A stretch of DNA of 50,168 nt from Escherichia phage vB_EcoS-DELF2, in sequence record NC_049832.1; one strand, given 5' to 3'. The position numbers and the translations under genes were made by a program. Below are positions 1-50,168 of this stretch, one piece after another (position 1 is the first letter of the stretch; the number at the start of each line of letters is the position of its first letter). The notes below the pieces were generated by a model. The model ran no database searches, had not been told where the DNA came from, and saw only the letters and a list, made by a program, of their open reading frames with translations.

Positions 1-231
1 TTTCATGCTTCCGGGATCTCGATGGACATATTCATCGGATTTTTTTCGTACACCAGTACGCCTTTAGTACCCGCACCGTCGATATCTTCAAGCTCTGCGA
101 TAGAGTCGATTTCGATACCAGCATTCTGAGACTTGAAATAGTCCAGGTAAGACATGGTAGTTTCAGGCATACGGATCGCCAGAACCTTACGCATGGACGG
201 CGGGATCAGAATGTTGGTTGCACGATGCTGA
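1..231. repeat. left copy of terminal direct repeat (about 227 bp, matches 49942..50168 with 3 substitutions)
   Basis: Positions about 5..231 realign to 49942..50168; ORF track confirms protein differences (MRKVLAIR vs MLMVLAIR) between copies. Confidence 0.85.
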
Positions 232-848
232 CCGCGAGTAATCGTCTCGATGGTTTCAATCGCCTGAGTCAATTCCGCTTCAGCCGTTTCCGGCTTCGGA
301 GTTGAGGCATTCATCCACTTACCGGAGGTAATTTTGGTGATGTTCGGATGGTTGAACACGGACACGATCTTGTGCGGCGCGGAACCTTTGAACACCAGAC
401 GGTTAACCAGTTGGTCATGCGCTAACTGACACGCGCTTGCCTTGCGGGTTGACAGCGGTCGACCAGTTGCCTGACCTGCTTTGATTTCGTCGATTGAAAT
501 CAGGTACGCGTTACCCAAGCGGAACACCTTACCGAACTCAGAAGTACCAAGCGCATCAACCAGAGGCAGGTCATCTGTATAGTCAGCGATAATCTGCGCA
601 GTACCAACCTTATCAAAGGTCATATACTCAAACGTCTTGTCGGTCGGAGATAGATCGGTAGTAACCGGGAATACTCGAAGTGCGGAGCCTGCCGGGTAGT
701 CTTCTTCATAGGACTGGCTTTTGATGCGGTGTAGTTCCTGAGCGGTCCAGATACCCATCGTTGCGGCTGCATCCTGTTTTACGCCAGCCTGGATCAGATA
801 CATTTCAACATTGCTCTTATCTGCTTCATCAAATTTTTTAGTAGTCAT
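3..848 (-). CDS. major capsid protein (281 aa as read here; C-terminus differs from the end-copy version)
   Basis: Position after scaffold/decoration genes in a head module; followed by strong hairpin+T-run; AAGGAG RBS before ATG at 848; stop TGA at 3..5 exists only in this copy. Confidence 0.7.
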   Translation of the reverse strand: MTTKKFDEADKSNVEMYLIQAGVKQDAAATMGIWTAQELHRIKSQSYEEDYPAGSALRVFPVTTDLSPTDKTFEYMTFDKVGTAQIIADYTDDLPLVDALGTSEFGKVFRLGNAYLISIDEIKAGQATGRPLSTRKASACQLAHDQLVNRLVFKGSAPHKIVSVFNHPNITKITSGKWMNASTPKPETAEAELTQAIETIETITRGQHRATNILIPPSMRKVLAIRMPETTMSYLDYFKSQNAGIEIDSIAELEDIDGAGTKGVLVYEKNPMNMSIEIPEA

Positions 849-865
849 GATTACTTCTCCTTAGT

Positions 866-896
866 TAATAAAAAAGCCGTGATTATGTTCACGGCT
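866..896 (-). terminator. hairpin (GCCGTG-N8-CACGGC) followed by T-run on minus transcript
   Basis: Plus strand reads ataaaaaa then inverted repeat; lies between decoration-like gene and capsid gene. Confidence 0.5.
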
Positions 897-939
897 TCAA
901 TAATAGCACTTTTTGTTAAAGCGTCAAAGTATTTTTGTG

Positions 940-1707
940 TTATGACTCTTCTTCTTCGGCTGGCGCAGCATCAAAAACATAAGTGATCGATTCTTTAGTT
1001 TTGCTGGCATCGTTAGCCGTCCAATTTACGATTACGCTACCTGCCGCATCTCCACCAATTGGAGTAAGAACGCCAGATTTTGGATCTATTGTCGCAATAT
1101 TTTCAGCATCAACAGACCACACGCCAGTTTTATCGGTGGCATTGTCAGGTTTTACAGCAACGTTAAATTGCACAGGTGCATTGTTTGGCTGAGGACTCTC
1201 CTTGTTAGTTGTAATCGTCGCAGACTCAACAAGAACCACGGGAGGTGGTGGAGGTGGAACAATAAAGGCATTTTGCTTAACCTGAACCTCAATAATGTAC
1301 CCGTCCTCGTGCTTAACAAATCCACCAGAAAAAGTCCAACCTACGGAACCAGAGCTACCAGTAACAACACCACCAGATCCAAATTGTAACTTTGAGAACA
1401 AGGCCGGAGCTTCATCAAGAGAAGTTAGCGTCCACACGCGACCATGAGAAACGACGTTGCAAACTTCACCGTCGAGGATTTTACCGCTCAGGTGTTCATA
1501 TTGGGAACGGAAAGCGATTCCGTAAGGTGTTTCACCATCAGTAAGCGTGGAAACAACCTTAACGCCGTCAACAATACCGATAACTTTAACAGCGGAGCCG
1601 AACTCAATATCGCCTTGAGCAACACAAGATCCATCAATATTGTAGGTTGAAGTATCCGAAAGATTACCAGGGCACGCCGGGCGTAACATTAAATTTTCGT
1701 AAGGCAT
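940..1707 (-). CDS. head decoration-like structural protein with poly-Pro linker and C-terminal Ig-like domain
   Basis: N-terminal domain paralogous to 1767..2243 (YNIDG.CV, PYG.A.RS, SGRVW.L motifs); PPPPPPP linker; beta-rich C-terminus. Confidence 0.45.
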   Translation of the reverse strand: MPYENLMLRPACPGNLSDTSTYNIDGSCVAQGDIEFGSAVKVIGIVDGVKVVSTLTDGETPYGIAFRSQYEHLSGKILDGEVCNVVSHGRVWTLTSLDEAPALFSKLQFGSGGVVTGSSGSVGWTFSGGFVKHEDGYIIEVQVKQNAFIVPPPPPPVVLVESATITTNKESPQPNNAPVQFNVAVKPDNATDKTGVWSVDAENIATIDPKSGVLTPIGGDAAGSVIVNWTANDASKTKESITYVFDAAPAEEEES

Positions 1708-1719
1708 AGTATTTTCTCC

Positions 1720-1750
1720 ATAAAAAAAGGACTACCCAAAAGGATAGTCC
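1720..1750 (-). terminator. hairpin (GGACTA...TAGTCC) plus T-run on minus transcript
   Basis: Plus strand aaaaaaa then inverted repeat between the two paralogous genes. Confidence 0.5.
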
Positions 1751-1766
1751 CCATATTAAACACTAA

Positions 1767-2243
1767 TTACAGTTGATGCAACTGAACTTCAACAAGCTGA
1801 ATGTCTTTATATTTGGTCCAGCCGCCAGCGTAGGTCCAAGTTGTTTCGATCGTACCATCAGATTTCTCTTGACCGTCAACGTCAAGTTTTACAGCTGTCC
1901 CGAAAGTTGGTGCTTCTTCTGATTTGGAAAGCATCCAGACTCGCCCGGAGGTCATGACGTTGATAGCACCGCCATCTTCGTAAATCATCTGATTATCTTT
2001 GTTCACAGTCTGCCAGTGAGATCGAATAGCTACGCCATACGGCACTTTAGACGATTCCATAGCCTTAACCAATTTATGGCCGTCAACGGCTTGGGCTTGA
2101 ACAACCTGTACGGCAGCGCCAACAAAAACATCACCTTCGTTAACGACGCAAGCGCCATCAATATTATACTTCGAAGTATCCGCAACCATACCCGGAAGCG
2201 CAATGGCCATGTCTCGCTGATAAGATGCATTAATCTGTGCCAT
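1767..2243 (-). CDS. head decoration-like structural protein (tandem paralog of 940..1707)
   Basis: Shared N-terminal motifs with 940..1707; head-module position. Confidence 0.45.
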   Translation of the reverse strand: MAQINASYQRDMAIALPGMVADTSKYNIDGACVVNEGDVFVGAAVQVVQAQAVDGHKLVKAMESSKVPYGVAIRSHWQTVNKDNQMIYEDGGAINVMTSGRVWMLSKSEEAPTFGTAVKLDVDGQEKSDGTIETTWTYAGGWTKYKDIQLVEVQLHQL

Positions 2244-2254
2244 GATATTTCCCC

Positions 2255-3367
2255 TTACATTACTTTGCTTAAACGTGAATTTGGCGTAACAGGTGCGGCG
2301 TCGTTTTTCTCTTCCGGCTTACCGCCTTCGATAGAATCGCCTTTTACCGCCTTACGCTGAATAGCCATAATATCAGAATCCTTAGCAACATCAAACATAG
2401 CGTCGATATATGCGTCTGATTTTTCGCTAACATCTTTATCAAGCATGGCTTTGACAACAGCTACCTTAACGTCTTTGATATCAAGACCATCATGCTTAAC
2501 GCCTGCGGTTTCCGCTACTGCGGTGACTTCAGCACGCGCTGCGGCGTCAGCTTTTTGCTTCTCTACTTCGGCCTTCACCAGTTCCGGCAGTGAGTCAACC
2601 TTAACCTTCAGCGCATCGCGCTCAGCTTCGAAGCCATCAGCTTTCCCCTGAATGGCGGCAATCTGCGCGGTTAATTTTTCGATATGGTTCGCAACATCTT
2701 CGGTCACTTCCACATCAACTGAGTCGATCTTAATTTTTTTCATTTTCTTGTCCTCGTTAGTTAATTGAACGTTATTATCATACGGGAACTCCTGCTCGGC
2801 ATCAAGGTTTAATTTAGCAATTCCAGCGCGACCCTTGAAAACAAGTGCAATGTGGTTTACCTTGATGTTTGTTTGAACAGCATCGAATTTAACCCAACCT
2901 TCAGGCGGCGCTTCGTCCTGTTTCATATCCTCTTCGAAGATATATTCTCCAGTCTCATTTGAACCCCATCCCGGCTTATCAATATCTACTGACGTGTAGC
3001 CAACAGATAATTCACCAGCTTCTTTTGCTTTAGCCTTGCTGATCGCGTAGTCGCTGTAAATGCTCAAAGGGACTTCAACTCCAACACCTGAAGCAATACC
3101 AGCGCCAGCGCACGATCCTACAACAACGTCCTTAGCATTTTGGGGAGTCACCGTTACGTGACCGACCGTGATCGGCTTGCCTGCAAAACTTTGCAAGGAA
3201 TCTTGCTTGAAAACTTCGGACGCCGGACGGAACTCAACGCGATCGCCGTGTGGAGTCTTGTAAACCTGAGCACCGATTCGCGCCACGATGGGACGGTCAA
3301 CCAAAAAACCATTATCATCAAAGTGCGCCTTGATTTTTACGGAATCGAATCTTTGTTTTGCCTTCAT
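2255..3367 (-). CDS. prohead protease/scaffolding protein (coiled-coil C-terminus)
   Basis: Position between head morphogenesis and decoration/capsid genes; Ala/Lys/Glu-rich coiled-coil tail; AGGAG RBS before internal ATG at 3367. Confidence 0.5.
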   Translation of the reverse strand: MKAKQRFDSVKIKAHFDDNGFLVDRPIVARIGAQVYKTPHGDRVEFRPASEVFKQDSLQSFAGKPITVGHVTVTPQNAKDVVVGSCAGAGIASGVGVEVPLSIYSDYAISKAKAKEAGELSVGYTSVDIDKPGWGSNETGEYIFEEDMKQDEAPPEGWVKFDAVQTNIKVNHIALVFKGRAGIAKLNLDAEQEFPYDNNVQLTNEDKKMKKIKIDSVDVEVTEDVANHIEKLTAQIAAIQGKADGFEAERDALKVKVDSLPELVKAEVEKQKADAAARAEVTAVAETAGVKHDGLDIKDVKVAVVKAMLDKDVSEKSDAYIDAMFDVAKDSDIMAIQRKAVKGDSIEGGKPEEKNDAAPVTPNSRLSKVM

Positions 3368-3369
3368 TT

Positions 3370-4131
3370 TTAATCTCCTGTAGAAAAGTCTGGAACAGCC
3401 CAACAGCGGCAATTGTATTCTTCACCCGGGAATACGTGATCGGAATCTACCGCTATACGCTTACCTTCCCATCTTACATGCTTTTCACGTTCACGTAAAT
3501 CCATCACCCCGCGCCAGAAATAGTAAGAGACTCCAGCGTCTTTTATGCGCTGCCGCATCAGTCTACTGTTCCATGTTCCGACAATCCCCGACGCTCTGTT
3601 TTTGGACCAATTCCGGTAAATACCAAATCGCTCCTTAGCAAGTTCAACAACAAAATCCTTGCTTTTACCCTGACCGGATGCCGCACGAAGTTTATCAGTG
3701 AAATCAGTAACCATGTTGGCGGCAAATTTCCTGATAGAAGTAGTCACCTGCGATCGCCACAGATTATATTGTCCTGAGTACCAGTTTTCGGCAGCGGTAG
3801 GACCAATCAGGGCAAGTAGCATTACGGCTTGATTCTTCTTACCTCCAGCATTTCGAGCTATTCGCAACCACTGCTTAGAGTTGAATTTATAGATAGTTAG
3901 CGCGACGGATGATAGAGATCCGATAATCGGCGCGATTAGAGATTCGACGTAATCAAGCAATGACCTTTCCGCTTGGTCTATCTCTTCGTCGGTAGCGTCA
4001 AATTTCATCGGCTTTAATTCGTCACGCATTCTTTCTGTTAGTCTGGCTGCAACATCCTGTAAGGAGCGCGACATTGCGCGCTCGCTCATTTCAGGATAGC
4101 GCCACTGTGTTGCAACGCCATTAATTTTCAT
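3370..4131 (-). CDS. head morphogenesis / minor head protein
   Basis: Immediately downstream of portal, overlapping start/stop; typical position of SPP1 gp7/Mu F-like protein. Confidence 0.45.
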   Translation of the reverse strand: MKINGVATQWRYPEMSERAMSRSLQDVAARLTERMRDELKPMKFDATDEEIDQAERSLLDYVESLIAPIIGSLSSVALTIYKFNSKQWLRIARNAGGKKNQAVMLLALIGPTAAENWYSGQYNLWRSQVTTSIRKFAANMVTDFTDKLRAASGQGKSKDFVVELAKERFGIYRNWSKNRASGIVGTWNSRLMRQRIKDAGVSYYFWRGVMDLREREKHVRWEGKRIAVDSDHVFPGEEYNCRCWAVPDFSTGD

Positions 4132-5404
4132 CTTCTAACTTCTCCCCTAATCCCGGTTCCGGCTCTGTTGTTTCTTCCGGTTCGCGAATGTTGATGTTAT
4201 TACCATCCTTGAGTTTGAACTCAGGCGCAATGGATCGCAACGTGTCGCGAGCTTCTTCCAGATCGATGATTTGCTCGGTGATAGCTTTCGTTACCGACTC
4301 AATGTTGTTCTTCGTGATCTCGGATTCTTCTTTCTTGCTCGGGACCGACAGCGGATCAAACTCGATGGACCACTCTTCTTCGTCAACAATGAACGGCAAC
4401 AAGAACTCAAGAAGCGGTCTGTAATCCTCTTCACGCTTGCGATCGACTAACTTATAGAAAGTCTCAAGCGCCGTGTTTTGGCTCGCTGATACGCCGCCTA
4501 CGTTCTTATTCTTAATGATAATCTCATGAATCCCGGATAGGGAGACAATGCGGTCCATCTTGCTTGATAAGAACTCAGGAACTCCGCTGATATCAGAGTT
4601 TAGAACGTCGTATTCTTCCGTCTCGGCATCGATACCGATCGCACGGCCAACACCTGAATTATCGTCAACCTGAGCCAGTCTCAAGCGCGCTGCATACCGA
4701 GCATTATCATCATCACACATTTCAACAAGACCTTTGACTTTCCATACCGCCTGCTGCTTACGCCTCAGGATCTGAGTCGCTAGAGATTCGCAATAGTCGT
4801 AGTCGCAGATCGCATCAATTAGTGACTTATTCAAAACTGAAGCACCCCACCCTTGATTCTGTTTTCTAGTCTGAGGTGTTACTCGTTCACCATCAGCAAT
4901 AAAAATTCTTGTGTGGTGGATTAAGTAAGGTTGAATATTGTCACCAGGAGACACCTTATAGATCTCAGGTTCACCATAGCGAGGCGATCGAGCATTAGTT
5001 ACTCTTTTTTCGATTGTAATTGCGAATCTATCATAAACACGCACACCTTCAAGTTTAGCTCCAGGTTTAACTGGACTGGTTAGCATTCTGTTGTCGTTAA
5101 TGATCGCTACAATAGCCGCTCCACCGTATAGGCGCGCCCAGCAAAGAACATCAACCAAGCTAGGATCAATTTTGTAACTATCCCACAGAGATTTGAACTC
5201 CTTTTCATCCTTGACTCCTGATATTTTAAAACCAGCCGTAACCATCTCTTCAGGGATCACGTCGACAATTCTTTTCGCTGTCGCGTTGTCGTTATAGAAT
5301 GAGCCGACGTTATATGACGCATCAACCATAAAAAATGGTTTAGGTGAGCCGTCCGCGCCGCCGTTAAAGATATCGTTATAACCATCATGCTTAACAATTT
5401 TCAT
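4121..5404 (-). CDS. portal protein
   Basis: 427 aa ORF directly downstream of large terminase; acidic C-terminus; conserved module order. Confidence 0.7.
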   Translation of the reverse strand: MKIVKHDGYNDIFNGGADGSPKPFFMVDASYNVGSFYNDNATAKRIVDVIPEEMVTAGFKISGVKDEKEFKSLWDSYKIDPSLVDVLCWARLYGGAAIVAIINDNRMLTSPVKPGAKLEGVRVYDRFAITIEKRVTNARSPRYGEPEIYKVSPGDNIQPYLIHHTRIFIADGERVTPQTRKQNQGWGASVLNKSLIDAICDYDYCESLATQILRRKQQAVWKVKGLVEMCDDDNARYAARLRLAQVDDNSGVGRAIGIDAETEEYDVLNSDISGVPEFLSSKMDRIVSLSGIHEIIIKNKNVGGVSASQNTALETFYKLVDRKREEDYRPLLEFLLPFIVDEEEWSIEFDPLSVPSKKEESEITKNNIESVTKAITEQIIDLEEARDTLRSIAPEFKLKDGNNINIREPEETTEPEPGLGEKLEDEN

Positions 5405-5414
5405 ACTTTCCCTC

Positions 5415-5444
5415 CAATAAAAAAGGCCGTCAATTGACAGCCTT
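5415..5444 (-). terminator. weak hairpin containing perfect palindrome GTCAATTGAC, plus T-run (possible attenuator or binding site)
   Basis: aaaaaaGGCCGTCAATTGACAGCC between terminase large subunit and portal. Confidence 0.3.
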
Positions 5445-5460
5445 GATTATATCTCATTTA

Positions 5461-7044
5461 TTACCTCTTAACCATCCCAGCGAGTCGCTTCATTCTCTCG
5501 ATAGGATCATCAATGGTCAGCAATTCGATGTTCGCCGCATCCATGAAGTTATCGACGATATCATCATGCGGATGGGTGTCATCGTAAGTGAAGGCGCTAT
5601 GTTCTGCGATGATTTCCGCAAGCATAGGGTGCTCTTCTGGAAGAACCACGCGACCAGCCTTAATGACTGGCTGAGCATCCATAGCTCGGGTAACTTTGTC
5701 TTTGTTACGCTGCAATGGAGTGATGGATATCGGAGTCTTTTTCCTTAGATTCTGGATTAAGCCCGTACCGCTCGCCTTATCTTCCACATAGATTTTACGA
5801 AGCACCCCCATTGATTTATTGTGCCTCCACGCCTGGTTGACGAAAGCGGTAAATTGCTTCTCCATATCCGGCGCTTCCCACTTTCCGCGAATGCCGTCGA
5901 TAAAGTAAACCTTATCATTCTTCTTGCCCCACAAACAAAATACCGTGTAGTCGTTTAGCTCGCCTGTCTTCTGAGCGGTATCGGCAGTGATGAATCGGTA
6001 ATCATATTTACCCGGATCTGGCTCGTCAGCGTCAAGGCTGCTGCCGTAATAAGTCCACCACTCTGAGTTAAACACGGAGCCACCCAGCGCGATCGGCTTC
6101 TGCTGATACTGAGAATCAAAGGTATACTGATCTGCTTCTCGTAAAGCTAGCAGGTCGTGCACACTTTCCTTGCTGGGCCAAAAAGAGTAATGCTTAACGC
6201 CATCCAATTCTACATACTCAGACGATAAAACATCACGAGCAAAGTAAGGCTGTAACCAATCAGGAAGTGTCTTTCCGTATTCTTCCGTCACCAGCGCCGG
6301 GATTGAGATTTGGTCAAACTCAATACCCATCCCGCCATTCATCATGAACCAGGTTGAATCCTGAGCATGTAGTCGTTGCTGAATTGCAATAATAGGCGTC
6401 TCGTTATGCATACGACGGGATCGAATGGTGTTTTTCAATAGCATGTGCGTACGCTCACGCTTAACCTTTGAGAACATATCATCAGGCTTGTCGATATCGT
6501 CGAGCATTACCATCCCGGAGAATCCCGGCATCATGTAGCCACCACGAGAACCTGTAATACGACCTCCAGCCGCAGCTGATATCAACTCAAACCAAACCTT
6601 TCCGTCTTCGTTAAGAACCTGCATCTCCTCGTCTTTCGATGTACCGAACTTGCAAGGCCATAGCTCTTGAAATTCGTTGCTGCTGATAATCTCACGGACA
6701 CGCTTACTGTTACGCTTAACCAAGCTGTCGGCAAACGACACGTTAAGGTTTCGAACCTTCTTACACTTGAGCATTGCGTACACCGGAAGGTGAATTGAGA
6801 ACACTTCAGTTTTACCGGAGCCTGGCGTGACGTTAAAGATTGTATTACCTCGCCGCCCTGCAATAATTTCCTCCACTTCGTGACATAGGTAAAGGTGATG
6901 CCAGTTAGGCTGGAACTGCTGAGCCTGCATAAGCTGGAACCAGATCCGAATCATTTTTTCGAAATTGGCCTCGCTCATTTTCTTGATCGCTAACTTCTGC
7001 GTTGCGTTAAGGTCTTCCCATTGAATCATGATTAAGTCTCCCAT
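5461..7044 (-). CDS. terminase large subunit
   Basis: Walker A-like NVTPGSGKT, Walker B-like VMLDDID, C-terminal nuclease acidic motifs (ITADTA, DDTHPHDDIVD). Confidence 0.9.
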   Translation of the reverse strand: MGDLIMIQWEDLNATQKLAIKKMSEANFEKMIRIWFQLMQAQQFQPNWHHLYLCHEVEEIIAGRRGNTIFNVTPGSGKTEVFSIHLPVYAMLKCKKVRNLNVSFADSLVKRNSKRVREIISSNEFQELWPCKFGTSKDEEMQVLNEDGKVWFELISAAAGGRITGSRGGYMMPGFSGMVMLDDIDKPDDMFSKVKRERTHMLLKNTIRSRRMHNETPIIAIQQRLHAQDSTWFMMNGGMGIEFDQISIPALVTEEYGKTLPDWLQPYFARDVLSSEYVELDGVKHYSFWPSKESVHDLLALREADQYTFDSQYQQKPIALGGSVFNSEWWTYYGSSLDADEPDPGKYDYRFITADTAQKTGELNDYTVFCLWGKKNDKVYFIDGIRGKWEAPDMEKQFTAFVNQAWRHNKSMGVLRKIYVEDKASGTGLIQNLRKKTPISITPLQRNKDKVTRAMDAQPVIKAGRVVLPEEHPMLAEIIAEHSAFTYDDTHPHDDIVDNFMDAANIELLTIDDPIERMKRLAGMVKR

Positions 7045-7068
7045 GTGGGCGCTCGCGCGCCCCTAACG

Positions 7069-7593
7069 TTAAAGCATATCAAGAATGCTGTTTACTGCCT
7101 CTTTCATTGCATCCTCAGTAGTGGCGACTACTGTCGATGCGGAAGCTGACGAGTTTTCGATATTGATTGAGGCTGGCTTATCGATTCCGAGATCCTTACC
7201 GATAAAGGAGGCGTTAATAACACCGTTGGCGGCAAGCTGGAATTTTTGCTCGTTGATTACCGACTCCACAAACTCCATAACCTCACTGTATTCTTCCTCT
7301 CGCTTCCACTTAATGATTGCGGCCTCGCTTGCACCGATGAATAGTCGGTATCCGGTCCAGGTGAAGACGCGCGGCTTATGGACAAGCGACTCATAAACGC
7401 CACCCTGAAAGCTGGCTGATTCTGACGCCTTGATTGCGTTGTCCTCGGCCCATTCGAAATACTTCACTGACAGATCGAATAGTTGCTCTGGCGTCATCGC
7501 CCGGTTTTTCGCGAGTACAGTGCCAAACTTTTTCTTGTATAGCTCTTTGAAATTACCTCCCTGGACTACGGGAGCGTTCTTAGGTTCACTCAT
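7069..7593 (-). CDS. terminase small subunit (putative)
   Basis: Immediately upstream of large terminase; GAGGA RBS before ATG at 7593 (track start 7617 lacks RBS). Confidence 0.45.
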   Translation of the reverse strand: MSEPKNAPVVQGGNFKELYKKKFGTVLAKNRAMTPEQLFDLSVKYFEWAEDNAIKASESASFQGGVYESLVHKPRVFTWTGYRLFIGASEAAIIKWKREEEYSEVMEFVESVINEQKFQLAANGVINASFIGKDLGIDKPASINIENSSASASTVVATTEDAMKEAVNSILDML

Positions 7594-7644
7594 AAATACA
7601 TCCTCTTTGTTTAACATTTAGTGCTATTTTACCATATTGCAGGC

Positions 7645-7669
7645 ATAAAAAAACCCGCCGGAGCGGGTT
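7645..7669 (-). terminator. intrinsic terminator hairpin AACCCGCC-GGAG-CGGGTT plus T-run
   Basis: Between 7678..7905 and terminase small subunit; followed by TGgTAAAAT extended -10-like element. Confidence 0.6.
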
Positions 7670-7677
7670 AGTGTTTA

Positions 7678-7905
7678 TCACGACAATCGTCGTTTAATGC
7701 CTTTAGGGTGGGTCTGAGCTTTAGAGTAGCAGTGAGCAAGGTCGCCAGTCATTTCCCATTGATCCTTCTTAGGCGAGTAGGTCAGCCATACACCAGTTTT
7801 ATCCTTAGCGTCCATCGCAATTGCTGCCGCAACAAGTGCGAAGCAAGCAAACAAACCAGCACCAAAAATAACAACACCAGCGATAATCAATAAAAAAATT
7901 GTCAT
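7678..7905 (-). CDS. small membrane protein
   Basis: N-terminal hydrophobic helix (IFLLIIAGVVIFGAGLFACFALVAAAIA). Confidence 0.4.
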   Translation of the reverse strand: MTIFLLIIAGVVIFGAGLFACFALVAAAIAMDAKDKTGVWLTYSPKKDQWEMTGDLAHCYSKAQTHPKGIKRRLS

Positions 7906-7906
7906 G

Positions 7907-8092
7907 TTAAATCTCCTTGATTAATTCAATATTTATTTTGTGAGTGTCAAGGTTAGCGCCGGAAAGTTTTTTTGCTTTCGTGATGGCTTCTGCCTGACTG
8001 GTTGCTGATAATTCAGTTTCGAAAGATTGCTTGCAAGACTGGCAAAACATACCCATCTTTCGAATGATTAATTTAATTTTGAATCGCTTCAT
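7907..8092 (-). CDS. hypothetical protein
   Basis: 61 aa ORF; alternative 47-aa ORF in another frame at about 8095..8238 also possible. Confidence 0.25.
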   Translation of the reverse strand: MKRFKIKLIIRKMGMFCQSCKQSFETELSATSQAEAITKAKKLSGANLDTHKINIELIKEI

Positions 8093-8398
8093 CTTCCTGC
8101 GCCTTAATCATAACGCCAGCAATGCGACCAATAACAGCCTCGCCAGGATTTAATCGTTTTTTATAACGAGTGGTTTCACCGTTGCGAGTTACTTTAATTT
8201 CAATTTTTACTGTTTCATCTTTAGTGTTTTGCATTATGCAATCCTCTTGAATTTTTGCCGCTTACGGGTCTGCGGCGTTGCTTAACCACTATGCAACCGA
8301 GCTTGTTATCTGGAAGTGTGAGAATCGTCTCACGCGTTGCGCTTAGTTGCGCCTCGTCTGTCTACGGGATTAATACTATCACCGCTCAGGGATTTAGG

Positions 8399-8602
8399 TC
8401 AATCATTAATTTCGAATTGCCCCTTAGTCATATCCTGCGGGTAATCAATCTCGTGCAGGTTTCCATCATCGCCGTACACGAATACCAATCTCTTTGATTT
8501 ACTAACCTTTTCCACATCGCACGCGCACCCTGCTGAGAAAGCATCGCTATTGCGTGAAGTGACACATCGAACCTGCTCGCCTTTCTTCGGTAAGTTAGCC
8601 AT
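8399..8602 (-). CDS. hypothetical protein
   Basis: ORF in co-oriented early block. Confidence 0.4.
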   Translation of the reverse strand: MANLPKKGEQVRCVTSRNSDAFSAGCACDVEKVSKSKRLVFVYGDDGNLHEIDYPQDMTKGQFEIND

Positions 8603-8832
8603 TATTCGTAATCCCCTTCTTTGTTCCCTACGCGCCCAGCAATATACCCGGCAGTCCAGACAAATTTGTATCGGTCAATGAGTAGCTCGACCTTTTTGTG
8701 GTGAGTCGAGATTACATCAATCATGATCTTGTCGTTCTTCCGATCTTCTTTCTTCATTCCGCTGACGAATTTGTTTAATTCTTTCGCGGCACGCTTTACA
8801 ACATTCCACTCCGCTTCGCTTAAACCGAACAT
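8602..8832 (-). CDS. hypothetical protein
   Basis: ORF with overlapping stop/start to neighbours. Confidence 0.4.
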   Translation of the reverse strand: MFGLSEAEWNVVKRAAKELNKFVSGMKKEDRKNDKIMIDVISTHHKKVELLIDRYKFVWTAGYIAGRVGNKEGDYE

Positions 8833-9176
8833 TATTTATCACCTTTGAATGAAAAACTTACACCTAAAACCTGATTGCAAACCGACTCCATGTATCGCAA
8901 CTGGTATTGAGCAACCTTTGAAGGACTTAATTCATCGGTAAATAAATCCTCAACGTTGATTTCTTTTTTATGCTTGCGCTTCCATGCCTTGATGATATTT
9001 GGCAGGATTCGCTCGCTTTTCCAGGCTGCAAACTCAGCTTGGTTGGTTGATGCTGGGGTAAGCTGTCTTTCGATCTGGTTAAGAATCTCAGCGGTGGCGC
9101 CTTTTACGTGAAGTTGTTCGCCGATAGTGTCGAGGATTTCACGCGCTTGTTTATCTGACAGGTTAATCGTGATCAT
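8832..9176 (-). CDS. hypothetical protein
   Basis: ORF with overlapping stop/start to neighbours. Confidence 0.4.
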   Translation of the reverse strand: MITINLSDKQAREILDTIGEQLHVKGATAEILNQIERQLTPASTNQAEFAAWKSERILPNIIKAWKRKHKKEINVEDLFTDELSPSKVAQYQLRYMESVCNQVLGVSFSFKGDK

Positions 9177-9382
9177 GCTTCTTCTCCTTCATCTTCGATC
9201 GGGGTAAAAAACTGAGTGTTCACTGCCGGGTTATAATAAACCCCATCGTCATAGTCGCTTTCTTTCACTTCAATGAAAACGTCGCAACCGTCATGCATGA
9301 AGTCACCATTATCAGTATGAACCAGTTCGAATACTTCAGAAGTTTTAGTGCAAGTGAAAAACTTATCAGTTGATACCATCAT
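9173..9382 (-). CDS. hypothetical protein
   Basis: Preceded by palindrome motif 9440..9458 plus TGaTATAGT extended -10 and GAGAGA RBS. Confidence 0.45.
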   Translation of the reverse strand: MMVSTDKFFTCTKTSEVFELVHTDNGDFMHDGCDVFIEVKESDYDDGVYYNPAVNTQFFTPIEDEGEEA

Positions 9383-9439
9383 TTCGATTTTCTCTCTTCG
9401 TTGTCGATGAGGTAACTATATCAAATCACCCCACCGACG

Positions 9440-9458
9440 TTTTAGCAATTCGTGCTAT
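9440..9458 (-). promoter_or_regulatory. palindrome motif copy (plus-strand text TTTTAGCAATTCGTGCTAT) with extended -10 TGaTATAGT 19 nt downstream
   Basis: Read directly; upstream gene stop codon TAG embedded in motif. Confidence 0.55.
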
Positions 9459-10027
9459 TTGTTGATGAACGTGGCGGCTATGTGCTGAGCGGTAATTTCT
9501 GGATTACCTTCGACAGAAAAGAAGTCACATTCCTGATAACCGTTGACCCCGATCATATCGTCAAGATAGATATAGTCGCGGCTGTCGTTGTCAAAGTTGC
9601 AACCGTTGCGATGGATTCGACATAGCTTTACCTGGATATCACCTTCAATCATCTGCAAGATCTCGTCTTTGAATCCACCGTCAGTAAATACCGAAAGGGA
9701 GTGAGACTCTTTCACCTTGCTTTCCGCTCGCATACCGAAGAAGCGATTTCCGAACTGCGGTTTGATGACCTCCTCGCTAATCCAGATCATAAACTGGCGC
9801 GGGCTTTTACCGTTCAGGATTGATGCTGGCTCTTCTTTATAGCGACGGTCCTCATACAAGAACATGAAATATTCGAAATTAGCCTCACCCAGGATTGCTC
9901 GAGCAATCTCAAACATTGGAGCTTTGAAGCTGCGTAGCGCTACATGATCGTAAGTGTCAGCCAGGATGCATCCGATAGTGTCTTTTCCTGCGCCCGGCGC
10001 GCCGTTTAAAATGATAGCTGTTTTCAT
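9455..10027 (-). CDS. P-loop nucleotide kinase (adenylate-kinase-like GAPGAGKDT)
   Basis: N-terminal P-loop NGAPGAGKDT. Confidence 0.55.
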   Translation of the reverse strand: MKTAIILNGAPGAGKDTIGCILADTYDHVALRSFKAPMFEIARAILGEANFEYFMFLYEDRRYKEEPASILNGKSPRQFMIWISEEVIKPQFGNRFFGMRAESKVKESHSLSVFTDGGFKDEILQMIEGDIQVKLCRIHRNGCNFDNDSRDYIYLDDMIGVNGYQECDFFSVEGNPEITAQHIAATFINK

Positions 10028-10135
10028 GTCAGTATCTCCCTAAAAATAATTTTGCCACATTGATGATGGTGTGATTGATGATTAACAGGATGATAACCGT
10101 TAACACCGGATGTGCTGCAATAAATTCGTACAGGT

Positions 10136-10669
10136 TCATTCATCTACCCCGTGAGATTTTAAATGATCGTGGACTTTATCGCCATAGTCAACTACAGCGT
10201 AAGTGGTTATTCCAAGCGACCGGAATAATGGAATAATTTGCGGTGAGTCATCCCAGGCCGCCAGGATATTCTCAATACCGATCGCGCGCACCGCCTCTTC
10301 TTTCATCACCGTGTCTTTGCGGTTGTCGGTATGCGGTCGCATAATCAGGTAATCATATCGAGCACCGTGATGCTTAAGCCATAACTCATATGCGTAACGA
10401 ACCTCATCGCTTCGCCCGGTTAAAATGATCACATGATGACCAGCGGCAAACATAGAGTTCATCACTTCAATCGTACTCTTGATTGGGTTATCAAATATTG
10501 CCGCTCGGTTAAACTCAGACCAGCTTTCAGTTAAGTGCAAATCCTTTGTCGGTAGCAGGTGAAGTAGACCAGATCCATCGCTAAGTGTTCCGTCAAAGTC
10601 AAAGATTGCTACGCGGCGAGTGCCGAGAAACAGGCTGATTGTCTTGCCCCAAATGGTAATTTTATCCAT
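10136..10669 (-). CDS. HAD-superfamily phosphatase
   Basis: HAD motif I FDFDGTL near N-terminus; adjacent to the kinase. Confidence 0.55.
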   Translation of the reverse strand: MDKITIWGKTISLFLGTRRVAIFDFDGTLSDGSGLLHLLPTKDLHLTESWSEFNRAAIFDNPIKSTIEVMNSMFAAGHHVIILTGRSDEVRYAYELWLKHHGARYDYLIMRPHTDNRKDTVMKEEAVRAIGIENILAAWDDSPQIIPLFRSLGITTYAVVDYGDKVHDHLKSHGVDE

Positions 10670-10734
10670 GATTTATTCCTCTGATTGGTTGCTTAACTCA
10701 ACGAAGGGCATTCTATCAAATACCCTTGAGCAAG

Positions 10735-10753
10735 TTTTAGCAATTCGTGCTAT
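10735..10753 (-). promoter_or_regulatory. palindrome motif copy with TGaTAGAAT -10, then CAACCAATCAGAGGA leader
   Basis: Read directly; 19-nt spacing to -10. Confidence 0.55.
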
Positions 10754-11199
10754 TACCAGCAACTGATCTCATAGTTGGCCCAGTCATCAAAGCTACCCTG
10801 ACTGAAGTCGCCGCCGTAGTTTTCCATAAGTTCATCGATCAGGAAGTAGCAGGATTCGCCGTTACGATAGAAGTATGAATCTGCAACGCTGCGCGCCCAA
10901 TGTCCGGCATCTTTCTTGCTCATCTTCCAGTACTTCATTGCAATCTTCTTGAATGCACGCACGACGCGCTTGCGGATCTTAATATGCTTATACACCGCGT
11001 TGCATCCATAGGCCATATATTCGTTATTGCCAAGATTCTGCATAATGTAAGGATTTACTTCTTTTGACGTAATCATCAGATCGCCATTGACGCAACGCGA
11101 ATCATGAATACTTGCTGTCATGTAGTGACCTTTGAACATTCCAATGCCGTGCAGGGTGTATTCATCGTTAGGCGCTTCAATGCAGATTAAGTGTTTCAT
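10753..11199 (-). CDS. hypothetical protein
   Basis: GAGGA RBS before internal ATG at 11199; track start 11241 sits too close to the motif. Confidence 0.4.
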   Translation of the reverse strand: MKHLICIEAPNDEYTLHGIGMFKGHYMTASIHDSRCVNGDLMITSKEVNPYIMQNLGNNEYMAYGCNAVYKHIKIRKRVVRAFKKIAMKYWKMSKKDAGHWARSVADSYFYRNGESCYFLIDELMENYGGDFSQGSFDDWANYEISCW

Positions 11200-11254
11200 T
11201 ATCGTTTCCTCGTTTGTTGGTGTAGGTGAATCATAGCGCATTCCCCTTGATAGG

Positions 11255-11273
11255 TTTTAGCAATTCGTGCTAT
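11255..11273 (-). promoter_or_regulatory. palindrome motif copy with TATGAT -10
   Basis: Motif encodes C-terminus NSTNC-stop of ORF 11257..11475. Confidence 0.5.
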
Positions 11274-11475
11274 TCGTTTTAATAGTGATGCAAAAATAAT
11301 TTTTTAAGCACGTCACCACGCGCGCTGAATCGACTTGTGGGAGCCTTAAAATTTCGTGGACCAATTGCACTTCCGACACCTCAGATTTGTAGTAGTGTGC
11401 GATTCTGGAGGTATTTGGGCGCATTCCTTCCACTGCTTCACGTGCTGCATCTTCTGCTGTCATGATAGTAGCCAT
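11257..11475 (-). CDS. hypothetical protein
   Basis: 72 aa ORF ending inside motif. Confidence 0.35.
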   Translation of the reverse strand: MATIMTAEDAAREAVEGMRPNTSRIAHYYKSEVSEVQLVHEILRLPQVDSARVVTCLKNYFCITIKTNSTNC

Positions 11476-11632
11476 AAAACACCCTTAAGAGATAATGTCA
11501 GGACCAGGAGGCAGAATAGCAACTCCTGAAATGATGGAGGTTCGTTTTTCCAGTTCTTAAAGTCAGGCATAAAGCTATTCATATTCACCTCATAAAAATA
11601 GGGAACCGCTCAGGAACGATTCCCACTTTAAG

Positions 11633-12289
11633 TTAAACTACGAAAAACAGCACGATAAGAGAAATAAGAAGCACGGTAGCCATAGCCAGGTTTGCCAGAT
11701 TATCAATGTCCTTGTTGGTCAGCTTAGGCTTGACTTTACCATCAACTTCGATTGGCTTAACGCTGTGAATCTTACCCTGTTCGATGCGGAAAGCGCCCTT
11801 GATTCGACTGGTATTAAATTTCTGCTTCTTCTTGCCGAACGTTGCAAACTTAGTGCCGCCGCTATTCCATCGCAGACCTTCGCCATTATGCGTTACGGTA
11901 GCGATGCGGTGACGGCCCGTGTCGTCAGTAAGCGCTACAGTGTGCTTTGCGTGCTCAGTAGGAACGTCGTAGATTTTTCCAACAGTAAATTTTTTGGTGT
12001 TATCGCTGATACATTCAAATTTCATAAATTTTACCTCTTTATTATGCAGTTGATTGATTGCTTCGATTACGTCTCTAAATTTAACACCATCCACGATTCG
12101 ATGGAAGATATATTTTGAACTACCGCAATACGGCAGGAAAATTTCCTGGTACTCGTGACGACGGATGATGTTAACGTTGCTACCGTGCTCATCCACGACA
12201 ACGAAGCTGTCGTCATTGACGTGAGCGCCTTCGTAGATTTTTCCCCACTTAAAGCCCGATCCGTTACTTGATACGCATTCAAATTTCAC
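11633..12289 (-). CDS. repeat-domain protein with C-terminal transmembrane anchor
   Basis: Internal duplication (MKFECVSSNGSGFKWGKIYEG / MKFECISDNTKKFTVGKIYDV); hydrophobic C-terminus. Confidence 0.45.
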   Translation of the reverse strand: MKFECVSSNGSGFKWGKIYEGAHVNDDSFVVVDEHGSNVNIIRRHEYQEIFLPYCGSSKYIFHRIVDGVKFRDVIEAINQLHNKEVKFMKFECISDNTKKFTVGKIYDVPTEHAKHTVALTDDTGRHRIATVTHNGEGLRWNSGGTKFATFGKKKQKFNTSRIKGAFRIEQGKIHSVKPIEVDGKVKPKLTNKDIDNLANLAMATVLLISLIVLFFVV

Positions 12290-12573
12290 GGTCTAACCTT
12301 CCTATAAGGCTTGATTGATAACATCACGTATTGCGTGAAGTCGCATTCCTGATCGTCATACCCGCGATTGATGTATGGAGTCACGTCTGTAACATCGGAT
12401 ACCCTGGCGTGAACTTCCCACCCGGTAAACTCACCGCGATCGAACTCTCGTAGCTCCAAGATATCGCCAATCTGGAAGTTGCGGTCATTGATGCGGAACT
12501 CTGCCGTTTTGGTTCCGTTCATTACTCCAATGAAATGTACCGGGTTAATTTTTAACTTATGACTCTTGCTCAT
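12286..12573 (-). CDS. hypothetical protein
   Basis: ORF preceded by motif copy, TATAGT -10 and CAACCAATCAG leader. Confidence 0.45.
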   Translation of the reverse strand: MSKSHKLKINPVHFIGVMNGTKTAEFRINDRNFQIGDILELREFDRGEFTGWEVHARVSDVTDVTPYINRGYDDQECDFTQYVMLSIKPYRKVRP

Positions 12574-12636
12574 GATGCCTCACTGATTGGTTGCCATTCT
12601 TCAATAAGGCCACTATATCAAATGGACTTGCGGAAG

Positions 12637-12655
12637 GTTTAGCAATTCGTGCTAT
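12637..12655 (-). promoter_or_regulatory. palindrome motif copy with TGaTATAGT -10
   Basis: Read directly; approximate coordinates. Confidence 0.5.
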
Positions 12656-12800
12656 CGTTTAACGCACATAGTTTTTACTTCATATCCGAACGGCTTGTTT
12701 TCTGCAATCACCTCCCGAGCTTTTTCGCATGATTGCTGACTTTCCATGTATACGTGATCCGACCCGGTGCTCATCAAGATAATCAAGACCCATGCAGCCA

Positions 12801-13307
12801 TTATTTCACCTCATAGCGGACGAGCGTTCCGCGCTTAATGCTGATTTCACCTGATACCGTCTTGTTCTTGAAGCCGCCGTGATGCAATAGAATCGTGATG
12901 ATATCGTCGTGCACCTCAATAGTTTTTGGTGTCGCGGTAATCTCAATCCAAGAATCGCTGCTAATCTGGACACCTTTTAGCGTTGCGCTAAGTGGCACAT
13001 TCTCGATCTGAGTGCACTGTAGCGATGGCTTGATTTCTGGCTTTGCAGCTTTGAATATTGAGCCTTCAATCTTCCAGCTATCATACAAGCTGTAAGTATT
13101 CTGATTGTCGCTCATAATGTAGTAGTAGTCCTTATCTGGTGAATTTTCTTTATTCACTCCGTTATGTCTGGCAATAAACCACTCCAGCTTAAGCTGCGAT
13201 ACCTCATCAGTGGCCCACTTTCCTTTATCTTCACTGGTGAATGTAATTTCACCGCAACCCAGGCTGATAAATTTAATCGGGAATTTTACGTCTTCTAATT
13301 TTAACAT
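12801..13307 (-). CDS. hypothetical protein
   Basis: 168 aa ORF in early block. Confidence 0.45.
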   Translation of the reverse strand: MLKLEDVKFPIKFISLGCGEITFTSEDKGKWATDEVSQLKLEWFIARHNGVNKENSPDKDYYYIMSDNQNTYSLYDSWKIEGSIFKAAKPEIKPSLQCTQIENVPLSATLKGVQISSDSWIEITATPKTIEVHDDIITILLHHGGFKNKTVSGEISIKRGTLVRYEVK

Positions 13308-13362
13308 GATGCTTTCCTCTTAGTGGTTTATGTGGGGATTATACCAGTCAGGCCAAATCCCC

Positions 13363-13381
13363 TTTTAACAATTCGTGCTTA
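13363..13381 (-). promoter_or_regulatory. palindrome motif copy with perfect extended -10 TGgTATAAT
   Basis: Read directly; 19-nt spacing. Confidence 0.6.
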
Positions 13382-13867
13382 GTAAACCAACTCGCACTCA
13401 ATATCGAACGGCTCGGCTTTACAATGGAAGAAGCATATCGCCTCTTGATTCATACCTCCCACAAATCCAACAGCATGAAGCTGTTCACCGTTGATATAAG
13501 CTAAGTGCGCGGTGATTTCTTCAAAGTCAACAATAACCGGGAACGTGCGATTCTCATAACCAGGGCGCATAGGATACCCGCCATTATTGAGAAGACGAAC
13601 CTTGCGCGGCTTGATGTTAGCCTGTACTTCCCAATCAAAAAAGAACATCGTTCCATCCTTCTCGTTGAAGTCTGCCGGACCAACTACCGGGCTAACCGAA
13701 AGTCCATAATCCAGATCGTACACGCCAGCTTTTACCAGGTCGTCAACCTTAACACGGTAGCCGCCCAGGCTATCATCGCACTTCACCGCATCAACCACGA
13801 TAGGGTCTGCTTCCAGATCTCGGGTAAAGCCCTTGTAACCGCCAGTGCAAAGTAATTTGATTTTCAT
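13379..13867 (-). CDS. hypothetical protein
   Basis: GAGGA RBS before ATG at 13867. Confidence 0.45.
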   Translation of the reverse strand: MKIKLLCTGGYKGFTRDLEADPIVVDAVKCDDSLGGYRVKVDDLVKAGVYDLDYGLSVSPVVGPADFNEKDGTMFFFDWEVQANIKPRKVRLLNNGGYPMRPGYENRTFPVIVDFEEITAHLAYINGEQLHAVGFVGGMNQEAICFFHCKAEPFDIECELVY

Positions 13868-13923
13868 GCTATCGTCCTCGTTCGTTGTCGATGGGGTTAC
13901 TATATCGCAACCCATGAGCTGAG

Positions 13924-13942
13924 TTTTAACAAAAAGTGCTAT
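13924..13942 (-). promoter_or_regulatory. palindrome motif copy with TATAGT -10 and conserved leader TAACCCCATCGACAACGAA
   Basis: Read directly. Confidence 0.55.
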
Positions 13943-14130
13943 TCTTTAATTTCGAAGCAATCGGTGTCTTCGTCGAATATCCAGGGGTCGCCGTTATCAT
14001 CAAGTAATGAGATATTCCCGAAGCTGGTTAGCGATGCACTATAAGGCTTGTCAACGGTAAAGCACTCTTTCACCTCCTGGTCATCACTACCTTTGAATAC
14101 TGCAATCATTTGGTGCATAAAATCAGCCAT
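13939..14130 (-). CDS. hypothetical protein
   Basis: 63 aa ORF. Confidence 0.4.
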   Translation of the reverse strand: MADFMHQMIAVFKGSDDQEVKECFTVDKPYSASLTSFGNISLLDDNGDPWIFDEDTDCFEIKE

Positions 14131-14139
14131 TTTAACATC

Positions 14140-14397
14140 CTATTCGCAAGTGATTTCATTTGATGTGATTGGTAGCAATACGTTGCCAACCATCACGAAA
14201 GTAGTAACTTGGCTCCCGGTTTCATGGCATCGCTCTTTGACCTCGCCGAAGCCGGACACTACCAGGATAGTCAGGGCGACAGCAGCCATCATGCAAATCA
14301 ATATACGCATCATTCGAACGCCCCCGCACACAGGAGAAGCATTACCACGATGCCGACCATGACGTGACCCATGCAGAAGAACCAGACGGCAGACCAT
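14140..14397 (-). CDS. small exported or membrane protein (putative)
   Basis: Internal hydrophobic segment MMRILICMMAAVALTILVVSG. Confidence 0.3.
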   Translation of the reverse strand: MVCRLVLLHGSRHGRHRGNASPVCGGVRMMRILICMMAAVALTILVVSGFGEVKERCHETGSQVTTFVMVGNVLLPITSNEITCE

Positions 14398-14649
14398 AGA
14401 GCTACTGTATTAAAGTTCATTTTAGTACCTCGATCTTGTTGTCACAGATTGAGTTTTCTACGACAGATTGCGGGTCATCACCCGGAACTCGCATGTAGAA
14501 ATTACTCACAGCCGTGAAGTTCCACTGACCGCGCCACTTGAAATATAATCCGTGCTTTGCACCCATAGCGTAGTGAGTGGATTTTGCCGGGATCATGTGC
14601 CCGTTGACGCGGGTTAGTTGAGTTAGGTTGCTGTAACGTGGCGTGATTA

Positions 14650-14880
14650 TTACTCCTCAATTAAAGTGCTGATATCATCAAATCCCTGGAGTTCTGCATT
14701 CCAGACCAGGAAGTTTGAGAGGTTGTCACACCTAACCCATTTTCCGTTATCTTCCATGTATGTATTGTATCCACCCGGTACTACCTTGACCGCAAAACGC
14801 TTGTTGTCGCGAGTGATGAAAATAGCAAAGCGGTTGTGGCTGGTTGAGTCGATGGCTTGTTGGTTCTTGACGATTGACAT
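14650..14880 (-). CDS. hypothetical protein
   Basis: Preceded by motif copy, TGcTATAGT and ACCAATCAGAGGA leader. Confidence 0.45.
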   Translation of the reverse strand: MSIVKNQQAIDSTSHNRFAIFITRDNKRFAVKVVPGGYNTYMEDNGKWVRCDNLSNFLVWNAELQGFDDISTLIEE

Positions 14881-14943
14881 GGTGAATCCTCTGATTGGTA
14901 TCTCATTTCGATGGGGTAACTATAGCAAGATACCCCGATCCGG

Positions 14944-14962
14944 TTTTAACAATTCGTGCTAT
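14944..14962 (-). promoter_or_regulatory. palindrome motif copy with TGcTATAGT -10
   Basis: Read directly. Confidence 0.55.
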
Positions 14963-15429
14963 TTGGTGAGATATTTCACGCAGCTTCCGGCAGTTTCATT
15001 CCAGCCATCCTCAAAGAATACGCTATAGCATGTTGCCGAACGCTGGCGAATCTTAGATACAGTGCGCCACACCTTACGGCCCGAGTAACCAGTCAGCACG
15101 CGCATCCCTGGCAATAACTCACCCGACTTTCTCACCTTGATAGTCACATCAGCATCAAGCCCGAACGACTCAAGGCGAACAGGATTGACCATCTCAAACA
15201 TTCGCATAACTTCGTGATCTTCTTTCCACTCGCAGCCGCCGCTAGCCTTAACCGCTTCAACAAAATAACTCAGCTTATCAGTGAGTGAATCACCTTCGAA
15301 CGCCTCGATTGAGATAACCGTGTAGTGAGTGTACGCATGCCAGTGCGATCCGGTCTTGTGCTCAAACGCGAAGAATGACATTTCGCCATCAAGCTCATCT
15401 TTAGCCAGGAATACGGTAATGGTCGCCAT
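14959..15429 (-). CDS. hypothetical protein
   Basis: 156 aa ORF. Confidence 0.45.
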   Translation of the reverse strand: MATITVFLAKDELDGEMSFFAFEHKTGSHWHAYTHYTVISIEAFEGDSLTDKLSYFVEAVKASGGCEWKEDHEVMRMFEMVNPVRLESFGLDADVTIKVRKSGELLPGMRVLTGYSGRKVWRTVSKIRQRSATCYSVFFEDGWNETAGSCVKYLTK

Positions 15430-15431
15430 GA

Positions 15432-15626
15432 TTAAACCTCCGCAAAGTAAGTGTTAAAGCCTTTGAGTTTGTAGTCGCTGCCTACGCGCACCACGTTCCA
15501 GGTAAGGCCCGAGTGATATGCAAACATATCCTCAAGGTCGATCGTGATTTCCGTTCCTTTCTTGAACAGACCCTTTTCATGAGTTGAGTCTCGATGAACA
15601 ACCACTACGTCAATTTGCGTTTCCAT
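15432..15626 (-). CDS. hypothetical protein
   Basis: 64 aa ORF preceded by motif copy, TGgTATAGT and GAGGAAG RBS. Confidence 0.45.
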   Translation of the reverse strand: METQIDVVVVHRDSTHEKGLFKKGTEITIDLEDMFAYHSGLTWNVVRVGSDYKLKGFNTYFAEV

Positions 15627-15682
15627 CTTCGCTTCCTCATTCGTTGTCGATGGGATAACTATACCAGGTTATCCCGATCCGG

Positions 15683-15701
15683 TTTTAACAAAAAGTGCTA
15701 T
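15683..15701 (-). promoter_or_regulatory. palindrome motif copy with TGgTATAGT -10
   Basis: Read directly. Confidence 0.55.
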
Positions 15702-15958
15702 TTCATCAAAGTGAAGCAGCGAATTTTATTTGGCTTGAATAGGAATAGCTGGATGCCTTGCACCTTACCAAGACTGATCATCTCTACGCCAAACTGTTTA
15801 CGCACATACCGGACCAGCTCATCGGCTGGCGAACTCATCTGTAGTCCGAGGCGATAGAAACCGACAAACCCGTATGTTTCGGGGTTAAGCTGGAATGCCT
15901 CACCTGGATTGAGTTGCATCAATACACCTTTCAGGGCGTCATGCTTAATTTTGCTCAT
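15698..15958 (-). CDS. hypothetical protein
   Basis: 86 aa ORF. Confidence 0.4.
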   Translation of the reverse strand: MSKIKHDALKGVLMQLNPGEAFQLNPETYGFVGFYRLGLQMSSPADELVRYVRKQFGVEMISLGKVQGIQLFLFKPNKIRCFTLMK

Positions 15959-15960
15959 GA

Positions 15961-16536
15961 TTACTTCTCCTCATCCAGTAAATGTGAGCGGAATTGCTCG
16001 ACCAGCTTATTGAGATCGGATACCGAGATATTGCTACCTTCAAAATCCCTCAAATCGATTCTGAACGCCTCAACCTTCGCATTGAACACGTCGGCTATGC
16101 TCTTTCGCTTCCTACCTCTCTTGCCATGTTTAGCTTCGCCTATGGCCTTCTCTGCTTCCTCGCCTTCGAGTTCGGTTATGAATATCGTCACCCCGTCAAC
16201 CTGATCGCGGTTGATTCGCACAGATACGGCCTTATTATGCACCTTGAGCATGTGGCGCTTGATGATATTGGACACATACGACGCGGTGAGTCGTTCGAGC
16301 AACCAGGCTGATCGAGATGTGTACTCGTTAACGACTGCCTCATCAATCTGGTCATCGTTAAGTTCCACGCCATGAGTAGCCTTTACAATCTCGGCCTGCT
16401 CATTGACGTACACTTCAACCATTTGCTTTCCGGTGATTGAGAACTCATTCCCTGATTGGTGGATTTCAATCGCCTTTCGAATATAGTCCGGCAGGTTGAG
16501 TTCAAATTCTGTCACTTCTTTAAGCTGAGTTTTCAC
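15961..16536 (-). CDS. hypothetical protein (first gene of leftward early block)
   Basis: 191 aa ORF adjacent to divergent intergenic region. Confidence 0.45.
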   Translation of the reverse strand: MKTQLKEVTEFELNLPDYIRKAIEIHQSGNEFSITGKQMVEVYVNEQAEIVKATHGVELNDDQIDEAVVNEYTSRSAWLLERLTASYVSNIIKRHMLKVHNKAVSVRINRDQVDGVTIFITELEGEEAEKAIGEAKHGKRGRKRKSIADVFNAKVEAFRIDLRDFEGSNISVSDLNKLVEQFRSHLLDEEK

Positions 16537-17230
16537 TTGTCTATACCTCGTTGTCTATGGGTGTAACTTTCAACTTCGAAAAACATGTTACAGCTACAAA
16601 GTCAGGAGCGTCAATGTCTATAGCTGCATTTTTTATTTTTGTAACCAGTGCAACCGATGCAACCGACTTTTTCTATAAAAGTAAGCACATCTATTTATGC
16701 GCGCGGAATGGTATGTTTTTTATACTATGCATCACGAAATATATGCCACCCTCAAAAAATGCGGTTGCACCTATTACGCCGATTACATACCAATATATAA
16801 TATAATAAATAAATAAATATATATTATCTATCTTATTATTATATATAGATATTTTATTATCTATAGGCCTATCGATTCTCGGGCCACTTTGTAACACCCC
16901 TGATGGTATACAACTATTACGACAATTACAACTACCGCATAGACGAATAGCACGTTTTGCTAAAAATGGAGATTACCACCAGGCGAACTGGGTAACACTA
17001 AATCCTCCCTCTCACAATCATTGCAATCTAAGCAACAAATCAACCGACTGTTGCACACCATGCAATAATCACGTTTCATCATTCGCAATCAATCACAATC
17101 AAAATTATTCCAACTATTCCAGCATTGATGTAATAATGAGCAATTATTGGAATAGCATTTTTTGCTAACGACTGGACCAGGTTGGCAGGGTATAGTTCTG
17201 GCCATCAACCAATCAGAAGAGGAAGCAGCA
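16537..17230. repeat. AT-rich divergent intergenic region with iteron-like repeats and two motif copies lacking or displaced from -10
   Basis: TTGTCTAT x2, TGTAAC/GTTACA, ATATTATCTATC, inverted TATCTAT/ATAGATA; motif copies at about 16947 and 17152. Confidence 0.5.
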
Positions 17231-17416
17231 ATGAAATTAATTTGGTCACTATTCGACGGTTCAGGACTTGCTGGTCATGAACTGGCAAGGCAAGGTCACA
17301 AGGTGATGTGCTTCAACTTTGACGGAGCAGATCACGGAGATTACGCAAAGTACAACGCCAGGGTTGAGCATCCTAACATTGAGTATGTGAACGTCTTTAT
17401 TGATGAGAAGTTCTAA
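17231..17416 (+). CDS. C5-cytosine DNA methyltransferase-like, N-terminal fragment (motif I FDGSG) ending at in-frame TAA
   Basis: ATG at 17231 preceded by CAACCAATCAGAAGAGGAAG leader; TAA at 17414..17416 in same frame as downstream ORF. Confidence 0.35.
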   Translation: MKLIWSLFDGSGLAGHELARQGHKVMCFNFDGADHGDYAKYNARVEHPNIEYVNVFIDEKF

Positions 17417-17434
17417 CTTGATGCTATCGCGGGT

Positions 17435-17935
17435 GTGTATGGCAAGCCTGATTTCATTATGGCATTTCCTCCATGCACTGACCTGGCTGTTAGTGGCGCT
17501 GCTCACTTAGCAAGAAAGCGTGAGCGAGATCCGTTATTCCAGGAGAAGGCTGTTGCCACCGCCAGGATTGCCGCGAATATTGGCGACGCCCTGGGAGTGA
17601 CTTACATCATTGAGAATCCTGTGAGCGTCCTGTCATCTGCCTGGCGAAAACCGAATCACTCATTCAACCCCTGGGAGTATGGCGGCTATCTTCCTGAGAA
17701 TGACGCACACACCTGGTTCCCTATGTATATTGCGCCGCGCGATGCTTATCAGAAGAAAACTTGTCTTTGGACCTCGGACGACTTTGTCATGCCGGAGAGA
17801 AAACCTGTAAACCTGCCTGACGGGTACTCTGCGCAACACAGCAAGCTTGGCGGCAAGTCGGCAAAGACGAAGCTGATACGATCCCTGTCGCCGCGTGGAT
17901 TTTTCAAAGCGATCGCAAATAGCACTTTTTGTTAA
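17435..17935 (+). CDS. C5-cytosine DNA methyltransferase-like, C-terminal part (FPPC motif IV, ENP motif VI)
   Basis: Same frame as 17231..17416; catalytic Cys motif PPCTD; no target-recognition domain obvious. Confidence 0.45.
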   Translation: MYGKPDFIMAFPPCTDLAVSGAAHLARKRERDPLFQEKAVATARIAANIGDALGVTYIIENPVSVLSSAWRKPNHSFNPWEYGGYLPENDAHTWFPMYIAPRDAYQKKTCLWTSDDFVMPERKPVNLPDGYSAQHSKLGGKSAKTKLIRSLSPRGFFKAIANSTFC

Positions 17936-17937
17936 AA
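17919..17937 (+). promoter_or_regulatory. palindrome motif copy (ATAGCACTTTTTGTTAAAA) with TGgCATAAT -10 19 nt downstream
   Basis: Motif encodes the last residues NSTFC-stop of the methyltransferase ORF. Confidence 0.55.
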
Positions 17938-17995
17938 CTAGCTCGGTGCGATTTGGCATAATTACCTCATCGAAACGAGATTGAGGAAAAACAAA

Positions 17996-18181
17996 ATGGC
18001 ACGTCGCATCACTAAAGACCTTAAAGTTCTGAACAAAGAAAACGTAGTTAAAATCCTGGTTATTTGGGGATACAGCGAAGAATCAGCAAAGCAGAAGGTA
18101 GAGGCGGGTTACGACCTGGCTGTCAAGGCGATGCCTAACGACGATGCAAAAGGCATTGCAAACTATGTAGCATTCTTTTAA
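17996..18181 (+). CDS. hypothetical small protein
   Basis: GAGGAAAAA RBS before ATG 17996. Confidence 0.45.
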   Translation: MARRITKDLKVLNKENVVKILVIWGYSEESAKQKVEAGYDLAVKAMPNDDAKGIANYVAFF

Positions 18182-18196
18182 TTAACAGGCTAACAA

Positions 18197-18382
18197 ATGA
18201 AAACGAAATTAGTGCATAAATCAGAAATCAAGATCGGTGATACTGTGATTCACAACGGAGAACTTAAAACTGTTGGTAAGGAGTCGATAACCAAAGATGA
18301 ATTTATGGGTCTGTTGTTGTTCGGCGACTCATATCGCCTGGGTTATAAAATGGTTGAGCTTGTTGAAGATGTAAAATTCTAA
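18197..18382 (+). CDS. hypothetical small protein
   Basis: 61 aa ORF. Confidence 0.4.
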   Translation: MKTKLVHKSEIKIGDTVIHNGELKTVGKESITKDEFMGLLLFGDSYRLGYKMVELVEDVKF

Positions 18383-18401
18383 ATAGCACTTTTTGTTAAA
18401 C
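18383..18401 (+). promoter_or_regulatory. palindrome motif copy with TATAGT -10 and hairpin CCCCGA-N6-TCGGGG in spacer
   Basis: Read directly. Confidence 0.5.
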
Positions 18402-18457
18402 GCCCCGAAGTGAATCGGGGTATAGTGAACACATCAACCAATCAGGAGAATCACCAG

Positions 18458-18688
18458 GTGGCAATTAAACACACCGGATTAAAGAAAGCAATCCAGCGCG
18501 CCAATGATGAGGGATTCATCGTCTACCGCACACATTACGGTCACATGGGCGGGATTAAAGATCATCACACTAAGGTCGAGCTTGTCGACCTTTTGGATGA
18601 TTACGATACATTCCAGTATATCGCTACGTCTGACATAGAGGCGCAAGTGAAATACATCAACGACACAATTGATAGTTTCAGAGGGTAA
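18458..18688 (+). CDS. hypothetical protein (paralog of 18691..19071)
   Basis: AGGAG RBS then GTG; shares KKAIQRANDEGF-like N-terminus with next gene. Confidence 0.4.
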   Translation: MAIKHTGLKKAIQRANDEGFIVYRTHYGHMGGIKDHHTKVELVDLLDDYDTFQYIATSDIEAQVKYINDTIDSFRG

Positions 18689-18690
18689 TT

Positions 18691-19071
18691 ATGACAGATT
18701 CAAAACTTCAGGCAGCAATTGACCGCGCAAATGAGAAAGGTTTCACTGTTGAAATTTGCAATCGCTTGGTGGGCGGGATAATCCACCCCAGCAACCGAGT
18801 TGTTATCACTCAGCGCGATACAGGGATCAGTATCACGGATATATTCACCATTAAAGAACATCAGAGCATGATTTCTTACATCAATCGACATGTCGGATCG
18901 GTTGAGTTCGGGAGGCTGGATGGTGACGAGAAGGAGGCTATCATTGACAACCTTCTCGAAGAGGTCAGTCTCGCATTTGAAGAACGACCGGATAACGGAA
19001 CGACACGTTGGGATTGCGATAAGCTGGACGCAATAAACCGCATCCGTGAAATCCTGGAGGAAAAATTATGA
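18691..19071 (+). CDS. hypothetical protein (paralog of 18458..18688)
   Basis: QAAIDRANEKGF N-terminal motif. Confidence 0.45.
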   Translation: MTDSKLQAAIDRANEKGFTVEICNRLVGGIIHPSNRVVITQRDTGISITDIFTIKEHQSMISYINRHVGSVEFGRLDGDEKEAIIDNLLEEVSLAFEERPDNGTTRWDCDKLDAINRIREILEEKL

Positions 19072-19099
19072 TCGTATATATCTATACTGGAGGCATTGC

Positions 19100-19300
19100 A
19101 TGAGTGATAATATTTACCGCGTGGTGGCGATCTCACGAAAAACACAGAAGCGCGTAATCGCTTACATGGGTAGTAGCGCCATTGAAGCTACGGACGCCTT
19201 CGAGTTATTGAAGAATAACGAGGGATTTATGAACACGTTCCGCGTTCGACTTGAGCGTCTCGAACCTGTTATCATTGATGAAGCGCGGAAGCTATCCTGA
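19100..19300 (+). CDS. hypothetical small protein
   Basis: GGAGG RBS before ATG 19100. Confidence 0.4.
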   Translation: MSDNIYRVVAISRKTQKRVIAYMGSSAIEATDAFELLKNNEGFMNTFRVRLERLEPVIIDEARKLS

Positions 19301-19316
19301 CTGGTTAGGGGGGGTA

Positions 19317-19637
19317 ATGAACCACACTTACAAAATCACAACGAAGTCACCGAAGATTAACGGAAGCACGGTTGCGGCACTAAATAACGCGGCGGCAATC
19401 CACGAAAAAAACATCATGGAGCGCGTTAAGGCGGCAGTAGGCCGATTCTACGGAATCAACGCAGACATTGCCGACAGCAAGCGTCTATTTAAATACGTGC
19501 CAGGTCATCCATACGGCCGGATGATTGACATTAAGCACAACAAGGAGCTTGTTCGAATTGGATCGCTTAGCGTTGACGAGTTCGATCATAGCATTAACCT
19601 GGTTACGGCATATCAAACATGGGACGGTAAAAAATGA
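19317..19637 (+). CDS. hypothetical protein
   Basis: GGGGGG RBS before ATG 19317. Confidence 0.4.
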   Translation: MNHTYKITTKSPKINGSTVAALNNAAAIHEKNIMERVKAAVGRFYGINADIADSKRLFKYVPGHPYGRMIDIKHNKELVRIGSLSVDEFDHSINLVTAYQTWDGKK

Positions 19638-19777
19638 TTTATGTTCACACCTTTTATACAGGCAAGTTTAATAGCGTAAAAAATGTTCGCGTTTACGATA
19701 GTCGCCAAAAAGCAATTATGCAGAAAGCAGTGCTAGGAGGCACAATCAAAGAGTGCAAAGTAATTTCTGAGTACTGA
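19634..19777 (+). CDS. hypothetical 47-aa protein (below ORF-track threshold)
   Basis: ATGA start/stop overlap with upstream gene; stop TGA merges into motif copy. Confidence 0.3.
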   Translation: MIYVHTFYTGKFNSVKNVRVYDSRQKAIMQKAVLGGTIKECKVISEY

Positions 19778-19795
19778 TAGCACAAACTGCTAAAG
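19777..19795 (+). promoter_or_regulatory. palindrome motif variant (ATAGCACAAACTGCTAAAG) with TATATT -10
   Basis: Read directly. Confidence 0.45.
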
Positions 19796-19854
19796 ACACA
19801 CACCAGGGAGTGAGGTATATTACTCCCATACCAAACGAAACAAAGGAATTAAAA

Positions 19855-20079
19855 ATGAGCATTAAAGTTGAGAATATCATCAAGCACTTGAACGCAAAAG
19901 GCCGCGTCGTTATCAAGATGGATAAGTCTTCAGGCTTTATTTCAATGACGGTAACTAAGACACGTAACGGAAATAGTGTTATCGGAAGCGTGCCAGGCTC
20001 TCGACTGATAAATGCAACAGATGCGGATGTTCGTGCAACGCTTGAGGCTAACTCGATTTACATTAATTCGTGGAGCTAA
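19855..20079 (+). CDS. hypothetical small protein
   Basis: AAGGAA RBS before ATG 19855. Confidence 0.4.
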   Translation: MSIKVENIIKHLNAKGRVVIKMDKSSGFISMTVTKTRNGNSVIGSVPGSRLINATDADVRATLEANSIYINSWS

Positions 20080-20293
20080 TTAATGGAACAAGATAATTTC
20101 TGGACTCGTTATTTTGCAGCGCTTGATGACGGGCTTAGTGCCGAGTGGTGCATCAAATGTCGCATATAAAGAAATAACACTTGATGAGGCTCTTGGTGAT
20201 ATGGATATGGATACTGAAAGCGAATACGATCATAACTTTGAGATGCCCGGCGATGATATTGATGATAATGACGACGATTGCATTCCCTGGTAA

Positions 20294-20311
20294 ATAGCAC
20301 GATTTGTTAAT
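20294..20311 (+). promoter_or_regulatory. palindrome motif copy with TGaTAAAGT -10 and ACCAATCAGGAG leader
   Basis: Read directly. Confidence 0.5.
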
Positions 20312-20373
20312 ATTGCCGTAAGGTCATTTGATAAAGTGGCCTTATTCAAGATAACCAATCAGGAGCTAACGCC

Positions 20374-20790
20374 ATGAAATCCATCAAACTGAAATGCACT
20401 TCCGCAGAAAAAATCACAGGATTCGAAGTTAATAATCTGTACAAAGGTCGAGAGCACGATGATGGCACTCGCGAAGTAAAGTTGAAATGCGGTAAGTATT
20501 TAAAACTTGAAAAGCATGATGAATTACAGATTCGCGGATCTGATGAAATCTTCTTCGCGAAGTTCACCGAGTTGAAAACAAAGACGCTCAAGTGCACCGG
20601 GCTTAACCATCGCAACCCAATGAAAAAATCATTCAAGGTTGGCAAGCGTTACCAGGTTGAAAGCGGTCGCGCTCTCGGTGGTGTAGCTGGTTACATATTT
20701 GATGAGGACGGTTGCCGCTGGACATTATTCCGCGAAGAGGTGGGTTTTAGTATCGCGGACGGCACAACCTTTGAGGCCAAATACTTATAA
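20374..20790 (+). CDS. repeat-domain protein (same domain family as 11633..12289)
   Basis: Two copies of K-L-K-C-T...F.VG.Y-like repeat. Confidence 0.45.
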   Translation: MKSIKLKCTSAEKITGFEVNNLYKGREHDDGTREVKLKCGKYLKLEKHDELQIRGSDEIFFAKFTELKTKTLKCTGLNHRNPMKKSFKVGKRYQVESGRALGGVAGYIFDEDGCRWTLFREEVGFSIADGTTFEAKYL

Positions 20791-20793
20791 CCA

Positions 20794-20811
20794 ATAGCAC
20801 TTTTTGCAAAA
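20794..20811 (+). promoter_or_regulatory. palindrome motif variant (ATAGCACTTTTTGCAAAA)
   Basis: Immediately after stop of 20374..20790; weak -10 TATCAT. Confidence 0.4.
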
Positions 20812-20866
20812 CGCGTGTACCATTGGCGGTGTATCATTCACACCGTCAACAAAGGAGTTTATTGTG

Positions 20867-22435
20867 ATGTTTAATATTAAGCCAAAGCTGAATTATCAAC
20901 AGATTATTGAGATCGCAAATAGCACTGGAGTTAATCCGGTGGCGATCGCAATTCGTGAAAACAGCTACGGGGATTCAGTTTCGTTTTGGCAAGATCCGAT
21001 CGACATCAACAGCGGAAACGATAAGTTCCCGCTGATTTCGTTAGGTGGCGATAACCTGGTATTCGAATATGCAAAGGCAAAGGCTGAGTCTGTACAGTTC
21101 CCTGTTTCGTCTGCGTACGCTCATTTCATTGGGTGCATCTCAGCCGCGATGCTCGGGAAGTTTTGGGTGCAATATCACGGAGAAGAGCAACCGACCGCTC
21201 TTTATATGGTGATTAGCCAGCCACCTTCAACAGGTAAATCAGCGATTAACTCAGCGGCGATTACACCTATGCGTGCGGAGATTCAGCGGCTGAATGAAGA
21301 GCGAAAAAAGGAACGTATCCGTTTAACCAGTCAGCTACGTCAGGTCGAGAAGGAAATTAAAAACGACCCTAAGGGTAACACAACGGCGGCACTGTACGAG
21401 GACAAAGAAAAACTGGAAGAGAAGATCAAGAAGATGGCTGATATTGTTTTTGCTGTATCAGATCCTACACCGGAAGGTCTTGCGAAAGTAGCTGCTGTTC
21501 AGGGGCACTTTTCCGTAATCTCTGATGAGGCAACGGCAATAAATACATTGCTCGGGCTTACGTATGGCGGTTCAGATAAGAAATCTAACAGTGAGCTTAT
21601 TCTTAAGGCGTGGGATAAAAACCACATGGAGGTCGCGCGCTCCAATCAGGACAACAACTTGTCTCTTTGCCCGGTTGGCTCGATCTGCGTAATTGCGCAG
21701 GATGAAACAATCAAAGGTATCATGGACGCAGGCCAGCGCGGCATCGGTGTATCTGAGCGTTTCCTATTGGTTCGCGAGGAGCCGCTTTTAGGTACTCGTA
21801 TTCTTTGTGATGAAAATGGTGATGCTCTGTATAAGGAAGTCGATCGCGGATTAGTGAGTAAATACTATCGACTCGTTCACAACATTATGAAGGAGGACAA
21901 CGTCGTTCTCTCTGTAAGCCGTAATGCTATGCGTGAATTAAACCTTGCGCGTCAGGCGATGGAACCGGATTTCGCCGCCGGGGGAAAATACTCTCACTCA
22001 ATGCTACGCGGTCATCTCGGTAAGTTCGATAAGCACGCTTTGCGCATTGCTTCAGTTCTTCACACGATCAAGAATTGGGATGGTGAATCACCGAACCGTT
22101 CCAATCGTGAGATTGACCTTGAAACAATGCAGGAAGCGATCATGATCTTCAATGAGCTTTCCAGGACTTACCTGTCATCTGCCAGCGCTGCCGGGTATGC
22201 AGGTGATGAGGCTGAATCTCGTAAGCTGATTGATGTTATCACTGAGATCGCGAAGAAGAACAAAGGCCGCGCACCTATTCATAGCATCGTTGCAAAGTGC
22301 CGGAACGTTACGCCGTTCAACGGTCAACAGAAAGTATCTGAGCGAATCGACAGCCTGCTGATCACGCTCGAAGAGATGAACTACACTTGCCGGATTGATG
22401 ATATTGTTTTCATCAACCCTCGACTGATTGGTTAA
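20867..22435 (+). CDS. P-loop NTPase (putative replication-associated ATPase)
   Basis: Walker A QPPSTGKS, Walker B-like VISDEA; AAGGAG RBS before ATG 20867. Confidence 0.4.
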   Translation: MFNIKPKLNYQQIIEIANSTGVNPVAIAIRENSYGDSVSFWQDPIDINSGNDKFPLISLGGDNLVFEYAKAKAESVQFPVSSAYAHFIGCISAAMLGKFWVQYHGEEQPTALYMVISQPPSTGKSAINSAAITPMRAEIQRLNEERKKERIRLTSQLRQVEKEIKNDPKGNTTAALYEDKEKLEEKIKKMADIVFAVSDPTPEGLAKVAAVQGHFSVISDEATAINTLLGLTYGGSDKKSNSELILKAWDKNHMEVARSNQDNNLSLCPVGSICVIAQDETIKGIMDAGQRGIGVSERFLLVREEPLLGTRILCDENGDALYKEVDRGLVSKYYRLVHNIMKEDNVVLSVSRNAMRELNLARQAMEPDFAAGGKYSHSMLRGHLGKFDKHALRIASVLHTIKNWDGESPNRSNREIDLETMQEAIMIFNELSRTYLSSASAAGYAGDEAESRKLIDVITEIAKKNKGRAPIHSIVAKCRNVTPFNGQQKVSERIDSLLITLEEMNYTCRIDDIVFINPRLIG

Positions 22436-22439
22436 TAAT

Positions 22440-22847
22440 ATGCTTCTTCTTTTAGATCTGTTCAGGTTCTGCGAAGGTTACGACAAATACACTCGACAGC
22501 ACATAGCGAAATTTATATACGCCCACAAGGAAAGTGAGCGATTTGCTAAGGCCGCCGGAATGACTCGCCGTGAATTTACAAGCGCGCTATCTAAGGAGTT
22601 TTGCTCACGCTGTGTAGCTGAGGGTTATCTTGATTGCAGGGATGGGTTTTACTGGTGCAAGGGAAAGATTAAGCGCCCGGTAATGATGAAGCTGATGTGT
22701 ATTGATGGCTACAACAATCGGTATACGTGGGAAATGATGCACATTGGAGAGATGAGTGATGAGGATTTGTTTGGCGAACGTAGAAACATTGATAGATCGG
22801 AACGTAGAATTGTGCGCAAGGCTCCAGCTTACGAAAGAAGAATTTGA
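22440..22847 (+). CDS. hypothetical protein
   Basis: Cys-rich; follows the ATPase gene. Confidence 0.35.
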   Translation: MLLLLDLFRFCEGYDKYTRQHIAKFIYAHKESERFAKAAGMTRREFTSALSKEFCSRCVAEGYLDCRDGFYWCKGKIKRPVMMKLMCIDGYNNRYTWEMMHIGEMSDEDLFGERRNIDRSERRIVRKAPAYERRI

Positions 22848-22959
22848 GCAAGGGTTGTTGAGTCTGTTGCTCACTTCAATGAGGGCCAGTAACGAAAGCG
22901 AGCATAATCTTTGCGACCATGAGGGGGAGTTACTACTTAACGTAAAAAGGTACAAATAA
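22756..22959 (+). CDS. hypothetical small protein (overlaps 3' end of previous ORF)
   Basis: ORF ending just before terminator hairpin. Confidence 0.25.
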   Translation: MMRICLANVETLIDRNVELCARLQLTKEEFEQGLLSLLLTSMRASNESEHNLCDHEGELLLNVKRYK

Positions 22960-22960
22960 C

Positions 22961-22987
22961 AAAGGAGGCTAAGCCTCCTTTTTTTCG
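22961..22987. terminator. bidirectional terminator AAAGGAGGCT-A-AGCCTCCTTT plus T-run
   Basis: Between convergent plus block and spanin gene; spanin C-terminus overlaps hairpin. Confidence 0.65.
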
Positions 22988-23373
22988 TCCTTACGAAGTG
23001 AAAAATAAACCAGCAATAGACCGATAAAAACGAGAATCCAGCCAACGATAGCATCGTACCAGTTTTCCGGTTTTGTTACTGTGATGCTTTCAGCGTTAAC
23101 CGTGTTAGCCTTAATGGTTGACACTTCAATTGACTTCTTCAAGGAAGAGTCAATCTTTCCTACATTGGACTTCTCAACTTTAACATCTCGCTTATCTTCG
23201 GATTTTGCGGTTACTCCTGCTAATTGCTTTGTGTTCTCCTCTCCGATTTGTGCTGTAACTTCCGGTTTAGATCCGATTAAACCGCTCAGGGCAGATGCCG
23301 TCGAACAACCGGATAGGGAAATAACGCCAACAGCCACTGCAATCGCAATGCACGTTTTCTTCAGTTTCATCAT
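22969..23373 (-). CDS. unimolecular spanin (lipoprotein with C-terminal transmembrane helix)
   Basis: Signal peptide with lipobox LSGC; C-terminal [16 protein letters not shown]; downstream of endolysin. Confidence 0.65.
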
Positions 23374-23858
23374 AATTCCTTAACGCAATACGCGTATTCT
23401 TCAGCGCGTCGGTTCTTTAGTCCTCTAGACACTTCGCGCTTTTTGGTTTTTGGGTTGTAGTAGTATACCCATCGCCATAACTGATTGCACGCTTCCTTGT
23501 GCTTACTCTGATTTATTAGCTTAAGCATTGTAGAAGATCCGAACGCGCCAGTACCGACGTTGAAAGTGAAGCTGTACAGTGACGCGCGCATCGTTACCGG
23601 AATATCAACATTCACCTTTTTGTCAACGTATCGCTGAGCGACGCCGATATGTTTTATCAGCAATGCATCGCATTCTCGCTTAGTGTATTTCTTACCAGGT
23701 ATGACGTCCGGCCCGGTTATTCCGCTGCATACGGTAGGGACTCCGGCGATATCGTAATACACCTCGTATTCTATCCCTTCGATTCGTTCCAGCAGGGTAG
23801 GCGTCAACGTCAAAGCAGCCCCGATCGATGCGCCTATAACGTTATTTTTTAAGCTCAT
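23370..23858 (-). CDS. SAR endolysin (glycoside hydrolase family 24 lysozyme)
   Basis: N-terminal weakly hydrophobic Gly/Ala-rich signal-anchor-release segment, then lysozyme-like domain. Confidence 0.8.
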
Positions 23859-24073
23859 TATCTCCCCCTGATCTTAAGTGCCTTATTTAGATCGCCATCG
23901 TTTAACGCTTCCTGAATCGCCTTGCTATCACGATACTTCCAGTATGCGCCCCAAGCACCAAAAAGCAGAAAGCAAATGAATGTAGCGCCAGCAATATAAA
24001 TCTGCCCGGTCGCCGCCCCCACTAATGAAGCCCCGCCCGTGCTAGACGTAGCTGCGGTTAAAAATTCTTTCAT
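23858..24073 (-). CDS. holin (pinholin-like, two TMDs)
   Basis: Two hydrophobic segments, charged C-terminus; directly upstream of endolysin; ATG at 24073 (track start 24136 is a TTG). Confidence 0.6.
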
Positions 24074-24193
24074 AATCTCACCATATATTTTTTGAACAAG
24101 TGAGTTGATTTTAACCTTCAAATTTATTTTACACAACGCAAAAAGGCCAGCATGTAAATCATGCCAGCCTGTAAGGTGATGAATGCTATTGTT

Positions 24194-24370
24194 AATCTAT
24201 CTCAATAAATTCCAGGTAGTGACCGTTCAGAGGAACATGGATTGCTGAACCTCGCCCGTCGTAAATCTCAAATAATCCCCCACAGAAATCATAACCAACA
24301 CTATAGATCTGATTTACACGGAATGGAAGTGTCTTGGAGTCATTTCGGATGCACTTAACTAGCTTCATGA
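24194..24370 (-). CDS. hypothetical 59-aa protein (below track threshold)
   Basis: Preceded by diverged motif copy 24421..24440, CATAGT -10 and AAGAGG RBS. Confidence 0.3.
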
Positions 24371-24420
24371 TATAGCCTCTTTGTTTCGATGTGGTTACTA
24401 TGCCCGAATCCCTTCGGACG

Positions 24421-24440
24421 TTTTTATCAATTAGTGCGAT
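24421..24440 (-). promoter_or_regulatory. diverged palindrome motif (plus text TTTTTATCAATTAGTGCGAT) with CATAGT -10
   Basis: Same 19-nt spacing and AACCACATCGAAAC leader. Confidence 0.4.
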
Positions 24441-25582
24441 CCTGTCATTTCTGGACGATAGATGAAGCGACCTATTTCCCCAAACTGCTTATCGTAAACA
24501 ATTACAGCCGCCTGGCGATATGAGCGCCACCCTCCGCGTGCTGCGTATGCATCTTTCGCGCCTAACTGACCGTGCACTTCATCAATACCAAGCGAGTGCT
24601 CAGTGATTGTCTGGTGATGCCAGTGACCACTATGAGTATACACATACTTGCTCTCGCCGAAGTCTGATCGGAAATCTGCCGCCATTGCTGCAAGTCGCGT
24701 GTCTGCCTTTTTCATAGTGTGCCCGTGAGTGTATCCCAACAAGGTATTTCCCCAACGAGTCTTATGCAGAATCATAGGACTAACGTCAACGAATACTCGC
24801 GGCTCGTCTTCATAATATGCCGACATTGCAGCGCGTAGCCAAATCATCCCTGCCTGGTCGTGGTTCCCTTCGATAACCTGGACTTCGACTTCCTTGTGTT
24901 TCAGTAGCATTTTGTCGATAGCGCGACGAACAGATCTAATAGCTACATGCACCAATTTTGCATATCGTGAATCCTGATCCAGAACGTGACCACTTGCCGG
25001 GGTAACAGCATCAAGACCGTCCGAGTGAAGGAAGTCACCGCCGATTAAAAGAACGGCCTTCTCTGCGTTCGGAGCAATATCGATCGCGTAATTAAAGAAG
25101 TCGCTAAGCACTTTTTCCGCTACGTCGGTAGAGTAGTTCTCTCCACATTCATGCTTATGAGCAAGCGCGCCAATGTGAAGATCGAACACCGGGTATAGTG
25201 CCAGCTTGCCAATAGCGGTTGTAAGACCTTGCGATGTGAGTAGCTCAGTTGGCTTTGCTCGCGGCAAGTCTTCACAAAATGCAATGCGTGCAGCTTCCAT
25301 CATAGCTGCAATCTTCTCACGGTCCTGATCGGTCTTAACCCATCGCACGACCTCAGTCCCATCACCGCGAATCATTGTTGATGTGCCTTTTACCATGAAG
25401 CCTTCAGGAACGTTTTTAGCAACATGCTCATTGCCGTGAAAGTGGCCTTCTTTTGCCAATTTTGCGTGTCGAGCCTCAACAGTTCGAATATGCATACCGT
25501 ACTTTTCCGCGATCTCGCGAAGTGTAAGGCCGTTCATGCGCTCTTCGACAAGTTGCTCGGTAGTGATTTTAGCTTGTGACAT
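24431..25582 (-). CDS. metallophosphoesterase with N-terminal helix-turn-helix
   Basis: Calcineurin-like motifs GDFLHSD, GNHD, GHTHG, GHWHH; N-terminal HTH LTLREIAEKYGMHIRTVEARH. Confidence 0.7.
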   Translation of the reverse strand: MSQAKITTEQLVEERMNGLTLREIAEKYGMHIRTVEARHAKLAKEGHFHGNEHVAKNVPEGFMVKGTSTMIRGDGTEVVRWVKTDQDREKIAAMMEAARIAFCEDLPRAKPTELLTSQGLTTAIGKLALYPVFDLHIGALAHKHECGENYSTDVAEKVLSDFFNYAIDIAPNAEKAVLLIGGDFLHSDGLDAVTPASGHVLDQDSRYAKLVHVAIRSVRRAIDKMLLKHKEVEVQVIEGNHDQAGMIWLRAAMSAYYEDEPRVFVDVSPMILHKTRWGNTLLGYTHGHTMKKADTRLAAMAADFRSDFGESKYVYTHSGHWHHQTITEHSLGIDEVHGQLGAKDAYAARGGWRSYRQAAVIVYDKQFGEIGRFIYRPEMTGSH

Positions 25583-25660
25583 ATTTTAATCCTTACATGA
25601 TAATGAAATACATTACTGAAAATGAAATTAGCGGTGTTAATACTACAGCAAAATAAAGTT

Positions 25661-26062
25661 TCATGCCACAGCCTTCAACCAGAATCCTAGATCTGAAGAT
25701 TTAAACTCAACGAGTTTTCCTTCAACCTCAAGCATCATACTGTTTCGGCCAGGTGAGTAGTAACCTATATGCAACTCCTGCTCAATACCGATAGTGCAAA
25801 GCACGTTAACAAAGTCAGGTGGCAACCAGTCAGAGAAAGGAATTTGCTTAACCTGCTTTTTACCGATCCATATTTCCTGGTATTCGTCCGCATTAATATT
25901 TAAGCCGGGAAGACTTGCCGTTTTTTGTGGATTTTCTTTCTCGCTCAATTCTCTTTCCCTCTTCGCGGTAAAACTCAAGTGATGGAGTTGCTGGAACTCT
26001 ATGCATTTTTCTCGGCATATCTTCCATAAATGAAATCTTGCCGTTTGAGATAATGCTAACAT
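25661..26062 (-). CDS. hypothetical protein (true start probably internal TTG)
   Basis: C-terminal two-thirds protein-like; overlaps 25893..26165. Confidence 0.35.
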   Translation of the reverse strand: MLALSQTARFHLWKICREKCIEFQQLHHLSFTAKRERELSEKENPQKTASLPGLNINADEYQEIWIGKKQVKQIPFSDWLPPDFVNVLCTIGIEQELHIGYYSPGRNSMMLEVEGKLVEFKSSDLGFWLKAVA

Positions 26063-26165
26063 CCTTTATATCGAAATATTTTGCTATTAGTGCTATATCG
26101 TCTGAGATTCCGCACTCCTTCGCGTGCTCCCAAACCTCTCGTTTACCTTGTTTTTTTATCAGCAT
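25893..26165 (-). CDS. hypothetical protein
   Basis: 90 aa ORF with Lys/Arg/Glu-rich tail. Confidence 0.3.
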   Translation of the reverse strand: MLIKKQGKREVWEHAKECGISDDIALIAKYFDIKDVSIISNGKISFMEDMPRKMHRVPATPSLEFYREEGKRIERERKSTKNGKSSRLKY

Positions 26166-26352
26166 TGGTTAGTTTCTCCACGCTTTCAATAAAACACTCA
26201 ACATCTTTGACTGAGCAGAGGTAATAAGCCATTTTAAGGAAGTTCATAGCAATATCCCAATCAAAGTTGCCGCCTTTCTTGTCAGTGATATGAACAGCCA
26301 TTTTTGCGGACTGTTGAGCGATATTGAAAAAGTTTGCATTAATGCGTGCCAT
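26143..26352 (-). CDS. hypothetical protein
   Basis: GAGGAA RBS before ATG 26352. Confidence 0.4.
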   Translation of the reverse strand: MARINANFFNIAQQSAKMAVHITDKKGGNFDWDIAMNFLKMAYYLCSVKDVECFIESVEKLTNADKKTR

Positions 26353-26409
26353 CTTCTGATTCCTCATTTCGTTTCTATGAAATAACTATACCCGACTTTC
26401 GCCGGGTAT

Positions 26410-26428
26410 TTTTAGCAATTAGTGCTGT
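26410..26428 (-). promoter_or_regulatory. palindrome motif variant with TATAGT -10 and hairpin in spacer
   Basis: Read directly. Confidence 0.5.
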
Positions 26429-26670
26429 ACGATTGTATCAGCTTTAAGTTCTTCCACGTCTTTCTGTATGATTGAAGGCCAATTCTCTATGTATTCATTT
26501 TTTATCTCATCGAAAGACATATCAAGAGAACTAGTGAACTCCCACAGATCGCAACCAATAACATCCTGAGTCAATCCGTTTCGCTCCATAATTTCGCAGC
26601 AGGTAGCTCGATAAAGCAGCCATAAACCTTGATCAGTTAACTTAACCGGAATCATTTTCTCGTTCATCAT
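26419..26670 (-). CDS. hypothetical protein
   Basis: Start overlaps Dam stop. Confidence 0.4.
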   Translation of the reverse strand: MMNEKMIPVKLTDQGLWLLYRATCCEIMERNGLTQDVIGCDLWEFTSSLDMSFDEIKNEYIENWPSIIQKDVEELKADTIVQH

Positions 26671-27380
26671 ACTTTCCTCACTTTTGCGCGCTTGTTTTTC
26701 ACCGAAGGGCAAATGCTTGTTATTGGGATATAGTGAGTTTGCTGCGTCTCACCCTCTTTAAGTTTGCGCATAATGAAAATTACCGAACCTTTGTTATTGC
26801 CGTCAACCGCCTTTCCAGTTTCACCGGATATGAAAGCCAGGCGACCAGATCGGGCGTACTCGTTACCGTCGATATCTTCAGTCAAGTCAGCTTCAATCCA
26901 GATAATCTCAGCCGCGTTCTGTCTCGCCTCAGTAAACCACGCTGTGGAATTATCGGCAGGCAACAGAATATCAATCTGATTGTTGTGCTCCATTTGCTCG
27001 ATCGCCTTCTTGACGAATATATCAGGTCGACTATAAGGAGGATTTAACCAAACGTGCTTATTCTTTCCCCACCAACGTTTTAAGCAGTTTGTTTCCTGAG
27101 AGTAAAACTTCTCGCAAACTTTATTTTCTTCGCTTGCCGCAGCGTCGAGATCATATTTCCCATAACGACCCTCAAGGTATGCAATAACCTCGCGCGGAGT
27201 TGACCATAAATCACGAACAGCGTCAGGGGTATTTGTCCCCTTGTATCGACGCCCTGAAATCTCTTTGCAGGTTGGCGTTTTCAATGCCTGATAATAACCG
27301 CCTGATGCTATTGCTTCGCGAGTGAATGAGCAACCAGTTTCTGCAAAGTCGATAGTTTCGATATCATTAAAGTCTTTCAT
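26667..27380 (-). CDS. dam: DNA N6-adenine methyltransferase (Dam-like)
   Basis: NPPY catalytic motif (WLNPPYSRPD). Confidence 0.75.
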   Translation of the reverse strand: MKDFNDIETIDFAETGCSFTREAIASGGYYQALKTPTCKEISGRRYKGTNTPDAVRDLWSTPREVIAYLEGRYGKYDLDAAASEENKVCEKFYSQETNCLKRWWGKNKHVWLNPPYSRPDIFVKKAIEQMEHNNQIDILLPADNSTAWFTEARQNAAEIIWIEADLTEDIDGNEYARSGRLAFISGETGKAVDGNNKGSVIFIMRKLKEGETQQTHYIPITSICPSVKNKRAKVRKV

Positions 27381-27432
27381 TTTTATTCCTCTCGTTTTGG
27401 TGAGATAATAATGCCAGATTCCATCCCGGCAG

Positions 27433-27451
27433 TTTTAACAAAAAGTGCTAT
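27433..27451 (-). promoter_or_regulatory. palindrome motif copy with TGgCATTAT -10
   Basis: Read directly upstream of Dam gene. Confidence 0.55.
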
Positions 27452-27864
27452 TTCATTAATTCGTAAATTGCGACCTTGAATTGCTCAAATCCGTATGCGA
27501 CGGCAGGGAAGCCTCCACGCTCACGGACCTTTCGGAGAAATTCCCTTTGCTTGTCGCTGACTGGTGACGCCTTTCCTTTGCCTGATTTATTAACCCGCTT
27601 GAGTTCTATTGCTGCAAACGGGTATCGTGAGTTAACACCAATCAGGATAACGAAGTCTGACACGCCTTTAAGTAATCCGGCCTGCTCATCCCTGAGCGCC
27701 GATGTGATTGTTTTTTCACCTTCATTGACAGTGTGCCAAAATAGAAGGTGAGGAAAATTGTATTTCAGCCAGGATACACAATCCACCTGATGAGCGTCCT
27801 CCTTTCGAGTGTCGCTTGGATCTCTCTCGTAAAATTCTAAATAATCACCTTTGTCTGTAATCAT
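27448..27864 (-). CDS. VRR-NUC domain nuclease
   Basis: PD-(D/E)xK signature VSDFVIL...AAIELK...SDKQ. Confidence 0.55.
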   Translation of the reverse strand: MITDKGDYLEFYERDPSDTRKEDAHQVDCVSWLKYNFPHLLFWHTVNEGEKTITSALRDEQAGLLKGVSDFVILIGVNSRYPFAAIELKRVNKSGKGKASPVSDKQREFLRKVRERGGFPAVAYGFEQFKVAIYELMK

Positions 27865-29879
27865 TCCGGGATATCCTCCATACCAAAGTCTTTTCGTGAG
27901 ATAATATCTTCTTTCTTCTGGTTGCGACGATGAGTTACGCGCACCGGGTGAGCAATATGATGTGAGTATTGCAAAATCTTGATGGCGTTCTTCATTCCGA
28001 TAAAGTAGCGGCGCATTTTAGGATCTGATACGTGTGGCAATACACCTTTCGTTTTCCATAGCGTACCGCAAATCTTAGAGTCAGACTCGGGGAAGAATTT
28101 TTCATACGCCTTGAACTCATCACCATCGTCGTTAATCAGCGTGTATTTGTATATTATGCCTTTCTGGTTTTTGGTTAGCGTAACCTCAAAATTCTTTACT
28201 TCATACCAGTCATTCTTAGTGTACGCCTTACAGGATAGCTTCAGGTTAGGATCGACAAGCGAAACATCACAACAACGACAGACTCGGGCCACAACGTCAT
28301 TCTCTGCGCCGCACCCTTTAACAAGGATTTTTCCGGTTCGCTCGTCAACCTGGTCCTCACAAATCCGAGAAGTCCAGAAATGATCGCAACGTTCACCATC
28401 AATGACATTAACGCATCGTCGAGCATAGAAGCTATTTACGCAACCGCATTTCGGGCATGTTTTCGGATCTTTGCCGTTTTCAAAACGCTTCTGGAATTGC
28501 GCCTGCTCAAGTATCGGATCGAAATAAAGCTGACCCAGCTCATCCATCGTACCTGCGAAATCCCATACCAGATGGTCCTGCTTAACCATACCCTCAGCAA
28601 CCTGCCATGATTTAAGCAGTCGCATACCCCTGCCCAAAAGTTGAATCAACAGAGTGAGCGATCCTATCTTGCGGAGTATGACACTGAAATCCCAATTTGG
28701 AACGTTAACGCCAGTAGTGAGCGCCATTACCTGAAAGGTGTATTTAATTTTTCCGGCCCTTACGTCGTCCAGAATCTTCTTGCGCGCTTTGTTGTCTGTG
28801 TCGCCAGTAATAATTGCATAGGTGCTTCCCGGAGGAAGTGCTGCCGCTGCCTCTTTGCAGTGGCGCACACCAGCGCATGTAATCAGAACCGCGTTACGCT
28901 CTTCGGCCTTTTTGGCGACCATTTGCATAATTCGCTGAGTCAGGGATTCATCATGAAGGATCTCATCCTCCATCGCTTTCATGTCTTTCTCTGTAAAGTC
29001 CTGCACCCCGTCCTCGCTCGACGCCTTAAACTTATCCAGATCGTAGTGAACTCCGTCCGTTGATCCGAATATAGTCGGAACGACAGATCCGAACTCAATC
29101 AGATAGTTTGTGTCGATATCAGTTACTCGCTCACGCCAGAATCCCAATGCTTTCGGATTCTCTACCAGAATAGGAACTACGCCACGAAATTCAGATCCAG
29201 TCATGCCAAATATTCTGAGATCGTGACCGTGAACCTTTTTACAGCGCCGCATCATTTCCATGATTACGATCGTGTATTGACTGCGCTTAGTTCCAAGCAA
29301 AGGTTTTCCATCATTACCAATCAGTGGAATATCTCCGTCCATGATGATTTTCCCTTTCTCGCCCCTCATCTGTTCCATCGTTTCCTTGCCTTCGATGGCT
29401 TGCGCAAGGTCTTCCCAATCTACCTGATGACATTCATCAATACCGATTACGTGCGGGACGAAATCAGCAAGCTCATTGTCGAGGCCATTTGCAACCGTAC
29501 CCTCAGAACCAACCACGATCGGGAAGTAGCAGGACTTAATTCCAAGCGATGCTGAGAAGATGGAGTTCGTTACCCCGAAGTTGTCGATCTCTTCGCTATC
29601 CTGATCGACAATCTCACCCTGGCGAGCCAGGACAAGCATTTTTAAGCCCATTTTCTGACACTGCTTTGCAACCATAGCAAAAATGATGGTCTTGCCAGCA
29701 GACACTGACGCTTTAACGAAGAATGGGTGCTCATAATTTGACAAGCGCTTCGCGATCTCGGCGTAAGCAACAACCTGATACGGATAAGGAACTACTTCAC
29801 CTACAGTGAATCGCTCCTGAGTTCGCTTTATGTAGTCCTCGCCAAGTAATGCAATCTGTTTTTTAATGTTCATTGTCAC
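27861..29879 (-). CDS. SF2 DNA helicase (DEAH box) with C-terminal Cys-rich zinc ribbon
   Basis: Walker A SVSAGKT, DEAH-like GIDECHQV, CPKCGC...C..C cluster. Confidence 0.8.
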   Translation of the reverse strand: MTMNIKKQIALLGEDYIKRTQERFTVGEVVPYPYQVVAYAEIAKRLSNYEHPFFVKASVSAGKTIIFAMVAKQCQKMGLKMLVLARQGEIVDQDSEEIDNFGVTNSIFSASLGIKSCYFPIVVGSEGTVANGLDNELADFVPHVIGIDECHQVDWEDLAQAIEGKETMEQMRGEKGKIIMDGDIPLIGNDGKPLLGTKRSQYTIVIMEMMRRCKKVHGHDLRIFGMTGSEFRGVVPILVENPKALGFWRERVTDIDTNYLIEFGSVVPTIFGSTDGVHYDLDKFKASSEDGVQDFTEKDMKAMEDEILHDESLTQRIMQMVAKKAEERNAVLITCAGVRHCKEAAAALPPGSTYAIITGDTDNKARKKILDDVRAGKIKYTFQVMALTTGVNVPNWDFSVILRKIGSLTLLIQLLGRGMRLLKSWQVAEGMVKQDHLVWDFAGTMDELGQLYFDPILEQAQFQKRFENGKDPKTCPKCGCVNSFYARRCVNVIDGERCDHFWTSRICEDQVDERTGKILVKGCGAENDVVARVCRCCDVSLVDPNLKLSCKAYTKNDWYEVKNFEVTLTKNQKGIIYKYTLINDDGDEFKAYEKFFPESDSKICGTLWKTKGVLPHVSDPKMRRYFIGMKNAIKILQYSHHIAHPVRVTHRRNQKKEDIISRKDFGMEDIPE

Positions 29880-29940
29880 GGCTATTAATCCTTTTAATCG
29901 TTGTAACGTTTACGCTATAATACACGGCATAAAGTAAACT

Positions 29941-29960
29941 TTTTTAGCAAAAAGTGCTAT
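29941..29960 (-). promoter_or_regulatory. palindrome motif copy upstream of helicase; overlaps RBS region of divergent plus gene
   Basis: TATTAT -10 about 18 nt downstream on minus strand. Confidence 0.45.
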
Positions 29961-29972
29961 AGGAGAATCAAG

Positions 29973-30425
29973 ATGAGTATTCAACGTATCGCAGAATCAA
30001 CTGGTGAAATCGATAAACGTCACATCAATGGTAACAACGGAACACGGCGCGGTAAAGATAAAAAGCCTCGACAGCGTTGCGGGTTCTATATTCATAAAGA
30101 AGAAACACGCGCCGGACTGCGAGCGCGACTTGATGCTCTTATCGAATATTACGGCGGCCCTGCGGCCTGCGCAAAGGCTCTAAAAGTTAGCAATCAGACG
30201 GTGCAAGGCTGGAAAGATCGAAATATGATTTCATGGCAAGGCGCTGAAGCTGCGCATCGCGCTTACCGCCGACAGGGGTGTAAAGGATTTCGTGCCGCAT
30301 GGTTGCGATTCGACCTGAAGTTTGACGGTAACGGCAAGTGCCTTGAGAAGCGATGCAAGAACAAGAAATTTATGCGCGTCGTGAAGAAGGAAGATATCGG
30401 AACTACCAATAGCATTTTTAGTTAA
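29973..30425 (+). CDS. putative DNA-binding protein (Cro/YdaS-like HTH)
   Basis: HTH-like segment GGPAACAKALKVSNQTVQGWKD; basic; last residues encoded by a motif copy. Confidence 0.4.
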   Translation: MSIQRIAESTGEIDKRHINGNNGTRRGKDKKPRQRCGFYIHKEETRAGLRARLDALIEYYGGPAACAKALKVSNQTVQGWKDRNMISWQGAEAAHRAYRRQGCKGFRAAWLRFDLKFDGNGKCLEKRCKNKKFMRVVKKEDIGTTNSIFS

Positions 30426-30427
30426 AA
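30409..30427 (+). promoter_or_regulatory. palindrome motif copy followed by terminator instead of -10
   Basis: Read directly. Confidence 0.4.
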
Positions 30428-30433
30428 CAAACG

Positions 30434-30474
30434 ACGCGTAGCGGGTTAACATCCTTCTACGCGTTTTTTATTTT
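30434..30474 (+). terminator. intrinsic terminator ACGCGTAG...CTACGCGT plus TTTTTTATTTT
   Basis: 8-bp perfect stem, long U-tract. Confidence 0.7.
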
Positions 30475-30486
30475 GGAGATCTGGAA

Positions 30487-31422
30487 GTGAACGAAGAATT
30501 TATGATGTTTCAGAAAGAGGACGTTTTGCCGTACATGAAGGGGTTATGGCGCGAGGCTTTCCAATCAATCTGCGGATTGCCGAATGATGTTTTTAATAAG
30601 AAGCACCAACCTTGCCCTAACTGCGGAGGTAAAGACCGCTTTCGCTGGACTGATAACCTGAACACTCCGGGCGACGGAGGTGCGATCTGCAACTCATGCG
30701 GTAACGACTCCGGGATCGGGTGGCTAATGAAATTAACTGGTATGCCGTATAGCGAATGCATAAATATCCTGGGAAGATTTCTCGGAAAAGTTCCGCAGGA
30801 ATACATCGTCAAGGCAAACAAGAAAGCGCGCCGAACTCCGGTATCTGGTGTCAATGTCATGATGGCAGATCATGAATCGGTGATGAAAGTCATGGAGCGT
30901 ACAGAGAAGCGCGTAAACACACCTCTAAGCATGTTTGAATCTCTACCTACTGAATCATTCGACGTTGGCGTAAAACGTCGCGAGGATGGCGGCGAGAGCG
31001 TATTTCACACCATACCATGTCAACTTGTACACGAGGACGGTCTTGATGATGAGTTTTGTAATATTTTGATTATTGATGATGAGGGTAGGGAGTCATTTTA
31101 CGCTAAGAAATACACAAGTTGCTCGGTTGCCGTGACTGGTAAAACAGAAAAAGCGATCTACTTATGCCTTAATTGGATTGATGCTCAGCATATTGCATTT
31201 CACACAAAGCAAGAGGTATGGGCCTGCTTCACTCCTGAGAATCTGGAAATGGTTGCATACAGATATAAAGGGGATCGAGAAGTAAGGGTTGCGTGCGAAC
31301 CTTCAGACAAGGAGACTTTATACATGGCAGACGACCGACAATTAAAAATAATCATCCCAAATCCTGGAGGATACCGCTCAGGAATGCAAGCCAAGTTATT
31401 CTCAGCAAGTGACCTACTCTAA
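30487..31422 (+). CDS. putative DNA primase (zinc-binding)
   Basis: CPNCGG...CNSCGN zinc-finger pair near N-terminus; GGAG RBS before GTG 30487. Confidence 0.45.
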   Translation: MNEEFMMFQKEDVLPYMKGLWREAFQSICGLPNDVFNKKHQPCPNCGGKDRFRWTDNLNTPGDGGAICNSCGNDSGIGWLMKLTGMPYSECINILGRFLGKVPQEYIVKANKKARRTPVSGVNVMMADHESVMKVMERTEKRVNTPLSMFESLPTESFDVGVKRREDGGESVFHTIPCQLVHEDGLDDEFCNILIIDDEGRESFYAKKYTSCSVAVTGKTEKAIYLCLNWIDAQHIAFHTKQEVWACFTPENLEMVAYRYKGDREVRVACEPSDKETLYMADDRQLKIIIPNPGGYRSGMQAKLFSASDLL

Positions 31423-31444
31423 CCGCCTTCGGGCGGTTTTTTAT
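31421..31444 (+). terminator. intrinsic terminator ACCGCC-TTCG-GGCGGT plus T-run
   Basis: Immediately after primase stop. Confidence 0.7.
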
Positions 31445-31461
31445 TGTCCATTGCAAGTCTG

Positions 31462-31503
31462 ATAGCACAATGATAAAATCAGTGTTTAGCAATTCGTGCT
31501 ATT
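31462..31503. promoter_or_regulatory. inverted pair of palindrome motif copies upstream of tail fiber gene
   Basis: ATAGCACAATGATAAAAT and TTTAGCAATTCGTGCTAT face each other. Confidence 0.4.
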
Positions 31504-31522
31504 TACTTAAGGAGTTTATACT

Positions 31523-33370
31523 ATGGCTTTATATAGACGCGGCACTGCATCAATGGATGCAGACGGCACGGTTCACGGAACCGATACGAAATGGAAAGAT
31601 CAGCTTGCTCTGATTCGAGTCGGTGCAACTATCGTATTCCTGGAGCAACCAATTAAGCTGGCGGTAATCAGCGATATTGTGAGCGACACAGAGCTAAAGG
31701 CTATCTCTACGGATGGTCAGACTGCCGCTGACGGAAAGTATGTGATCCTGCTTAACGATTCACTGACTGTAAACGGATTAGCTCAAAACGTTGCTGAGAC
31801 ATTGCGTTACTACCAGAGCAAAGAAACTGAGATCGCTGCGGCTCTTGATATCATCAATCAGCTTGATATGGATAAACTTGAGCAAATACTTGCTGAGGTG
31901 AATAAGGCGAAATCTGATTCTCAAGCTGCGCAAAATCAGGCTGAATTAGCGCGTGACGCAGCCAACGCTGCACGCGATGAAACTAACTCAATCAAGAACC
32001 AGACTCAACAAATTGTTGACGGTGCTGTAGGTAGTATTAATGCAGCAAAGGATCAGGCTATTACTGATATCGGATCTAAGGAATCATCTGTCATCACTCA
32101 CATTGACACTGAAGAGGCGGCGGCCATTCAGGCAATCAATGATGCTAAAGGCGATCTATTCGGGTATGTTAATGATGCTCAGACTGCGGCGCAAACTGCA
32201 ACATCAGCAAAAAACGATGCCCAAGCAGCACGCGATGCAGCGGTTAGCGCCAAAGATGCGGCAGCGGTAAGTGCTCAGGAAGCTCAGGACGCAGCAAATA
32301 GCGTTAATGCTGACAATCTTTTAACTAAGGACGGTAATTTAGCTGGTCTTGAGGATAAATTAGAATCATGGAAAAACTTGAGGCCAGACGCCCCATTAGA
32401 GTTACTTAAAGATCCTGAAGGCAACATGGACGCAACTACTAAGGGTTGGGTTGAGAAAGGCCTAAAAGTAAACGAATGGTCTATTTATAAAAATCTAGAC
32501 TCTGAGCCGCCAAGCGGTTCCGATTCTTCAGGCGGCAGGATTGATTCAAAATTCAAGGTTGGTGAAGTTGATAAGTACAGATCCTCTTTCGAATTGCAGG
32601 GAGGTAATGAAATAGATATATGGACAAGGATAACAACAATCAATGACAGATATAAGCAGGGCGCGGCAACATGGGATTTCAAACTGGACGGAAAGTTGAT
32701 TTTTAACAAGGGTCTAACACCAAATGGAACTGGATACTCGCCAGGTAATACCTATTTGACATTAGCTAATACATGGATGAGTTCTCAGCACAGCGGTTAT
32801 ATTGGTCTAGTTGGTGGCGGCGTTGGTGTATCTAACGGAGGCTGGAGGAACTTTGTTTCTTTGGGAGCGCTTATTTTTCCAGATAGTACTCACCCGCAAG
32901 CGGTAATATCTCAGGTGTACGATTATGATATAGCTTCAGGTAATCAGCCAAACGGTGACATTATAAGGAATACATCGTTTAACGCTGAGAGCTACGACAT
33001 AACGTTTGGGAATAACTCAGGTACTGTCAACTATATATTTTCCAAGTCTCCAGTGTCAGATGAGAGACTTAAAAGCGACATAAGGGATATTGAAACAAGA
33101 TTGGCGCTTGACAATTTGATGAAAATGAAATACCGATCATTCACATACAATTATGACAAGGAGAAAACTGTAAGGAGAGGGTTCATAGCTCAACAGCTTA
33201 TGAGCATAGATAGTCAGTACGTTAGAAAGTACGGAAATATGAATGGGGAAGATTACACGTTATCACTTGATGAGAACGTTCTTTTGCTTGACGCTATAGC
33301 TGCGATACAGGAGCTTTCAAAGCAAGTATCTTCTCTAAAAGAAGAAATAAAATCACTTAAACAATCATAA
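31523..33370 (+). CDS. lateral tail fiber with C-terminal intramolecular chaperone (peptidase S74-like) domain
   Basis: Coiled-coil Ala/Gln-rich shaft; C-terminal SDERLKSDIRDIE...YRSFTYNYDKEK chaperone signature. Confidence 0.75.
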   Translation: MALYRRGTASMDADGTVHGTDTKWKDQLALIRVGATIVFLEQPIKLAVISDIVSDTELKAISTDGQTAADGKYVILLNDSLTVNGLAQNVAETLRYYQSKETEIAAALDIINQLDMDKLEQILAEVNKAKSDSQAAQNQAELARDAANAARDETNSIKNQTQQIVDGAVGSINAAKDQAITDIGSKESSVITHIDTEEAAAIQAINDAKGDLFGYVNDAQTAAQTATSAKNDAQAARDAAVSAKDAAAVSAQEAQDAANSVNADNLLTKDGNLAGLEDKLESWKNLRPDAPLELLKDPEGNMDATTKGWVEKGLKVNEWSIYKNLDSEPPSGSDSSGGRIDSKFKVGEVDKYRSSFELQGGNEIDIWTRITTINDRYKQGAATWDFKLDGKLIFNKGLTPNGTGYSPGNTYLTLANTWMSSQHSGYIGLVGGGVGVSNGGWRNFVSLGALIFPDSTHPQAVISQVYDYDIASGNQPNGDIIRNTSFNAESYDITFGNNSGTVNYIFSKSPVSDERLKSDIRDIETRLALDNLMKMKYRSFTYNYDKEKTVRRGFIAQQLMSIDSQYVRKYGNMNGEDYTLSLDENVLLLDAIAAIQELSKQVSSLKEEIKSLKQS

Positions 33371-33375
33371 AGAAA

Positions 33376-33394
33376 AGCCCCGCAATGCGGGGCT
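33376..33394. terminator. bidirectional terminator AGCCCCGC-AAT-GCGGGGCT
   Basis: Between convergent tail fiber and SSB genes. Confidence 0.7.
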
Positions 33395-33400
33395 TTCTTA

Positions 33401-33859
33401 TCAGAATGGGATATCATCGTCAAATGTTGACTGAGGGTTCGGTTGTGGTTGTTGTTGAGTTCGCTGTTGTTGCTGAGGGTTCGGTTGTGGTTGTTGTTGA
33501 GTTCGCTGTTGTTGCTGAGGCGATCGCTGTTGTTGATTGCTTTGTCCTCGTTGACTGAATACCAGCTTAGGAAAATCAGCGGCCTGCAATGAATTGTAAA
33601 CCTTTCCGTTGTGCTCACGGGATGAGATCTTCAACGTTTCGCATGATACAGATATAACTCGACCAACCTGGAACGCTTCACGATACCAGTCAGCAAGGCC
33701 AGGCTTTCCACCATCACTAAAAAAGAATGTGTAGTTGGTGTATTCTCGATCGCCATCACGAGGTTTATAGCTCTCTGCCAGTTCGATGATATAAGTATTG
33801 CCGCCGTTACGCTCCAGAATCTTAGGTTCTTTTCGGATCTCGCCAGTGATAATATGCAT
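33401..33859 (-). CDS. ssb: single-stranded DNA-binding protein
   Basis: C-terminal acidic tail DDDIPF; Gln/Pro-rich linker with tandem repeat. Confidence 0.85.
   Translation of the reverse strand: MHIITGEIRKEPKILERNGGNTYIIELAESYKPRDGDREYTNYTFFFSDGGKPGLADWYREAFQVGRVISVSCETLKISSREHNGKVYNSLQAADFPKLVFSQRGQSNQQQRSPQQQQRTQQQPQPNPQQQQRTQQQPQPNPQSTFDDDIPF
33431..33540. repeat. 42-bp tandem repeat (about 2.5 copies) inside SSB linker
   Basis: ctgagggttcggttgtggttgttgttgagttcgctgttgttg repeated; encodes QQQRTQQQPQPNPQ twice. Confidence 0.85.
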
Positions 33860-33905
33860 GTTTTTCTCTCCTAAAATTTATGTGCGACCGAAGCCGCCCT
33901 GATGA

Positions 33906-34553
33906 TTATTCGAAGTTGGTGATTGATTGAGATTGTACAGGCTTCGCGCTCGTTGCTTCAACCTGTTTTTTCTGTTCCGGTTGTGCCGGGCGAATACCGC
34001 GAGCTTTACCGATCTCAAACTTAGCCTTAAGTGCGTTGTAGTGATCCTGAATGATTGACTTGCTTGCTGTGTCCGTCTGTCGGTAAGCGTTAGCCCATAC
34101 CTCTTTCAGTGATTCGATATCTTCACACGCATCAAGTTCTTTCTTCCAGTCCTTGACAGATTTTACTGCAAGCTGAGCATCGTCATCACTCTGGCTAATC
34201 CCCAGCGCTGCGGCTAATGAGTAACGTCGAGCATAAGTCATTGCGGAACCTACACCTTGCGGATCGCGCTTTGCAATCGGCATCATCATGAAGAATTTGG
34301 CCCACTGACCGGATTTGTGAATCAGCATAGTTTCAAGGTGGAAGGTCGTTTCCGTGCTTGTATCCAGCATTGATTGCAGGATCATGATATCGTTATCGGT
34401 TAGCGCCGGGCTTACTGCCGCCATCATTGCATCAAGAGTTGCGTATGAGTTTTTCAGGTGATTGTTTTTAGCGTCCTTCTTTGCTTTAGCGAATTTGTTG
34501 CGAGCATTGAACAGCGCGGGAAGGATTTCGTTGGTTTCTGGTGATAATTGCAT
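33906..34553 (-). CDS. erf: Erf-family single-strand annealing recombinase
   Basis: ERF-like core (GSAMTYARRYSLAAALGI); CACCAATCAGGAG leader before ATG 34553. Confidence 0.75.
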   Translation of the reverse strand: MQLSPETNEILPALFNARNKFAKAKKDAKNNHLKNSYATLDAMMAAVSPALTDNDIMILQSMLDTSTETTFHLETMLIHKSGQWAKFFMMMPIAKRDPQGVGSAMTYARRYSLAAALGISQSDDDAQLAVKSVKDWKKELDACEDIESLKEVWANAYRQTDTASKSIIQDHYNALKAKFEIGKARGIRPAQPEQKKQVEATSAKPVQSQSITNFE

Positions 34554-34627
34554 TTTAACTTCTCCTGATTGGTGTATGAGGTGCATTATAACACCTCATT
34601 AATTATTTGTTTAGCTATTTGTGCCGT

Positions 34628-35692
34628 TTACTTATTTTGGTAACGCACCCATGATGGCGTTTCAAGTTCGATCTCGCTTGCGTCTCCAGCGTACCCAGGC
34701 CAAACATCCATTTCAGAGCAAGCCTTGTAAGTGTGGACTACGCTAATGTACTGGTTACGACCGATCCTGATTTGCTCCATAGTCATACGGTAAGCCAGTG
34801 CGATATAAGGCTCTTTTTTCTCCTGCGCAAGCAATCTAACTACGATCGGGATATCTTCAGGGAAGTTGCCTTCAAAAGCGCCAGCCTGGATTGCGCGTCG
34901 TAGCAGATCATGCTGCAAGGCCATTTTCAGATAATACCCGTGATTGTATGCCAGTCTCGGGAACTCTAACGGGTTGGCGCTCATTGTTGTTTTGAAATCT
35001 GTGATAATCAGTGCTTCCGGGAAAATTACGTCTTCAAATACCGGATCACCATTCTCATCATAACCAGTCAGTACACGACCTGGTACATTCTCTTTGTAGT
35101 CCAGATGGTCAAGTCTAACCTTAACCTTGACGCCGGATATCTCACCGAAGATTGAAATCTCACGCTGCGCCGTTTCGCTGTTGATGCACGCTTCGTGATC
35201 CGGGTTTTGCTCAAGGATGGCCCTCATCTTCATGCAGGCGTCGTATTTGTCAGCGTCAACGAGTATCTTTCCTTCAGCGCGCGCCTCAGCCTCTGCGATC
35301 AGTTCAATCAGGTATTGAACGTTAAGGTCTTCGCCACAATCAACCATCATTTTGATGAGGTCCGGGTACTGCTTACCGGATGTACCTTTCAGGCCAAAAG
35401 ATTTTAATTTTGCCGCTAGTGCAGCTTGCGAAGTAATGAGATCTTTAAACTCTGACGGGGCCGGACAACGGGCATACGATGCAGTAAACAGATCTCGGCT
35501 CTCAAAGTTGGTATGCGACTGAGTACCGAACTCCAGCGCTTTAGTAGTCTCGTTCTTCTTGAATCGCCAGTTAGCCGGGCAAGTCTGATAAATTTCTGCA
35601 AGGCTAGAACCGCTTACATACTCTGCCGCCCAACCTTCGTTGCTATGATACTCGTCATTAGAAAGCTGACTTGATGTGAATACCTGGAACAT
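34628..35692 (-). CDS. putative exonuclease (PD-(D/E)xK, RecE-like partner of Erf)
   Basis: Position upstream of Erf; ITDFK motif. Confidence 0.5.
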   Translation of the reverse strand: MFQVFTSSQLSNDEYHSNEGWAAEYVSGSSLAEIYQTCPANWRFKKNETTKALEFGTQSHTNFESRDLFTASYARCPAPSEFKDLITSQAALAAKLKSFGLKGTSGKQYPDLIKMMVDCGEDLNVQYLIELIAEAEARAEGKILVDADKYDACMKMRAILEQNPDHEACINSETAQREISIFGEISGVKVKVRLDHLDYKENVPGRVLTGYDENGDPVFEDVIFPEALIITDFKTTMSANPLEFPRLAYNHGYYLKMALQHDLLRRAIQAGAFEGNFPEDIPIVVRLLAQEKKEPYIALAYRMTMEQIRIGRNQYISVVHTYKACSEMDVWPGYAGDASEIELETPSWVRYQNK

Positions 35693-36218
35693 TTCGTTTA
35701 TCTCCCTCGTTTACGATGAATCCATTATAGCCATTAACAGCGTTTAGTCAATCGAATACATGTAATTGGTGTGTAATTGCGTGTCTATATCACTCAAGTT
35801 ACAACCAGCGCCAACGGAATCAATTACTTAATCCTGTTTTTATGTGGTGTCTATTGCGTAATACTTGTAACCGCTTTTTCTTAGAAATACAAAGATATCC
35901 ATGAATAGAATCAAGATTGATTATATTTTGAACAAATATGATAGAAATTTGACGAATCAATCAAATCACCAGTTACACGATAGACAACTGTTACACAACA
36001 ATAATTATATATATAAAGCTAAAATTAAATATTATCTATCTATATATATTATATAGAGTTTTTATCACATCACCATGCGGTCGGATGGGGTGGATTTTGT
36101 AACACCTGTTCCGGTTACAAAAATAGACACCTGTTACACGAAAAAATTGTAATCGCGCTATTGCAATAAAAGTAAATGCGACATACAATGCAATCACACT
36201 AACGACGAGGACATACAA
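35693..36218. repeat. AT-rich divergent intergenic region with iteron-like repeats
   Basis: ATAGACA(A/C)CTGTTACAC x2, GTGTCTAT x2 in opposite orientation, TGTAACACCTGTT, ATATTATCTATCT. Confidence 0.5.
36160..36189 (+). promoter_or_regulatory. canonical sigma70-type promoter (TTGCAA-17-TACAAT) for lipoprotein gene
   Basis: Read directly; approximate coordinates. Confidence 0.5.
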
Positions 36219-36449
36219 ATGAAAAAGTTAATCGCCATTATTGCTGCTGCATTTATCCTGACTGGTTGCGCTCAGAATCTTAAAAATGGAGACTGCGTTA
36301 CTTACGCTTACGGATCTTGCATGATGCGATTCGTTGACGGTAAGAAGGTTCCGGCTGGCGAAATCGATATGCGATTCAAAGGTCTGTCATCCGACGACGA
36401 TCAGGGTAACTTCAGCGGAAAGGTGTCAATAAAAACTAAAGAGTGGTAA
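36219..36449 (+). CDS. small lipoprotein, putative superinfection-exclusion factor (Cor/Llp-like)
   Basis: Signal peptide with lipobox LTGC; 76 aa; next to tail fiber/receptor-binding locus. Confidence 0.6.
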   Translation: MKKLIAIIAAAFILTGCAQNLKNGDCVTYAYGSCMMRFVDGKKVPAGEIDMRFKGLSSDDDQGNFSGKVSIKTKEW

Positions 36450-36451
36450 TT

Positions 36452-37408
36452 ATGGGACAAGGAATATACATAAATCTAAATGACGGTCGTCCGGCAATGG
36501 AGATAACCTCTGGACTTCGCGCCCCGTCATGGTGCGGACCAATACAAGCGGACGGGGTTGATTCATCTGGATCGGTTTTTGATTTTGGTCTGCAAATGAG
36601 TCCAGGGTCTACTGCTTTTTGCCTTCCATCTCAGGCTATCTACATAGACGATATGGATTACATCCCGGAGGTGTATTATTTGACCAGTTTTCAGAAGGTC
36701 AATGATTCAACCGGACGAATAACGGTAGGTAATTTTAACGGGCACGGTGGAAGGAGGATGAGATTTTATGGCAACTGTTACGAAATCCTCCCCGCTCAGG
36801 CTGGAAATCAGGGGATACTTGTTAACGATTCAACGAACTTCGCAGCGATACCGAATAACGCCAGATTGATGAGCGCTGCATTTGTTGGGGGGATTCAGGT
36901 TAACGGTCAGGCTCAGTTGCCAGTACAGGGCGTTCCTTTCGGTATGTGGGATAATCCAAACGTAACACTTGAATCTGACGGCAATACAATATGGTGCAGG
37001 GATGCAAACTATAACGGGATTGATGACGTTGGCGCGAGCGTATACGTTCAACTCGTAATATTTAATAACACCCCACCACCTCCTGGGCCTGGAATAACTA
37101 TGAGTAACCCTGCTGGCCAGATCGTTTTCTCAAGCGTTAGACGCCCCTTCGTTCTTGGCGGGACTATGGCGATAAATGATGGTTGGCAGTGGTGCGGTGG
37201 ATTTTTCCCAATACTGAGAACAGGTACGATATGCAGAGTTACAGGTGGATATAATAACATTCGATACAAGGGCGTTTGCATGAGCGGCGGTAACGTGAGA
37301 AGCGCACCAGGAACAAGGGTAGGTAACTATTCTACTCAGAGCGGCGCTCAATTTCCCTTCAATATAAACATTTCAATGCCAATTCCTTTCACTCCAAACA
37401 TGTATTAA
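36452..37408 (+). CDS. putative receptor-binding protein
   Basis: Gly/Asn-rich beta-type protein encoded between the lipoprotein and the J-like gene. Confidence 0.4.
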   Translation: MGQGIYINLNDGRPAMEITSGLRAPSWCGPIQADGVDSSGSVFDFGLQMSPGSTAFCLPSQAIYIDDMDYIPEVYYLTSFQKVNDSTGRITVGNFNGHGGRRMRFYGNCYEILPAQAGNQGILVNDSTNFAAIPNNARLMSAAFVGGIQVNGQAQLPVQGVPFGMWDNPNVTLESDGNTIWCRDANYNGIDDVGASVYVQLVIFNNTPPPPGPGITMSNPAGQIVFSSVRRPFVLGGTMAINDGWQWCGGFFPILRTGTICRVTGGYNNIRYKGVCMSGGNVRSAPGTRVGNYSTQSGAQFPFNINISMPIPFTPNMY

Positions 37409-37412
37409 AAAA

Positions 37413-37428
37413 GGGGCCGATCGGCCCC
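37413..37428. terminator. bidirectional terminator GGGGCC-GATC-GGCCCC
   Basis: Between convergent receptor-binding and J-like genes. Confidence 0.7.
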
Positions 37429-37434
37429 TTTCTG

Positions 37435-40400
37435 TTACCAGACACCAACAACCACTCGGCCCCCGTTAGGTAGGTTAACCGTGATCCCGTTATTGTTTAT
37501 CTGAACCGTATTGTTTGTCCCGTTGAATGCAAACGATCCGTTATCTGCATACAAAGCACCCCTTACGGTTGCGTTCATGAAGTAAGCTGCACCATTCTTG
37601 TTAATATGCCACCCTTGATTTCCATCCCAATTGTTAGACTGAATCGCGTTACCAATCATGGCGTTAGTAATAAATCCATCCTTGATGATCGCGCTACTTA
37701 GAATAACCTGGCCATTCTCAACAACGAATGGGTACTGAGTCTGACCATTCATTCCAGTCATGATGGCAAATCGTGATGCCTCAAACAAAATCTGCGCCTT
37801 AACCGCAGCTCCGGAACCAATCAGAGACATAGCCATGCCTGCACTGTATTCTTGGCCGTTATACTTCAGACCGAGCTTGACTCCGTACATTGCACCAGTC
37901 GAATCCGCATTGCTCCACGAATCAAGTTTTTGAGAAAGTGCCGCCTCATTATTCCCAAGCCTCGCGCTTAACGACAAGTCAGCTTGCGTTCTAGCCTCAG
38001 TCTCGTTTGCTATAGCCTCTCTGATATCAGTCAAACTTGCCTGGATATCATCATCAATCTCTGCCCTTAGTTGGTCAATTTCACGCGATAGCGCTCCAGT
38101 CTCAGTTGCGATAACTTCACGCAATTCGCTGTTGCTAGCGCTAATCTGATCGCCAAAACTCGCCTTCAATTGCTCGATCGCCGTCACTCGTGCCTGCGTC
38201 TCATCAGCAATAAGTTTCAGTGATTTCGTGTACTCAGCTTTTCGTTTTCCGTTCTCCTTCTTCATGTAGATCGCGTCTTTGTCATTGGCGAGAGCGTTTT
38301 CTATTGCTGCCTCTGCGTTAGCTGCGTTCTGCGCCGCGTTGTCGGTTGCGTTATCAACAAGCCACTCGTAGCCCGGAGAGTTTTCGATATCAACAGAAAT
38401 CTCTCCGATGATATCGTCTACGTTGGTCGATGCCATGCCCCTGACGAAATCAGTCCACTGAGAAACGTTACCGATCCTGTCAACCGTCCTTACCCGATAC
38501 CACACAATATTCCCACCCGGCATCGGTGAGTGATAATACTCATGCTGCGGGTACGGAATCAAAGAAAGCAAACTTGCGTTATCCACTGTTCCATCCGGTG
38601 ACTGTTGCAACTCTGTATAGGCCGTATCTCCAGAACCATCAGAGAACCCCCATTTTGTACGGATACCAAAAACAACATCATCCGTAGCTGTGAGGTTAAT
38701 CGGTCGACCCGGCTCACCTTGTTTGCCCGTCAGCGTCGCAGCTACGATATTTGACCATCCTGAAGTCGTACCGGAACCAGCTACGGAGCGAACGCGAACC
38801 TGATAGTTGCCAGCGTAAATACCCTCAACGTAAACCTCTTTGTTTGCTGTCTGCGGAACGTTTTGCCAGTTGCCGTTATCCTTTCTCCACTGTACGTCAT
38901 AGAAAACTGCGTACGGCACTTTATCCCAGCTAACAATCATCGTTTCTACGCTCATCCCCTGGACGATTCTCGACTCTGAGGACACTTGCACGTTTTCCGG
39001 TCTAGGGATCTGATCTGGTTCAACGATGCTCGTCGGTCGGTCGTCGATGTTAACTCCGTAATCAATCTCGTCGTACTTGTTAGGATCGTACTCCACCGCC
39101 GTGATTTTGTAGGTAAATTCCTCGTCATCATCGCCCTTATCGATTTTTGTCACGACGTACTGTTGTAGCGCAATGTCGGTGCGGTCGATAGCGAATACCG
39201 TGTTAGGCTTCACAGGAAAGCCAAAGCCAATGTTAACCTCTATAGTCTTACCATCCGCGCTAACACTTGAGATTGTGCGCTTCACGGGCTTGCCATCGGG
39301 CTTATTTACTATAATAAAGTCACCTGCGCGCGCATCCACACGGAACGGCAAGAAAATCTGGCTTCCAGACACTTCAAGCAAGCGCCCTGATAGGTTCATA
39401 GTCAAGTTGCTTGACCAGAAGTTGTCGGCTATTGCCACAACATCACCTATTGTCGGGATCATGCCCTCAAGCCCGGTCGCGAAGTTTACCGTAGTGCTGC
39501 GAAGGTTGGTCTTCAGAATCCATCGCCCTCGTCGGTTAGCCTCGCTTCGACGCGTGCAACCTATCGCTGTAATGCTGGTTACGTTATTACCAAACCGCAG
39601 AGTCGCCTCACGATCGAATACTGGCTCAACGTCCTGTTGATACATGTTTTGTTCGTCGTCAAACATCACGTTACACGTCGTGTACATACTCTTTTCGCTT
39701 GCGAACGTATAGGAGAAGTCACCATTAACAACGTTGTCGTTAGTGAAGATGTACGCAGGCTCACGCGGTCTGTCGATGATTACCGAGATGCTTTCACCAT
39801 TCCAGAAGCTCATACCACGGAATATTGAGCAAATATCTCGAATAACCTTGTACGCATCAGTCTGTGACTGAATTATCACGTCGCAAAGGTATCGAGGCTC
39901 CGTACCGCCTTTCCCGTCAGGAACCATCTGGTCGCAATATTGCGCCGCCTCATATAGCGCCCATTTATCGACAGATATTCCAAGCTCTTTCTGATCCAGC
40001 CCATAACGCTGATTAATCATCAGGTCGTAAAGCACCCAAGCCGGGTTATTCGTCCACGCCTTCTTAAAAGTGCCATCCCAATTTCCGTTATAAGTTCGTG
40101 ACTCCGGATCGTAGTTTGATGGAACGTTTACAATCTTCCATCGCTTACGAATTGAGATCGTAGGTAACTGGTTTGGGAACATCTTCGAATCAAACTCGAC
40201 AAAAAGAAGACCAGTCAGCGGGTAACGGAATTTGGCATCAATCACCTCGGCATAGCTCTTTACCTGAATCGCGTCAACAACGTTCGAGTCGTTAGAGTCT
40301 GGAGTTTTCCTAACCACTCTGAATATCACCTGATTGTTGAAGTTAGGTAGGTTTATACGTCTGCTTCGATCGTAACCTGACATTGTTTTACCTTCGATTA

Positions 40401-40884
40401 CATCGGTGAGCACCGTCTCAAACGAGCCGCCATCAACAGCCTGTTGCACCTCATACTCAACTCTTACGCCGTTTTTATCTCCGTTGCTTTCAATGCGTAC
40501 GCCGCGAGGCATGAACATTTTAATACGGATTGCCGACAGCGTCTTGTTGGTTACTGAGATCGTGTATGGATTATCGGTAGTAACCTCACGGTTTACAGTT
40601 ACCTCGCTGGAGCTATCCTCCATGCCCTTAATGTATTCCTGAGTCTGCGTACCCGGCCTGAACTCTGCTGTTACGCCCTCAAAGTTAAAAGAGCCATCCT
40701 CGTTTTGCACCGGGACTGAGTTAAACATCAGTTGCTTAAGGTTGAATGTTTCGTCAACCTCGCCATCAGATACTGCCAGAAGAATCTTGATTTTGTTGAT
40801 TGAGATTAGATTATCTTCCATCTCAACTGGCTTATGCGGCTTTTGTGTTCCACCTTTAGATCCACTTATCACTTTTTGAATCAT
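37435..40884 (-). CDS. central tail fiber / host specificity protein (lambda J-like)
   Basis: 1149 aa; last gene of lambda-like tail module after I/K/L/M homologues. Confidence 0.85.
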   Translation of the reverse strand: MIQKVISGSKGGTQKPHKPVEMEDNLISINKIKILLAVSDGEVDETFNLKQLMFNSVPVQNEDGSFNFEGVTAEFRPGTQTQEYIKGMEDSSSEVTVNREVTTDNPYTISVTNKTLSAIRIKMFMPRGVRIESNGDKNGVRVEYEVQQAVDGGSFETVLTDVIEGKTMSGYDRSRRINLPNFNNQVIFRVVRKTPDSNDSNVVDAIQVKSYAEVIDAKFRYPLTGLLFVEFDSKMFPNQLPTISIRKRWKIVNVPSNYDPESRTYNGNWDGTFKKAWTNNPAWVLYDLMINQRYGLDQKELGISVDKWALYEAAQYCDQMVPDGKGGTEPRYLCDVIIQSQTDAYKVIRDICSIFRGMSFWNGESISVIIDRPREPAYIFTNDNVVNGDFSYTFASEKSMYTTCNVMFDDEQNMYQQDVEPVFDREATLRFGNNVTSITAIGCTRRSEANRRGRWILKTNLRSTTVNFATGLEGMIPTIGDVVAIADNFWSSNLTMNLSGRLLEVSGSQIFLPFRVDARAGDFIIVNKPDGKPVKRTISSVSADGKTIEVNIGFGFPVKPNTVFAIDRTDIALQQYVVTKIDKGDDDEEFTYKITAVEYDPNKYDEIDYGVNIDDRPTSIVEPDQIPRPENVQVSSESRIVQGMSVETMIVSWDKVPYAVFYDVQWRKDNGNWQNVPQTANKEVYVEGIYAGNYQVRVRSVAGSGTTSGWSNIVAATLTGKQGEPGRPINLTATDDVVFGIRTKWGFSDGSGDTAYTELQQSPDGTVDNASLLSLIPYPQHEYYHSPMPGGNIVWYRVRTVDRIGNVSQWTDFVRGMASTNVDDIIGEISVDIENSPGYEWLVDNATDNAAQNAANAEAAIENALANDKDAIYMKKENGKRKAEYTKSLKLIADETQARVTAIEQLKASFGDQISASNSELREVIATETGALSREIDQLRAEIDDDIQASLTDIREAIANETEARTQADLSLSARLGNNEAALSQKLDSWSNADSTGAMYGVKLGLKYNGQEYSAGMAMSLIGSGAAVKAQILFEASRFAIMTGMNGQTQYPFVVENGQVILSSAIIKDGFITNAMIGNAIQSNNWDGNQGWHINKNGAAYFMNATVRGALYADNGSFAFNGTNNTVQINNNGITVNLPNGGRVVVGVW

Positions 40885-40932
40885 GATGTTTACCTTTTTG
40901 TGCTATTTATCGGTGGACTCATTATACAGGCG

Positions 40933-40957
40933 AAAAAAAACCCGCGCAAGGCGGGTT
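40933..40957 (-). terminator. hairpin AACCCGC-GCAAG-GCGGGTT plus T-run
   Basis: Between I-like and J-like genes; near-identical to element at 43113. Confidence 0.5.
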
Positions 40958-40961
40958 GATT

Positions 40962-41561
40962 TTAACTCATATCCTCGGCATAAGAACCCGCCGAGAAAGT
41001 TGCGCCACCTCCGGCGCGATATCCATATGGGACCGGGAGAGGGTATCCCGCCGCCGTAGTATTGACAGCACCACCGAACGCGTACGAAGGTTTATTCTTG
41101 CTTGACTGAACCTCAAAATTTGCGCCACCTGGCTGAGGTGAAATCATCTGCATCACGCCGCCAAGCACCATAGCGCCGCCCATCATAAACAGAGACGAGG
41201 ACATTGTTCCCATTAATGCCAGAGATGCGCCGCCAGTATAGAACGCCGCAACCATTATTGCCGCACCCAATACAACCTGGAATAGACCGCCTGACTTAGA
41301 ACCAGTCGGGATCGGGACAATCCTTATCTCTTTGGCACACTTGAATTTTTCCTCTTCATGGTGTCCAACGTTAACGCCATCCACAAATATTGCAAACTTG
41401 CTACGTGATCCGACCTCACTTTGCATATATTCTTTGAATCCATCCACCTGACTGGATAGCGCACGGATAGCTTCCGGGTAAGAGTCAACGGCGAATCTGT
41501 GAAAGACGCCGAAGCGCCTTCCAAGTGAACCGGATAATTTGATTACTTTTACATCATTCAT
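40962..41561 (-). CDS. tail assembly protein (lambda I-like)
   Basis: Gly-rich hydrophobic C-terminal half; position after K-like gene. Confidence 0.7.
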   Translation of the reverse strand: MNDVKVIKLSGSLGRRFGVFHRFAVDSYPEAIRALSSQVDGFKEYMQSEVGSRSKFAIFVDGVNVGHHEEEKFKCAKEIRIVPIPTGSKSGGLFQVVLGAAIMVAAFYTGGASLALMGTMSSSLFMMGGAMVLGGVMQMISPQPGGANFEVQSSKNKPSYAFGGAVNTTAAGYPLPVPYGYRAGGGATFSAGSYAEDMS

Positions 41562-42292
41562 AATTTAAGATCCTTATGGCGAACAATTAAAACAGTATGA
41601 TCCTGATACCAGCCGGAATAGATATCACGTCGCGAAAGTTTGCCAAAGGCGTGATGCAAGATCTGATTATCACCCAGGTAAATCCCTGCGTGGTTCCATA
41701 CCGGAACATTTTGCCCTATCTGCATGATTACCATATCCCCGAATGATGGGTTATTCTGATCTGGAATCTCAACGAATCCATCTTGCTTGTAATAATCCTG
41801 ATAGAGATTAATTCCGTACTCCGGTTTCCACCATTCAAAATTCAATCGGCGATCGCGTAACTCTACGCCGTGCTCTTTGTGCCACGCCATAACAAGACCG
41901 TAACAGTCGAATGATCCTAATGACCACGGACGACCAATCAGAGGTAATTTCTCTGGCTTCACAAATCGCATATCTCCTTCCGGTACGCTAACAATAATCC
42001 AGGTCACTTCCATCTCATTACACATGCACGTATCGTGAGCGCTGGGAAGAGTTGTAGCTCCGTCCCCGGTGTGGCTGTGGACAATTGCGATCGTGGTTGA
42101 GTCAGCGTCGTCCTCAATACATGCGTATTGCACTGCGTCCATCATGAAGTGATTATCAGGATCGCGATGTACATTATCAACGCGATGGTATTTTTGCACT
42201 CGGCCCTTTTGGGTGACTACCCCGCAGCATTCGCGTGGGTATTCTTCCTGAGCGTGAGTCATAATTTCAAGTTTAATTTTTGCACTAATCAT
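41558..42292 (-). CDS. tail assembly protein (lambda K-like; JAB/MPN metalloprotease plus NlpC/P60 domains)
   Basis: JAMM motif HSHTGDGATTLPSAHD; NlpC/P60 Cys-His (DCYGLV...H); ATGA overlap with upstream gene. Confidence 0.85.
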   Translation of the reverse strand: MISAKIKLEIMTHAQEEYPRECCGVVTQKGRVQKYHRVDNVHRDPDNHFMMDAVQYACIEDDADSTTIAIVHSHTGDGATTLPSAHDTCMCNEMEVTWIIVSVPEGDMRFVKPEKLPLIGRPWSLGSFDCYGLVMAWHKEHGVELRDRRLNFEWWKPEYGINLYQDYYKQDGFVEIPDQNNPSFGDMVIMQIGQNVPVWNHAGIYLGDNQILHHAFGKLSRRDIYSGWYQDHTVLIVRHKDLKL

Positions 42293-43071
42293 TGATTTTT
42301 CCTCTGTAGTGAAGCGACAGCGCAACCGCCAAAATCCAGTTCATTGTTTGCGCCGAATCTCAGGCGGCAGGCCGTTACCGTACCTGGGCAGAAATCCAAA
42401 GCAGGATCGTCTACCGGATTATTGTCTTTGTCAAAATAACCGTTTTGCCCGTTGTATCCGCAGCCTTTCCCGGTTTTATACCATCCCCGCTGCGCCCAAT
42501 AGCAAACGCTTTGCGTTAGTCGAGACGGGATCATGATGCCATCCATATCATACGGCGACGTGAGATCGAATCGGGCGACGCTCTTATCGACATAGCTCGG
42601 GCGTTCGATATAGTATACCAGTTTGCGGTAAGCGCCGTCAGCTATTGAGCCGTCAGGTTGAATTAAGTCCTTTTGAGTGATCCAGATTGTCACCTTCGCC
42701 TGCATCAATCCGTTATATGCGCGAATCATTGCCGACACTCTGCTATCAATGTTCGCCACCGTCAACTGTGGTTTTGTTGCCTTGCCGGAACTATCAAACG
42801 AGATCCCGGATATGCCGAACGGGCGCGCTCCATATTGCTCCCCACGGAATGTAATTTCTTTCGGCGGCAGCGTTCCAGTTTGCTGGGCCTGCATGATTTC
42901 CTCTGGAGTGTACTGGATGTTCTCTCCGTGGAATCGATACACCTGAGCGCCGAACTTGCTACCATCAACTTCAATAAGGGTGATTATCTCCCCTGGATAC
43001 AGTGACTGAAGGCAGTTATGAAACAGGCTCCTTCCGCTTTCTTCATCATAAAGTTTTTTGTTTTCGCTCAT
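42289..43071 (-). CDS. minor tail protein (lambda L-like)
   Basis: C-terminal Cys cluster; AAGAGGAA RBS before ATG 43071. Confidence 0.7.
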   Translation of the reverse strand: MSENKKLYDEESGRSLFHNCLQSLYPGEIITLIEVDGSKFGAQVYRFHGENIQYTPEEIMQAQQTGTLPPKEITFRGEQYGARPFGISGISFDSSGKATKPQLTVANIDSRVSAMIRAYNGLMQAKVTIWITQKDLIQPDGSIADGAYRKLVYYIERPSYVDKSVARFDLTSPYDMDGIMIPSRLTQSVCYWAQRGWYKTGKGCGYNGQNGYFDKDNNPVDDPALDFCPGTVTACRLRFGANNELDFGGCAVASLQRKNQ

Positions 43072-43112
43072 TTTCTTTTCCTCTTGTTTAGTTGCAACCA
43101 TTCTACAGCTAC

Positions 43113-43133
43113 AAAAAAACCCGCGCAAGGCGG
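43113..43133 (-). terminator. hairpin CCCGC-GCAAG-GCGGG with A/T runs both sides
   Basis: Between M-like and L-like genes. Confidence 0.5.
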
Positions 43134-43150
43134 GCTTTTGTCATGAGGTG

Positions 43151-43504
43151 CTATTCCATAGATGTAAACTGCTCCATAAACGTGACATTAATTTCCATCA
43201 CGTCGCGTGATACTGGTTTCGCGCCCAAGCTGTTAGGCTTAACAACCCACACTCCGATCTTCCCGTCCGGCGGCGTCCATGCGAACGGTTTAATTCGGTG
43301 AGAATCGCAGAAGTTGTAAACAGCCATGAAATCCCCCCCAGCGTAGACAACCGAATACTCGCGTCGAGTGGTGTTAAATCCAGATGATGCAAGCTGCATG
43401 TAGCCGTTTCCAAACTGTATGGATCTGTCATTGTTGGTAGTGGTAAGGGAGCCACCGCCCCCTTGAACCTGCGTACACCAACTGAAAGTATCAAGTGCCG
43501 CCAT
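43151..43504 (-). CDS. minor tail protein (lambda M-like)
   Basis: FGNGYMQ and FAWTPP motifs resembling lambda gpM; directly after tape measure. Confidence 0.75.
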   Translation of the reverse strand: MAALDTFSWCTQVQGGGGSLTTTNNDRSIQFGNGYMQLASSGFNTTRREYSVVYAGGDFMAVYNFCDSHRIKPFAWTPPDGKIGVWVVKPNSLGAKPVSRDVMEINVTFMEQFTSME

Positions 43505-43506
43505 TA

Positions 43507-46380
43507 TTAGCCTCCCGTTTTTTCCTGAATGTAATTGTAAACCTCACCGCCCTGCGAACAAGACTCTCGAATCATTTTTTTGAACATCATTTCTACGCCC
43601 TGAGAAATTCCTCTCGGATCTGAACCGTTGTCAACTTTAACCTCCATACCCCTAACATCAACGACCGTCCCGCCTGCTGACTGGTTCGCTGCCTTCGGTG
43701 CGGATTTAGATGCGTTAAATCCAGAGGTTGCAACACTACCCGCAGCGGCAGCAAGCGAGGTAACGGCAACGCCTGAAGATAAAGACCTAAAACCAGAGAC
43801 GGCAGGTGTAGGAGTTGCCTGTGATGCCGCAGAAGCGCTAGAGGTCAATCCACTTGCAAAACTCCATGTCTTACCTCCCGTCATGCCTGAGATCGTATTG
43901 AAGATTACCATCTGAGCAATCATCTTGATAATCATGCTAATGATATTTTTCGCAAAGTCCTCAAAATTTGCCTTACCTGTAGTAAGGAATTGAGTCATCA
44001 TATCACTCATTCCGTTAAGTGAACTTGACGCGATATCATACACGTTGCCGTACATATCCATTGCAGAATCGCCGTAATCTGCAAATGCGCTTTCAGCACC
44101 AGCCAACCAGTCAGCGCGCTTGGCATCTTCCGCAGCATAGTAATCATTTTGTGCCTTGATCATGTTCTGGAGTTTTTCATCTCCTTCGCTGCCACCTGCA
44201 TTAATATAGTCAGTGGTGATCTTAGCCAGTTCCGCTTGTCGTTCCATTTCTCGGGTGCTCATCCCGCGAGACGCGTTTAGCTGCTCTGTAGCTGCCGTCA
44301 AATCATTGACAAATTTCAGTGATTTATCGGTAAGTGCGTTCAACTGCTGCTGCTTAACAATCTGATCGCCAATCTCAGCCTTTTGTTTCGCAAGCTCTAA
44401 AACCTTCTCTTGGTTTGCAAGTAGTGCTTTTTCTTCCGCAGATAGCTGACGCTTAGAACTAGCTTCTCGAAGAACAGCAATTGTAGCCTCAGTCGTAAAA
44501 AGCGCCTTTCTCTGTGCTGATATTTTTTGCCCGATCTCCTTGTGCTCCTGCAAAACCTTAAGCTGCGCTTTGAGTGAAATTAACTCCTTATCGAATTGCT
44601 CTGTAGGTGAGCGTAAAATTTTCGACTGCTTATTTCGTTCACGGTTTCGCTTTTCGATCTCTTTAGCTTCTTCCTTGATAGCGTCCTTAGTTTCCTGGCT
44701 ATACTGCTTTTCAAGAGTACGGCGCTGCTTCATTGCTTCAATGTATCCCATCTCACCTTTTTCAACACGGGCGTTAATGGCATCAAGCTCTGAAGCTAAC
44801 TGATCGTAGTTGTCACGAGAGCTTTTTACAATATTCTCCTGTTCCTTTAGTACATCAGCACCAAAATCACTCATGCCAGGCAGAGACTGTGTAGCCTTAA
44901 TTGCAGATGCGATAAAGTTTGAGATGTACTCATCACCCTTAGCAAGAATCATTTTCACCTGAATTACCGTACCTTGAACTACGTCAATAATCAGGTTTAA
45001 CGCTCCGAGCGTATGATCCCCAACCCATCCCCACGCATCAGAAGCCCATTGCTTAATATCTTTCCACATTTTTTCCAGAGGGGTAGCATTATCAGCGATC
45101 GACTTCATTCGTTTTTCCATTACATCAGCGAATAATTTCGTGGCTTCAGACACTGCCTCTGTTTCACCCTTAGTACGGCTTAGCGTATCGATATATGTCA
45201 GTTGCCCTTTTTCTAAAAAGTTGTATTGCTCGTTAAGTTTAGCCAGACCCTTTACAGGATCGCTTGCGATTTTATCGAACTCAGCGATGATTTTACTTGC
45301 TGATTTACCGGTTGCTGTCGACCACTCAGCGGTAGCCTTTGTGATGTTCTGAATCTGCTCTCGCGTATACTTCCCCGTACTGGCAAGTTCAGTAACAATC
45401 TCACGAATGCTTGAAATTGTTGAATTGCTCGTCTGAGCCACCTTTTTAGCAACAGAATCAAGTTCTTCAGCCGTGACTCCTGCATAACCTCCAGTCTCAA
45501 CAAGAGCCTTCTGCATATCAGTTATTGACTTGTAAGAGTCATAACCAGCTTTCGCAAGAAGACCTAAAGAGCCGACAAGAACACCAACACCAACTGTGAC
45601 CGGATTAATATAGCTGAGCAATACCTTAAATGTATTGCCGATCCCGCCGAACGAGTCCTTGATTTGACCGCCTTGCTGGATGGCAACCATCCAAACTGGC
45701 ATACCGGACGCAAGAGATGTAACGACGTCGGTAATCTGCGCGGGAAGCATTCGCATTGCCTGCCTATATTGCCCCGCGCTAATACCTGCGGCATTCATAG
45801 CTCGACCCTGCTCTTTAAGTTTTGCGATCAGTGGCGCTGCTTCATTTGATAGTCCAAGCTGAGCCGCTTTCAGTTCCATTAACTCTGCGTGAGTTTTGCC
45901 AATAGCGTTAACCTGACTGTTCAGGGAATCCATGAACGCTTTGTTTTTCGCTGCTGCCTGCTCTTTTGCTTTCGCTTCCTGCAATGCTGCCTGCCCCTCT
46001 TCAGTAAGCATGGCTCGGCTGCGAGCAAGTTTTGCATTTTGCATGTCCAGCATTTCACCCAAACGGAAAAATGTTTCATCTGGAACAACGCCCTTTTGCC
46101 AGAGTTTATCAAGCTGCTGAGATGCAATCTTCAGCTTTTCCATTTTTGATACTGTAGGATCGATTGCCTTTTCTACAGCCTCGTACTCTTTGCGCTGGCG
46201 CTTAAGTTGCTCAGCGTGTTCTTTAGCCTTCTGTTTTGCAACCTCGGCCTCATTGATTAAAGACCCCATAGAGTCAGCGGCCTGATCGTTGGCCTTTGAA
46301 AACTCTTTCAGTGACTTGACTGCGCGCTGCACTGTTGACACATCAACGTCAAGCGACAGACCTGCTACCTTATCAACCAT
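43507..46380 (-). CDS. tail tape measure protein
   Basis: 957 aa, long coiled-coil, Gly/Ala/Ser-rich C-terminal region; follows G/GT chaperone. Confidence 0.9.
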
Positions 46381-46397
46381 ATAACCCCCTATATACG

Positions 46398-46420
46398 AAA
46401 AAACCGCCAGACGGCGGCTT
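46398..46420 (-). terminator. hairpin CCGCC-GTCT-GGCGG plus T-run
   Basis: Between T-frame ORF and tape measure start. Confidence 0.5.
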
Positions 46421-46688
46421 AGTTATTCTGCTTAGCAATCATTTCAAGCGCTTTCGCTTCCATGATCCTAACGTCCTGCAATGCCAGTTCTTCATCTTCT
46501 ATTTTATAGATTTTAAACAACATAGGCAAAACATTATAGTCAAGACCATAAGCGCCAGCGCCTGAACTTCTCCACTGAGTGAGCATTGATGTAAAAACAT
46601 TCCAAGCCTTCACCATTTCAGCGTCGCCAATTATCGTTTCAGGTTCCTCGTCTTCATAGTCTGAAAGACTTAAACCAACCGATCGCAA
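46419..46688 (-). CDS. tail assembly chaperone -1 frame extension (T-like part of GT)
   Basis: In -1 frame relative to 46736..47053; open from slippery site. Confidence 0.55.
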
Positions 46689-46735
46689 TTGTTCCTCTGT
46701 TGGCGGCTTCTGATATAACAGATAGACCGCCTTTT

Positions 46736-47053
46736 TTAGTTTTTTGCGCGGTGTCCGGCAAGAGCCTTGATGTAAGTCGCTGTCAGGTTGTACGCTGCTG
46801 AAGGATAATACTGAACCAGTTTTCGCGCATTTTCTTCGTTAAATTCTTCTTCAAGGTTCCATCCTGACGCGATCTTGGTAATGAACTCGCTGTCGTTCAT
46901 TTCTCCCTGGTTGGCATACATATCCTGAACTTCTTTACTGGAAAGGTGGCGTACAGTGAAAATGATCGTTGCATCTTCACCGTTAGGCATGGTGAAGGTA
47001 ACTGGAAGTTTGAAGTCTGGAAGTTGACCAAGAATAAAATTAAATTTAGCCAT
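46736..47053 (-). CDS. tail assembly chaperone (lambda G-like)
   Basis: Between major tail and tape measure; ends with AAAAAAC slippery heptamer; AACCAATCAGGAG leader. Confidence 0.65.
   Translation of the reverse strand: MAKFNFILGQLPDFKLPVTFTMPNGEDATIIFTVRHLSSKEVQDMYANQGEMNDSEFITKIASGWNLEEEFNEENARKLVQYYPSAAYNLTATYIKALAGHRAKN
46739..46745 (-). other. -1 programmed ribosomal frameshift slippery heptamer A_AAA_AAC
   Basis: Last codons GCA AAA AAC TAA; -1 frame continues into 46419..46688. Confidence 0.6.
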
Positions 47054-47127
47054 GATATTTCTCCTGATTGGTTAATGGCACTTTTTGTTAAAAGAGAATA
47101 GTGCAAACTTGATACGATGATTTTACA

Positions 47128-47156
47128 GAAATGAATAAGGGGGCGCAAGCCCCCTT
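47128..47156 (-). terminator. hairpin GGGGGC-GCAA-GCCCCC after major tail gene
   Basis: Read directly. Confidence 0.6.
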
Positions 47157-47167
47157 GTGGATATGAT

Positions 47168-47836
47168 TTAGGCACCAGGTGATGCCAGAGCGGATGAAAC
47201 GAAAGTGAAATCACCCTTCAGGGATACGGCGAGTTGTACCGTTTCCATTTCGTTTACTTGCGTAGATGGAATGTCGTTAAAAGACAAGATACCAGCCCAC
47301 ATGCGCATCTCGTTCGCTTTTGGAACATACATCCGAACCGCAGTTACCTGACCAGAAGAATCCAGCTTACGCAGAATAGGGTAGATCGGGTTATCAAATT
47401 CGTGCGCGAATGTGTAAGTTAGCGAGATCGCAGATTTAAACGTTGGGATCTGCTGTTCTTTATCGTCGGACAAGCACTGATAAGTGTAATACTGCTGCTC
47501 GCCGCCGTCCTGACCAATCTCCTGTACGCAAGGAATCTCAGTCCAGCCAGTAATTTTTGCAAAGCTCATCGTACCGCCAGCCGGGAAAACAAGAGTATCA
47601 GAGGTGTCAATCCCAGCGAGAGTGATGCTTGTTTCCTGAGCGTCAGTAACAATTAGCACTCGACTGACCATATTGGCCCAGGTTGACTGAGTTACAATAA
47701 CGTAATCGCCTTTTACTAAGTCACCCTTAGATGCAACTGTAGCAACAGGATTTTCTGCGTTAGTAATAGCGGTTGCCTCAATCTCTTCTCCGCGAGAGGT
47801 TTCCACGAAAATTTGCGCGCCATTTGGTAAGTGCAT
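47168..47836 (-). CDS. major tail protein
   Basis: Upstream of chaperone and tape measure; AAGGAG RBS before ATG 47836; terminator after gene. Confidence 0.7.
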   Translation of the reverse strand: MHLPNGAQIFVETSRGEEIEATAITNAENPVATVASKGDLVKGDYVIVTQSTWANMVSRVLIVTDAQETSITLAGIDTSDTLVFPAGGTMSFAKITGWTEIPCVQEIGQDGGEQQYYTYQCLSDDKEQQIPTFKSAISLTYTFAHEFDNPIYPILRKLDSSGQVTAVRMYVPKANEMRMWAGILSFNDIPSTQVNEMETVQLAVSLKGDFTFVSSALASPGA

Positions 47837-47838
47837 AA

Positions 47839-48237
47839 TTAAGTCTCCTTTGTGTCTACTCGTACTGTAAAGCGAACCGGAATCATCCACCCGCTTTCAT
47901 GTTTAACAATTTGATGCACGATTGCACCCTCGAAAATATAACCAACGTTAAGCATTTTACCATCTTTGAAAAAATCAGCAATCTCTTTTGCTTTCAATCT
48001 TGCTTCGTCAACGCCGGATCCTGGAGGGAACACTACTCCGATCTGAACGATTGCGATGTAAGATTTACACTTCCTGTCAATGGATAGATAAAGCGTATCC
48101 CCTTCAATGTAGTTGAACCTCAGCCACATCCCGCCATCCTTCGGCGGTATGAAATTTCTGTTTTCCATGTAGTGAGGAAAGTCTCTGTACTTTGATAGAA
48201 AAGCGGCTCGCGCCGCCGCTGATAACTCATAGTGCAT
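47839..48237 (-). CDS. tail terminator-like protein (putative)
   Basis: Position immediately upstream of major tail gene. Confidence 0.4.
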   Translation of the reverse strand: MHYELSAAARAAFLSKYRDFPHYMENRNFIPPKDGGMWLRFNYIEGDTLYLSIDRKCKSYIAIVQIGVVFPPGSGVDEARLKAKEIADFFKDGKMLNVGYIFEGAIVHQIVKHESGWMIPVRFTVRVDTKET

Positions 48238-48766
48238 TTTGCTGTCTCCTTGCCTGCTTGATTGCGTCAGCCATATATGATCTCAGCCTTAATGCCACAA
48301 GGCCGACAACGCCGCTCGGTGCTTGCTGTGAATGACCGTACTCAAGAGCGTTTGCATAAATCAACATGTTTGAAAAGTGAACGGATGTTATCGCGCCGCC
48401 ACGGCTGAACATGCCATAAGTTTTTGCCTGTTCCTCACCCCTGACGACACCGCCAGTTTTATCGTATCGGTTTAATGCGTGGTTAGGGATTTCGTTAAAA
48501 GTTATCTGCCAGTTACCCTTGAATCGACCTGTATCAACAGGGGATCGGCTAACAAGAGCGTCGTGAACATCCCTTACGAATATTTCAATGGCATGTTCTA
48601 ACGTGCTTTCAGCGGCCTTAATCCACGCATCAATCTCGCCTTGAAATCTACGAATCTGATAATTAGCCACCGACTGATACCCTCCGTAATACTGGACGAT
48701 AGGCGACTGGTTCCAGTGACGCCTGAACCGGGCGAGCATCAACGACAACATGACGAATGCCATCAA
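48227..48766 (-). CDS. tail completion/neck protein (HK97 gp10-like); true start probably GTG near 48670
   Basis: VDTGRFKGNW motif; GGAGGG RBS before internal GTG. Confidence 0.5.
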   Translation of the reverse strand: MMAFVMLSLMLARFRRHWNQSPIVQYYGGYQSVANYQIRRFQGEIDAWIKAAESTLEHAIEIFVRDVHDALVSRSPVDTGRFKGNWQITFNEIPNHALNRYDKTGGVVRGEEQAKTYGMFSRGGAITSVHFSNMLIYANALEYGHSQQAPSGVVGLVALRLRSYMADAIKQARRQQNAL

Positions 48767-49043
48767 TCTCTATATAGTCACCTTCTTTTATTTCATGATC
48801 ATTATTGAAGATCCCCAAAAGGTCTGAGGCGCGGATAGTTTCCCCGTCAATCTCACGCGCGTTCGGTCTTCTCGTCGCGCCGGATATTGGAATAACCTGT
48901 TCCATTGGTGGGATCTCGAATCCGTTTTCATCATATCCGTATTCAACTTGTTTTATCAGGCTCATAGGTCTTGAAGGATCGGTGAAGAAAGCCACGCCTT
49001 TGCGAGCCATTCTTTCAATCTGTGAGTAGTTCATTAGTGGCAT
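48663..49043 (-). CDS. head closure / head-tail joining protein (putative)
   Basis: Position in neck module. Confidence 0.4.
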   Translation of the reverse strand: MPLMNYSQIERMARKGVAFFTDPSRPMSLIKQVEYGYDENGFEIPPMEQVIPISGATRRPNAREIDGETIRASDLLGIFNNDHEIKEGDYIEIDGIRHVVVDARPVQASLEPVAYRPVLRRVSVGG

Positions 49044-49444
49044 CCTCCACGGAGTCCTGTCATTAATGCGAATCTACCACGGCGTCGCGCTTTAAGCTGT
49101 TCGAACATCTTACCCCACGGCGTCGAAAGCATCATGTTTCCTGACTGGTTCTTCGTAACCTCTCCGAAAGTCTGGCTAAATTCACCACTCAGGGAGAATG
49201 ACGTAACGCGTCGTGAGTACGATTCAAGATCCTCATCTTCACCTTTTAGCGCCCCATCAAGGAAAGCAAGGTGCAATGCATAAAGAGCAAGCGCCTTGAC
49301 GTATGCATCTTTAAATGTCTTCTGGCATACAAATAGCTCAGCCATTTCTACCCATGCATAAAGCGTTTCGTCTGGAACATTGCGAAGTGCCGGAACCAGC
49401 TTTCTCATTTGCTCGACCACTTTGTTTAATGTTTCTTGATCCAT
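49034..49444 (-). CDS. head-tail connector/adaptor protein (putative)
   Basis: Position after capsid gene; GGTGG RBS before ATG 49444. Confidence 0.4.
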   Translation of the reverse strand: MDQETLNKVVEQMRKLVPALRNVPDETLYAWVEMAELFVCQKTFKDAYVKALALYALHLAFLDGALKGEDEDLESYSRRVTSFSLSGEFSQTFGEVTKNQSGNMMLSTPWGKMFEQLKARRRGRFALMTGLRGGCH

Positions 49445-49454
49445 AATTTCCACC

Positions 49455-49480
49455 TATAAAAAAGGCGCATTAAGCGCCTT
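49455..49480 (-). terminator. hairpin AAGGCGC-ATTAA-GCGCCTT plus T-run
   Basis: Read directly. Confidence 0.55.
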
Positions 49481-49485
49481 GTTGA

Positions 49486-49776
49486 TTAATAGTATTCGCC
49501 GCCGTCTTCAAGCTCTTTTACGCTCATCTTATCCCACGGATCAGGTTTTTTAAGTTTAGCCATCTCTGCGCGGATTTCCCGGTTGGTGGCACTGTCGTCT
49601 TTTACTTCGATTTCTTCGCGAGCAATCAAGCAACGCAGCCCGGGCAATTCAAGTGCGGATGCTGGGAGTGTCACCTCTTCATCCGGGAGAACCTTTGCGA
49701 ATGAGCCATCTTCAAGACGGAACATCTGAAGCGCTACACCAACGTTTACGATAACAACAGTTTTTTCTTTAGCCAT
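49486..49776 (-). CDS. hypothetical head-associated protein
   Basis: 96 aa ORF between capsid gene and connector. Confidence 0.4.
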   Translation of the reverse strand: MAKEKTVVIVNVGVALQMFRLEDGSFAKVLPDEEVTLPASALELPGLRCLIAREEIEVKDDSATNREIRAEMAKLKKPDPWDKMSVKELEDGGEYY

Positions 49777-49789
49777 TTTGATTTCTCCA

Positions 49790-49818
49790 ATAAAAAAGGG
49801 ACCAACTAAGTTAGTCCC
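49790..49818 (-). terminator. strong terminator GGGACTAACT-T-AGTTGGTCCC plus TTTTTTATTGG after capsid gene
   Basis: 10-bp stem with one mismatch. Confidence 0.7.
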
Positions 49819-49825
49819 TATAATA

Positions 49826-50168
49826 TTACACGCCAGTGATTAAGACAATAGTCATCGGACGATAAATTGTAAGGCCAGTACACTTGGAGGTGCAAGGCAC
49901 TTTAAAGTGAAGGTCTTTCGGCTGCGCTGGCAGCATGTTAAATGCTTCCGGGATCTCGATGGACATATTCATCGGATTTTTTTCGTACACCAGTACGCCT
50001 TTAGTACCCGCACCGTCGATATCTTCAAGCTCTGCGATAGAGTCGATTTCGATACCAGCATTCTGAGACTTGAAATAGTCCAGGTAAGACATGGTAGTTT
50101 CAGGCATACGGATCGCCAGAACCATAAGCATGGACGGCGGGATCAGAATGTTTGTTGCACGATGCTGA
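49826..50168 (-). CDS. major capsid protein 3' portion in end copy (continues at window start; 38-aa longer C-terminus than left copy)
   Basis: Identical to residues of 3..848 except RK to LM; reads through where left copy has TGA. Confidence 0.5.
   Translation of the reverse strand, partial: QHRATNILIPPSMLMVLAIRMPETTMSYLDYFKSQNAGIEIDSIAELEDIDGAGTKGVLVYEKNPMNMSIEIPEAFNMLPAQPKDLHFKVPCTSKCTGLTIYRPMTIVLITGV
49938..50168. repeat. right copy of terminal direct repeat
   Basis: Matches about 1..231 with 3 substitutions plus divergent first 4 nt. Confidence 0.85.

Follow-up and report, generated by a model that had tools for sequence, protein, structure and literature searches.

A T1-type lysis cassette in Escherichia phage vB_EcoS-DELF2: a holin, a predicted signal-anchor-release endolysin and a unimolecular spanin

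The lysis module of phage T1 has been termed a combination of pinholin and signal-anchor-release (SAR) endolysin together with unimolecular spanin (u-spanin) in the available portions of three papers (PMC6139136, PMC11447400, PMC13164509), and the pinholin classification of T1-type holins is already in the literature. The endolysin, gp12, is listed there as a predicted SAR endolysin (accessible text of PMC11447400 and PMC6139136), and the spanin, gp11, is the prototype unimolecular spanin. In the part of PMC6139136 that is open to us, gp11 is described as complementing lambda RzRz1, and its LSGC lipobox as replaceable by AWAC, with an AWAS variant assayed alongside. Among the T1 lysis proteins, experimental support in the literature searched exists for the spanin only, and no experiments on gp12 or gp13 were found there.

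The window analysed here is the whole stretch of 50,168 nucleotides from Escherichia phage vB_EcoS-DELF2 (sequence record NC_049832.1). Over 42.8 of its 50.2 kb it can be aligned to the T1 genome at 80–94% identity, with which it is collinear but permuted and reverse-complemented. An earlier note on this DNA had assigned it to the T1-like phages, an assignment borne out both by this alignment and by the gene-for-gene orthologues described below. The features of the lysis region and its immediate surroundings are as follows.

24368..24192, minus strand: DUF7244 (SH3-clan) gene, 58 aa, orthologue of T1 gp14 (PF23896, E=3.2e-28), outside the cassette
24144..24170, minus strand: intrinsic-terminator-like hairpin from a terminator scan, with an 11-bp stem containing 6 GC pairs, then TTTTTGCG
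24073..23858, minus strand: holin gene, 71 aa, with an ATG start and GGTGAG ahead of it
23858..23370, minus strand: endolysin gene, 162 aa
23373..22969, minus strand: spanin gene, 134 aa from the first ATG or 133 aa from the second ATG (23370)
22961..22981, both strands: bidirectional intrinsic terminator with a 9-bp stem and the spanin stop codon in its loop

A check of the open reading frames places the three-gene cassette at 22969–24073, exactly the limits given in the earlier note, and the overlapping stops and starts that it described are found at both junctions. The holin stop and the endolysin start have one base in common (TAATG), and at ATGATGA the endolysin stop overlaps the spanin start, by 4 nt (ATGA) if the spanin begins at its first ATG and by 1 nt (TGATG) if it begins at the second. 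Of the two, the second ATG (23370) has the better spacing from the AAGGA Shine-Dalgarno sequence, and it is the counterpart of this second ATG that serves as the annotated spanin start in T1. These overlapping stop and start codons suggest that translation of the lysis genes is coupled. All three genes are on the minus strand, a point on which the earlier note is silent.

Each of the three proteins has a full-length match among the PHROG profiles: the holin to phrog_2877 (E=4e-38), the endolysin to phrog_7 (E=2.8e-50) and the spanin to phrog_1804, 'Rz-like spanin' (E=9e-48). Judged from their sequences, the lysis genes are real and lie far beyond chance. No other-frame minus-strand ORFs of at least 30 aa occur inside the endolysin or spanin genes. 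As a candidate for an embedded o-spanin-like frame, a 30-aa ORF with a TTG start (23994..23902) within the holin gene was considered; it has no lipobox and was judged to be a chance occurrence.

A homology search against the T1 lysis proteins, put forward as a check in the earlier note, gives identities of 70/71 residues between the holin and gp13 (98.6%), 159/162 between the endolysin and gp12 (98.1%) and 105/134 between the spanin and gp11 (78%). The divergence from T1 is mostly synonymous in the holin and endolysin and less so in the spanin, with dN/dS values of 0.015, 0.024 and 0.21, respectively, indicating purifying selection. The 29 differences between the two spanins comprise 28 substitutions and one N-terminal gap position, and are found mainly in the periplasmic segment and the transmembrane domain (TMD), where T1 has one extra Cys. 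Nothing was found that speaks against gene-for-gene orthology to T1; the weak points of the overall reading concern mechanism only.

Relatives of these genes are abundant. A tblastn search with the holin matches 825 phage records, nearly all of them over the full length, and the features of the lysis proteins discussed below are kept in eight Drexlerviridae phages, down to 34–37% identity. The lysis region (1301 nt) has 99.5% DNA identity with that of the Tunavirus phages JMPW1, vB_EcoS_SH2, IME167 and phi2013. The endolysin and spanin proteins of JMPW1 are 100% identical to those of DELF2, and the holin of the type found in JMPW1, vB_EcoS_SH2, IME167 and phi2013 differs from that of DELF2 by one substitution, L25I; the count for the L25I change is 0 of 58 near-identical phage records, all 58 of which are at 98.6% identity. 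On these comparisons the DELF2 cassette is already known, being virtually identical to those in deposited Tunavirus genomes, and it is an ordinary one because of this near-identity to known genes of T1 and its relatives. We conclude that it is very probably the lysis cassette of a Tunavirus, a T1-like siphophage of E. coli and Shigella, gene-for-gene orthologous to T1 13-12-11, whose products would break down the three envelope layers of the Gram-negative cell one after another.

The cassette is bounded on both sides. Its 3′ boundary is the terminator at 22961..22981, which is common to the convergent genes, and a terminator is annotated at the equivalent place in T1. Its 5′ boundary is the hairpin at 24144..24170, ∼70 nt upstream of the holin start. 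The same hairpin sequence is present in T1, and all eight phages compared have an equivalent GC hairpin with a T-run 55–85 nt upstream of the holin, whatever gene precedes it (a kinase or an exonuclease, for example); in Snook and AKS96 it is an annotated terminator. The presence of terminators on both sides suggests a discrete transcription unit. A scan of the minus strand between the upstream terminator and the holin gave no sigma-70-like promoter above threshold. An arrangement TTGTGT-17-TAAAAT (8/12, identified by eye) in the holin leader, which recurs in T1 with one spacer change, is not claimed as a promoter. Expression of the cassette would then call for either read-through or an unrecognised promoter.

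The position of this 5′ boundary bears on the status of the DUF7244 gene that precedes it. Such standalone SH3 proteins have been proposed as auxiliary lysis components in a 2026 paper (PMC13164509), and the SH3-like protein could on this basis be a fourth member of the cassette, a detached cell-wall-binding module that acts with the endolysin. The family match itself is strong (E=3.2e-28), 39 of 42 Tunavirus genomes have the order exonuclease-SH3-holin-endolysin-spanin, and 188 of 522 Drexlerviridae carry the gene, always adjoining the lysis genes (PMC13164509). The published proposal, however, is founded on co-localisation only, and the strong terminator at 24144..24170 separates the DUF7244 gene from the holin, as does its equivalent where a kinase or exonuclease gene takes the place of DUF7244. 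Three of the eight cassettes compared, those of egaa, Snook and ESP2949-1, have the three lysis genes but lack this one. Nor does its protein contain a signal or a hydrophobic segment; lacking an export signal, and with a pinholin as the holin, it could presumably enter the periplasm only after the envelope has broken. The synonymous divergence from T1 also differs, with a dS of 0.05 for the DUF7244 gene against 0.33–0.63 for the lysis genes, a contrast that points to a separate history and a recombination boundary near the holin start. We consider it unlikely that DUF7244 belongs to the cassette, and the terminator upstream of the holin, together with the missing export signal, tempers the proposal that this protein is a component of the lysis module. 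The three-gene cassette is the unit considered in what follows, with topology (TMD, lipobox and SAR segments) assigned by hydropathy and motif scripts and by conservation in the eight phages.

The endolysin matches the Pfam family Phage_lysozyme (PF00959, E=3.8e-33), and is by homology a GH24, T4-type muramidase orthologous to T1 gp12. Its closest relatives of known structure are the phage 21 endolysin R21 (3HDE, E=7e-34; 3HDF) and RrrD of DLP12 (4ZPU), both with E values of about 1e-33, and the alignment to R21 and RrrD reaches into the N-terminal segment. The earlier note had named loss of the lysozyme catalytic residues as evidence against its reading; they are present, with E27, D36 and T42 aligned on E35, D44 and T50 of R21 as the E-x8-D-x5-T triad. 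This triad is invariant among the eight Drexlerviridae phages, whose endolysins fall to about 50% identity. Homology thus establishes both the fold and the triad of the endolysin.

A weakly hydrophobic, signal-anchor-release N-terminus had also been claimed for this protein, and the sequence agrees with the claim as a prediction. The chain begins MSLK, so that a single basic residue, K4, is followed by 19 uncharged residues (5–23) and then ERIE; the uncharged segment has a mean Kyte-Doolittle hydropathy (KD) of 1.13 and is 47% Gly, Ala, Ser or Thr. A published description of SAR domains has one to three basic residues ahead of a weakly hydrophobic stretch that is free of charge and is often overlooked by hydropathy programs, and names release by a pinholin as the decisive test (PMC9239132); the N-terminus of the DELF2 endolysin agrees with this description in its sequence. 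A charge-free stretch of 17–19 residues following a basic residue is present in all eight endolysin homologues, even as the sequence itself drifts.

Alternatively, the same N-terminus might be a Sec signal peptide that is cleaved off, or an extension that stays in the cytoplasm, the lysozyme being soluble and dependent on holin holes for access to the wall. Its hydropathy is only 1.13, lower than that of the RrrD SAR domain (1.39), only one basic residue stands ahead of the segment, and the segment contains a proline (Pro20). A more distant relative, the 146-residue gp19 of phage P22 (2ANV, E=1.6e-7), has no N-terminal extension; its alignment begins at gp19 residue 10 and endolysin residue 21. 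Of the solved relatives, the SAR endolysins R21 and RrrD are nevertheless the nearest, with a margin of 25 orders of magnitude, and the catalytic Glu lies 4 residues past the segment, the same as in R21. By inspection, no A-x-A-type cleavage site follows a normal h-region, and the uncharged character of the segment is retained in the 8 homologues although its sequence is not. The listing of gp12 as a predicted SAR endolysin, in what is available of PMC11447400 and PMC6139136, agrees with these observations. A non-SAR endolysin is very improbable on this evidence, and we regard SAR behaviour as well predicted. The four cysteines of the protein are at positions 44, 63, 123 and 158, with none in residues 1–23; the lack of Cys in the SAR segment excludes disulfide caging of the kind seen in P1 Lyz, and refolding of the R21 type is likely.

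The holin is, from its profile match and alignment, an orthologue of T1 gp13 and a member of the T1-type holin family (PHROG 2877), the phrog_2877 match spanning holin residues 1–71 of the 71-position profile. In Pfam and NCBIfam it has no family match beyond a sub-threshold one to DUF3262. An uncharged stretch of 42 residues (4–45) is followed by a highly charged C-terminal tail (46–71). Within this stretch, residues 25–45 form a strong TMD (KD 1.57), preceded by a segment (4–24) that has a KD of 0.63 and is 76% Gly, Ala, Ser or Thr. The two-segment pattern is kept in the eight phages, with Gly14, Phe38 and Gly42 invariant together with a tail motif, DSKA...AL...G. The partner gene, adjoining and overlapping that of the holin, is that of the predicted SAR endolysin. 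Two further possibilities at the N-terminus were discarded: a dual-start (antiholin) motif, there being a single Met, and an in-frame upstream TTG (24136) as the holin start, which sits in the AT-rich leader and lacks an evident Shine-Dalgarno sequence.

The description of this protein in the earlier note, as a pinholin-like holin with two TMDs, holds as an analogy drawn from topology. It is a holin with one strong TMD; the other segment (4–24) is only weakly hydrophobic, and no homology links the protein to S21, the pinholin of phage 21. The phage 21 holin S family (PF04971) gives no match at E≤1 in eight T1-type holins, compared with E=2e-35 for EssD as a control, and an alignment of T1-type holins against EssD and S21 has an hhalign probability of 0.5%, indicating no relation. 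Since the holin has no sequence relation to the phage 21 family, the label pinholin can be applied to it only by analogy; as such it seems reasonable, given the topology and the SAR partner, and follows literature usage, but it does not denote family membership. The functional class, with S21 68 as its prototype, is defined by two TMDs (N-in/C-in), TMD1 being SAR-like and weakly hydrophobic, by a SAR endolysin as partner, and by nanometre-scale holes that depolarise the membrane without letting folded endolysin through. The first segment of the DELF2 holin is, on its hydropathy, too weakly hydrophobic for a confident TMD label.

How that segment is read decides between two views of the holin. 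It may not be a pinholin at all but a protein with a single TMD (∼25–45, N-out/C-in) and a periplasmic N-terminus, forming large holes or plainly depolarising the membrane. SAR endolysins can work with holins other than pinholins, as in P1. That they are not confined to pinholins is likewise indicated by the report entitled 'Phage N4 uses a SAR endolysin-holin system', as far as its available text goes. One TMD is what the records themselves report, the T1 RefSeq note giving the holin a 'single transmembrane domain' and the note on the AKS96 homologue recording 1 TMD. Segment 1 has a low KD (0.63), residues 4–22 give a Hessa sum (unweighted) of about +5.6 kcal/mol, and in the homologues from the Rogunavirinae (AKS96 and Sf12) Asp residues flank both ends of a 16-residue first segment; the missing homology to S21 would also fit. 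On the other hand EssD of DLP12, a 71-aa homologue of S21 and thus an established pinholin relative, has an equally weak TMD1 (KD 0.70) ahead of its TMD2 (KD 1.44), and 42 uncharged residues in a row suffice for a helical hairpin. Segment 1 stays uncharged across homologues of 34–99% identity in spite of sequence drift. Two TMDs are predicted for the T1 holin in the TLS paper (PMC11447400), and Kongari et al. class all but two of the T1gp11-family cassettes as pinholin plus SAR endolysin (PMC6139136, in its accessible part). A single-TMD, non-pinholin holin is a doubtful reading on balance, and 'pinholin-like' is kept as an analogy.

There is about an even chance that the T1-type holins (PHROG 2877) represent an independently evolved pinholin family that mimics the S68 design of phage 21 while being unrelated to it in sequence, with a SAR-like TMD1, a pore-forming TMD2 and a charged C-tail within 71 aa, and that, given the terminators on both sides of the cassette, lysis timing in the Drexlerviridae might be set in part by read-through of a terminator or by a promoter not yet recognised.

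The third protein is, by full-length alignment, a unimolecular spanin orthologous to T1 gp11. Membership of the T1gp11 u-spanin family has been set at 40% identity or more to a member across 40% or more of the length (Kongari et al. 2018), and the 78% identity of the DELF2 spanin to gp11 over its full length places it in that family. In Pfam and NCBIfam it has no family match. The combination of a lipoprotein signal with a transmembrane helix at the C-terminus in one polypeptide, which the earlier note had claimed, is recovered by the hydropathy and motif scripts. The N-terminus consists of a basic n-region, MMKLKK, a 13-residue h-region and the lipobox LSGC, with Cys23 as the predicted lipidated residue and Ser at +2. 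Ser at the +2 position of a lipoprotein permits sorting to the outer membrane. At the other end, residues 108–126 form a strong predicted TMD (KD 2.56; Hessa sum −2.7), followed by a basic tail, RKDEKKEA. All eight homologues retain the G-C-S sequence, the TMD near the C-terminus and the basic tail behind it.

The only cysteines of the spanin are at position 8, in the signal peptide, and position 23, in the lipobox, so that the periplasmic segment has none; periplasmic Cys residues occur in no u-spanin, according to the portion of PMC6139136 available. The same portion gives the periplasmic domain of gp11 as predicted to be β-rich, and records that all but two of the T1gp11-family members belong to pinholin plus SAR-endolysin cassettes (Kongari et al.). 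A single-sequence AF2 model of the DELF2 spanin (pLDDT 57) contains helices at residues 3–20 and 103–133, of which only 103–133 is above pLDDT 70; the periplasmic part has pLDDT below 50 with no strands called, and for that domain the model is uninformative. From the lipid anchor to the TMD there are ∼84 residues, which would span ∼28 nm if fully extended. Such a length would be just enough to cross the periplasm, and would fit a protein that folds after removal of the wall and pulls the membranes together.

Taken together, these assignments suggest a course of lysis in three steps. The holin would build up in the inner membrane until it triggers at a set time and collapses the membrane potential. 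By analogy with S68 of phage 21, the strong TMD2 may form pinholes once the weak, SAR-like TMD1 has left the bilayer. The SAR segment would keep the endolysin, exported beforehand by the Sec pathway, tethered in the inner membrane and inactive; depolarisation would release the enzyme, allowing it to refold in the manner of R21 and cut the glycan strands by means of E27, D36 and T42. The spanin, with a lipid on the lipobox Cys and directed to the outer membrane by virtue of Ser +2, would have its C-terminal TMD in the inner membrane, and its anchorage in both membranes implies that one polypeptide threads the peptidoglycan mesh. With the wall degraded, the spanin would draw the two membranes together and fuse or disrupt them, releasing the virions; the fusion mechanism is a model.

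The value of these results is mainly in correct annotation: the window is a Tunavirus genome, and its lysis genes are now identified. With T1 gp11 as the prototype u-spanin, and with predictions behind the pinholin and SAR labels of T1 gp13 and gp12, the cassette is a convenient, though not a new, experimental substrate.

Comparison with T1 itself shows the closest agreement. T1 genes 13, 12 and 11 (NC_005833, 42878–43982) match those of DELF2 in order, lengths (71, 162 and 133 aa) and junctions. In T1, too, the terminator covers the spanin stop and the hairpin lies upstream of the holin gene. A difference is found further upstream, where the HNH gene 15, located in T1 between the exonuclease gene and gp14, is missing from the DELF2 window.

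The lysis genes of phage 21 and its relative DLP12 offer a more mixed comparison. R21 and RrrD are true homologues of the DELF2 endolysin, with the same triad and a Cys-free, SAR-type N-terminus. The holins S21 68 and EssD resemble that of DELF2 in having 71 aa (EssD), a weak TMD1, a strong TMD2 and a charged C-tail, but are unrelated to it in sequence, and the DELF2 protein has neither a charged loop between its two segments nor a dual-start motif. The spanin of phage 21 and DLP12 is an embedded, two-component Rz/Rz1 pair, whereas that of DELF2 is unimolecular. The Rz/Rz1 pair of lambda is likewise last in its lysis cassette, and likewise spans the periplasm between a lipoprotein anchored in the outer membrane and a TMD in the inner membrane; it does so with two polypeptides, in contrast to the one polypeptide of DELF2, which has no periplasmic Cys or coiled coils and no sequence similarity to the lambda proteins.

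Evolutionary rates relative to phage T1 are uneven across 22969-24368, the region that holds the lysis cassette and the gene preceding it. The features considered here are as follows.

24192-24368, minus strand: DUF7244 (SH3-clan) gene, 58 aa, orthologue of T1 gp14
24144-24170, minus strand: GC-rich hairpin and T-run, upstream of the holin gene
23902-23994, minus strand: 30-aa ORF with a TTG start, in another frame within the holin gene; hydrophobic, with a basic tail
22961-22981, both strands: bidirectional intrinsic terminator, whose loop carries the TAG stop codon of the spanin gene

Measured against T1, the DUF7244 gene has a dS of 0.05, and the lysis genes have dS values of 0.33-0.63 and dN/dS values of 0.015 (holin), 0.024 (endolysin) and 0.21 (spanin). 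The leader upstream of the holin gene, 98% identical to that of T1, groups with the DUF7244 gene as low-divergence sequence, and this step in divergence from the DUF7244 gene and leader to the lysis genes suggests that a recombination boundary lies close to the start of the holin gene.

The lysis cassette lies directly downstream of the DUF7244 gene on the minus strand of the window, with a strong terminator between that gene and the holin gene. The DUF7244 protein has been proposed to be an auxiliary lysis component (PMC13164509, 2026); that of the window has neither a signal segment nor a hydrophobic segment. In each of the eight Drexlerviridae phages compared, the window included, a GC-rich hairpin and T-run is found 55-85 nt 5' of the start of the holin gene, irrespective of which gene comes before. 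No convincing promoter was found between the upstream hairpin and the holin gene.

Holin codon 25 (window 24001) encodes Ile, whereas the residue is Leu in T1, in Tunavirus JMPW1 and in 58 of 58 near-identical phage records. The substitution is conservative and falls where the two hydrophobic segments meet. The ORF at 23902-23994, which lacks both a lipobox and supporting evidence, is probably a chance occurrence.

The physical termini of T1 fall at window ~16947-17209, so the window represents a T1-like genome assembled in permuted form and as the reverse complement. Four stretches have no T1 match: 14964-16946, 17210-19088, 32352-33372, opposite T1 tail-fibre gene 26, and 36270-37630, opposite the T1 cor and membrane-protein genes. 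The window yielded no tRNA genes.

The terminator at 22961-22981 is common to the spanin gene and the convergent plus-strand genes; T1 likewise has a bidirectional terminator at the spanin stop, shared with convergent genes. Unlike T1, the window lacks HNH endonuclease gene 15 and the terminator preceding it (T1 41950-42545). At the corresponding site (24405-24445) the DUF7244 gene follows almost directly after the exonuclease gene, the same arrangement as that reported for phage KanT1.

Follow-up and report, generated by a model that had tools for sequence, protein, structure and literature searches.

A lateral tail fibre gene with an exchanged distal half and a reversed 21-nt repeat in its leader in the T1-like Escherichia phage vB_EcoS-DELF2

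Introduction

Why should a tail fibre gene stand between the primase and SSB genes of Escherichia phage vB_EcoS-DELF2, and is it, as a whole or in part, an exchangeable host-range cassette? The question is raised by a long plus-strand reading frame in the window, the whole 50,168-nt stretch of DNA analysed here (sequence record NC_049832.1), where this frame is preceded by an inverted pair of short motifs. The region is that of a T1-like phage (Drexlerviridae, Tunavirus), with ~95% DNA identity to JMPW1, phi2013 and IME167 at the fibre locus (megablast). The lateral tail fibre locus of Drexlerviridae lies between syntenic recombination and primase/helicase genes, and its 5′ end alone is conserved (Maffei et al. 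2021, PMC8594841, S1C Fig). Such a locus has been described for 13 BASEL Drexlerviridae (PMC8594841).

Identity and genomic position of the fibre gene

With high confidence, the reading frame is the lateral (side) tail fibre gene of a T1-like siphovirus, a kind of gene that has already been described.

31523..33370, plus strand: lateral tail fibre gene; 615 aa, 66.8 kDa precursor
31508-31513, plus strand: Shine–Dalgarno sequence AAGGAG, 9 nt 5′ of the ATG and conserved across the aligned loci

The initial annotation had called the product a tail fibre. This identity is borne out by matches to PHROG tail-fibre families (best E=1.4e-82) and by an N-terminus of the Depo32 type. The identification is correct and already known: JMPW1, phi2013 and IME167 carry a 'tail fiber protein' between primase and SSB, and they match at ~95% across the whole region. 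Membership of the virion is expected by analogy with two homologues, Sfin-1 CDS61 and the 78 kDa protein of TLS. CDS61 (pfam13884, adjoining primase) was detected by LC-MS/MS in purified virions (PMC6714547); the same virion proteome also contained helicase and primase, and hence is not clean evidence for CDS61 (PMC6714547). The TLS 78 kDa structural protein was equated by its authors with Gp55 and related by them to the T5 L-shaped fibre (PMC11447400).

The neighbours are as originally proposed. Primase lies on the 5′ side (30487..31422, plus strand; PHROG 510, E=2.5e-110), and SSB is convergent on the 3′ side (33401..33859, minus strand; PHROG 44). A primase / fibre / SSB–Erf–exonuclease locus is likewise found with the T1-like lateral fibres of JMPW1, phi2013, Sfin-1 (CDS61), T1 and TLS (Gp55). 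The record of phage Chapo has a matching layout of the fibre locus, with a promoter annotated at the corresponding place. The supposed remoteness from the tail module was overstated, since a cluster of Cor-like lipoprotein, DUF6453 and gpJ genes begins at 36219, only 2.85 kb off, with three recombination genes between. The description of the gene as 'inserted' in the replication block is also unsupported, because its position is syntenic across the family and is the published ancestral Drexlerviridae locus (PMC8594841).

Domain organization of the fibre protein

The product is composed of parts with separate relatives, listed here from the N-terminus.

31523..32053, plus strand: N-terminal virion-attachment domain and start of the shaft (aa 1-177), delimited by phmmer matches to Depo32 N-termini
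31820..32332, plus strand: Ala-rich shaft (aa 100-270); 24% Ala, 8.8% Gln
32315..32350, plus strand: conserved junction motif NLLTKDGNLAGL, aa 265-276, at or shortly after which relatives cease to match in DNA
32378..33055, plus strand: variable distal receptor-binding region (aa 286-511), unmatched at the DNA level in 13 of 14 Tunavirus loci
33056..33367, plus strand: Peptidase_S74 intramolecular chaperone, from Pfam, profile and alignment; Ser512 at 33056-33058, Lys517

The N-terminus is homologous to that of Depo32, a Drexlerviridae depolymerase of solved structure (chains 7lzj, 7vyv and 7vz3; phmmer, E ~1e-41 to 3e-42). The anchor of this Klebsiella phage tailspike corresponds to aa 1-177, and the first ~100 aa are highly similar. 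Depo32, with 907 aa in total, continues into a depolymerase body, whereas a Pfam search found no enzymatic domain in the fibre. The Ala/Gln-rich composition noticed earlier holds for the shaft as delimited above, which is presumed to be a trimeric coiled coil. Part of the shaft and junction (aa 217-317) matches the L-shaped tail fibre of DT57C (8hqz_d, E=9e-8).

The C-terminus had been read as a self-cleaving chaperone, and the profile search agrees. Pfam PF13884 (Peptidase_S74) matches aa 512-567 at 45.6 bits, above the cutoff of 22 bits (E=8.5e-12), and the match covers positions 1-57 of a profile of 58. The signature SDERLKSDIRDIE lies within it at aa 512-524, and the Ser–Lys dyad S512-D-E-R-L-K517 (SDxxxK) stands at the N-terminal edge of the domain. 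Both dyad residues are invariant in an alignment of eight sequences with 24-41% identity. A profile of eight C-termini matches solved chaperones: DT57C LtfA (8hqz_d, 4.1e-29), S16 gp37 (6f45_A, 2.7e-15), MYRF (7dc3_A, 3.5e-14), 8jov_1 (2.3e-9) and GA-1 (3gud_A, 2.7e-6). The SDxxxK dyad, the C-terminal position and the helical tail are shared with the S74 domains of K1F endosialidase, the GA-1 neck appendage, S16 gp37 and MYRF. The passengers differ: elsewhere an endosialidase or a triple beta-helix has been shown by structure, and here the passenger is a fibre tip known from sequence. A homologue search with the distal half gave 8 proteins, an alignment shallow for modelling, and AlphaFold2, run on aa 285-615 as a monomer with a 9-sequence alignment, gave an unusable model (mean pLDDT 39.3).

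The chaperone resembles that of the T5-like L-shaped fibres (T5 pb1 and DT57C LtfA; structure 8hqz, and the entry 4UW8 that PMC11447400 cites), for which a role in binding O-antigen as primary receptor is presumed. Those fibres are ~1076-1400 aa long against 615 here, and differ in N-terminal attachment domain and genomic context.

From the families to which the parts belong, the working of the fibre can be outlined. (i) Three chains would assemble into the fibre. (ii) The N-terminal ~100-180 residues would dock it on the tail, with the Ala-rich coiled shaft next. (iii) The distal region, aa 286-511, would form the receptor-binding tip. (iv) The S74 domain (aa 512-615) would act as an intramolecular chaperone and template trimer folding. 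(v) Autocleavage after Ser512 by the Ser512–Lys517 dyad would yield a mature fibre of 54.7 kDa, and by analogy the predicted released peptide would comprise aa 513-615 (12.1 kDa). (vi) As in T5-like fibres, the tip would reversibly bind a surface glycan, e.g. O-antigen, ahead of the gpJ/DUF6453 tip engaging the terminal receptor. Binding of O-antigen by Drexlerviridae lateral fibres is considered likely, but 'has never been directly demonstrated' (Maffei et al. 2021, PMC8594841). In Cronobacter phages, single residues in a Drexlerviridae fibre that bears an auto-processing chaperone domain distinguish one host specificity from another (PMC12090712).

The transcription unit and the reversed repeat

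Signals for transcription bracket the gene on both sides, and the inverted motif pair lies among those at the 5′ end.

31421..31438, plus strand: rho-independent terminator after primase; AACCGCC-TTCG-GGCGGTT, then TTTTTATT; -11.8 kcal/mol, z -3.2
31451..31479, plus strand: predicted sigma-70 promoter with extended -10; -35 TTGCAA at 31451-31456, 17-nt spacer, TG at 31471-31472, -10 TAAAAT at 31474-31479
31462..31468, plus strand: left arm of the pair, a bare ATAGCAC heptamer within the promoter spacer, without the TTGnTAAAA half of the repeat
31484..31502, minus strand: complete copy of the 21-nt direct repeat, ATAGCACGAATTGCTAAAC, between the -10 and the Shine–Dalgarno sequence and against the direction of the fibre gene
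33373..33397, both strands: bidirectional terminator hairpin common to the convergent fibre (plus) and SSB (minus) genes; right boundary of the variable segment

The fibre gene would form a self-contained unit, with the primase terminator 5′, a sigma-70 promoter of its own and the bidirectional terminator 3′. The bracketing terminators inferred in the initial annotation are indeed present as the hairpins at 31421-31438 and 33373-33397, the latter folding at -19.7 kcal/mol on one strand and -19.2 kcal/mol on the other. Independent regulation, in the sense of an own transcription unit, likewise finds support: the arrangement terminator / TTGCAA-17-TGaTAAAAT promoter / gene / terminator is invariant in 14 Tunavirus loci. 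Both promoter hexamers and the TG are unchanged in these loci, and the spacer varies. The stem of the primase terminator persists in every related locus; in the more distant locus L015 (tblastn identity of 60% for the N-terminal part of the protein; ~70% for DNA) a stem change is compensated. The promoter is predicted from its match to the consensus, and would place the start of the fibre transcript at ~31486. An Rfam scan of 31000-34000 (E<=1) returned sub-threshold, terminator-driven matches alone, and a literature search on transcriptomes and transcription starts in Drexlerviridae gave nothing relevant.

The motif pair consists of ATAGCAC at 31462-31468 and GTGCTAT at 31496-31502, with 27 nt between the arms. 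Bare 7-nt inverted repeats number three in 180 nt, which is about chance expectation. Across the window, ATAGCAC occurs 24 times against 5.05 expected, and the paired ATAGCAC/GTGCTAT pattern was seen in 0 of 100 shuffles. One half of the proposed pair stands: the right arm is part of a conserved, reversed copy of a 21-nt repeat. The left heptamer is not conserved and is probably fortuitous, because it is intact in just 7 of 15 aligned loci. It was rejected as a second copy, since the 3′ half of the repeat is missing as well. A full-text literature search for 'ATAGCAC' returned unrelated primer sequences alone.

The 21-nt repeat has the consensus aaATAGCACnnnTTGnTAAAA, published for TLS, T1 and Rtp; there it runs in the direction of transcription, ~76 nt 5′ of start codons (PMC11447400). 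The window contains 27 matches at <=3 mismatches. The minus-strand copy at 31484-31502 matches the published repeat with 1 mismatch (likewise 1 mismatch to the consensus ATAGCACNNNTTGNTAAAA), but it fails the usual placement, being antiparallel to the gene, 21-39 nt before the ATG and downstream of a separate sigma-70 promoter. Its palindromic core is centred at 31494, ~+9 of the predicted transcript. The conserved reversed repeat downstream of the fibre promoter is the single minor feature of this locus left unexplained. A part for the core in a rightward promoter was rejected: the nearest -10-like hexamer, TATACT (31517-31522), stands 7 nt nearer than required and runs into the region of the start codon.

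We know of no described mechanism of temporal control in T1-like phages. It is conceivable, though on balance unlikely, that the reversed repeat is an operator-like or decoy site, a regulatory layer atop the fibre unit described above and no replacement for it. At some 19 early/middle promoters a repeat-recognizing factor would act ~42 bp 5′ of the transcription start. Bound at ~+1 to +20 in the fibre leader, it would block the otherwise host-competent fibre promoter until repeat-dependent transcription falls, and so delay a structural gene in the replication block. In its general form, put forward just as tentatively, this one factor, or else an altered RNA polymerase, would switch on ~19 early/middle promoters from ~-42 and, when bound in a leader, hold late or structural units (fibre, terS, gpJ) off early.

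Conservation is consistent with a site of this kind: none of the 14 Tunavirus loci alters the core, and L015 has kept it. The intergenic region is, however, 93% conserved overall in Tunavirus, and an unchanged core inside this one genus therefore says little. In L015 the change in the TTGnTAAA half falls on the free 'n' alone, yet it breaks the possible RNA hairpin; selection at the DNA level is therefore indicated. At the other repeat promoters a -10-like hexamer stands at a fixed 19 nt past the repeat. The hexamer at this distance from the fibre copy is TATCAG, and at the corresponding place the sequence ends in G in 14 of 14 Tunavirus loci and in T in 0 of 15 aligned loci. The fibre copy also forms no comparable hairpin, folding at -3.8 kcal/mol where the other repeat promoters average -12.3. 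In two other late units, terS (7609-7627) and gpJ (40888-40906), repeat-like elements likewise follow the -10 and precede the start codon, but they are imperfect copies (2-3 mismatches) that point forward. A Cro/YdaS-like HTH protein of 150 aa (29973..30425) that could be a candidate factor is encoded two genes upstream. 'Stoperator' or enhancer roles were raised by the TLS authors, who leave the function of the repeat as an open question (PMC11447400). TLS itself has no listed repeat before its fibre gene gp55 (PMC11447400), so that the element is not needed family-wide.

The TATCAG hexamer bears on a second, distinctly improbable role, that of a working leftward promoter, antisense to the primase 3′ end or colliding with the fibre promoter, with the inverted heptamer as its -10 region. 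The spacing is that of functional-looking repeat promoters, 19 nt and then TGcTATCAG, and the left heptamer ATAGCAC is complementary to that position. The hexamer nevertheless varies freely, from TATCAG here to TATGGG, CACCTG, TACCCG and CATGAG in relatives, and the T end, the most conserved -10 position, is lacking in 15 of 15 loci. The hairpin of the other repeat promoters is absent as well, and the role was rejected.

Very improbable, and also rejected, is a third role in which the palindromic core UAGCA-AUUCG-UGCUA acts as a 5′-terminal RNA hairpin that stabilizes the fibre mRNA or modulates its translation. It would span ~+2 to +16 of the predicted transcript, and the minimum free energy structure does contain the 5-bp stem, but the fold is no better than that of shuffled sequences (z -0.06; 92 of 200 equal or better), and L015 has a change that disrupts the stem without compensation (TACCA...TGCTA) and keeps the DNA repeat consensus.

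Exchange of the distal half

T1-like lateral fibres have the N-terminal ~285 aa in common, as they do the promoter and terminators. Over aa 1-~286 identity is 80-96% in Tunavirus relatives and 41-70% in more distant loci. The distal half of most relatives differs from the one here. Past aa ~286 their fibre proteins are unrelated or 30-55% identical (per-protein comparison), and in a T1-like relative and in Chapo the C-terminal module is of another, non-S74 kind. The JMPW1 group has the whole fibre gene in common, at ~95-96%.

The comparison of this locus across related phages for mosaic replacement, suggested at the outset, located the breakpoints. In 13 loci DNA homology ends on the left at 32313-32376, codons ~264-285, and on the right it resumes at 33359-33373, at the stop codon and terminator. 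The junction motif is also found in the proteins of a T1-like relative, Chapo, the loci L002, L007 and L015, and Dhillonvirus. Recombination at two places, this conserved NLLTKDGNLxGL junction on the left and the stop codon/terminator on the right, replaces the distal 1 kb alone. GC content in the distal region is lower, 0.375-0.425 against ~0.46. In amino acids the distal region is 75% identical to the fibre of podovirus phiEco32; the value for Dhillonvirus is 58%, and that for a T5-like phage 43%. The nearest relatives of the distal module are phiEco32 and EC22.5-2. The phiEco32 match (74.9% over aa 343-609) takes in receptor-binding region and chaperone, whereas its N-terminal attachment part and virion architecture differ, an illustration of distal-module exchange across families. 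The idea of an exchangeable host-range cassette accordingly holds for the distal 3′ half (~32377-33372), which is swapped, and not for the whole promoter-to-terminator unit.

That the entire gene is a recent moron-like foreign cassette in the replication module, and not a core gene at its native position, is hardly credible: the lower GC of the distal half, its occurrence in unrelated phage families and the gene's own promoter and terminators would suit an acquisition, but in 13 Tunavirus loci the gene, its 5′ 860 nt, the promoter and the flanks on either side are in synteny, at 85-93% identity, and recent insertion of the whole gene was rejected on this ground. The synteny extends to the more distant L015 and L016, the locus is the one described for 13 BASEL Drexlerviridae, and the 3′ half alone is foreign.

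Implications

The finding largely confirms existing knowledge, and predicts a processed fibre of 54.7 kDa. It locates the host-range determinant for swapping or engineering at ~32377-33372, with the NLLTKDGNLAGL junction and the stop codon/terminator as its limits. The reversed repeat in the fibre leader, together with the fixed spacing from repeat to -10, provides a simple testable handle on the question of the 21-nt repeat. If true, the operator or decoy reading would say what the 21-nt repeat does, a question listed as open by the TLS authors.

The fiber locus and its neighbourhood

The gene belongs to the lateral tail fibers of the Drexlerviridae. The elements of its transcription unit and flanks are as follows.

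30487..31422, primase gene, left of the fiber gene (PHROG 510, E=2.5e-110)
31421-31438, hairpin and T-run ending the primase gene
31451-31479, plus strand, predicted promoter TTGCAA-17 nt-TAAAAT with TG extension
31462-31468 / 31496-31502, inverted repeat ATAGCAC / GTGCTAT, 7 nt
9 nt upstream of the fiber ORF, plus strand, Shine-Dalgarno AAGGAG
31523..33370, plus strand, lateral tail fiber ORF, 615 aa
33373-33397, GC-rich bidirectional terminator hairpin shared by the fiber and SSB genes
33401..33859, minus strand, SSB gene, right of the fiber gene and convergent with it

Beyond SSB lie the genes for an Erf-like annealing protein and then exonuclease VIII. All features named in the initial annotation are present in the sequence, and it placed the gene correctly between primase and SSB. 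It also regarded it as inserted in the replication block and far from the tail module; the first is not supported, and the second overstates the distance. Genes of the tail tip (Cor-like lipoprotein, DUF6453, gpJ) begin only 2.85 kb away. Across 13 Tunavirus loci (IMG/VR), identity is 85-93% in both flanks and in the initial ~860 nt of the gene, and the upstream primase is kept in the more distant loci L015 and L016. The record of phage Chapo has exactly the same layout: primase, terminator, promoter, tail fibers, terminator, next gene. Thirteen BASEL Drexlerviridae carry the same fiber locus with syntenic recombination and primase/helicase flanks, conservation of the fiber gene itself being restricted to the far 5' end (Maffei et al., PMC8594841). 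The gene sits at its native position and is not an insertion.

The proposal of an independently regulated unit bracketed by terminators agrees with the two flanking hairpins and the gene's own predicted promoter. Because this promoter is invariant in 14 Tunavirus loci, its spacer varying, and stands between terminators, the unit resembles the 'transcriptons' of the T1 late region (terminator, promoter, genes, terminator; PMC11447400). Extended -10-like elements also directly follow terminators at other late units (terS, gpJ and the minor tail gene at 43128).

Several neighbouring features were recorded. The SSB gene contains a 42-nt tandem repeat (33425-33520, 2.3 copies, 98% matches) that codes for a duplicated Gln/Pro-rich stretch directly before the acidic C-terminal tip; this stretch is ~40 nt shorter in most Tunavirus relatives. 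Two proteins encoded beside gpJ probably make up the terminal-receptor/superinfection-exclusion locus described for small siphoviruses: a lipoprotein (36219..36449, plus strand; Pfam Phage_lipoprotein, weak match to Cor of superinfection exclusion) and one with DUF6453 (36443..37408, plus strand). The name 'u-spanin' for the lipoprotein homologue in the Chapo record looks like a mis-annotation. The AT-rich intergenic region at ~35700-36200 (GC 0.31-0.36 versus ~0.46), between the divergent exonuclease and lipoprotein genes, holds several promoter-like sites.

Domain organization

Identification as a lateral tail fiber is upheld by PHROG tail-fiber families (E down to 1.4e-82), a Depo32-type N-terminus and an S74 C-terminus. 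Residues 1-177 share homology with the N-terminal part of Depo32, a tailspike of solved structure from a Klebsiella phage of the Drexlerviridae (7lzj, 7vyv, 7vz3; E ~1e-41 to 3e-42). They form the predicted virion-attachment module common to the family. An Ala-rich shaft is present as described (24% Ala in aa 100-270), and aa 217-317 weakly match the L-shaped fiber of DT57C.

The suspected self-cleaving chaperone was recovered by profile search. The signature SDERLK, starting at Ser512, falls in a hit to Pfam Peptidase_S74 that is full-length and scores 45.6 bits, above the cutoff of 22. A profile of the last ~110-170 aa of the protein and seven relatives matches solved chaperone domains of DT57C LtfA (4.1e-29) and S16 gp37 (2.7e-15), and further MYRF (3.5e-14) and the GA-1 neck appendage (2.7e-6). 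Ser512 and Lys517, the predicted dyad, are invariant in this alignment (24-41% identity). By every sequence criterion tested, the C-terminus appears to be a bona fide S74 chaperone domain. In this family, which includes K1F endosialidase and T5 pb1, the domain is established to serve as a template for folding of the trimer before it cuts itself off behind the Ser. By analogy, cleavage after Ser512 would release a 12.1 kDa peptide from a mature fiber of 54.7 kDa. For aa 285-615, AlphaFold2 gave no usable model (pLDDT 39).

Exchange of the distal module

The 2-kb fiber region aligns over its full length with JMPW1, phi2013 and IME167, all of them Escherichia phages (~95%); in ~60 T1-like phages of Escherichia and Shigella (Drexlerviridae, Tunavirus) only the first 977 bases match. 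On this basis, the window represents a Tunavirus or a genome closely akin to that genus. DNA homology with relatives stops at 32313-32376 (codons ~264-285), a breakpoint that falls together with a conserved junction motif, NLLTKDGNLAGL (aa 265-276), and restarts around the stop codon and terminator (33359-33373). These breakpoints confine the exchanged unit to the gene's distal 1 kb. The anticipated mosaic replacement of a host-range cassette is thus found across related phages, but not with the promoter-to-terminator extent proposed.

Distal modules differ among relatives, most having their own S74 domain. In Chapo and in L012, a 48,836-bp contig, the S74 end is replaced by an unrelated conserved domain (…NGFIKRASPIV…GEYLI.GC…LWVDY…HRTH…), so not all Tunavirus lateral fibers use an intramolecular chaperone. 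The distal half of the 615-aa fiber is 96% identical to that in a few coliphage records, 74.9% to the fiber of podovirus phiEco32, 58% to a Dhillonvirus fiber and 43% to that of a T5-like phage, and its GC content is below that of its surroundings. This pattern is classic cross-family mosaicism of fiber tips.

The 21-nt repeat

The heptamer ATAGCAC occurs 24 times in the window versus 5.05 expected. ATAGCAC-N3-TTGnTAAAA, of which it forms the 5' half, has 27 matches at <=3 mismatches and is identified by its sequence as the 21-nt direct repeat of TLS, T1 and Rtp; the TLS paper assigned it no function and explicitly listed this as an open question (PMC11447400). Copies of several kinds occur.

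9440-9458, 10735-10753, 13924-13942, 14944-14962, 15683-15701, 27433-27451, 29942-29960, minus strand, repeat with -10-like hexamer (examples)
17919-17937, 20294-20312, plus strand, repeat with -10-like hexamer (examples)
7609-7627, 40888-40906, minus strand, degenerate forward copies, 2-3 mismatches
903-921, 47075-47093, plus strand, copies opposed to surrounding minus-strand structural genes

At ~19 sites a -10-like hexamer (TATAGT, CATAGT or TATAAT, often with TG extension) follows the repeat at a fixed 19 nt (rarely 18-22); none of these hexamers in the window has a -35 at 17 nt. Because this spacing puts the palindromic core TAGCA-N5-TGYTA at ~-42, the sites resemble a class of promoters specific to the phage and serving early/middle genes. 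In the 41 nt after each of these 19 copies, a hairpin usually encloses the hexamer (14962-, GGGGTA..TATAGT..TACCCC; 19777+, GGGAGT..ACTCCC). Mean MFE is -12.3 kcal/mol versus -5.8 for random 41-mers, with z < -2 in 13/19 and pairs spanning the -10 in 15/19. Stem sequences vary between copies, which looks like covariation, and a conserved CATCGAAACGA-like leader follows.

In two late units, terminase small subunit and gpJ, the degenerate copies sit after a terminator-proximal extended -10-like element and before the start codon, a position comparable to that of the reversed copy in the fiber leader. One opposed copy adjoins a terminator that separates the gene of the Ig-domain structural protein from that of the major head protein, the arrangement of TLS DR7/T35 (PMC11447400); the other, near the major tail protein gene, is followed by a TG-extended TACGAT and 19 nt later by a hairpin.

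Both arms of the inverted motif pair first noted at the fiber gene are present, but the full repeat is the minus-strand copy 31484-31502 only. Its core does not vary among 14 Tunavirus loci, and the more distant L015 keeps it as well. The plus-strand heptamer 31462-31468, in the promoter spacer, is intact in 7/15 loci only and is regarded as fortuitous. From the predicted start at ~31486, the palindromic core is centred at ~+9, an operator-like position; the reversed repeat might conceivably be an operator or decoy delaying the fiber gene, a doubtful reading since TLS has no listed repeat before its fiber gene (PMC11447400). A leftward promoter is unlikely: the hexamer at 19 nt varies and ends in T in 0/15 loci, and the hairpin of other repeat sites is absent. 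An RNA hairpin was rejected, the fold being no better than shuffles. In L015 the sole change in the TTGnTAAA half falls at the free 'n' position and breaks the stem uncompensated; because the consensus is kept and the hairpin broken, a DNA-level element is favoured.

A candidate for binding the palindromic repeat is encoded just upstream of primase: a 150-aa protein (29973..30425, plus strand) that matches PHROG 2856 'transcriptional regulator', with sub-threshold P22_Cro and YdaS HTH matches.

Relation to known fibers

A homologue of the fiber, CDS61 of Sfin-1, was found in virions (PMC6714547), and a 78 kDa structural protein of TLS was equated by its authors with Gp55 (PMC11447400). Experiments on Cronobacter phages have tied a Drexlerviridae fiber to host specificity (PMC12090712). 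The fiber identification and the idea of exchangeable host range are right, but are already published knowledge; the locus has one unexplained detail, the reversed repeat conserved in the leader.

Follow-up and report, generated by a model that had tools for sequence, protein, structure and literature searches.

Known receptor-binding and exclusion modules

T1, through ST32-ST31-Cor, and T5, through pb5 and Llp, follow one logic: a dedicated receptor-binding protein (RBP) is accompanied by a small lipoprotein that faces the periplasm and puts the receptor, FhuA in both phages, out of action. The locus we describe here is closest to a module of the same logic directed at LptD, an essential protein of the outer membrane. 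That module, its receptor and both of its mechanisms were published between 2021 and 2026, so our finding itself adds no new biology. In coliphage Rtp (Braunvirinae, with an Rtpvirus backbone) the pair is Rtp44 and Rtp45, and Rtp45 binds the periplasmic face of LptDE (cryo-EM, PDB 9rps; Dunbar et al., PNAS 2025, PMC12685063). Rtp45 physically displaces an LptD loop, whereas Llp affects its TonB-dependent transporter through long-range allostery; the same authors report that the AF3 model of Rtp45 was wrong (PMC12685063). In Oekolampad (Bas18, a Dhillonvirus) the RBP is bas18_0025 and the lipoprotein bas18_0026. The complex of this RBP with LptDE is also a cryo-EM structure (PDB 9rpt), and its Gln299 is reported to hydrogen-bond LptD Ser350 (PMC12685063). 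Temperate siphophages of the mEpimmI group carry the module too, adjoining J, as gp80/gp81 (Lpp021) of mEp021. When Lpp021 is supplied in trans, mEp021 itself is excluded; the receptor need reported for mEp021 was OmpA, in part, and LptD was not tried there (PMC11893012).

Three further results frame the comparison. LptD-directed RBPs have been grouped by a family rule of more than 30% identity over more than 99% coverage (bioRxiv 10.64898/2026.04.02.716166). Within that family, conservation is lowest in the loops predicted to touch the receptor (Black et al., PMC13035648). And the LptD changes ΔY658-Y678, ΔL394-V396, D352Y and Y671N block other LptD-dependent phages.

A two-gene locus beside the gpJ-like gene

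The window, by which we mean the whole 50,168-nucleotide stretch of DNA analysed, is that of a Tunavirus-like phage, and the DNA of the locus is 94–97% identical to that of the Shigella phages ISF002, pSf-2, Sfin-1 and SH6. Our reading, to which we give a probability of roughly 0.88, is that the two genes form the cassette by which a T1-like (Tunavirus-type) siphophage specifies its terminal receptor, and that the allele here is the LptD one. An earlier note made from the letters alone had proposed a small exclusion lipoprotein next to a dedicated RBP, separate from the J-like gene and jointly setting host range and self-exclusion. Homology to experimentally characterised proteins with just these roles supports both the pairing and the joint role. 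The note was right, if about something ordinary: the two genes are a T1-like phage's copy of the module described above. The coding features are as follows.

36219..36449, plus strand: Rtp45-family superinfection-exclusion lipoprotein (predicted role), 76 aa; PF24052, PHROG 4281, PDB 9rps_D
36452..37408, plus strand: predicted LptD(E)-type RBP, 318 aa, DUF6453; PF20051, PDB 9rpt_C, AF2
37435..40884, minus strand: gpJ-like central tail fibre or tail tip protein, 1149 aa, presumed anchor of the RBP; PHROG 31, Pfam
37435..37640, minus strand: J C-terminal tip, about the last 60-68 residues, LptD-type allele, within the swapped cassette
~36270..~37640, no strand: specificity cassette exchanged relative to T1, ~1.37 kb, comprising the mature lipoprotein, the RBP, a terminator and the J tip

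Both smaller reading frames are real genes, with Pfam matches at E 1e-24 and 1e-126 and hundreds of phage homologues for each. The RBP gene lies directly 3' of the gpJ-like gene and converges on it, with the small lipoprotein gene preceding it, and this layout (J -> <- RBP <- lipoprotein) is the same in Rtp, Oekolampad and mEp021; in T1, by contrast, the RBP genes are on the J strand. What lies 5' of the lipoprotein gene differs as well, being a lateral tail fibre gene in Oekolampad and the recE intergenic region here. The two genes had been taken to overlap. The frames exist, but the lipoprotein gene ends in TAA at 36447-36449, two nucleotides (TT) follow, and the RBP gene begins with ATG at 36452. 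We prefer this start because homologues begin with MGxGI at exactly that position. It gives a protein of 318 residues rather than the 321 first quoted, a length that came from a mechanical GTG start at 36443.

The putative receptor-binding protein

Described beforehand as Gly/Asn-rich and of beta type, the 318-residue protein is indeed both. Glycine makes up 13.2% and asparagine 8.8% of it, against 7.2% and 5.1% in the window's long open reading frames, and its AF2 model (pLDDT 83, pTM 0.82) is a predicted all-beta sandwich devoid of helices. It matches Pfam PF20051 (DUF6453) at E 1.2e-126, with 422 bits against a cut-off of 25, and in a phmmer search it aligns from residue 1 to 318 with residues 1-321 of PDB 9rpt_C (E 9.5e-67), a chain 100% identical to the Oekolampad RBP gene product. 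Fold agrees with sequence. Foldseek superimposes the model on 9rpt_C at E 6e-20, with a TM-score of 0.91 (target-normalised) and an rmsd of 2.1 Å, so that the double beta-sandwich of the solved Oekolampad RBP is present in the model. Against the PDB the same search returned nothing besides 9rpt_C below E 0.1, and no pb5-, lectin- or tailspike-like relatives. The earlier note had looked to the RBPs of T5 and T1-like phages for a comparison; this protein bears no relation to T5 pb5 or the product of T1 ST31.

At 100% coverage the identity is 40.4% to FritzHoffmann (Bas20), 42.6% to Bas83 and 40% to Rtp44, full length. For Oekolampad (Bas18) it is ~42% by proxy, through StarDew, which matches at 41.5% and whose own RBP shares 99.1% identity with that of Oekolampad. 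LptD dependence has been validated or predicted for these comparison phages (Bas18, Bas20, Bas83 and Rtp), and the figures place the protein inside the family rule of >30% identity and >99% coverage. Gln296 aligns with Gln299 of the Oekolampad RBP. The surface loops of the two proteins are divergent, and the two phages belong to different genera. The mEp021 RBP is 41.6% identical. Nearer still are the orthologues in the Shigella and E. coli Tunavirus phages SH6 (ORF49/ORF50), Sfin-1, pSf-2, ISF002 and Shfl1, whose RBPs are 99-100% identical to ours (SH6 ORF49, 99%) and whose loci differ from it by a few substitutions. By sequence, then, the protein is an orthologue of SH6 ORF49 and a homologue of Rtp44 and the Oekolampad RBP. 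The SH6 protein had itself been modelled and counted among the predicted LptD-dependent RBPs of the Tunavirinae (PMC13035648), and the prediction of an LptD binder has therefore been in print for a 99% identical orthologue.

The lipoprotein

The 76-residue lipoprotein gene at 36219..36449, with its lipobox LTGC, was borne out. The protein starts MKKLIAIIAAAFILTGC, has a signal peptide at residues 1-16 and carries the predicted lipidated cysteine at position 17, followed by alanine at +2. Under the sorting rule of the Lol pathway, a residue other than aspartate at +2 directs a lipoprotein to the outer membrane, and the processing site reads MKKLIAIIAAAFILTG|C-A-Q.

Its family is equally clear. 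Matches are to Pfam PF24052 (Phage_lipoprotein; E 1.3e-24, 86 bits against a cut-off of 27), PHROG 4281 (E 5e-37) and PDB 9rps_D, which is Rtp45 (E 1.2e-9); BLASTP against Rtp45 gives E 1e-14 at 36% identity. In NCBIfam there was no family for either the lipoprotein or the RBP, except for one match to the signal peptide only. The lipoprotein resembles Rtp45 in length, lipobox, cysteine pair and hairpin motif, the last being mostly conserved, and its Cys26 and Cys34 align with the Rtp45 disulfide Cys30-Cys38. The C-terminal third differs, running ...SSDDDQGNFSGKVSIKTKEW here and ...KGSSGSVRDYGSKEWN in Rtp45. Identity rises to 50% with mEp021 Lpp021 and 68% with Oekolampad bas18_0026. Seven residues (G24, C26, G32, C34, G41, P45 and G47) are invariant both in a six-sequence alignment and in the alignment with Lpp021; D50 and R52 are invariant in the first and replaced in Lpp021. 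What such residues do in the Rtp45 structure has been described (PMC12685063). These similarities assign the protein to the Rtp45 family and, by analogy, predict that it blocks LptD from within infected cells.

The J tip and the boundaries of the cassette

The gpJ-like protein carries the Pfam domains Phage_Tail_Tip, FNIII-A_GpJ and Phage-tail_3. It is ~97% identical to T1 J as far as about residue 1080 and then diverges; its last ~58 residues align with the J tip of Oekolampad and not with that of T1, through the common pattern GW.I.K.GAA.F...TVRG.LYA..G.F.F.G...TV.I...G..V.LP.GGRV.VG.W. The J tip co-varies with the type of RBP, as has been reported (bioRxiv 10.64898/2026.04.02.716166).

The divergence of the tip is one edge of a larger replacement. 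In a sliding comparison with T1, identity drops from 0.87-1.0 to ~0.3-0.5 at 36263-36282 on one side and at 37650-37620 on the other. On the right the junction falls ~65 codons short of the end of J. On the left it coincides with the lipobox cysteine codon, and so the promoter, leader and signal peptide have been reused for two unrelated exclusion lipoproteins. T1 has ST32, ST31 and Cor in the same genomic slot; the promoter, leader and signal peptide of cor are shared with the lipoprotein gene here, while the mature proteins of T1 are unrelated to ours. Composition gives no signal of horizontal origin, the GC content of the cassette (0.47) equalling that of its flanks; the only AT-rich stretch is the intergenic region.

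Within the cassette the two genes have separate histories. The RBP is nearest to those of Rogunavirus phages (66-69%) and the lipoprotein to those of Dhillonvirus phages (65-71%), and in XJA18 the lipoprotein is 92% identical but the RBP only 42%. Such sequence relationships indicate that RBP and lipoprotein are exchanged independently. We would suggest, tentatively and at somewhat less than even odds, that receptor switching in these phages uses fixed recombination linkers and sub-modules finer than the usual 'RBP locus'.

Which receptor?

From its RBP, at ~40% identity to the typed proteins, the phage is predicted to depend on LptD(E), not FhuA. The most serious competitor to this assignment keeps the protein families and moves the receptor: the RBP would have shifted to another outer-membrane protein or a glycan, and the lipoprotein would exclude LptD-dependent competitors rather than the phage's own kind. 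An identity of only ~40% to validated LptD binders leaves room for such a shift, the more so in a family whose receptor-contacting loops are its most variable part (PMC13035648). Independent shuffling of RBP and lipoprotein alleles, as in XJA18, the partial OmpA dependence of mEp021, which carries the same module (PMC11893012), and the presence of Rtp45-like lipoproteins in podoviruses for which the phage-record matches listed include no DUF6453 protein all point the same way. Yet all members of the RBP family that have been typed experimentally so far map to LptD, the fold is kept at a TM-score of 0.91, the linked lipoprotein retains the Rtp45 features that contact LptD, and the J tip belongs to the type associated with LptD. 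With these in the balance we regard a shifted receptor as improbable.

Less probable again is a module of the Cor/Llp type with FhuA as its target, like those of T1 and T5, in which a Cor orthologue inactivates FhuA and the phage adsorbs to the same protein. The attraction is obvious, since the backbone is T1-like. Furthermore, BLASTP aligns the lipoprotein with T1 Cor (E 8e-10, 43% over 53 residues), PHROG 1119 (Cor) matches it at E 5.5e-6, and SH6 ORF50 was described as 45% identical to T1 cor (Hamdi et al. 2017). But 16 of the 23 identities to Cor lie within the 17-residue signal peptide, leaving ~7 among 36 aligned residues in the mature part. The PHROG 1119 match spans residues 1-33 only, and in DNA the match to T1 cor reaches no further than the lipobox cysteine codon. 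The FhuA-type partners of T1 (ST32/ST31, N15 gp22/23-like) are absent from the locus, no Llp appears among the lipoprotein's PDB sequence matches at E<=10, and no pb5 among the sequence or fold matches of the RBP. We accordingly reject membership of Cor for the lipoprotein, its similarity being confined to the signal peptide at both protein and DNA level, and homology of the RBP to T1 ST31 (E 0.5). Of the Cor/Llp-type exclusion lipoprotein suggested earlier, the exclusion role survives as a prediction through homology to Rtp45 and Lpp021, while the family does not.

A third possibility is that the 318-residue protein has no part in adsorption and is a moron or a membrane protein of no structural role, as its labels in RefSeq ('membrane protein') and PHROG 1265 ('membrane protein; moron, auxiliary metabolic gene and host takeover') would have it and as the missing orthologue in the SH6 virion might suggest. 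This is scarcely credible for a modelled all-beta sandwich without helices. Moreover, the mEp021 record, for which mass spectrometry was used to map the structural genes, gives the homologue as a virion structural protein. Of the 11 proteins that LC-MS/MS detected in SH6 virions, J and the lateral fibre among them, none was ORF49 (Hamdi et al. 2017); we give this absence little weight, since a protein expected at low copy number is easily missed in so shallow a survey.

Expression signals

Three further features frame the two genes.

36161..36189, plus strand: sigma-70-like promoter candidate, TTGCAA-17-TACAAT, 9 of 12 consensus positions, common to T1 cor
36207..36211, plus strand: Shine-Dalgarno sequence GAGGA, 7 nt 5' of the lipoprotein ATG, identical in T1
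37410..37431, both strands: bidirectional intrinsic terminator hairpin with a GGGGCC-GATC-GGCCCC core, lying where the RBP and J genes converge

A canonical sigma70 promoter had been claimed. The hexamers and spacer are exactly as given (TTGCAA at 36161-36166, 17 nucleotides, TACAAT at 36184-36189), but at 9 of 12 consensus positions the site is not canonical. A scan of 2 kb found six such sites against 5.4 expected from shuffles, a count not above chance, so the hexamers by themselves prove nothing, and the claim of expression from a canonical promoter cannot be substantiated statistically. In the candidate's favour, 36163-36232 is 100% identical to the region 5' of T1 cor. The annotators of SA32RD chose a different candidate, TAGACA-18-TGTAAT, equivalent to 36124-36153 here. 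The timing of expression we can only predict from homologues.

The terminator is on firmer ground. Our terminator scan missed it, and direct folding revealed a strong bidirectional hairpin at 37410-37431, with a ΔG of -16.6 kcal/mol on the plus strand and -18.4 kcal/mol on the minus strand (z ~-3.9; none of 200 shuffles was as stable). SA32RD is annotated with terminators on both strands at the equivalent hairpin. Here the hairpin ends the operon where the J gene converges on it. Considered as an enriched operator word, TGTTACAC occurs twice against 1.18 expected, which is not significant alone; longer repeat units than this do occur.

Proposed mechanism

By analogy with the homologues, events might run as follows. 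The promoter and 5' leader held in common with T1 cor would drive a two-gene operon. The 76-residue prolipoprotein would be exported by Sec, lipidated at Cys17 and sorted by Lol, the alanine at +2 implying an outer-membrane destination, so that a mature lipoprotein of ~6.5 kDa comes to lie at the periplasmic face of the outer membrane, bound to the LptDE translocon. As Rtp45 does, it would then insert a beta-hairpin into the lumen of LptD and push extracellular loop 4 aside, leaving the phage RBP unable to dock; infected cells would be spared superinfection and progeny spared adsorption to debris. On the virion, the all-beta RBP would be held non-covalently on the matching C-terminal tip of J, and its loop-bearing tip would enter the lumen of open-state LptD, as proposed by analogy with the Oekolampad RBP, making adsorption irreversible.

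What the assignment changes

The practical value of the finding lies in annotation and prediction. This Tunavirus-like clade would be treated as LptD-dependent rather than FhuA-dependent, and the T1 resistance for which tonA/fhuA strains are sold would not be expected to extend to this phage; an Rtp-like phage infecting such strains has been described (Black et al. 2025). In phage cocktails its receptor class would differ from that of T1. The labels 'membrane protein', 'moron' and 'Cor superinfection exclusion protein' mislead for both genes.

A last observation concerns distribution. Rtp45-family lipoproteins also occur in the early regions of ~76-kb Gordonclarkvirinae podoviruses, for which there was no DUF6453 RBP among the matches listed. 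LptD-directed exclusion, or the use of LptD itself, may thus reach past the small siphophages.

Gene layout and expression signals

The window comes from a T1-like phage, and its region 36000-37500 shares 94-97% identity with genomes of Tunavirus phages of Shigella and E. coli: ISF002, pSf-2, Sfin-1, SA32RD, SH6 and Shfl1. Here a two-gene operon meets the gene for J, a tail-tip protein of gpJ type. We read the operon as a module of an LptD-type receptor-binding protein (RBP) and an Rtp45-family exclusion lipoprotein, with a probability of about 0.88 for the account as a whole.

36161-36189, plus strand: promoter candidate TTGCAA-17-TACAAT, 9/12 match to consensus
36219..36449, plus strand: prolipoprotein gene, 76 aa, N-terminus MKKLIAIIAAAFILTG, cut before C
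36452..37408, plus strand: RBP gene, 318 aa, ATG start
37410-37431, both strands: strong bidirectional hairpin between the operon and the J-like gene
37435..40884, minus strand: J-like gene, convergent with the lipoprotein-RBP operon

Both ORFs lie where the earlier note had placed them, and the lipoprotein gene has GAGGA 7 nt upstream of its start. The promoter that the note called canonical does have its hexamers, but sites of this type are no commoner in the locus than in shuffled sequence, and the SA32RD annotators' promoter candidate is another one, a few bases upstream. Nor do the two genes overlap, as had been supposed: their junction reads TAA-TT-ATG. The claimed length of 321 aa counts from a mechanical GTG start at 36443; from the ATG, which with MGxGI is common to all homologues, the protein has 318.

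The recE-like gene and the lipoprotein gene diverge from an AT-rich intergenic region (35693-36218; 526 bp, GC 0.28-0.30) that is 89-100% identical to T1 throughout. The unit ATAGACAnCTGTTACAC is repeated there: 35980-36001 and 36123-36144 are direct copies, 35967-35980 is a related one, and 35846-35861 and 36095-36109 are inverted partners. An imperfect, AT-rich palindrome lies at 36006-36048 (21-nt arms, 81% complementary). These could be operator sites for divergent promoters.

The predicted receptor-binding protein

The earlier note described the 318-aa protein as Gly/Asn-rich, of beta type and a candidate RBP separate from the J-like fiber, and this reading is supported. Its Gly and Asn contents are 13.2% and 8.8%; the long ORFs of the window have 7.2% and 5.1%. 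The protein belongs to Pfam DUF6453 (E 1e-126) and PHROG 1265. A search of all PDB sequences gives a single match, chain C of 9rpt/9rpw/9rqi, which spans the full length (E 9.5e-67). That chain is 100% identical to bas18_0025 of Oekolampad (Bas18), the RBP whose cryo-EM structure was solved on LptDE (Dunbar et al., PMC12685063). An AF2 model from 43 homologues (pLDDT 83, pTM 0.82) is all-beta and has 9rpt_C as its sole significant structural match (TM 0.91, target-normalised; rmsd 2.1 Å). Neither pb5 nor any other phage RBP was among the structural matches, and ST31, the T1 partner gene product, is unrelated.

Identity is 100% to the Sfin-1 copy, 99% to SH6 ORF49, 66-69% to Rogunavirus phages Jk06, AHP42 and C119, 42.6% to Bas83, 40.4% to FritzHoffmann/Bas20 and 40% to Rtp44. 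In Drexlerviridae and related small siphoviruses the terminal receptor can be predicted from which RBP allele lies downstream of gpJ (BASEL paper), and four unrelated RBP families, for FhuA, BtuB, LptD and YncD, have been confirmed (bioRxiv 10.64898/2026.04.02.716166); by the membership rule of that preprint, >30% identity at >99% coverage, our protein falls in the LptD family. The SH6 orthologue had been modelled earlier and named a predicted LptD-dependent Tunavirinae RBP (Black et al. 2025, PMC13035648). To judge from homologues, LptD(E) would be the terminal receptor, a reading tempered by an identity of ~40% to validated binders and by the variability of receptor-contacting loops (PMC13035648). 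A shallow virion proteome of SH6 lacks the orthologue.

The most conserved residues of the family are M1, G4, I7, D11, I18, G21 and R23, with a motif around G121, S127, T128 and F130. These stretches (1-23 and 121-133) lie near the N-terminus and are the least confident of the model (pLDDT 43-60). The N-terminus has been assigned to the tail-proximal base (Black et al., PMC13035648), and in the solved RBP the region nearest the tail shows poor order (Dunbar et al., PMC12685063). By analogy with homologues the RBP would dock on the J tip, and these two stretches are a plausible J-docking surface.

The predicted exclusion lipoprotein

With 86 bits against a cut-off of 27 the lipoprotein falls in Pfam PF24052 ('Phage lipoprotein family'), and it also belongs to PHROG 4281. 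In the PDB only 9rps chain D, Rtp45, matches it significantly (E 1.2e-9). It is 68% identical to Oekolampad bas18_0026, 50% to mEp021 gp81 and 36% to Rtp45, whose Cys30-Cys38 disulfide aligns with Cys26/Cys34. Five residues, G24, G32, G41, P45 and G47, do not vary within the family; D50 and R52 are constant in a six-sequence alignment and replaced in mEp021. Rtp45 binds LptDE on the periplasmic side, between LptE and LptM, and its hairpin runs up the lumen, pushing extracellular loop 4 aside by as much as 20 Å and so preventing RBP docking (Dunbar et al., PMC12685063). Lpp021, the mEp021 homologue, excludes mEp021 and mEp515 when supplied in trans (PMC11893012). Our lipoprotein, predicted from its +2 Ala to be sorted to the outer membrane under the Lol rule, would likewise exclude by displacing the LptD loop.

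The exclusion role proposed in the earlier note thus stands through homology to Rtp45 and Lpp021; the Cor/Llp affiliation does not. BLASTP against T1 Cor gives E 8e-10, yet 16 of the 23 identities fall within the 17-residue signal peptide; the PHROG Cor match spans residues 1-33 only, and the PDB sequence search returned no Llp chain at E<=10. The signal peptide (36219-36269) is identical to that of T1 cor (9801-9851 of the T1 segment, minus strand) at 16/17 residues, and the mature proteins are unrelated. This near-identity accounts for the 'Cor' annotations and for the figure of 45% identity to cor published for SH6 ORF50.

Cassette boundaries and shuffling

The left flank is 87-100% identical to T1 from the recE start through the intergenic region, promoter candidate, Shine-Dalgarno, ATG and signal peptide; identity drops to background within 36263-36282, at the lipobox Cys codon, where the signal-peptide match to Cor marks a recombination junction. 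On the right, J is ~97% identical to T1 J until about residue 1080, diverging around 37650-37620. The last ~58 residues resemble the Oekolampad J tip and not that of T1, in agreement with the published co-variation of J tip and RBP type (bioRxiv 10.64898/2026.04.02.716166). At the site of this ~1.37-kb segment T1 has three genes, of which ST32 and ST31 share the strand of J and cor lies on the other; the common promoter candidate and leader would therefore drive cor alone in T1 and the lipoprotein-RBP operon here.

Among the matches listed, nearest relatives are discordant within the cassette: Rogunavirus phages for the RBP, Dhillonvirus phages for the lipoprotein. In Escherichia phage XJA18-XJ-2024 (PV584117, ~50.6 kb; segment L007, 1501-2699) the flanks are 80-100% identical to the window, the lipoprotein is 92% identical and the RBP, Dhillonvirus-like, 42%, with DNA identity falling near 36500. 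The RBP can thus move without its lipoprotein.

The finding correctly recognises a known module: the literature already contains its type, the families of the two proteins, its receptor, the two structures and a prediction for an orthologue that is 99% identical. The small additions made here are where exactly the junctions lie, with the T1 cor signal peptide being reused, that RBP and lipoprotein are shuffled independently of each other, and that podoviruses of the Gordonclarkvirinae carry Rtp45-family lipoproteins.

J also has, near residue 921, a 33-residue deletion relative to T1 J, which removes one copy of the coiled-coil repeat REVIATETxALSREIDQLxAxIxDDIQASLTDI.

Related systems

Temperate mEpimmI siphophage mEp021 has a lipoprotein-RBP module next to J, as in the window (gp81/gp80; segment L008, 1283-2436). 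It is reported to be partly OmpA-dependent, and its authors assigned OmpA as receptor, leaving LptD out of account (PMC11893012). The terminal receptor of the mEpimmI group may need re-examination.

Gordonclarkvirinae/Kuravirus-like podoviruses of ~76 kb carry an Rtp45-family lipoprotein in their early small-gene region: Bas87_0096 of AnnaHegner_Bas87 (segment L005, 3947-4273), with further carriers NJ01, ECBP2, SU7, EP335 and Bas94. The lipobox LTGC and the Cys pair are kept, identity over the mature part is 36-39%, and Bas87 has a 28-aa insertion. Phages of ~76 kb were absent among the 60 records listed, out of 335, for the 318-aa protein search. LptD is essential and invisible to transposon screens; given this and the lipoprotein's presence, these podoviruses may use LptD or exclude LptD-dependent siphophages.

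Other features of the window

A 152-aa ORF (33401-33859, minus strand) lies where T1 has ST27, a hypothetical protein of 140 aa. The C-terminal tail encoded by the window's ORF is Q/P-rich and has QQQRTQQQPQPNP twice in tandem, then acidic DDDIPF, an ending typical of SSB proteins. The lateral tail fibre (31523-33370, plus strand, 615 aa) ends in a Peptidase_S74 intramolecular chaperone domain and is the second host-range determinant, probably a glycan-directed one. It may be a mosaic, since the PHROG tail-fibre family matched by its N-terminal half differs from that matched by its C-terminal half.

Follow-up and report, generated by a model that had tools for sequence, protein, structure and literature searches.

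A probable T1-type programmed -1 frameshift in the tail assembly chaperone genes of Escherichia phage vB_EcoS-DELF2

Xu, Hendrix and Duda reportedly described in 2004 a G/GT-type tail assembly chaperone frameshift of long-tailed phages, which uses a -1 overlap and, rarely, +1. The phenomenon is summarised in PMC5009743 (after Levin et al. 1993 and Xu et al. 2004), where the lambda G:GT ratio is given as about 30:1. In lambda, the mechanism, the ratio, and the binding partners have been established by experiment, whereas the family treated here is known from sequence comparison. In phage T1 (AY216660.1), a joined 635-nt CDS is annotated as "tape measure chaperone, frameshift product" beside a 318-nt short CDS, and the products of this pair (CPTT1_038, AAP49960.1, 105 aa; CPTT1_039, AAP50000.2, 211 aa) have the lengths predicted for the locus that we describe. 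A conserved frameshift in T1-like phages is mentioned in genome papers (PMC4319613, PMC8104045), and the chaperone of Escherichia coli phage U136B is likewise annotated as a frameshift (PMC8104045). Joined -1 CDSs with the same Pfam families and gene order are found in Citrobacter phage Stevie (YP_009148721.1), Klebsiella phage KLPN1 (AKS10675.1), and U136B (QRV71246.1), Drexlerviridae whose chaperones show 47 to 57% protein identity to ours.

The DNA analyzed here, called the window throughout, is a stretch of 50,168 nt from Escherichia phage vB_EcoS-DELF2 (NC_049832.1). This phage is a Tunavirus, a T1-like siphophage of the Drexlerviridae. From 46300 to 47200, the window shows a DNA identity of 99.2% with Shigella phage vB_SsoS-ISF002 and of about 90% with T1, and its chaperone locus is orthologous to the one for which T1 has an annotated frameshift product, with an equal 635-nt joined CDS. 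We conclude from sequence comparison that the locus very probably carries a T1-type G/GT tail assembly chaperone programmed -1 frameshift, by which two proteins would be made from one start codon. A G/GT-type frameshift had been claimed for this DNA in an earlier, sequence-only reading, and gene position, Pfam families, a phased heptamer, conservation, and the T1 annotation now support that claim.

The chaperone locus and its shift site

The genes of the locus all lie on the minus strand, in the order tube, chaperone pair, and tape measure (Table 1). The sequence-only reading had placed the pair between the major tail and tape measure genes, and the Pfam matches on either side bear this out, with PF08813 upstream and the lambda-type tape measure domains PF06791 and PF09718 downstream. 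The locus thereby shows one property of G/GT systems, two same-strand ORFs between the tube gene (47836..47168) and the tape measure gene (46380..43507). As a side observation, the tube ORF called mechanically reaches GTG 47890; relatives use a 669-nt version starting MHLPNGAQ, and 669 nt is the length of the tube gene in the ISF002, T1, and SA32RD annotations.

Table 1. Features of the tail chaperone locus in the window
Feature	Coordinates	Strand	Details
Major tail tube gene	47168..47836	-	PF08813 Phage_tail_3, E 6.5e-70; phrog_584 major tail protein
Terminator-like hairpin (8 pairs) and U-rich tail	47137..47156	-	-15.7 kcal/mol, z -4.6; between tube and chaperone genes
Shine-Dalgarno AGGAG	47061..47065	-	7 nt before chaperone ATG; read from sequence
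Whole frameshifted coding region, 635 nt, predicted 211-aa long chaperone ("GT" equivalent)	46419..47053	-	Length equals joined CDS of T1 AY216660.1
Short chaperone ORF ("G" equivalent), 105 aa and TAA	46736..47053	-	PF08748 Phage_TAC_4, E 1.8e-36
Slippery heptamer A_AAA_AAC	46739..46745	-	Phased X_XXY_YYZ; zero-frame TAA directly 3'
-1 frame extension ("T" equivalent), 108 codons from heptamer to TAA 46421..46419	46419..46745	-	PF08809 DUF1799, E 1.3e-11; phrog_17368, phrog_680
Two-tier hairpin (6 + 4 pairs), candidate stimulator	46702..46731	-	Starts 7 nt after heptamer; -14.0 kcal/mol, z -4.2
Terminator-like hairpin (8 pairs) and UUUUUU	46401..46420	-	-12.3 kcal/mol, z -3.2; overlaps extension stop
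Tape measure gene, 957 aa	43507..46380	-	PF06791 TMP_2, E 7.7e-75; PF09718 Tape_meas_lam_C, E 7e-25

The short ORF runs from ATG 47053 to the TAA at 46738..46736 and encodes a protein identical to ISF002 YP_009609276.1; at the position homologous to 47061..47065, the T1 record carries an annotated ribosome binding site. Its last codons are GCA AAA AAC TAA, and this ending, together with the A_AAA_AAC heptamer, had been read from the sequence correctly to the base, on the minus strand. The AAA and AAC of the heptamer are zero-frame codons, so the phase fits X_XXY_YYZ, and the slippery sequence is thus set for tRNA re-pairing, as in G/GT systems generally. In the -1 frame, no stop interrupts the sequence between a point 100 nt upstream of the zero-frame stop and 46419. 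A slip of -1 into the frame of ORF 46419..46688, the other element of the original reading, also held up: translation from 46745 remains open until the TAA at 46421..46419, that is, for 106 codons beyond the short ORF, and the remaining two frames are closed by many stops. ORF 46419..46688 is simply the portion of this -1 frame that lies downstream of its first start-like codon, a TTG, and no ATG, GTG, or TTG occurs in the -1 frame of the extension (46419..46745) before 46688. The overlap is therefore of the G/GT kind, -1 and with no conserved start codon of its own in the downstream ORF.

Both parts of the predicted fusion scored well above the curated Pfam thresholds (PF08748, 125.6 bits versus a cut-off of 21.1; PF08809, 44.9 bits versus a cut-off of 26), and no Pfam families other than Phage_TAC_4 and DUF1799 were found in the chaperone proteins at an E value of ≤0.01. 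The short ORF matches positions 1 to 107 and the extension matches positions 107 to 212 of phrog_17368 (213 positions); because this family spans both ORFs, fused chaperones are already present in phage databases. A PDB sequence search with the fusion gave chance-level matches only (proteasome alpha-2, E about 0.09).

One could take the heptamer with its open -1 frame for a coincidence or a relic without function, only the short chaperone being of importance. Bare AAAAAAC is common in the window (23 observed versus 14.8 expected), as this reading would have it, and the heptamer by itself is not significant. The six frames contain 139 stop-to-stop ORFs of 80 codons or more, and each was checked for a phased heptamer within a -1 overlap together with a -1 extension of 50 codons or more. 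Three of the 139 ORFs in the window had this combination, and among these three, 46736..47053 had the longest extension (106 codons) and was the sole case in which the heptamer abutted the stop. The full configuration is beyond chance.

Conservation of the shift site and of the -1 frame

A tblastn search with the conceptual fusion matched 1,146 phage records, 1,067 of them with a query coverage of at least 80%, and every match listed consisted of two pieces in two frames. Retention of the arrangement across more than 1,000 phage records, the Pfam and PHROG matches of the extension, its pattern of purifying selection (see below), and the rarity of the configuration within the window all speak against coincidence or relic, a reading to which we assign practically no probability and which conservation excludes.

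We sampled 101 shift sites from annotated phages and IMG/VR, which reduced to 76 distinct shift regions. A_AAA_AAC stands directly before the stop in 52 of the 76 distinct loci, in Tunavirus, Tempevirinae, and others; these include Dhillonvirus bob, HK639, and Serratia phage Susuwatari, whose short proteins are only 39%, 33%, and 27% identical, respectively, to that of the window. The remaining distinct loci have G_GGA_AAC before the stop (1/76, Pseudomonas phage PS-1), GCA AAA GTY/GCC TAA (17/76, Webervirus), GCA AAG GTC TAA (5/76, Rogunavirinae), or an A-run shorter by one base (1/76, the metagenomic relative L047), which in this last case is probably a homopolymer error or an indel. Comparison with related phages had been proposed as a check on the original reading, and its outcome, with the downstream -1-frame ORF conserved and the heptamer plus stop present in most distinct loci, was favorable.

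Despite divergence, relatives retain both the shift site and the layout in two frames, again as in G/GT systems, the exceptions being Webervirus and Rogunavirinae, which are without the heptamer. These two clades keep the two-frame layout, and only an A_AAA or A_AAG tetramer is left at their sites. Because they have no canonical heptamer, it would appear either that the heptamer is not strictly needed in this protein family or that Webervirus and Rogunavirinae use a one-tRNA slip on A_AAA/A_AAG. The zero-frame stop abuts the shift site in 75 of the 76 distinct loci, the heptamer-less clades included; the exception is L047.

These comparisons also bear on transcriptional slippage, in which RNA polymerase would add one A within the A6 run, so that the mRNA itself would fuse the frames and no ribosomal slip would be involved. 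Conservation at the site falls on the codon phase and on the C in position 7, as tandem tRNA re-pairing predicts. The site is G_GGA_AAC in PS-1 and has only three or four A's in Webervirus and Rogunavirinae, and because these phages do not have A6, the homopolymer is not the conserved feature. An inserted A would, it is true, lead to an identical ...AKKLKK... protein; runs of A7 occur in HK639 and bob, and the run in L047 is one A shorter, so that run length appears to be error-prone in sequencing or replication. However, bacterial RNA polymerase as a rule slips efficiently only on runs of about nine (PMC5009743), of which A6 falls short, and we consider transcriptional slippage highly improbable as the source of the fusion.

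Downstream of the shift site, the predicted post-shift peptide, K-K-L-K-R/K-A-V-Y-L-x-Y-Q-K-P-P-T, is conserved from its first codon on. We made an ungapped alignment of 46 distinct sequences over the 14 codons just 3' of the stop and examined it for a coding signature. Column entropy was 1.37 at -1-frame third positions versus 0.65 and 0.67 at first and second positions, and 44.5% of codon differences from the window were synonymous in the -1 frame versus 0.9% and 19.9% in the other frames. Judged by this signature, the stretch from the stop to the first possible start has been evolving as protein-coding DNA in no frame but -1.

This stretch is informative about internal initiation, by which translation from TTG 46688 or ATG 46616 would yield DUF1799 as a separate protein of 89 or 65 aa, respectively, with no frameshift. 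Most GenBank records of close relatives do annotate the downstream ORF separately, as a 270-nt CDS from TTG in ISF002, LHE71, and SA32RD and as a 198-nt CDS from ATG in ADB-2 and SH6, and 5 nt separate TTG 46688 of the window from a GAGG on its 5' side. However, this TTG, which lies 19 codons past the heptamer and is the first start-like -1-frame codon of the window, is a synonymous Leu codon that reads TTA in T1 and ADB-2, and the first start-like codon of the -1 frame shifts position between clades, being found 43, 19, 24, 9, or 6 codons downstream or 24 codons upstream. Moreover, the 14 codons that separate the G stop from the TTG encode a conserved peptide, and their variation clearly follows the third positions of the -1 frame; since this coding signal lies 5' of TTG 46688, the stretch that carries it is unreachable by independent initiation. 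Internal initiation would also leave without reason the conservation of the heptamer and stop down to 27% protein identity. It is thus very unlikely that an internal start replaces the frameshift, and internal initiation could occur alongside frameshifting.

Candidate stimulators and flanking hairpins

Candidate enhancers of the proposed frameshift are the stop that immediately follows the heptamer and perhaps also the hairpin that begins 7 nt downstream. At the adjacent stop, ribosomes might pause before termination and so slip more readily. The structure of the hairpin (46731..46702) was derived from the window sequence, and when it was placed on 46 relatives, 76.5% of cells were paired versus 30 to 51% in slid controls. 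Five of its pairs change on both sides, but the arms encode conserved Ala-Val and Pro-Pro. The hairpin is present in many relatives and is broken in several that bear the heptamer. RNAalifold gave no consensus structure for the 46 distinct shift-site regions, and for this reason we claim no conserved stimulatory RNA. An Rfam scan of 46200..47300 at an E value of ≤1 returned a chance match only (SCARNA7, 13.8 bits versus a gathering score of 65), and no dnaX-type Shine-Dalgarno-like element was found 5' of the heptamer, the upstream sequence GCUCUUGCCGGACACCGCGC being without a GGAGG-like element.

A second heptamer, A_AAA_AAG, lies in the -1 frame at 46737..46731 and arises from the AAA AAG of the ISF002-like subgroup. 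One could combine the two observations into a joint reading in which the PF08748/PF08809 pair has a "shifty stop" design, with slow termination as the real stimulator, and the second, highly slippery heptamer diverts part of the GT-committed ribosomes to the third frame. As regards the first half, slow termination would perhaps be helped by the lineage-specific hairpin downstream; the second half, if true, would mean a lower GT yield or a third product (G plus KK plus a third-frame peptide). We consider the joint reading unlikely and prefer the simple T1-type -1 frameshift.

The sequence-only reading had also noted a hairpin and U-tract after the extension and before the tape measure gene, and an 8-pair hairpin with a T-tract was indeed located at 46420..46401, with 20 nt between it and the tape measure ATG (46380). 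A rho-independent terminator is annotated at the equivalent site in T1, SA32RD, and Stevie. On the other side of the chaperone pair, a terminator is annotated at the site equivalent to 47137..47156 in SA32RD, Stevie, and HK639. The hairpins flanking the pair would be leaky and would probably lower transcription stepwise, from the abundant tube protein through the chaperones to the low-copy tape measure protein.

Proposed mechanism and comparison with T1 and lambda

We propose that most ribosomes translate 47053..46739 and terminate at the TAA, which would release the 105-aa short chaperone (Phage_TAC_4). A minority would slip back by one base on A_AAA_AAC (46745..46739), where tRNA-Lys and tRNA-Asn, paired with AAA and AAC, would re-pair with AAA and AAA. 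Slipped ribosomes would bypass the adjoining stop and continue in the -1 frame for another 106 codons, and the resulting 211-aa chaperone would end in a DUF1799 domain. By extrapolation from lambda, the slipping fraction would be a few percent of ribosomes. The division of labor may likewise be modeled on lambda: the common N-terminal part would coat or bind the tape measure protein, the rare long form would use its C-terminal domain to recruit the tail tube protein, neither form would be present in the virion, and a fixed low rate of frameshifting would set the ratio of short to long form. The lambda basis for binding of the N-terminal part to the tape measure protein and of the T domain to the tube protein, and for absence from virions, is given in PMC5009743.

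The residue at the junction would depend on the mechanism, Asn being expected from a tandem slip and Lys from a P-site slip before A-site decoding. The extension peptide given in the sequence-only reading stands, whereas its junction, written AKK-LKK, does not follow from a tandem slip: if both tRNAs slip together, Asn is decoded before the slip and the junction reads ...HRAKN-LKKAVY.... The T1 GenBank entry uses the Lys junction (AKK-LKK), and the T1 fusion, when rebuilt by a one-base step back at the homologous heptamer, matches AAP50000.2 (211 aa) exactly.

The main value of the result is in annotation quality. The fusion is not annotated in ISF002, Sfin-1, pSf-2, and the other closest records, and the nearest relatives, LHE71 included, instead carry two separate ORFs labeled "hypothetical" or, wrongly, "tail length tape measure protein"; ISF002, the Sfin phages, pSf-2, and LHE71 thus miss the 211-aa fusion that the T1 reference carries. 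The window's own fusion sequence was not found in the protein collection, and in the literature searched we found no experimental detection of the fusion protein in T1 or close relatives. The window frameshift opens no new biological question. The comparative set, with heptamer plus stop in many genera and two clades without the heptamer, could be used to ask what drives low-level frameshifting.

Within the Drexlerviridae, Stevie and most Tempevirinae have A_AAA_AAC with an adjoining stop, as does the window; KLPN1 and other Webervirus have GCA AAA GTT TAA, with no canonical heptamer, and their shift site is only putative. A_AAA_AAC is reported to be much less shift-prone than A_AAA_AAG in E. 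coli, yet it is a recognised -1 heptamer (PMC5009743), and a site this weak suits a low-level shift and a low GT:G ratio. The lambda heptamer is G_GGA_AAG, whereas that of the window is A_AAA_AAC with the zero-frame stop directly abutting it. Lambda gpG and gpGT, at roughly 140 and 280 aa, are also longer than the 105- and 211-aa products predicted from the window. No sequence relationship is detectable between the two sets of proteins. The likeness to lambda gpG/gpGT lies in the position of the pair between the major tail and tape measure genes and in a short product and a -1 long product with a common N terminus.

The likeness to T1 is far closer. T1 and the window have in common the GCA AAA AAC TAA shift site, the flanking terminators, and the ribosome binding sites, and they differ by a few amino acid substitutions; just past the shift, the window and the ISF002-like subgroup have AAA AAG (Lys-Lys), whereas T1 has AAA AGG (Lys-Arg). 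The T1-type tail chaperone frameshift is already known, and because T1 itself already carries an annotated version, the frameshift of the window is an ordinary member of this type.

Naming and limits of the chaperone and tail tube genes

In RefSeq records of close relatives, both chaperone ORFs (e.g., NC_041995.1, locus L002:1648-2282) are called "tail length tape measure protein," a label identical to the name of the true tape measure gene. The same description is attached to phrog_569, phrog_17368 and phrog_680, and the RefSeq misnaming seems to be derived from these PHROG family labels. On the chaperone ORFs, the name is a propagating misannotation. The neighboring tail tube gene was delimited mechanically as an ORF of 240 aa with a GTG start (47168..47890, minus strand). 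The tail tube protein annotated in relatives is 222 aa long and begins at the ATG at 47836 (MHLPNGAQ...), and Pfam and PHROG matches to the 240-aa ORF start only past residue 19.

Hairpins flanking the chaperone pair

The chaperone pair is flanked by two terminator-like hairpins and should lie within one late tail operon. Terminators are annotated at both hairpins in the relatives SA32RD and Stevie, at the downstream one in T1 and at the upstream one in HK639. The hairpins may produce a stepwise drop in expression from the tube protein to the chaperones to the tape measure protein.

Hairpins and second slippery heptamer
Feature	Coordinates	Strand	Value or basis
Terminator-like hairpin, upstream of chaperone pair	47137..47156	minus	-15.7 kcal/mol
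Terminator-like hairpin, downstream of chaperone pair	46401..46420	minus	-12.3 kcal/mol
Second slippery heptamer, A_AAA_AAG	46731..46737	minus	sequence; phase is the -1 (T) frame, CUA AAA AAG

Departures from the canonical shift site

Two clades have no X_XXY_YYZ heptamer: the short ORF ends GCA AAA GTY TAA in Webervirus (L005/L007/L076-L101) and GCA AAG GTC TAA in Rogunavirinae (L013/L060/L063-L065). Both retain the two-frame layout with the adjacent stop, and the Webervirus phage KLPN1 carries an annotated joined CDS. In these clades the long product may arise either by slippage of a single tRNA on A_AAA or A_AAG, or from a start codon in the overlap; the Webervirus -1 frame has a TTG or GTG 24 codons 5' of the site. 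A related IMG/VR locus (L047:1200-1225, IMGVR_UViG_2974632794_000001) has five A's rather than six in the run at the shift site (GTA AAA ACT AAA AAG). Because of the missing A, the short ORF extends 17 codons into the third frame, and the T frame becomes +1 relative to it. The five-A run could be a natural variant but is probably a homopolymer sequencing error.

A second heptamer in the -1 frame

Two bases past the first heptamer, the T frame contains A_AAA_AAG, which in E. coli is more prone to shifting than any other heptamer. Another -1 slip there would yield G + KK + [24 protein letters not shown]. This in-frame heptamer is confined to a subgroup resembling Shigella phage ISF002 (the window, L002, L003, L022 and L026), which carries AAA AAG, whereas T1 and the remaining relatives have AAA AGG at this position.
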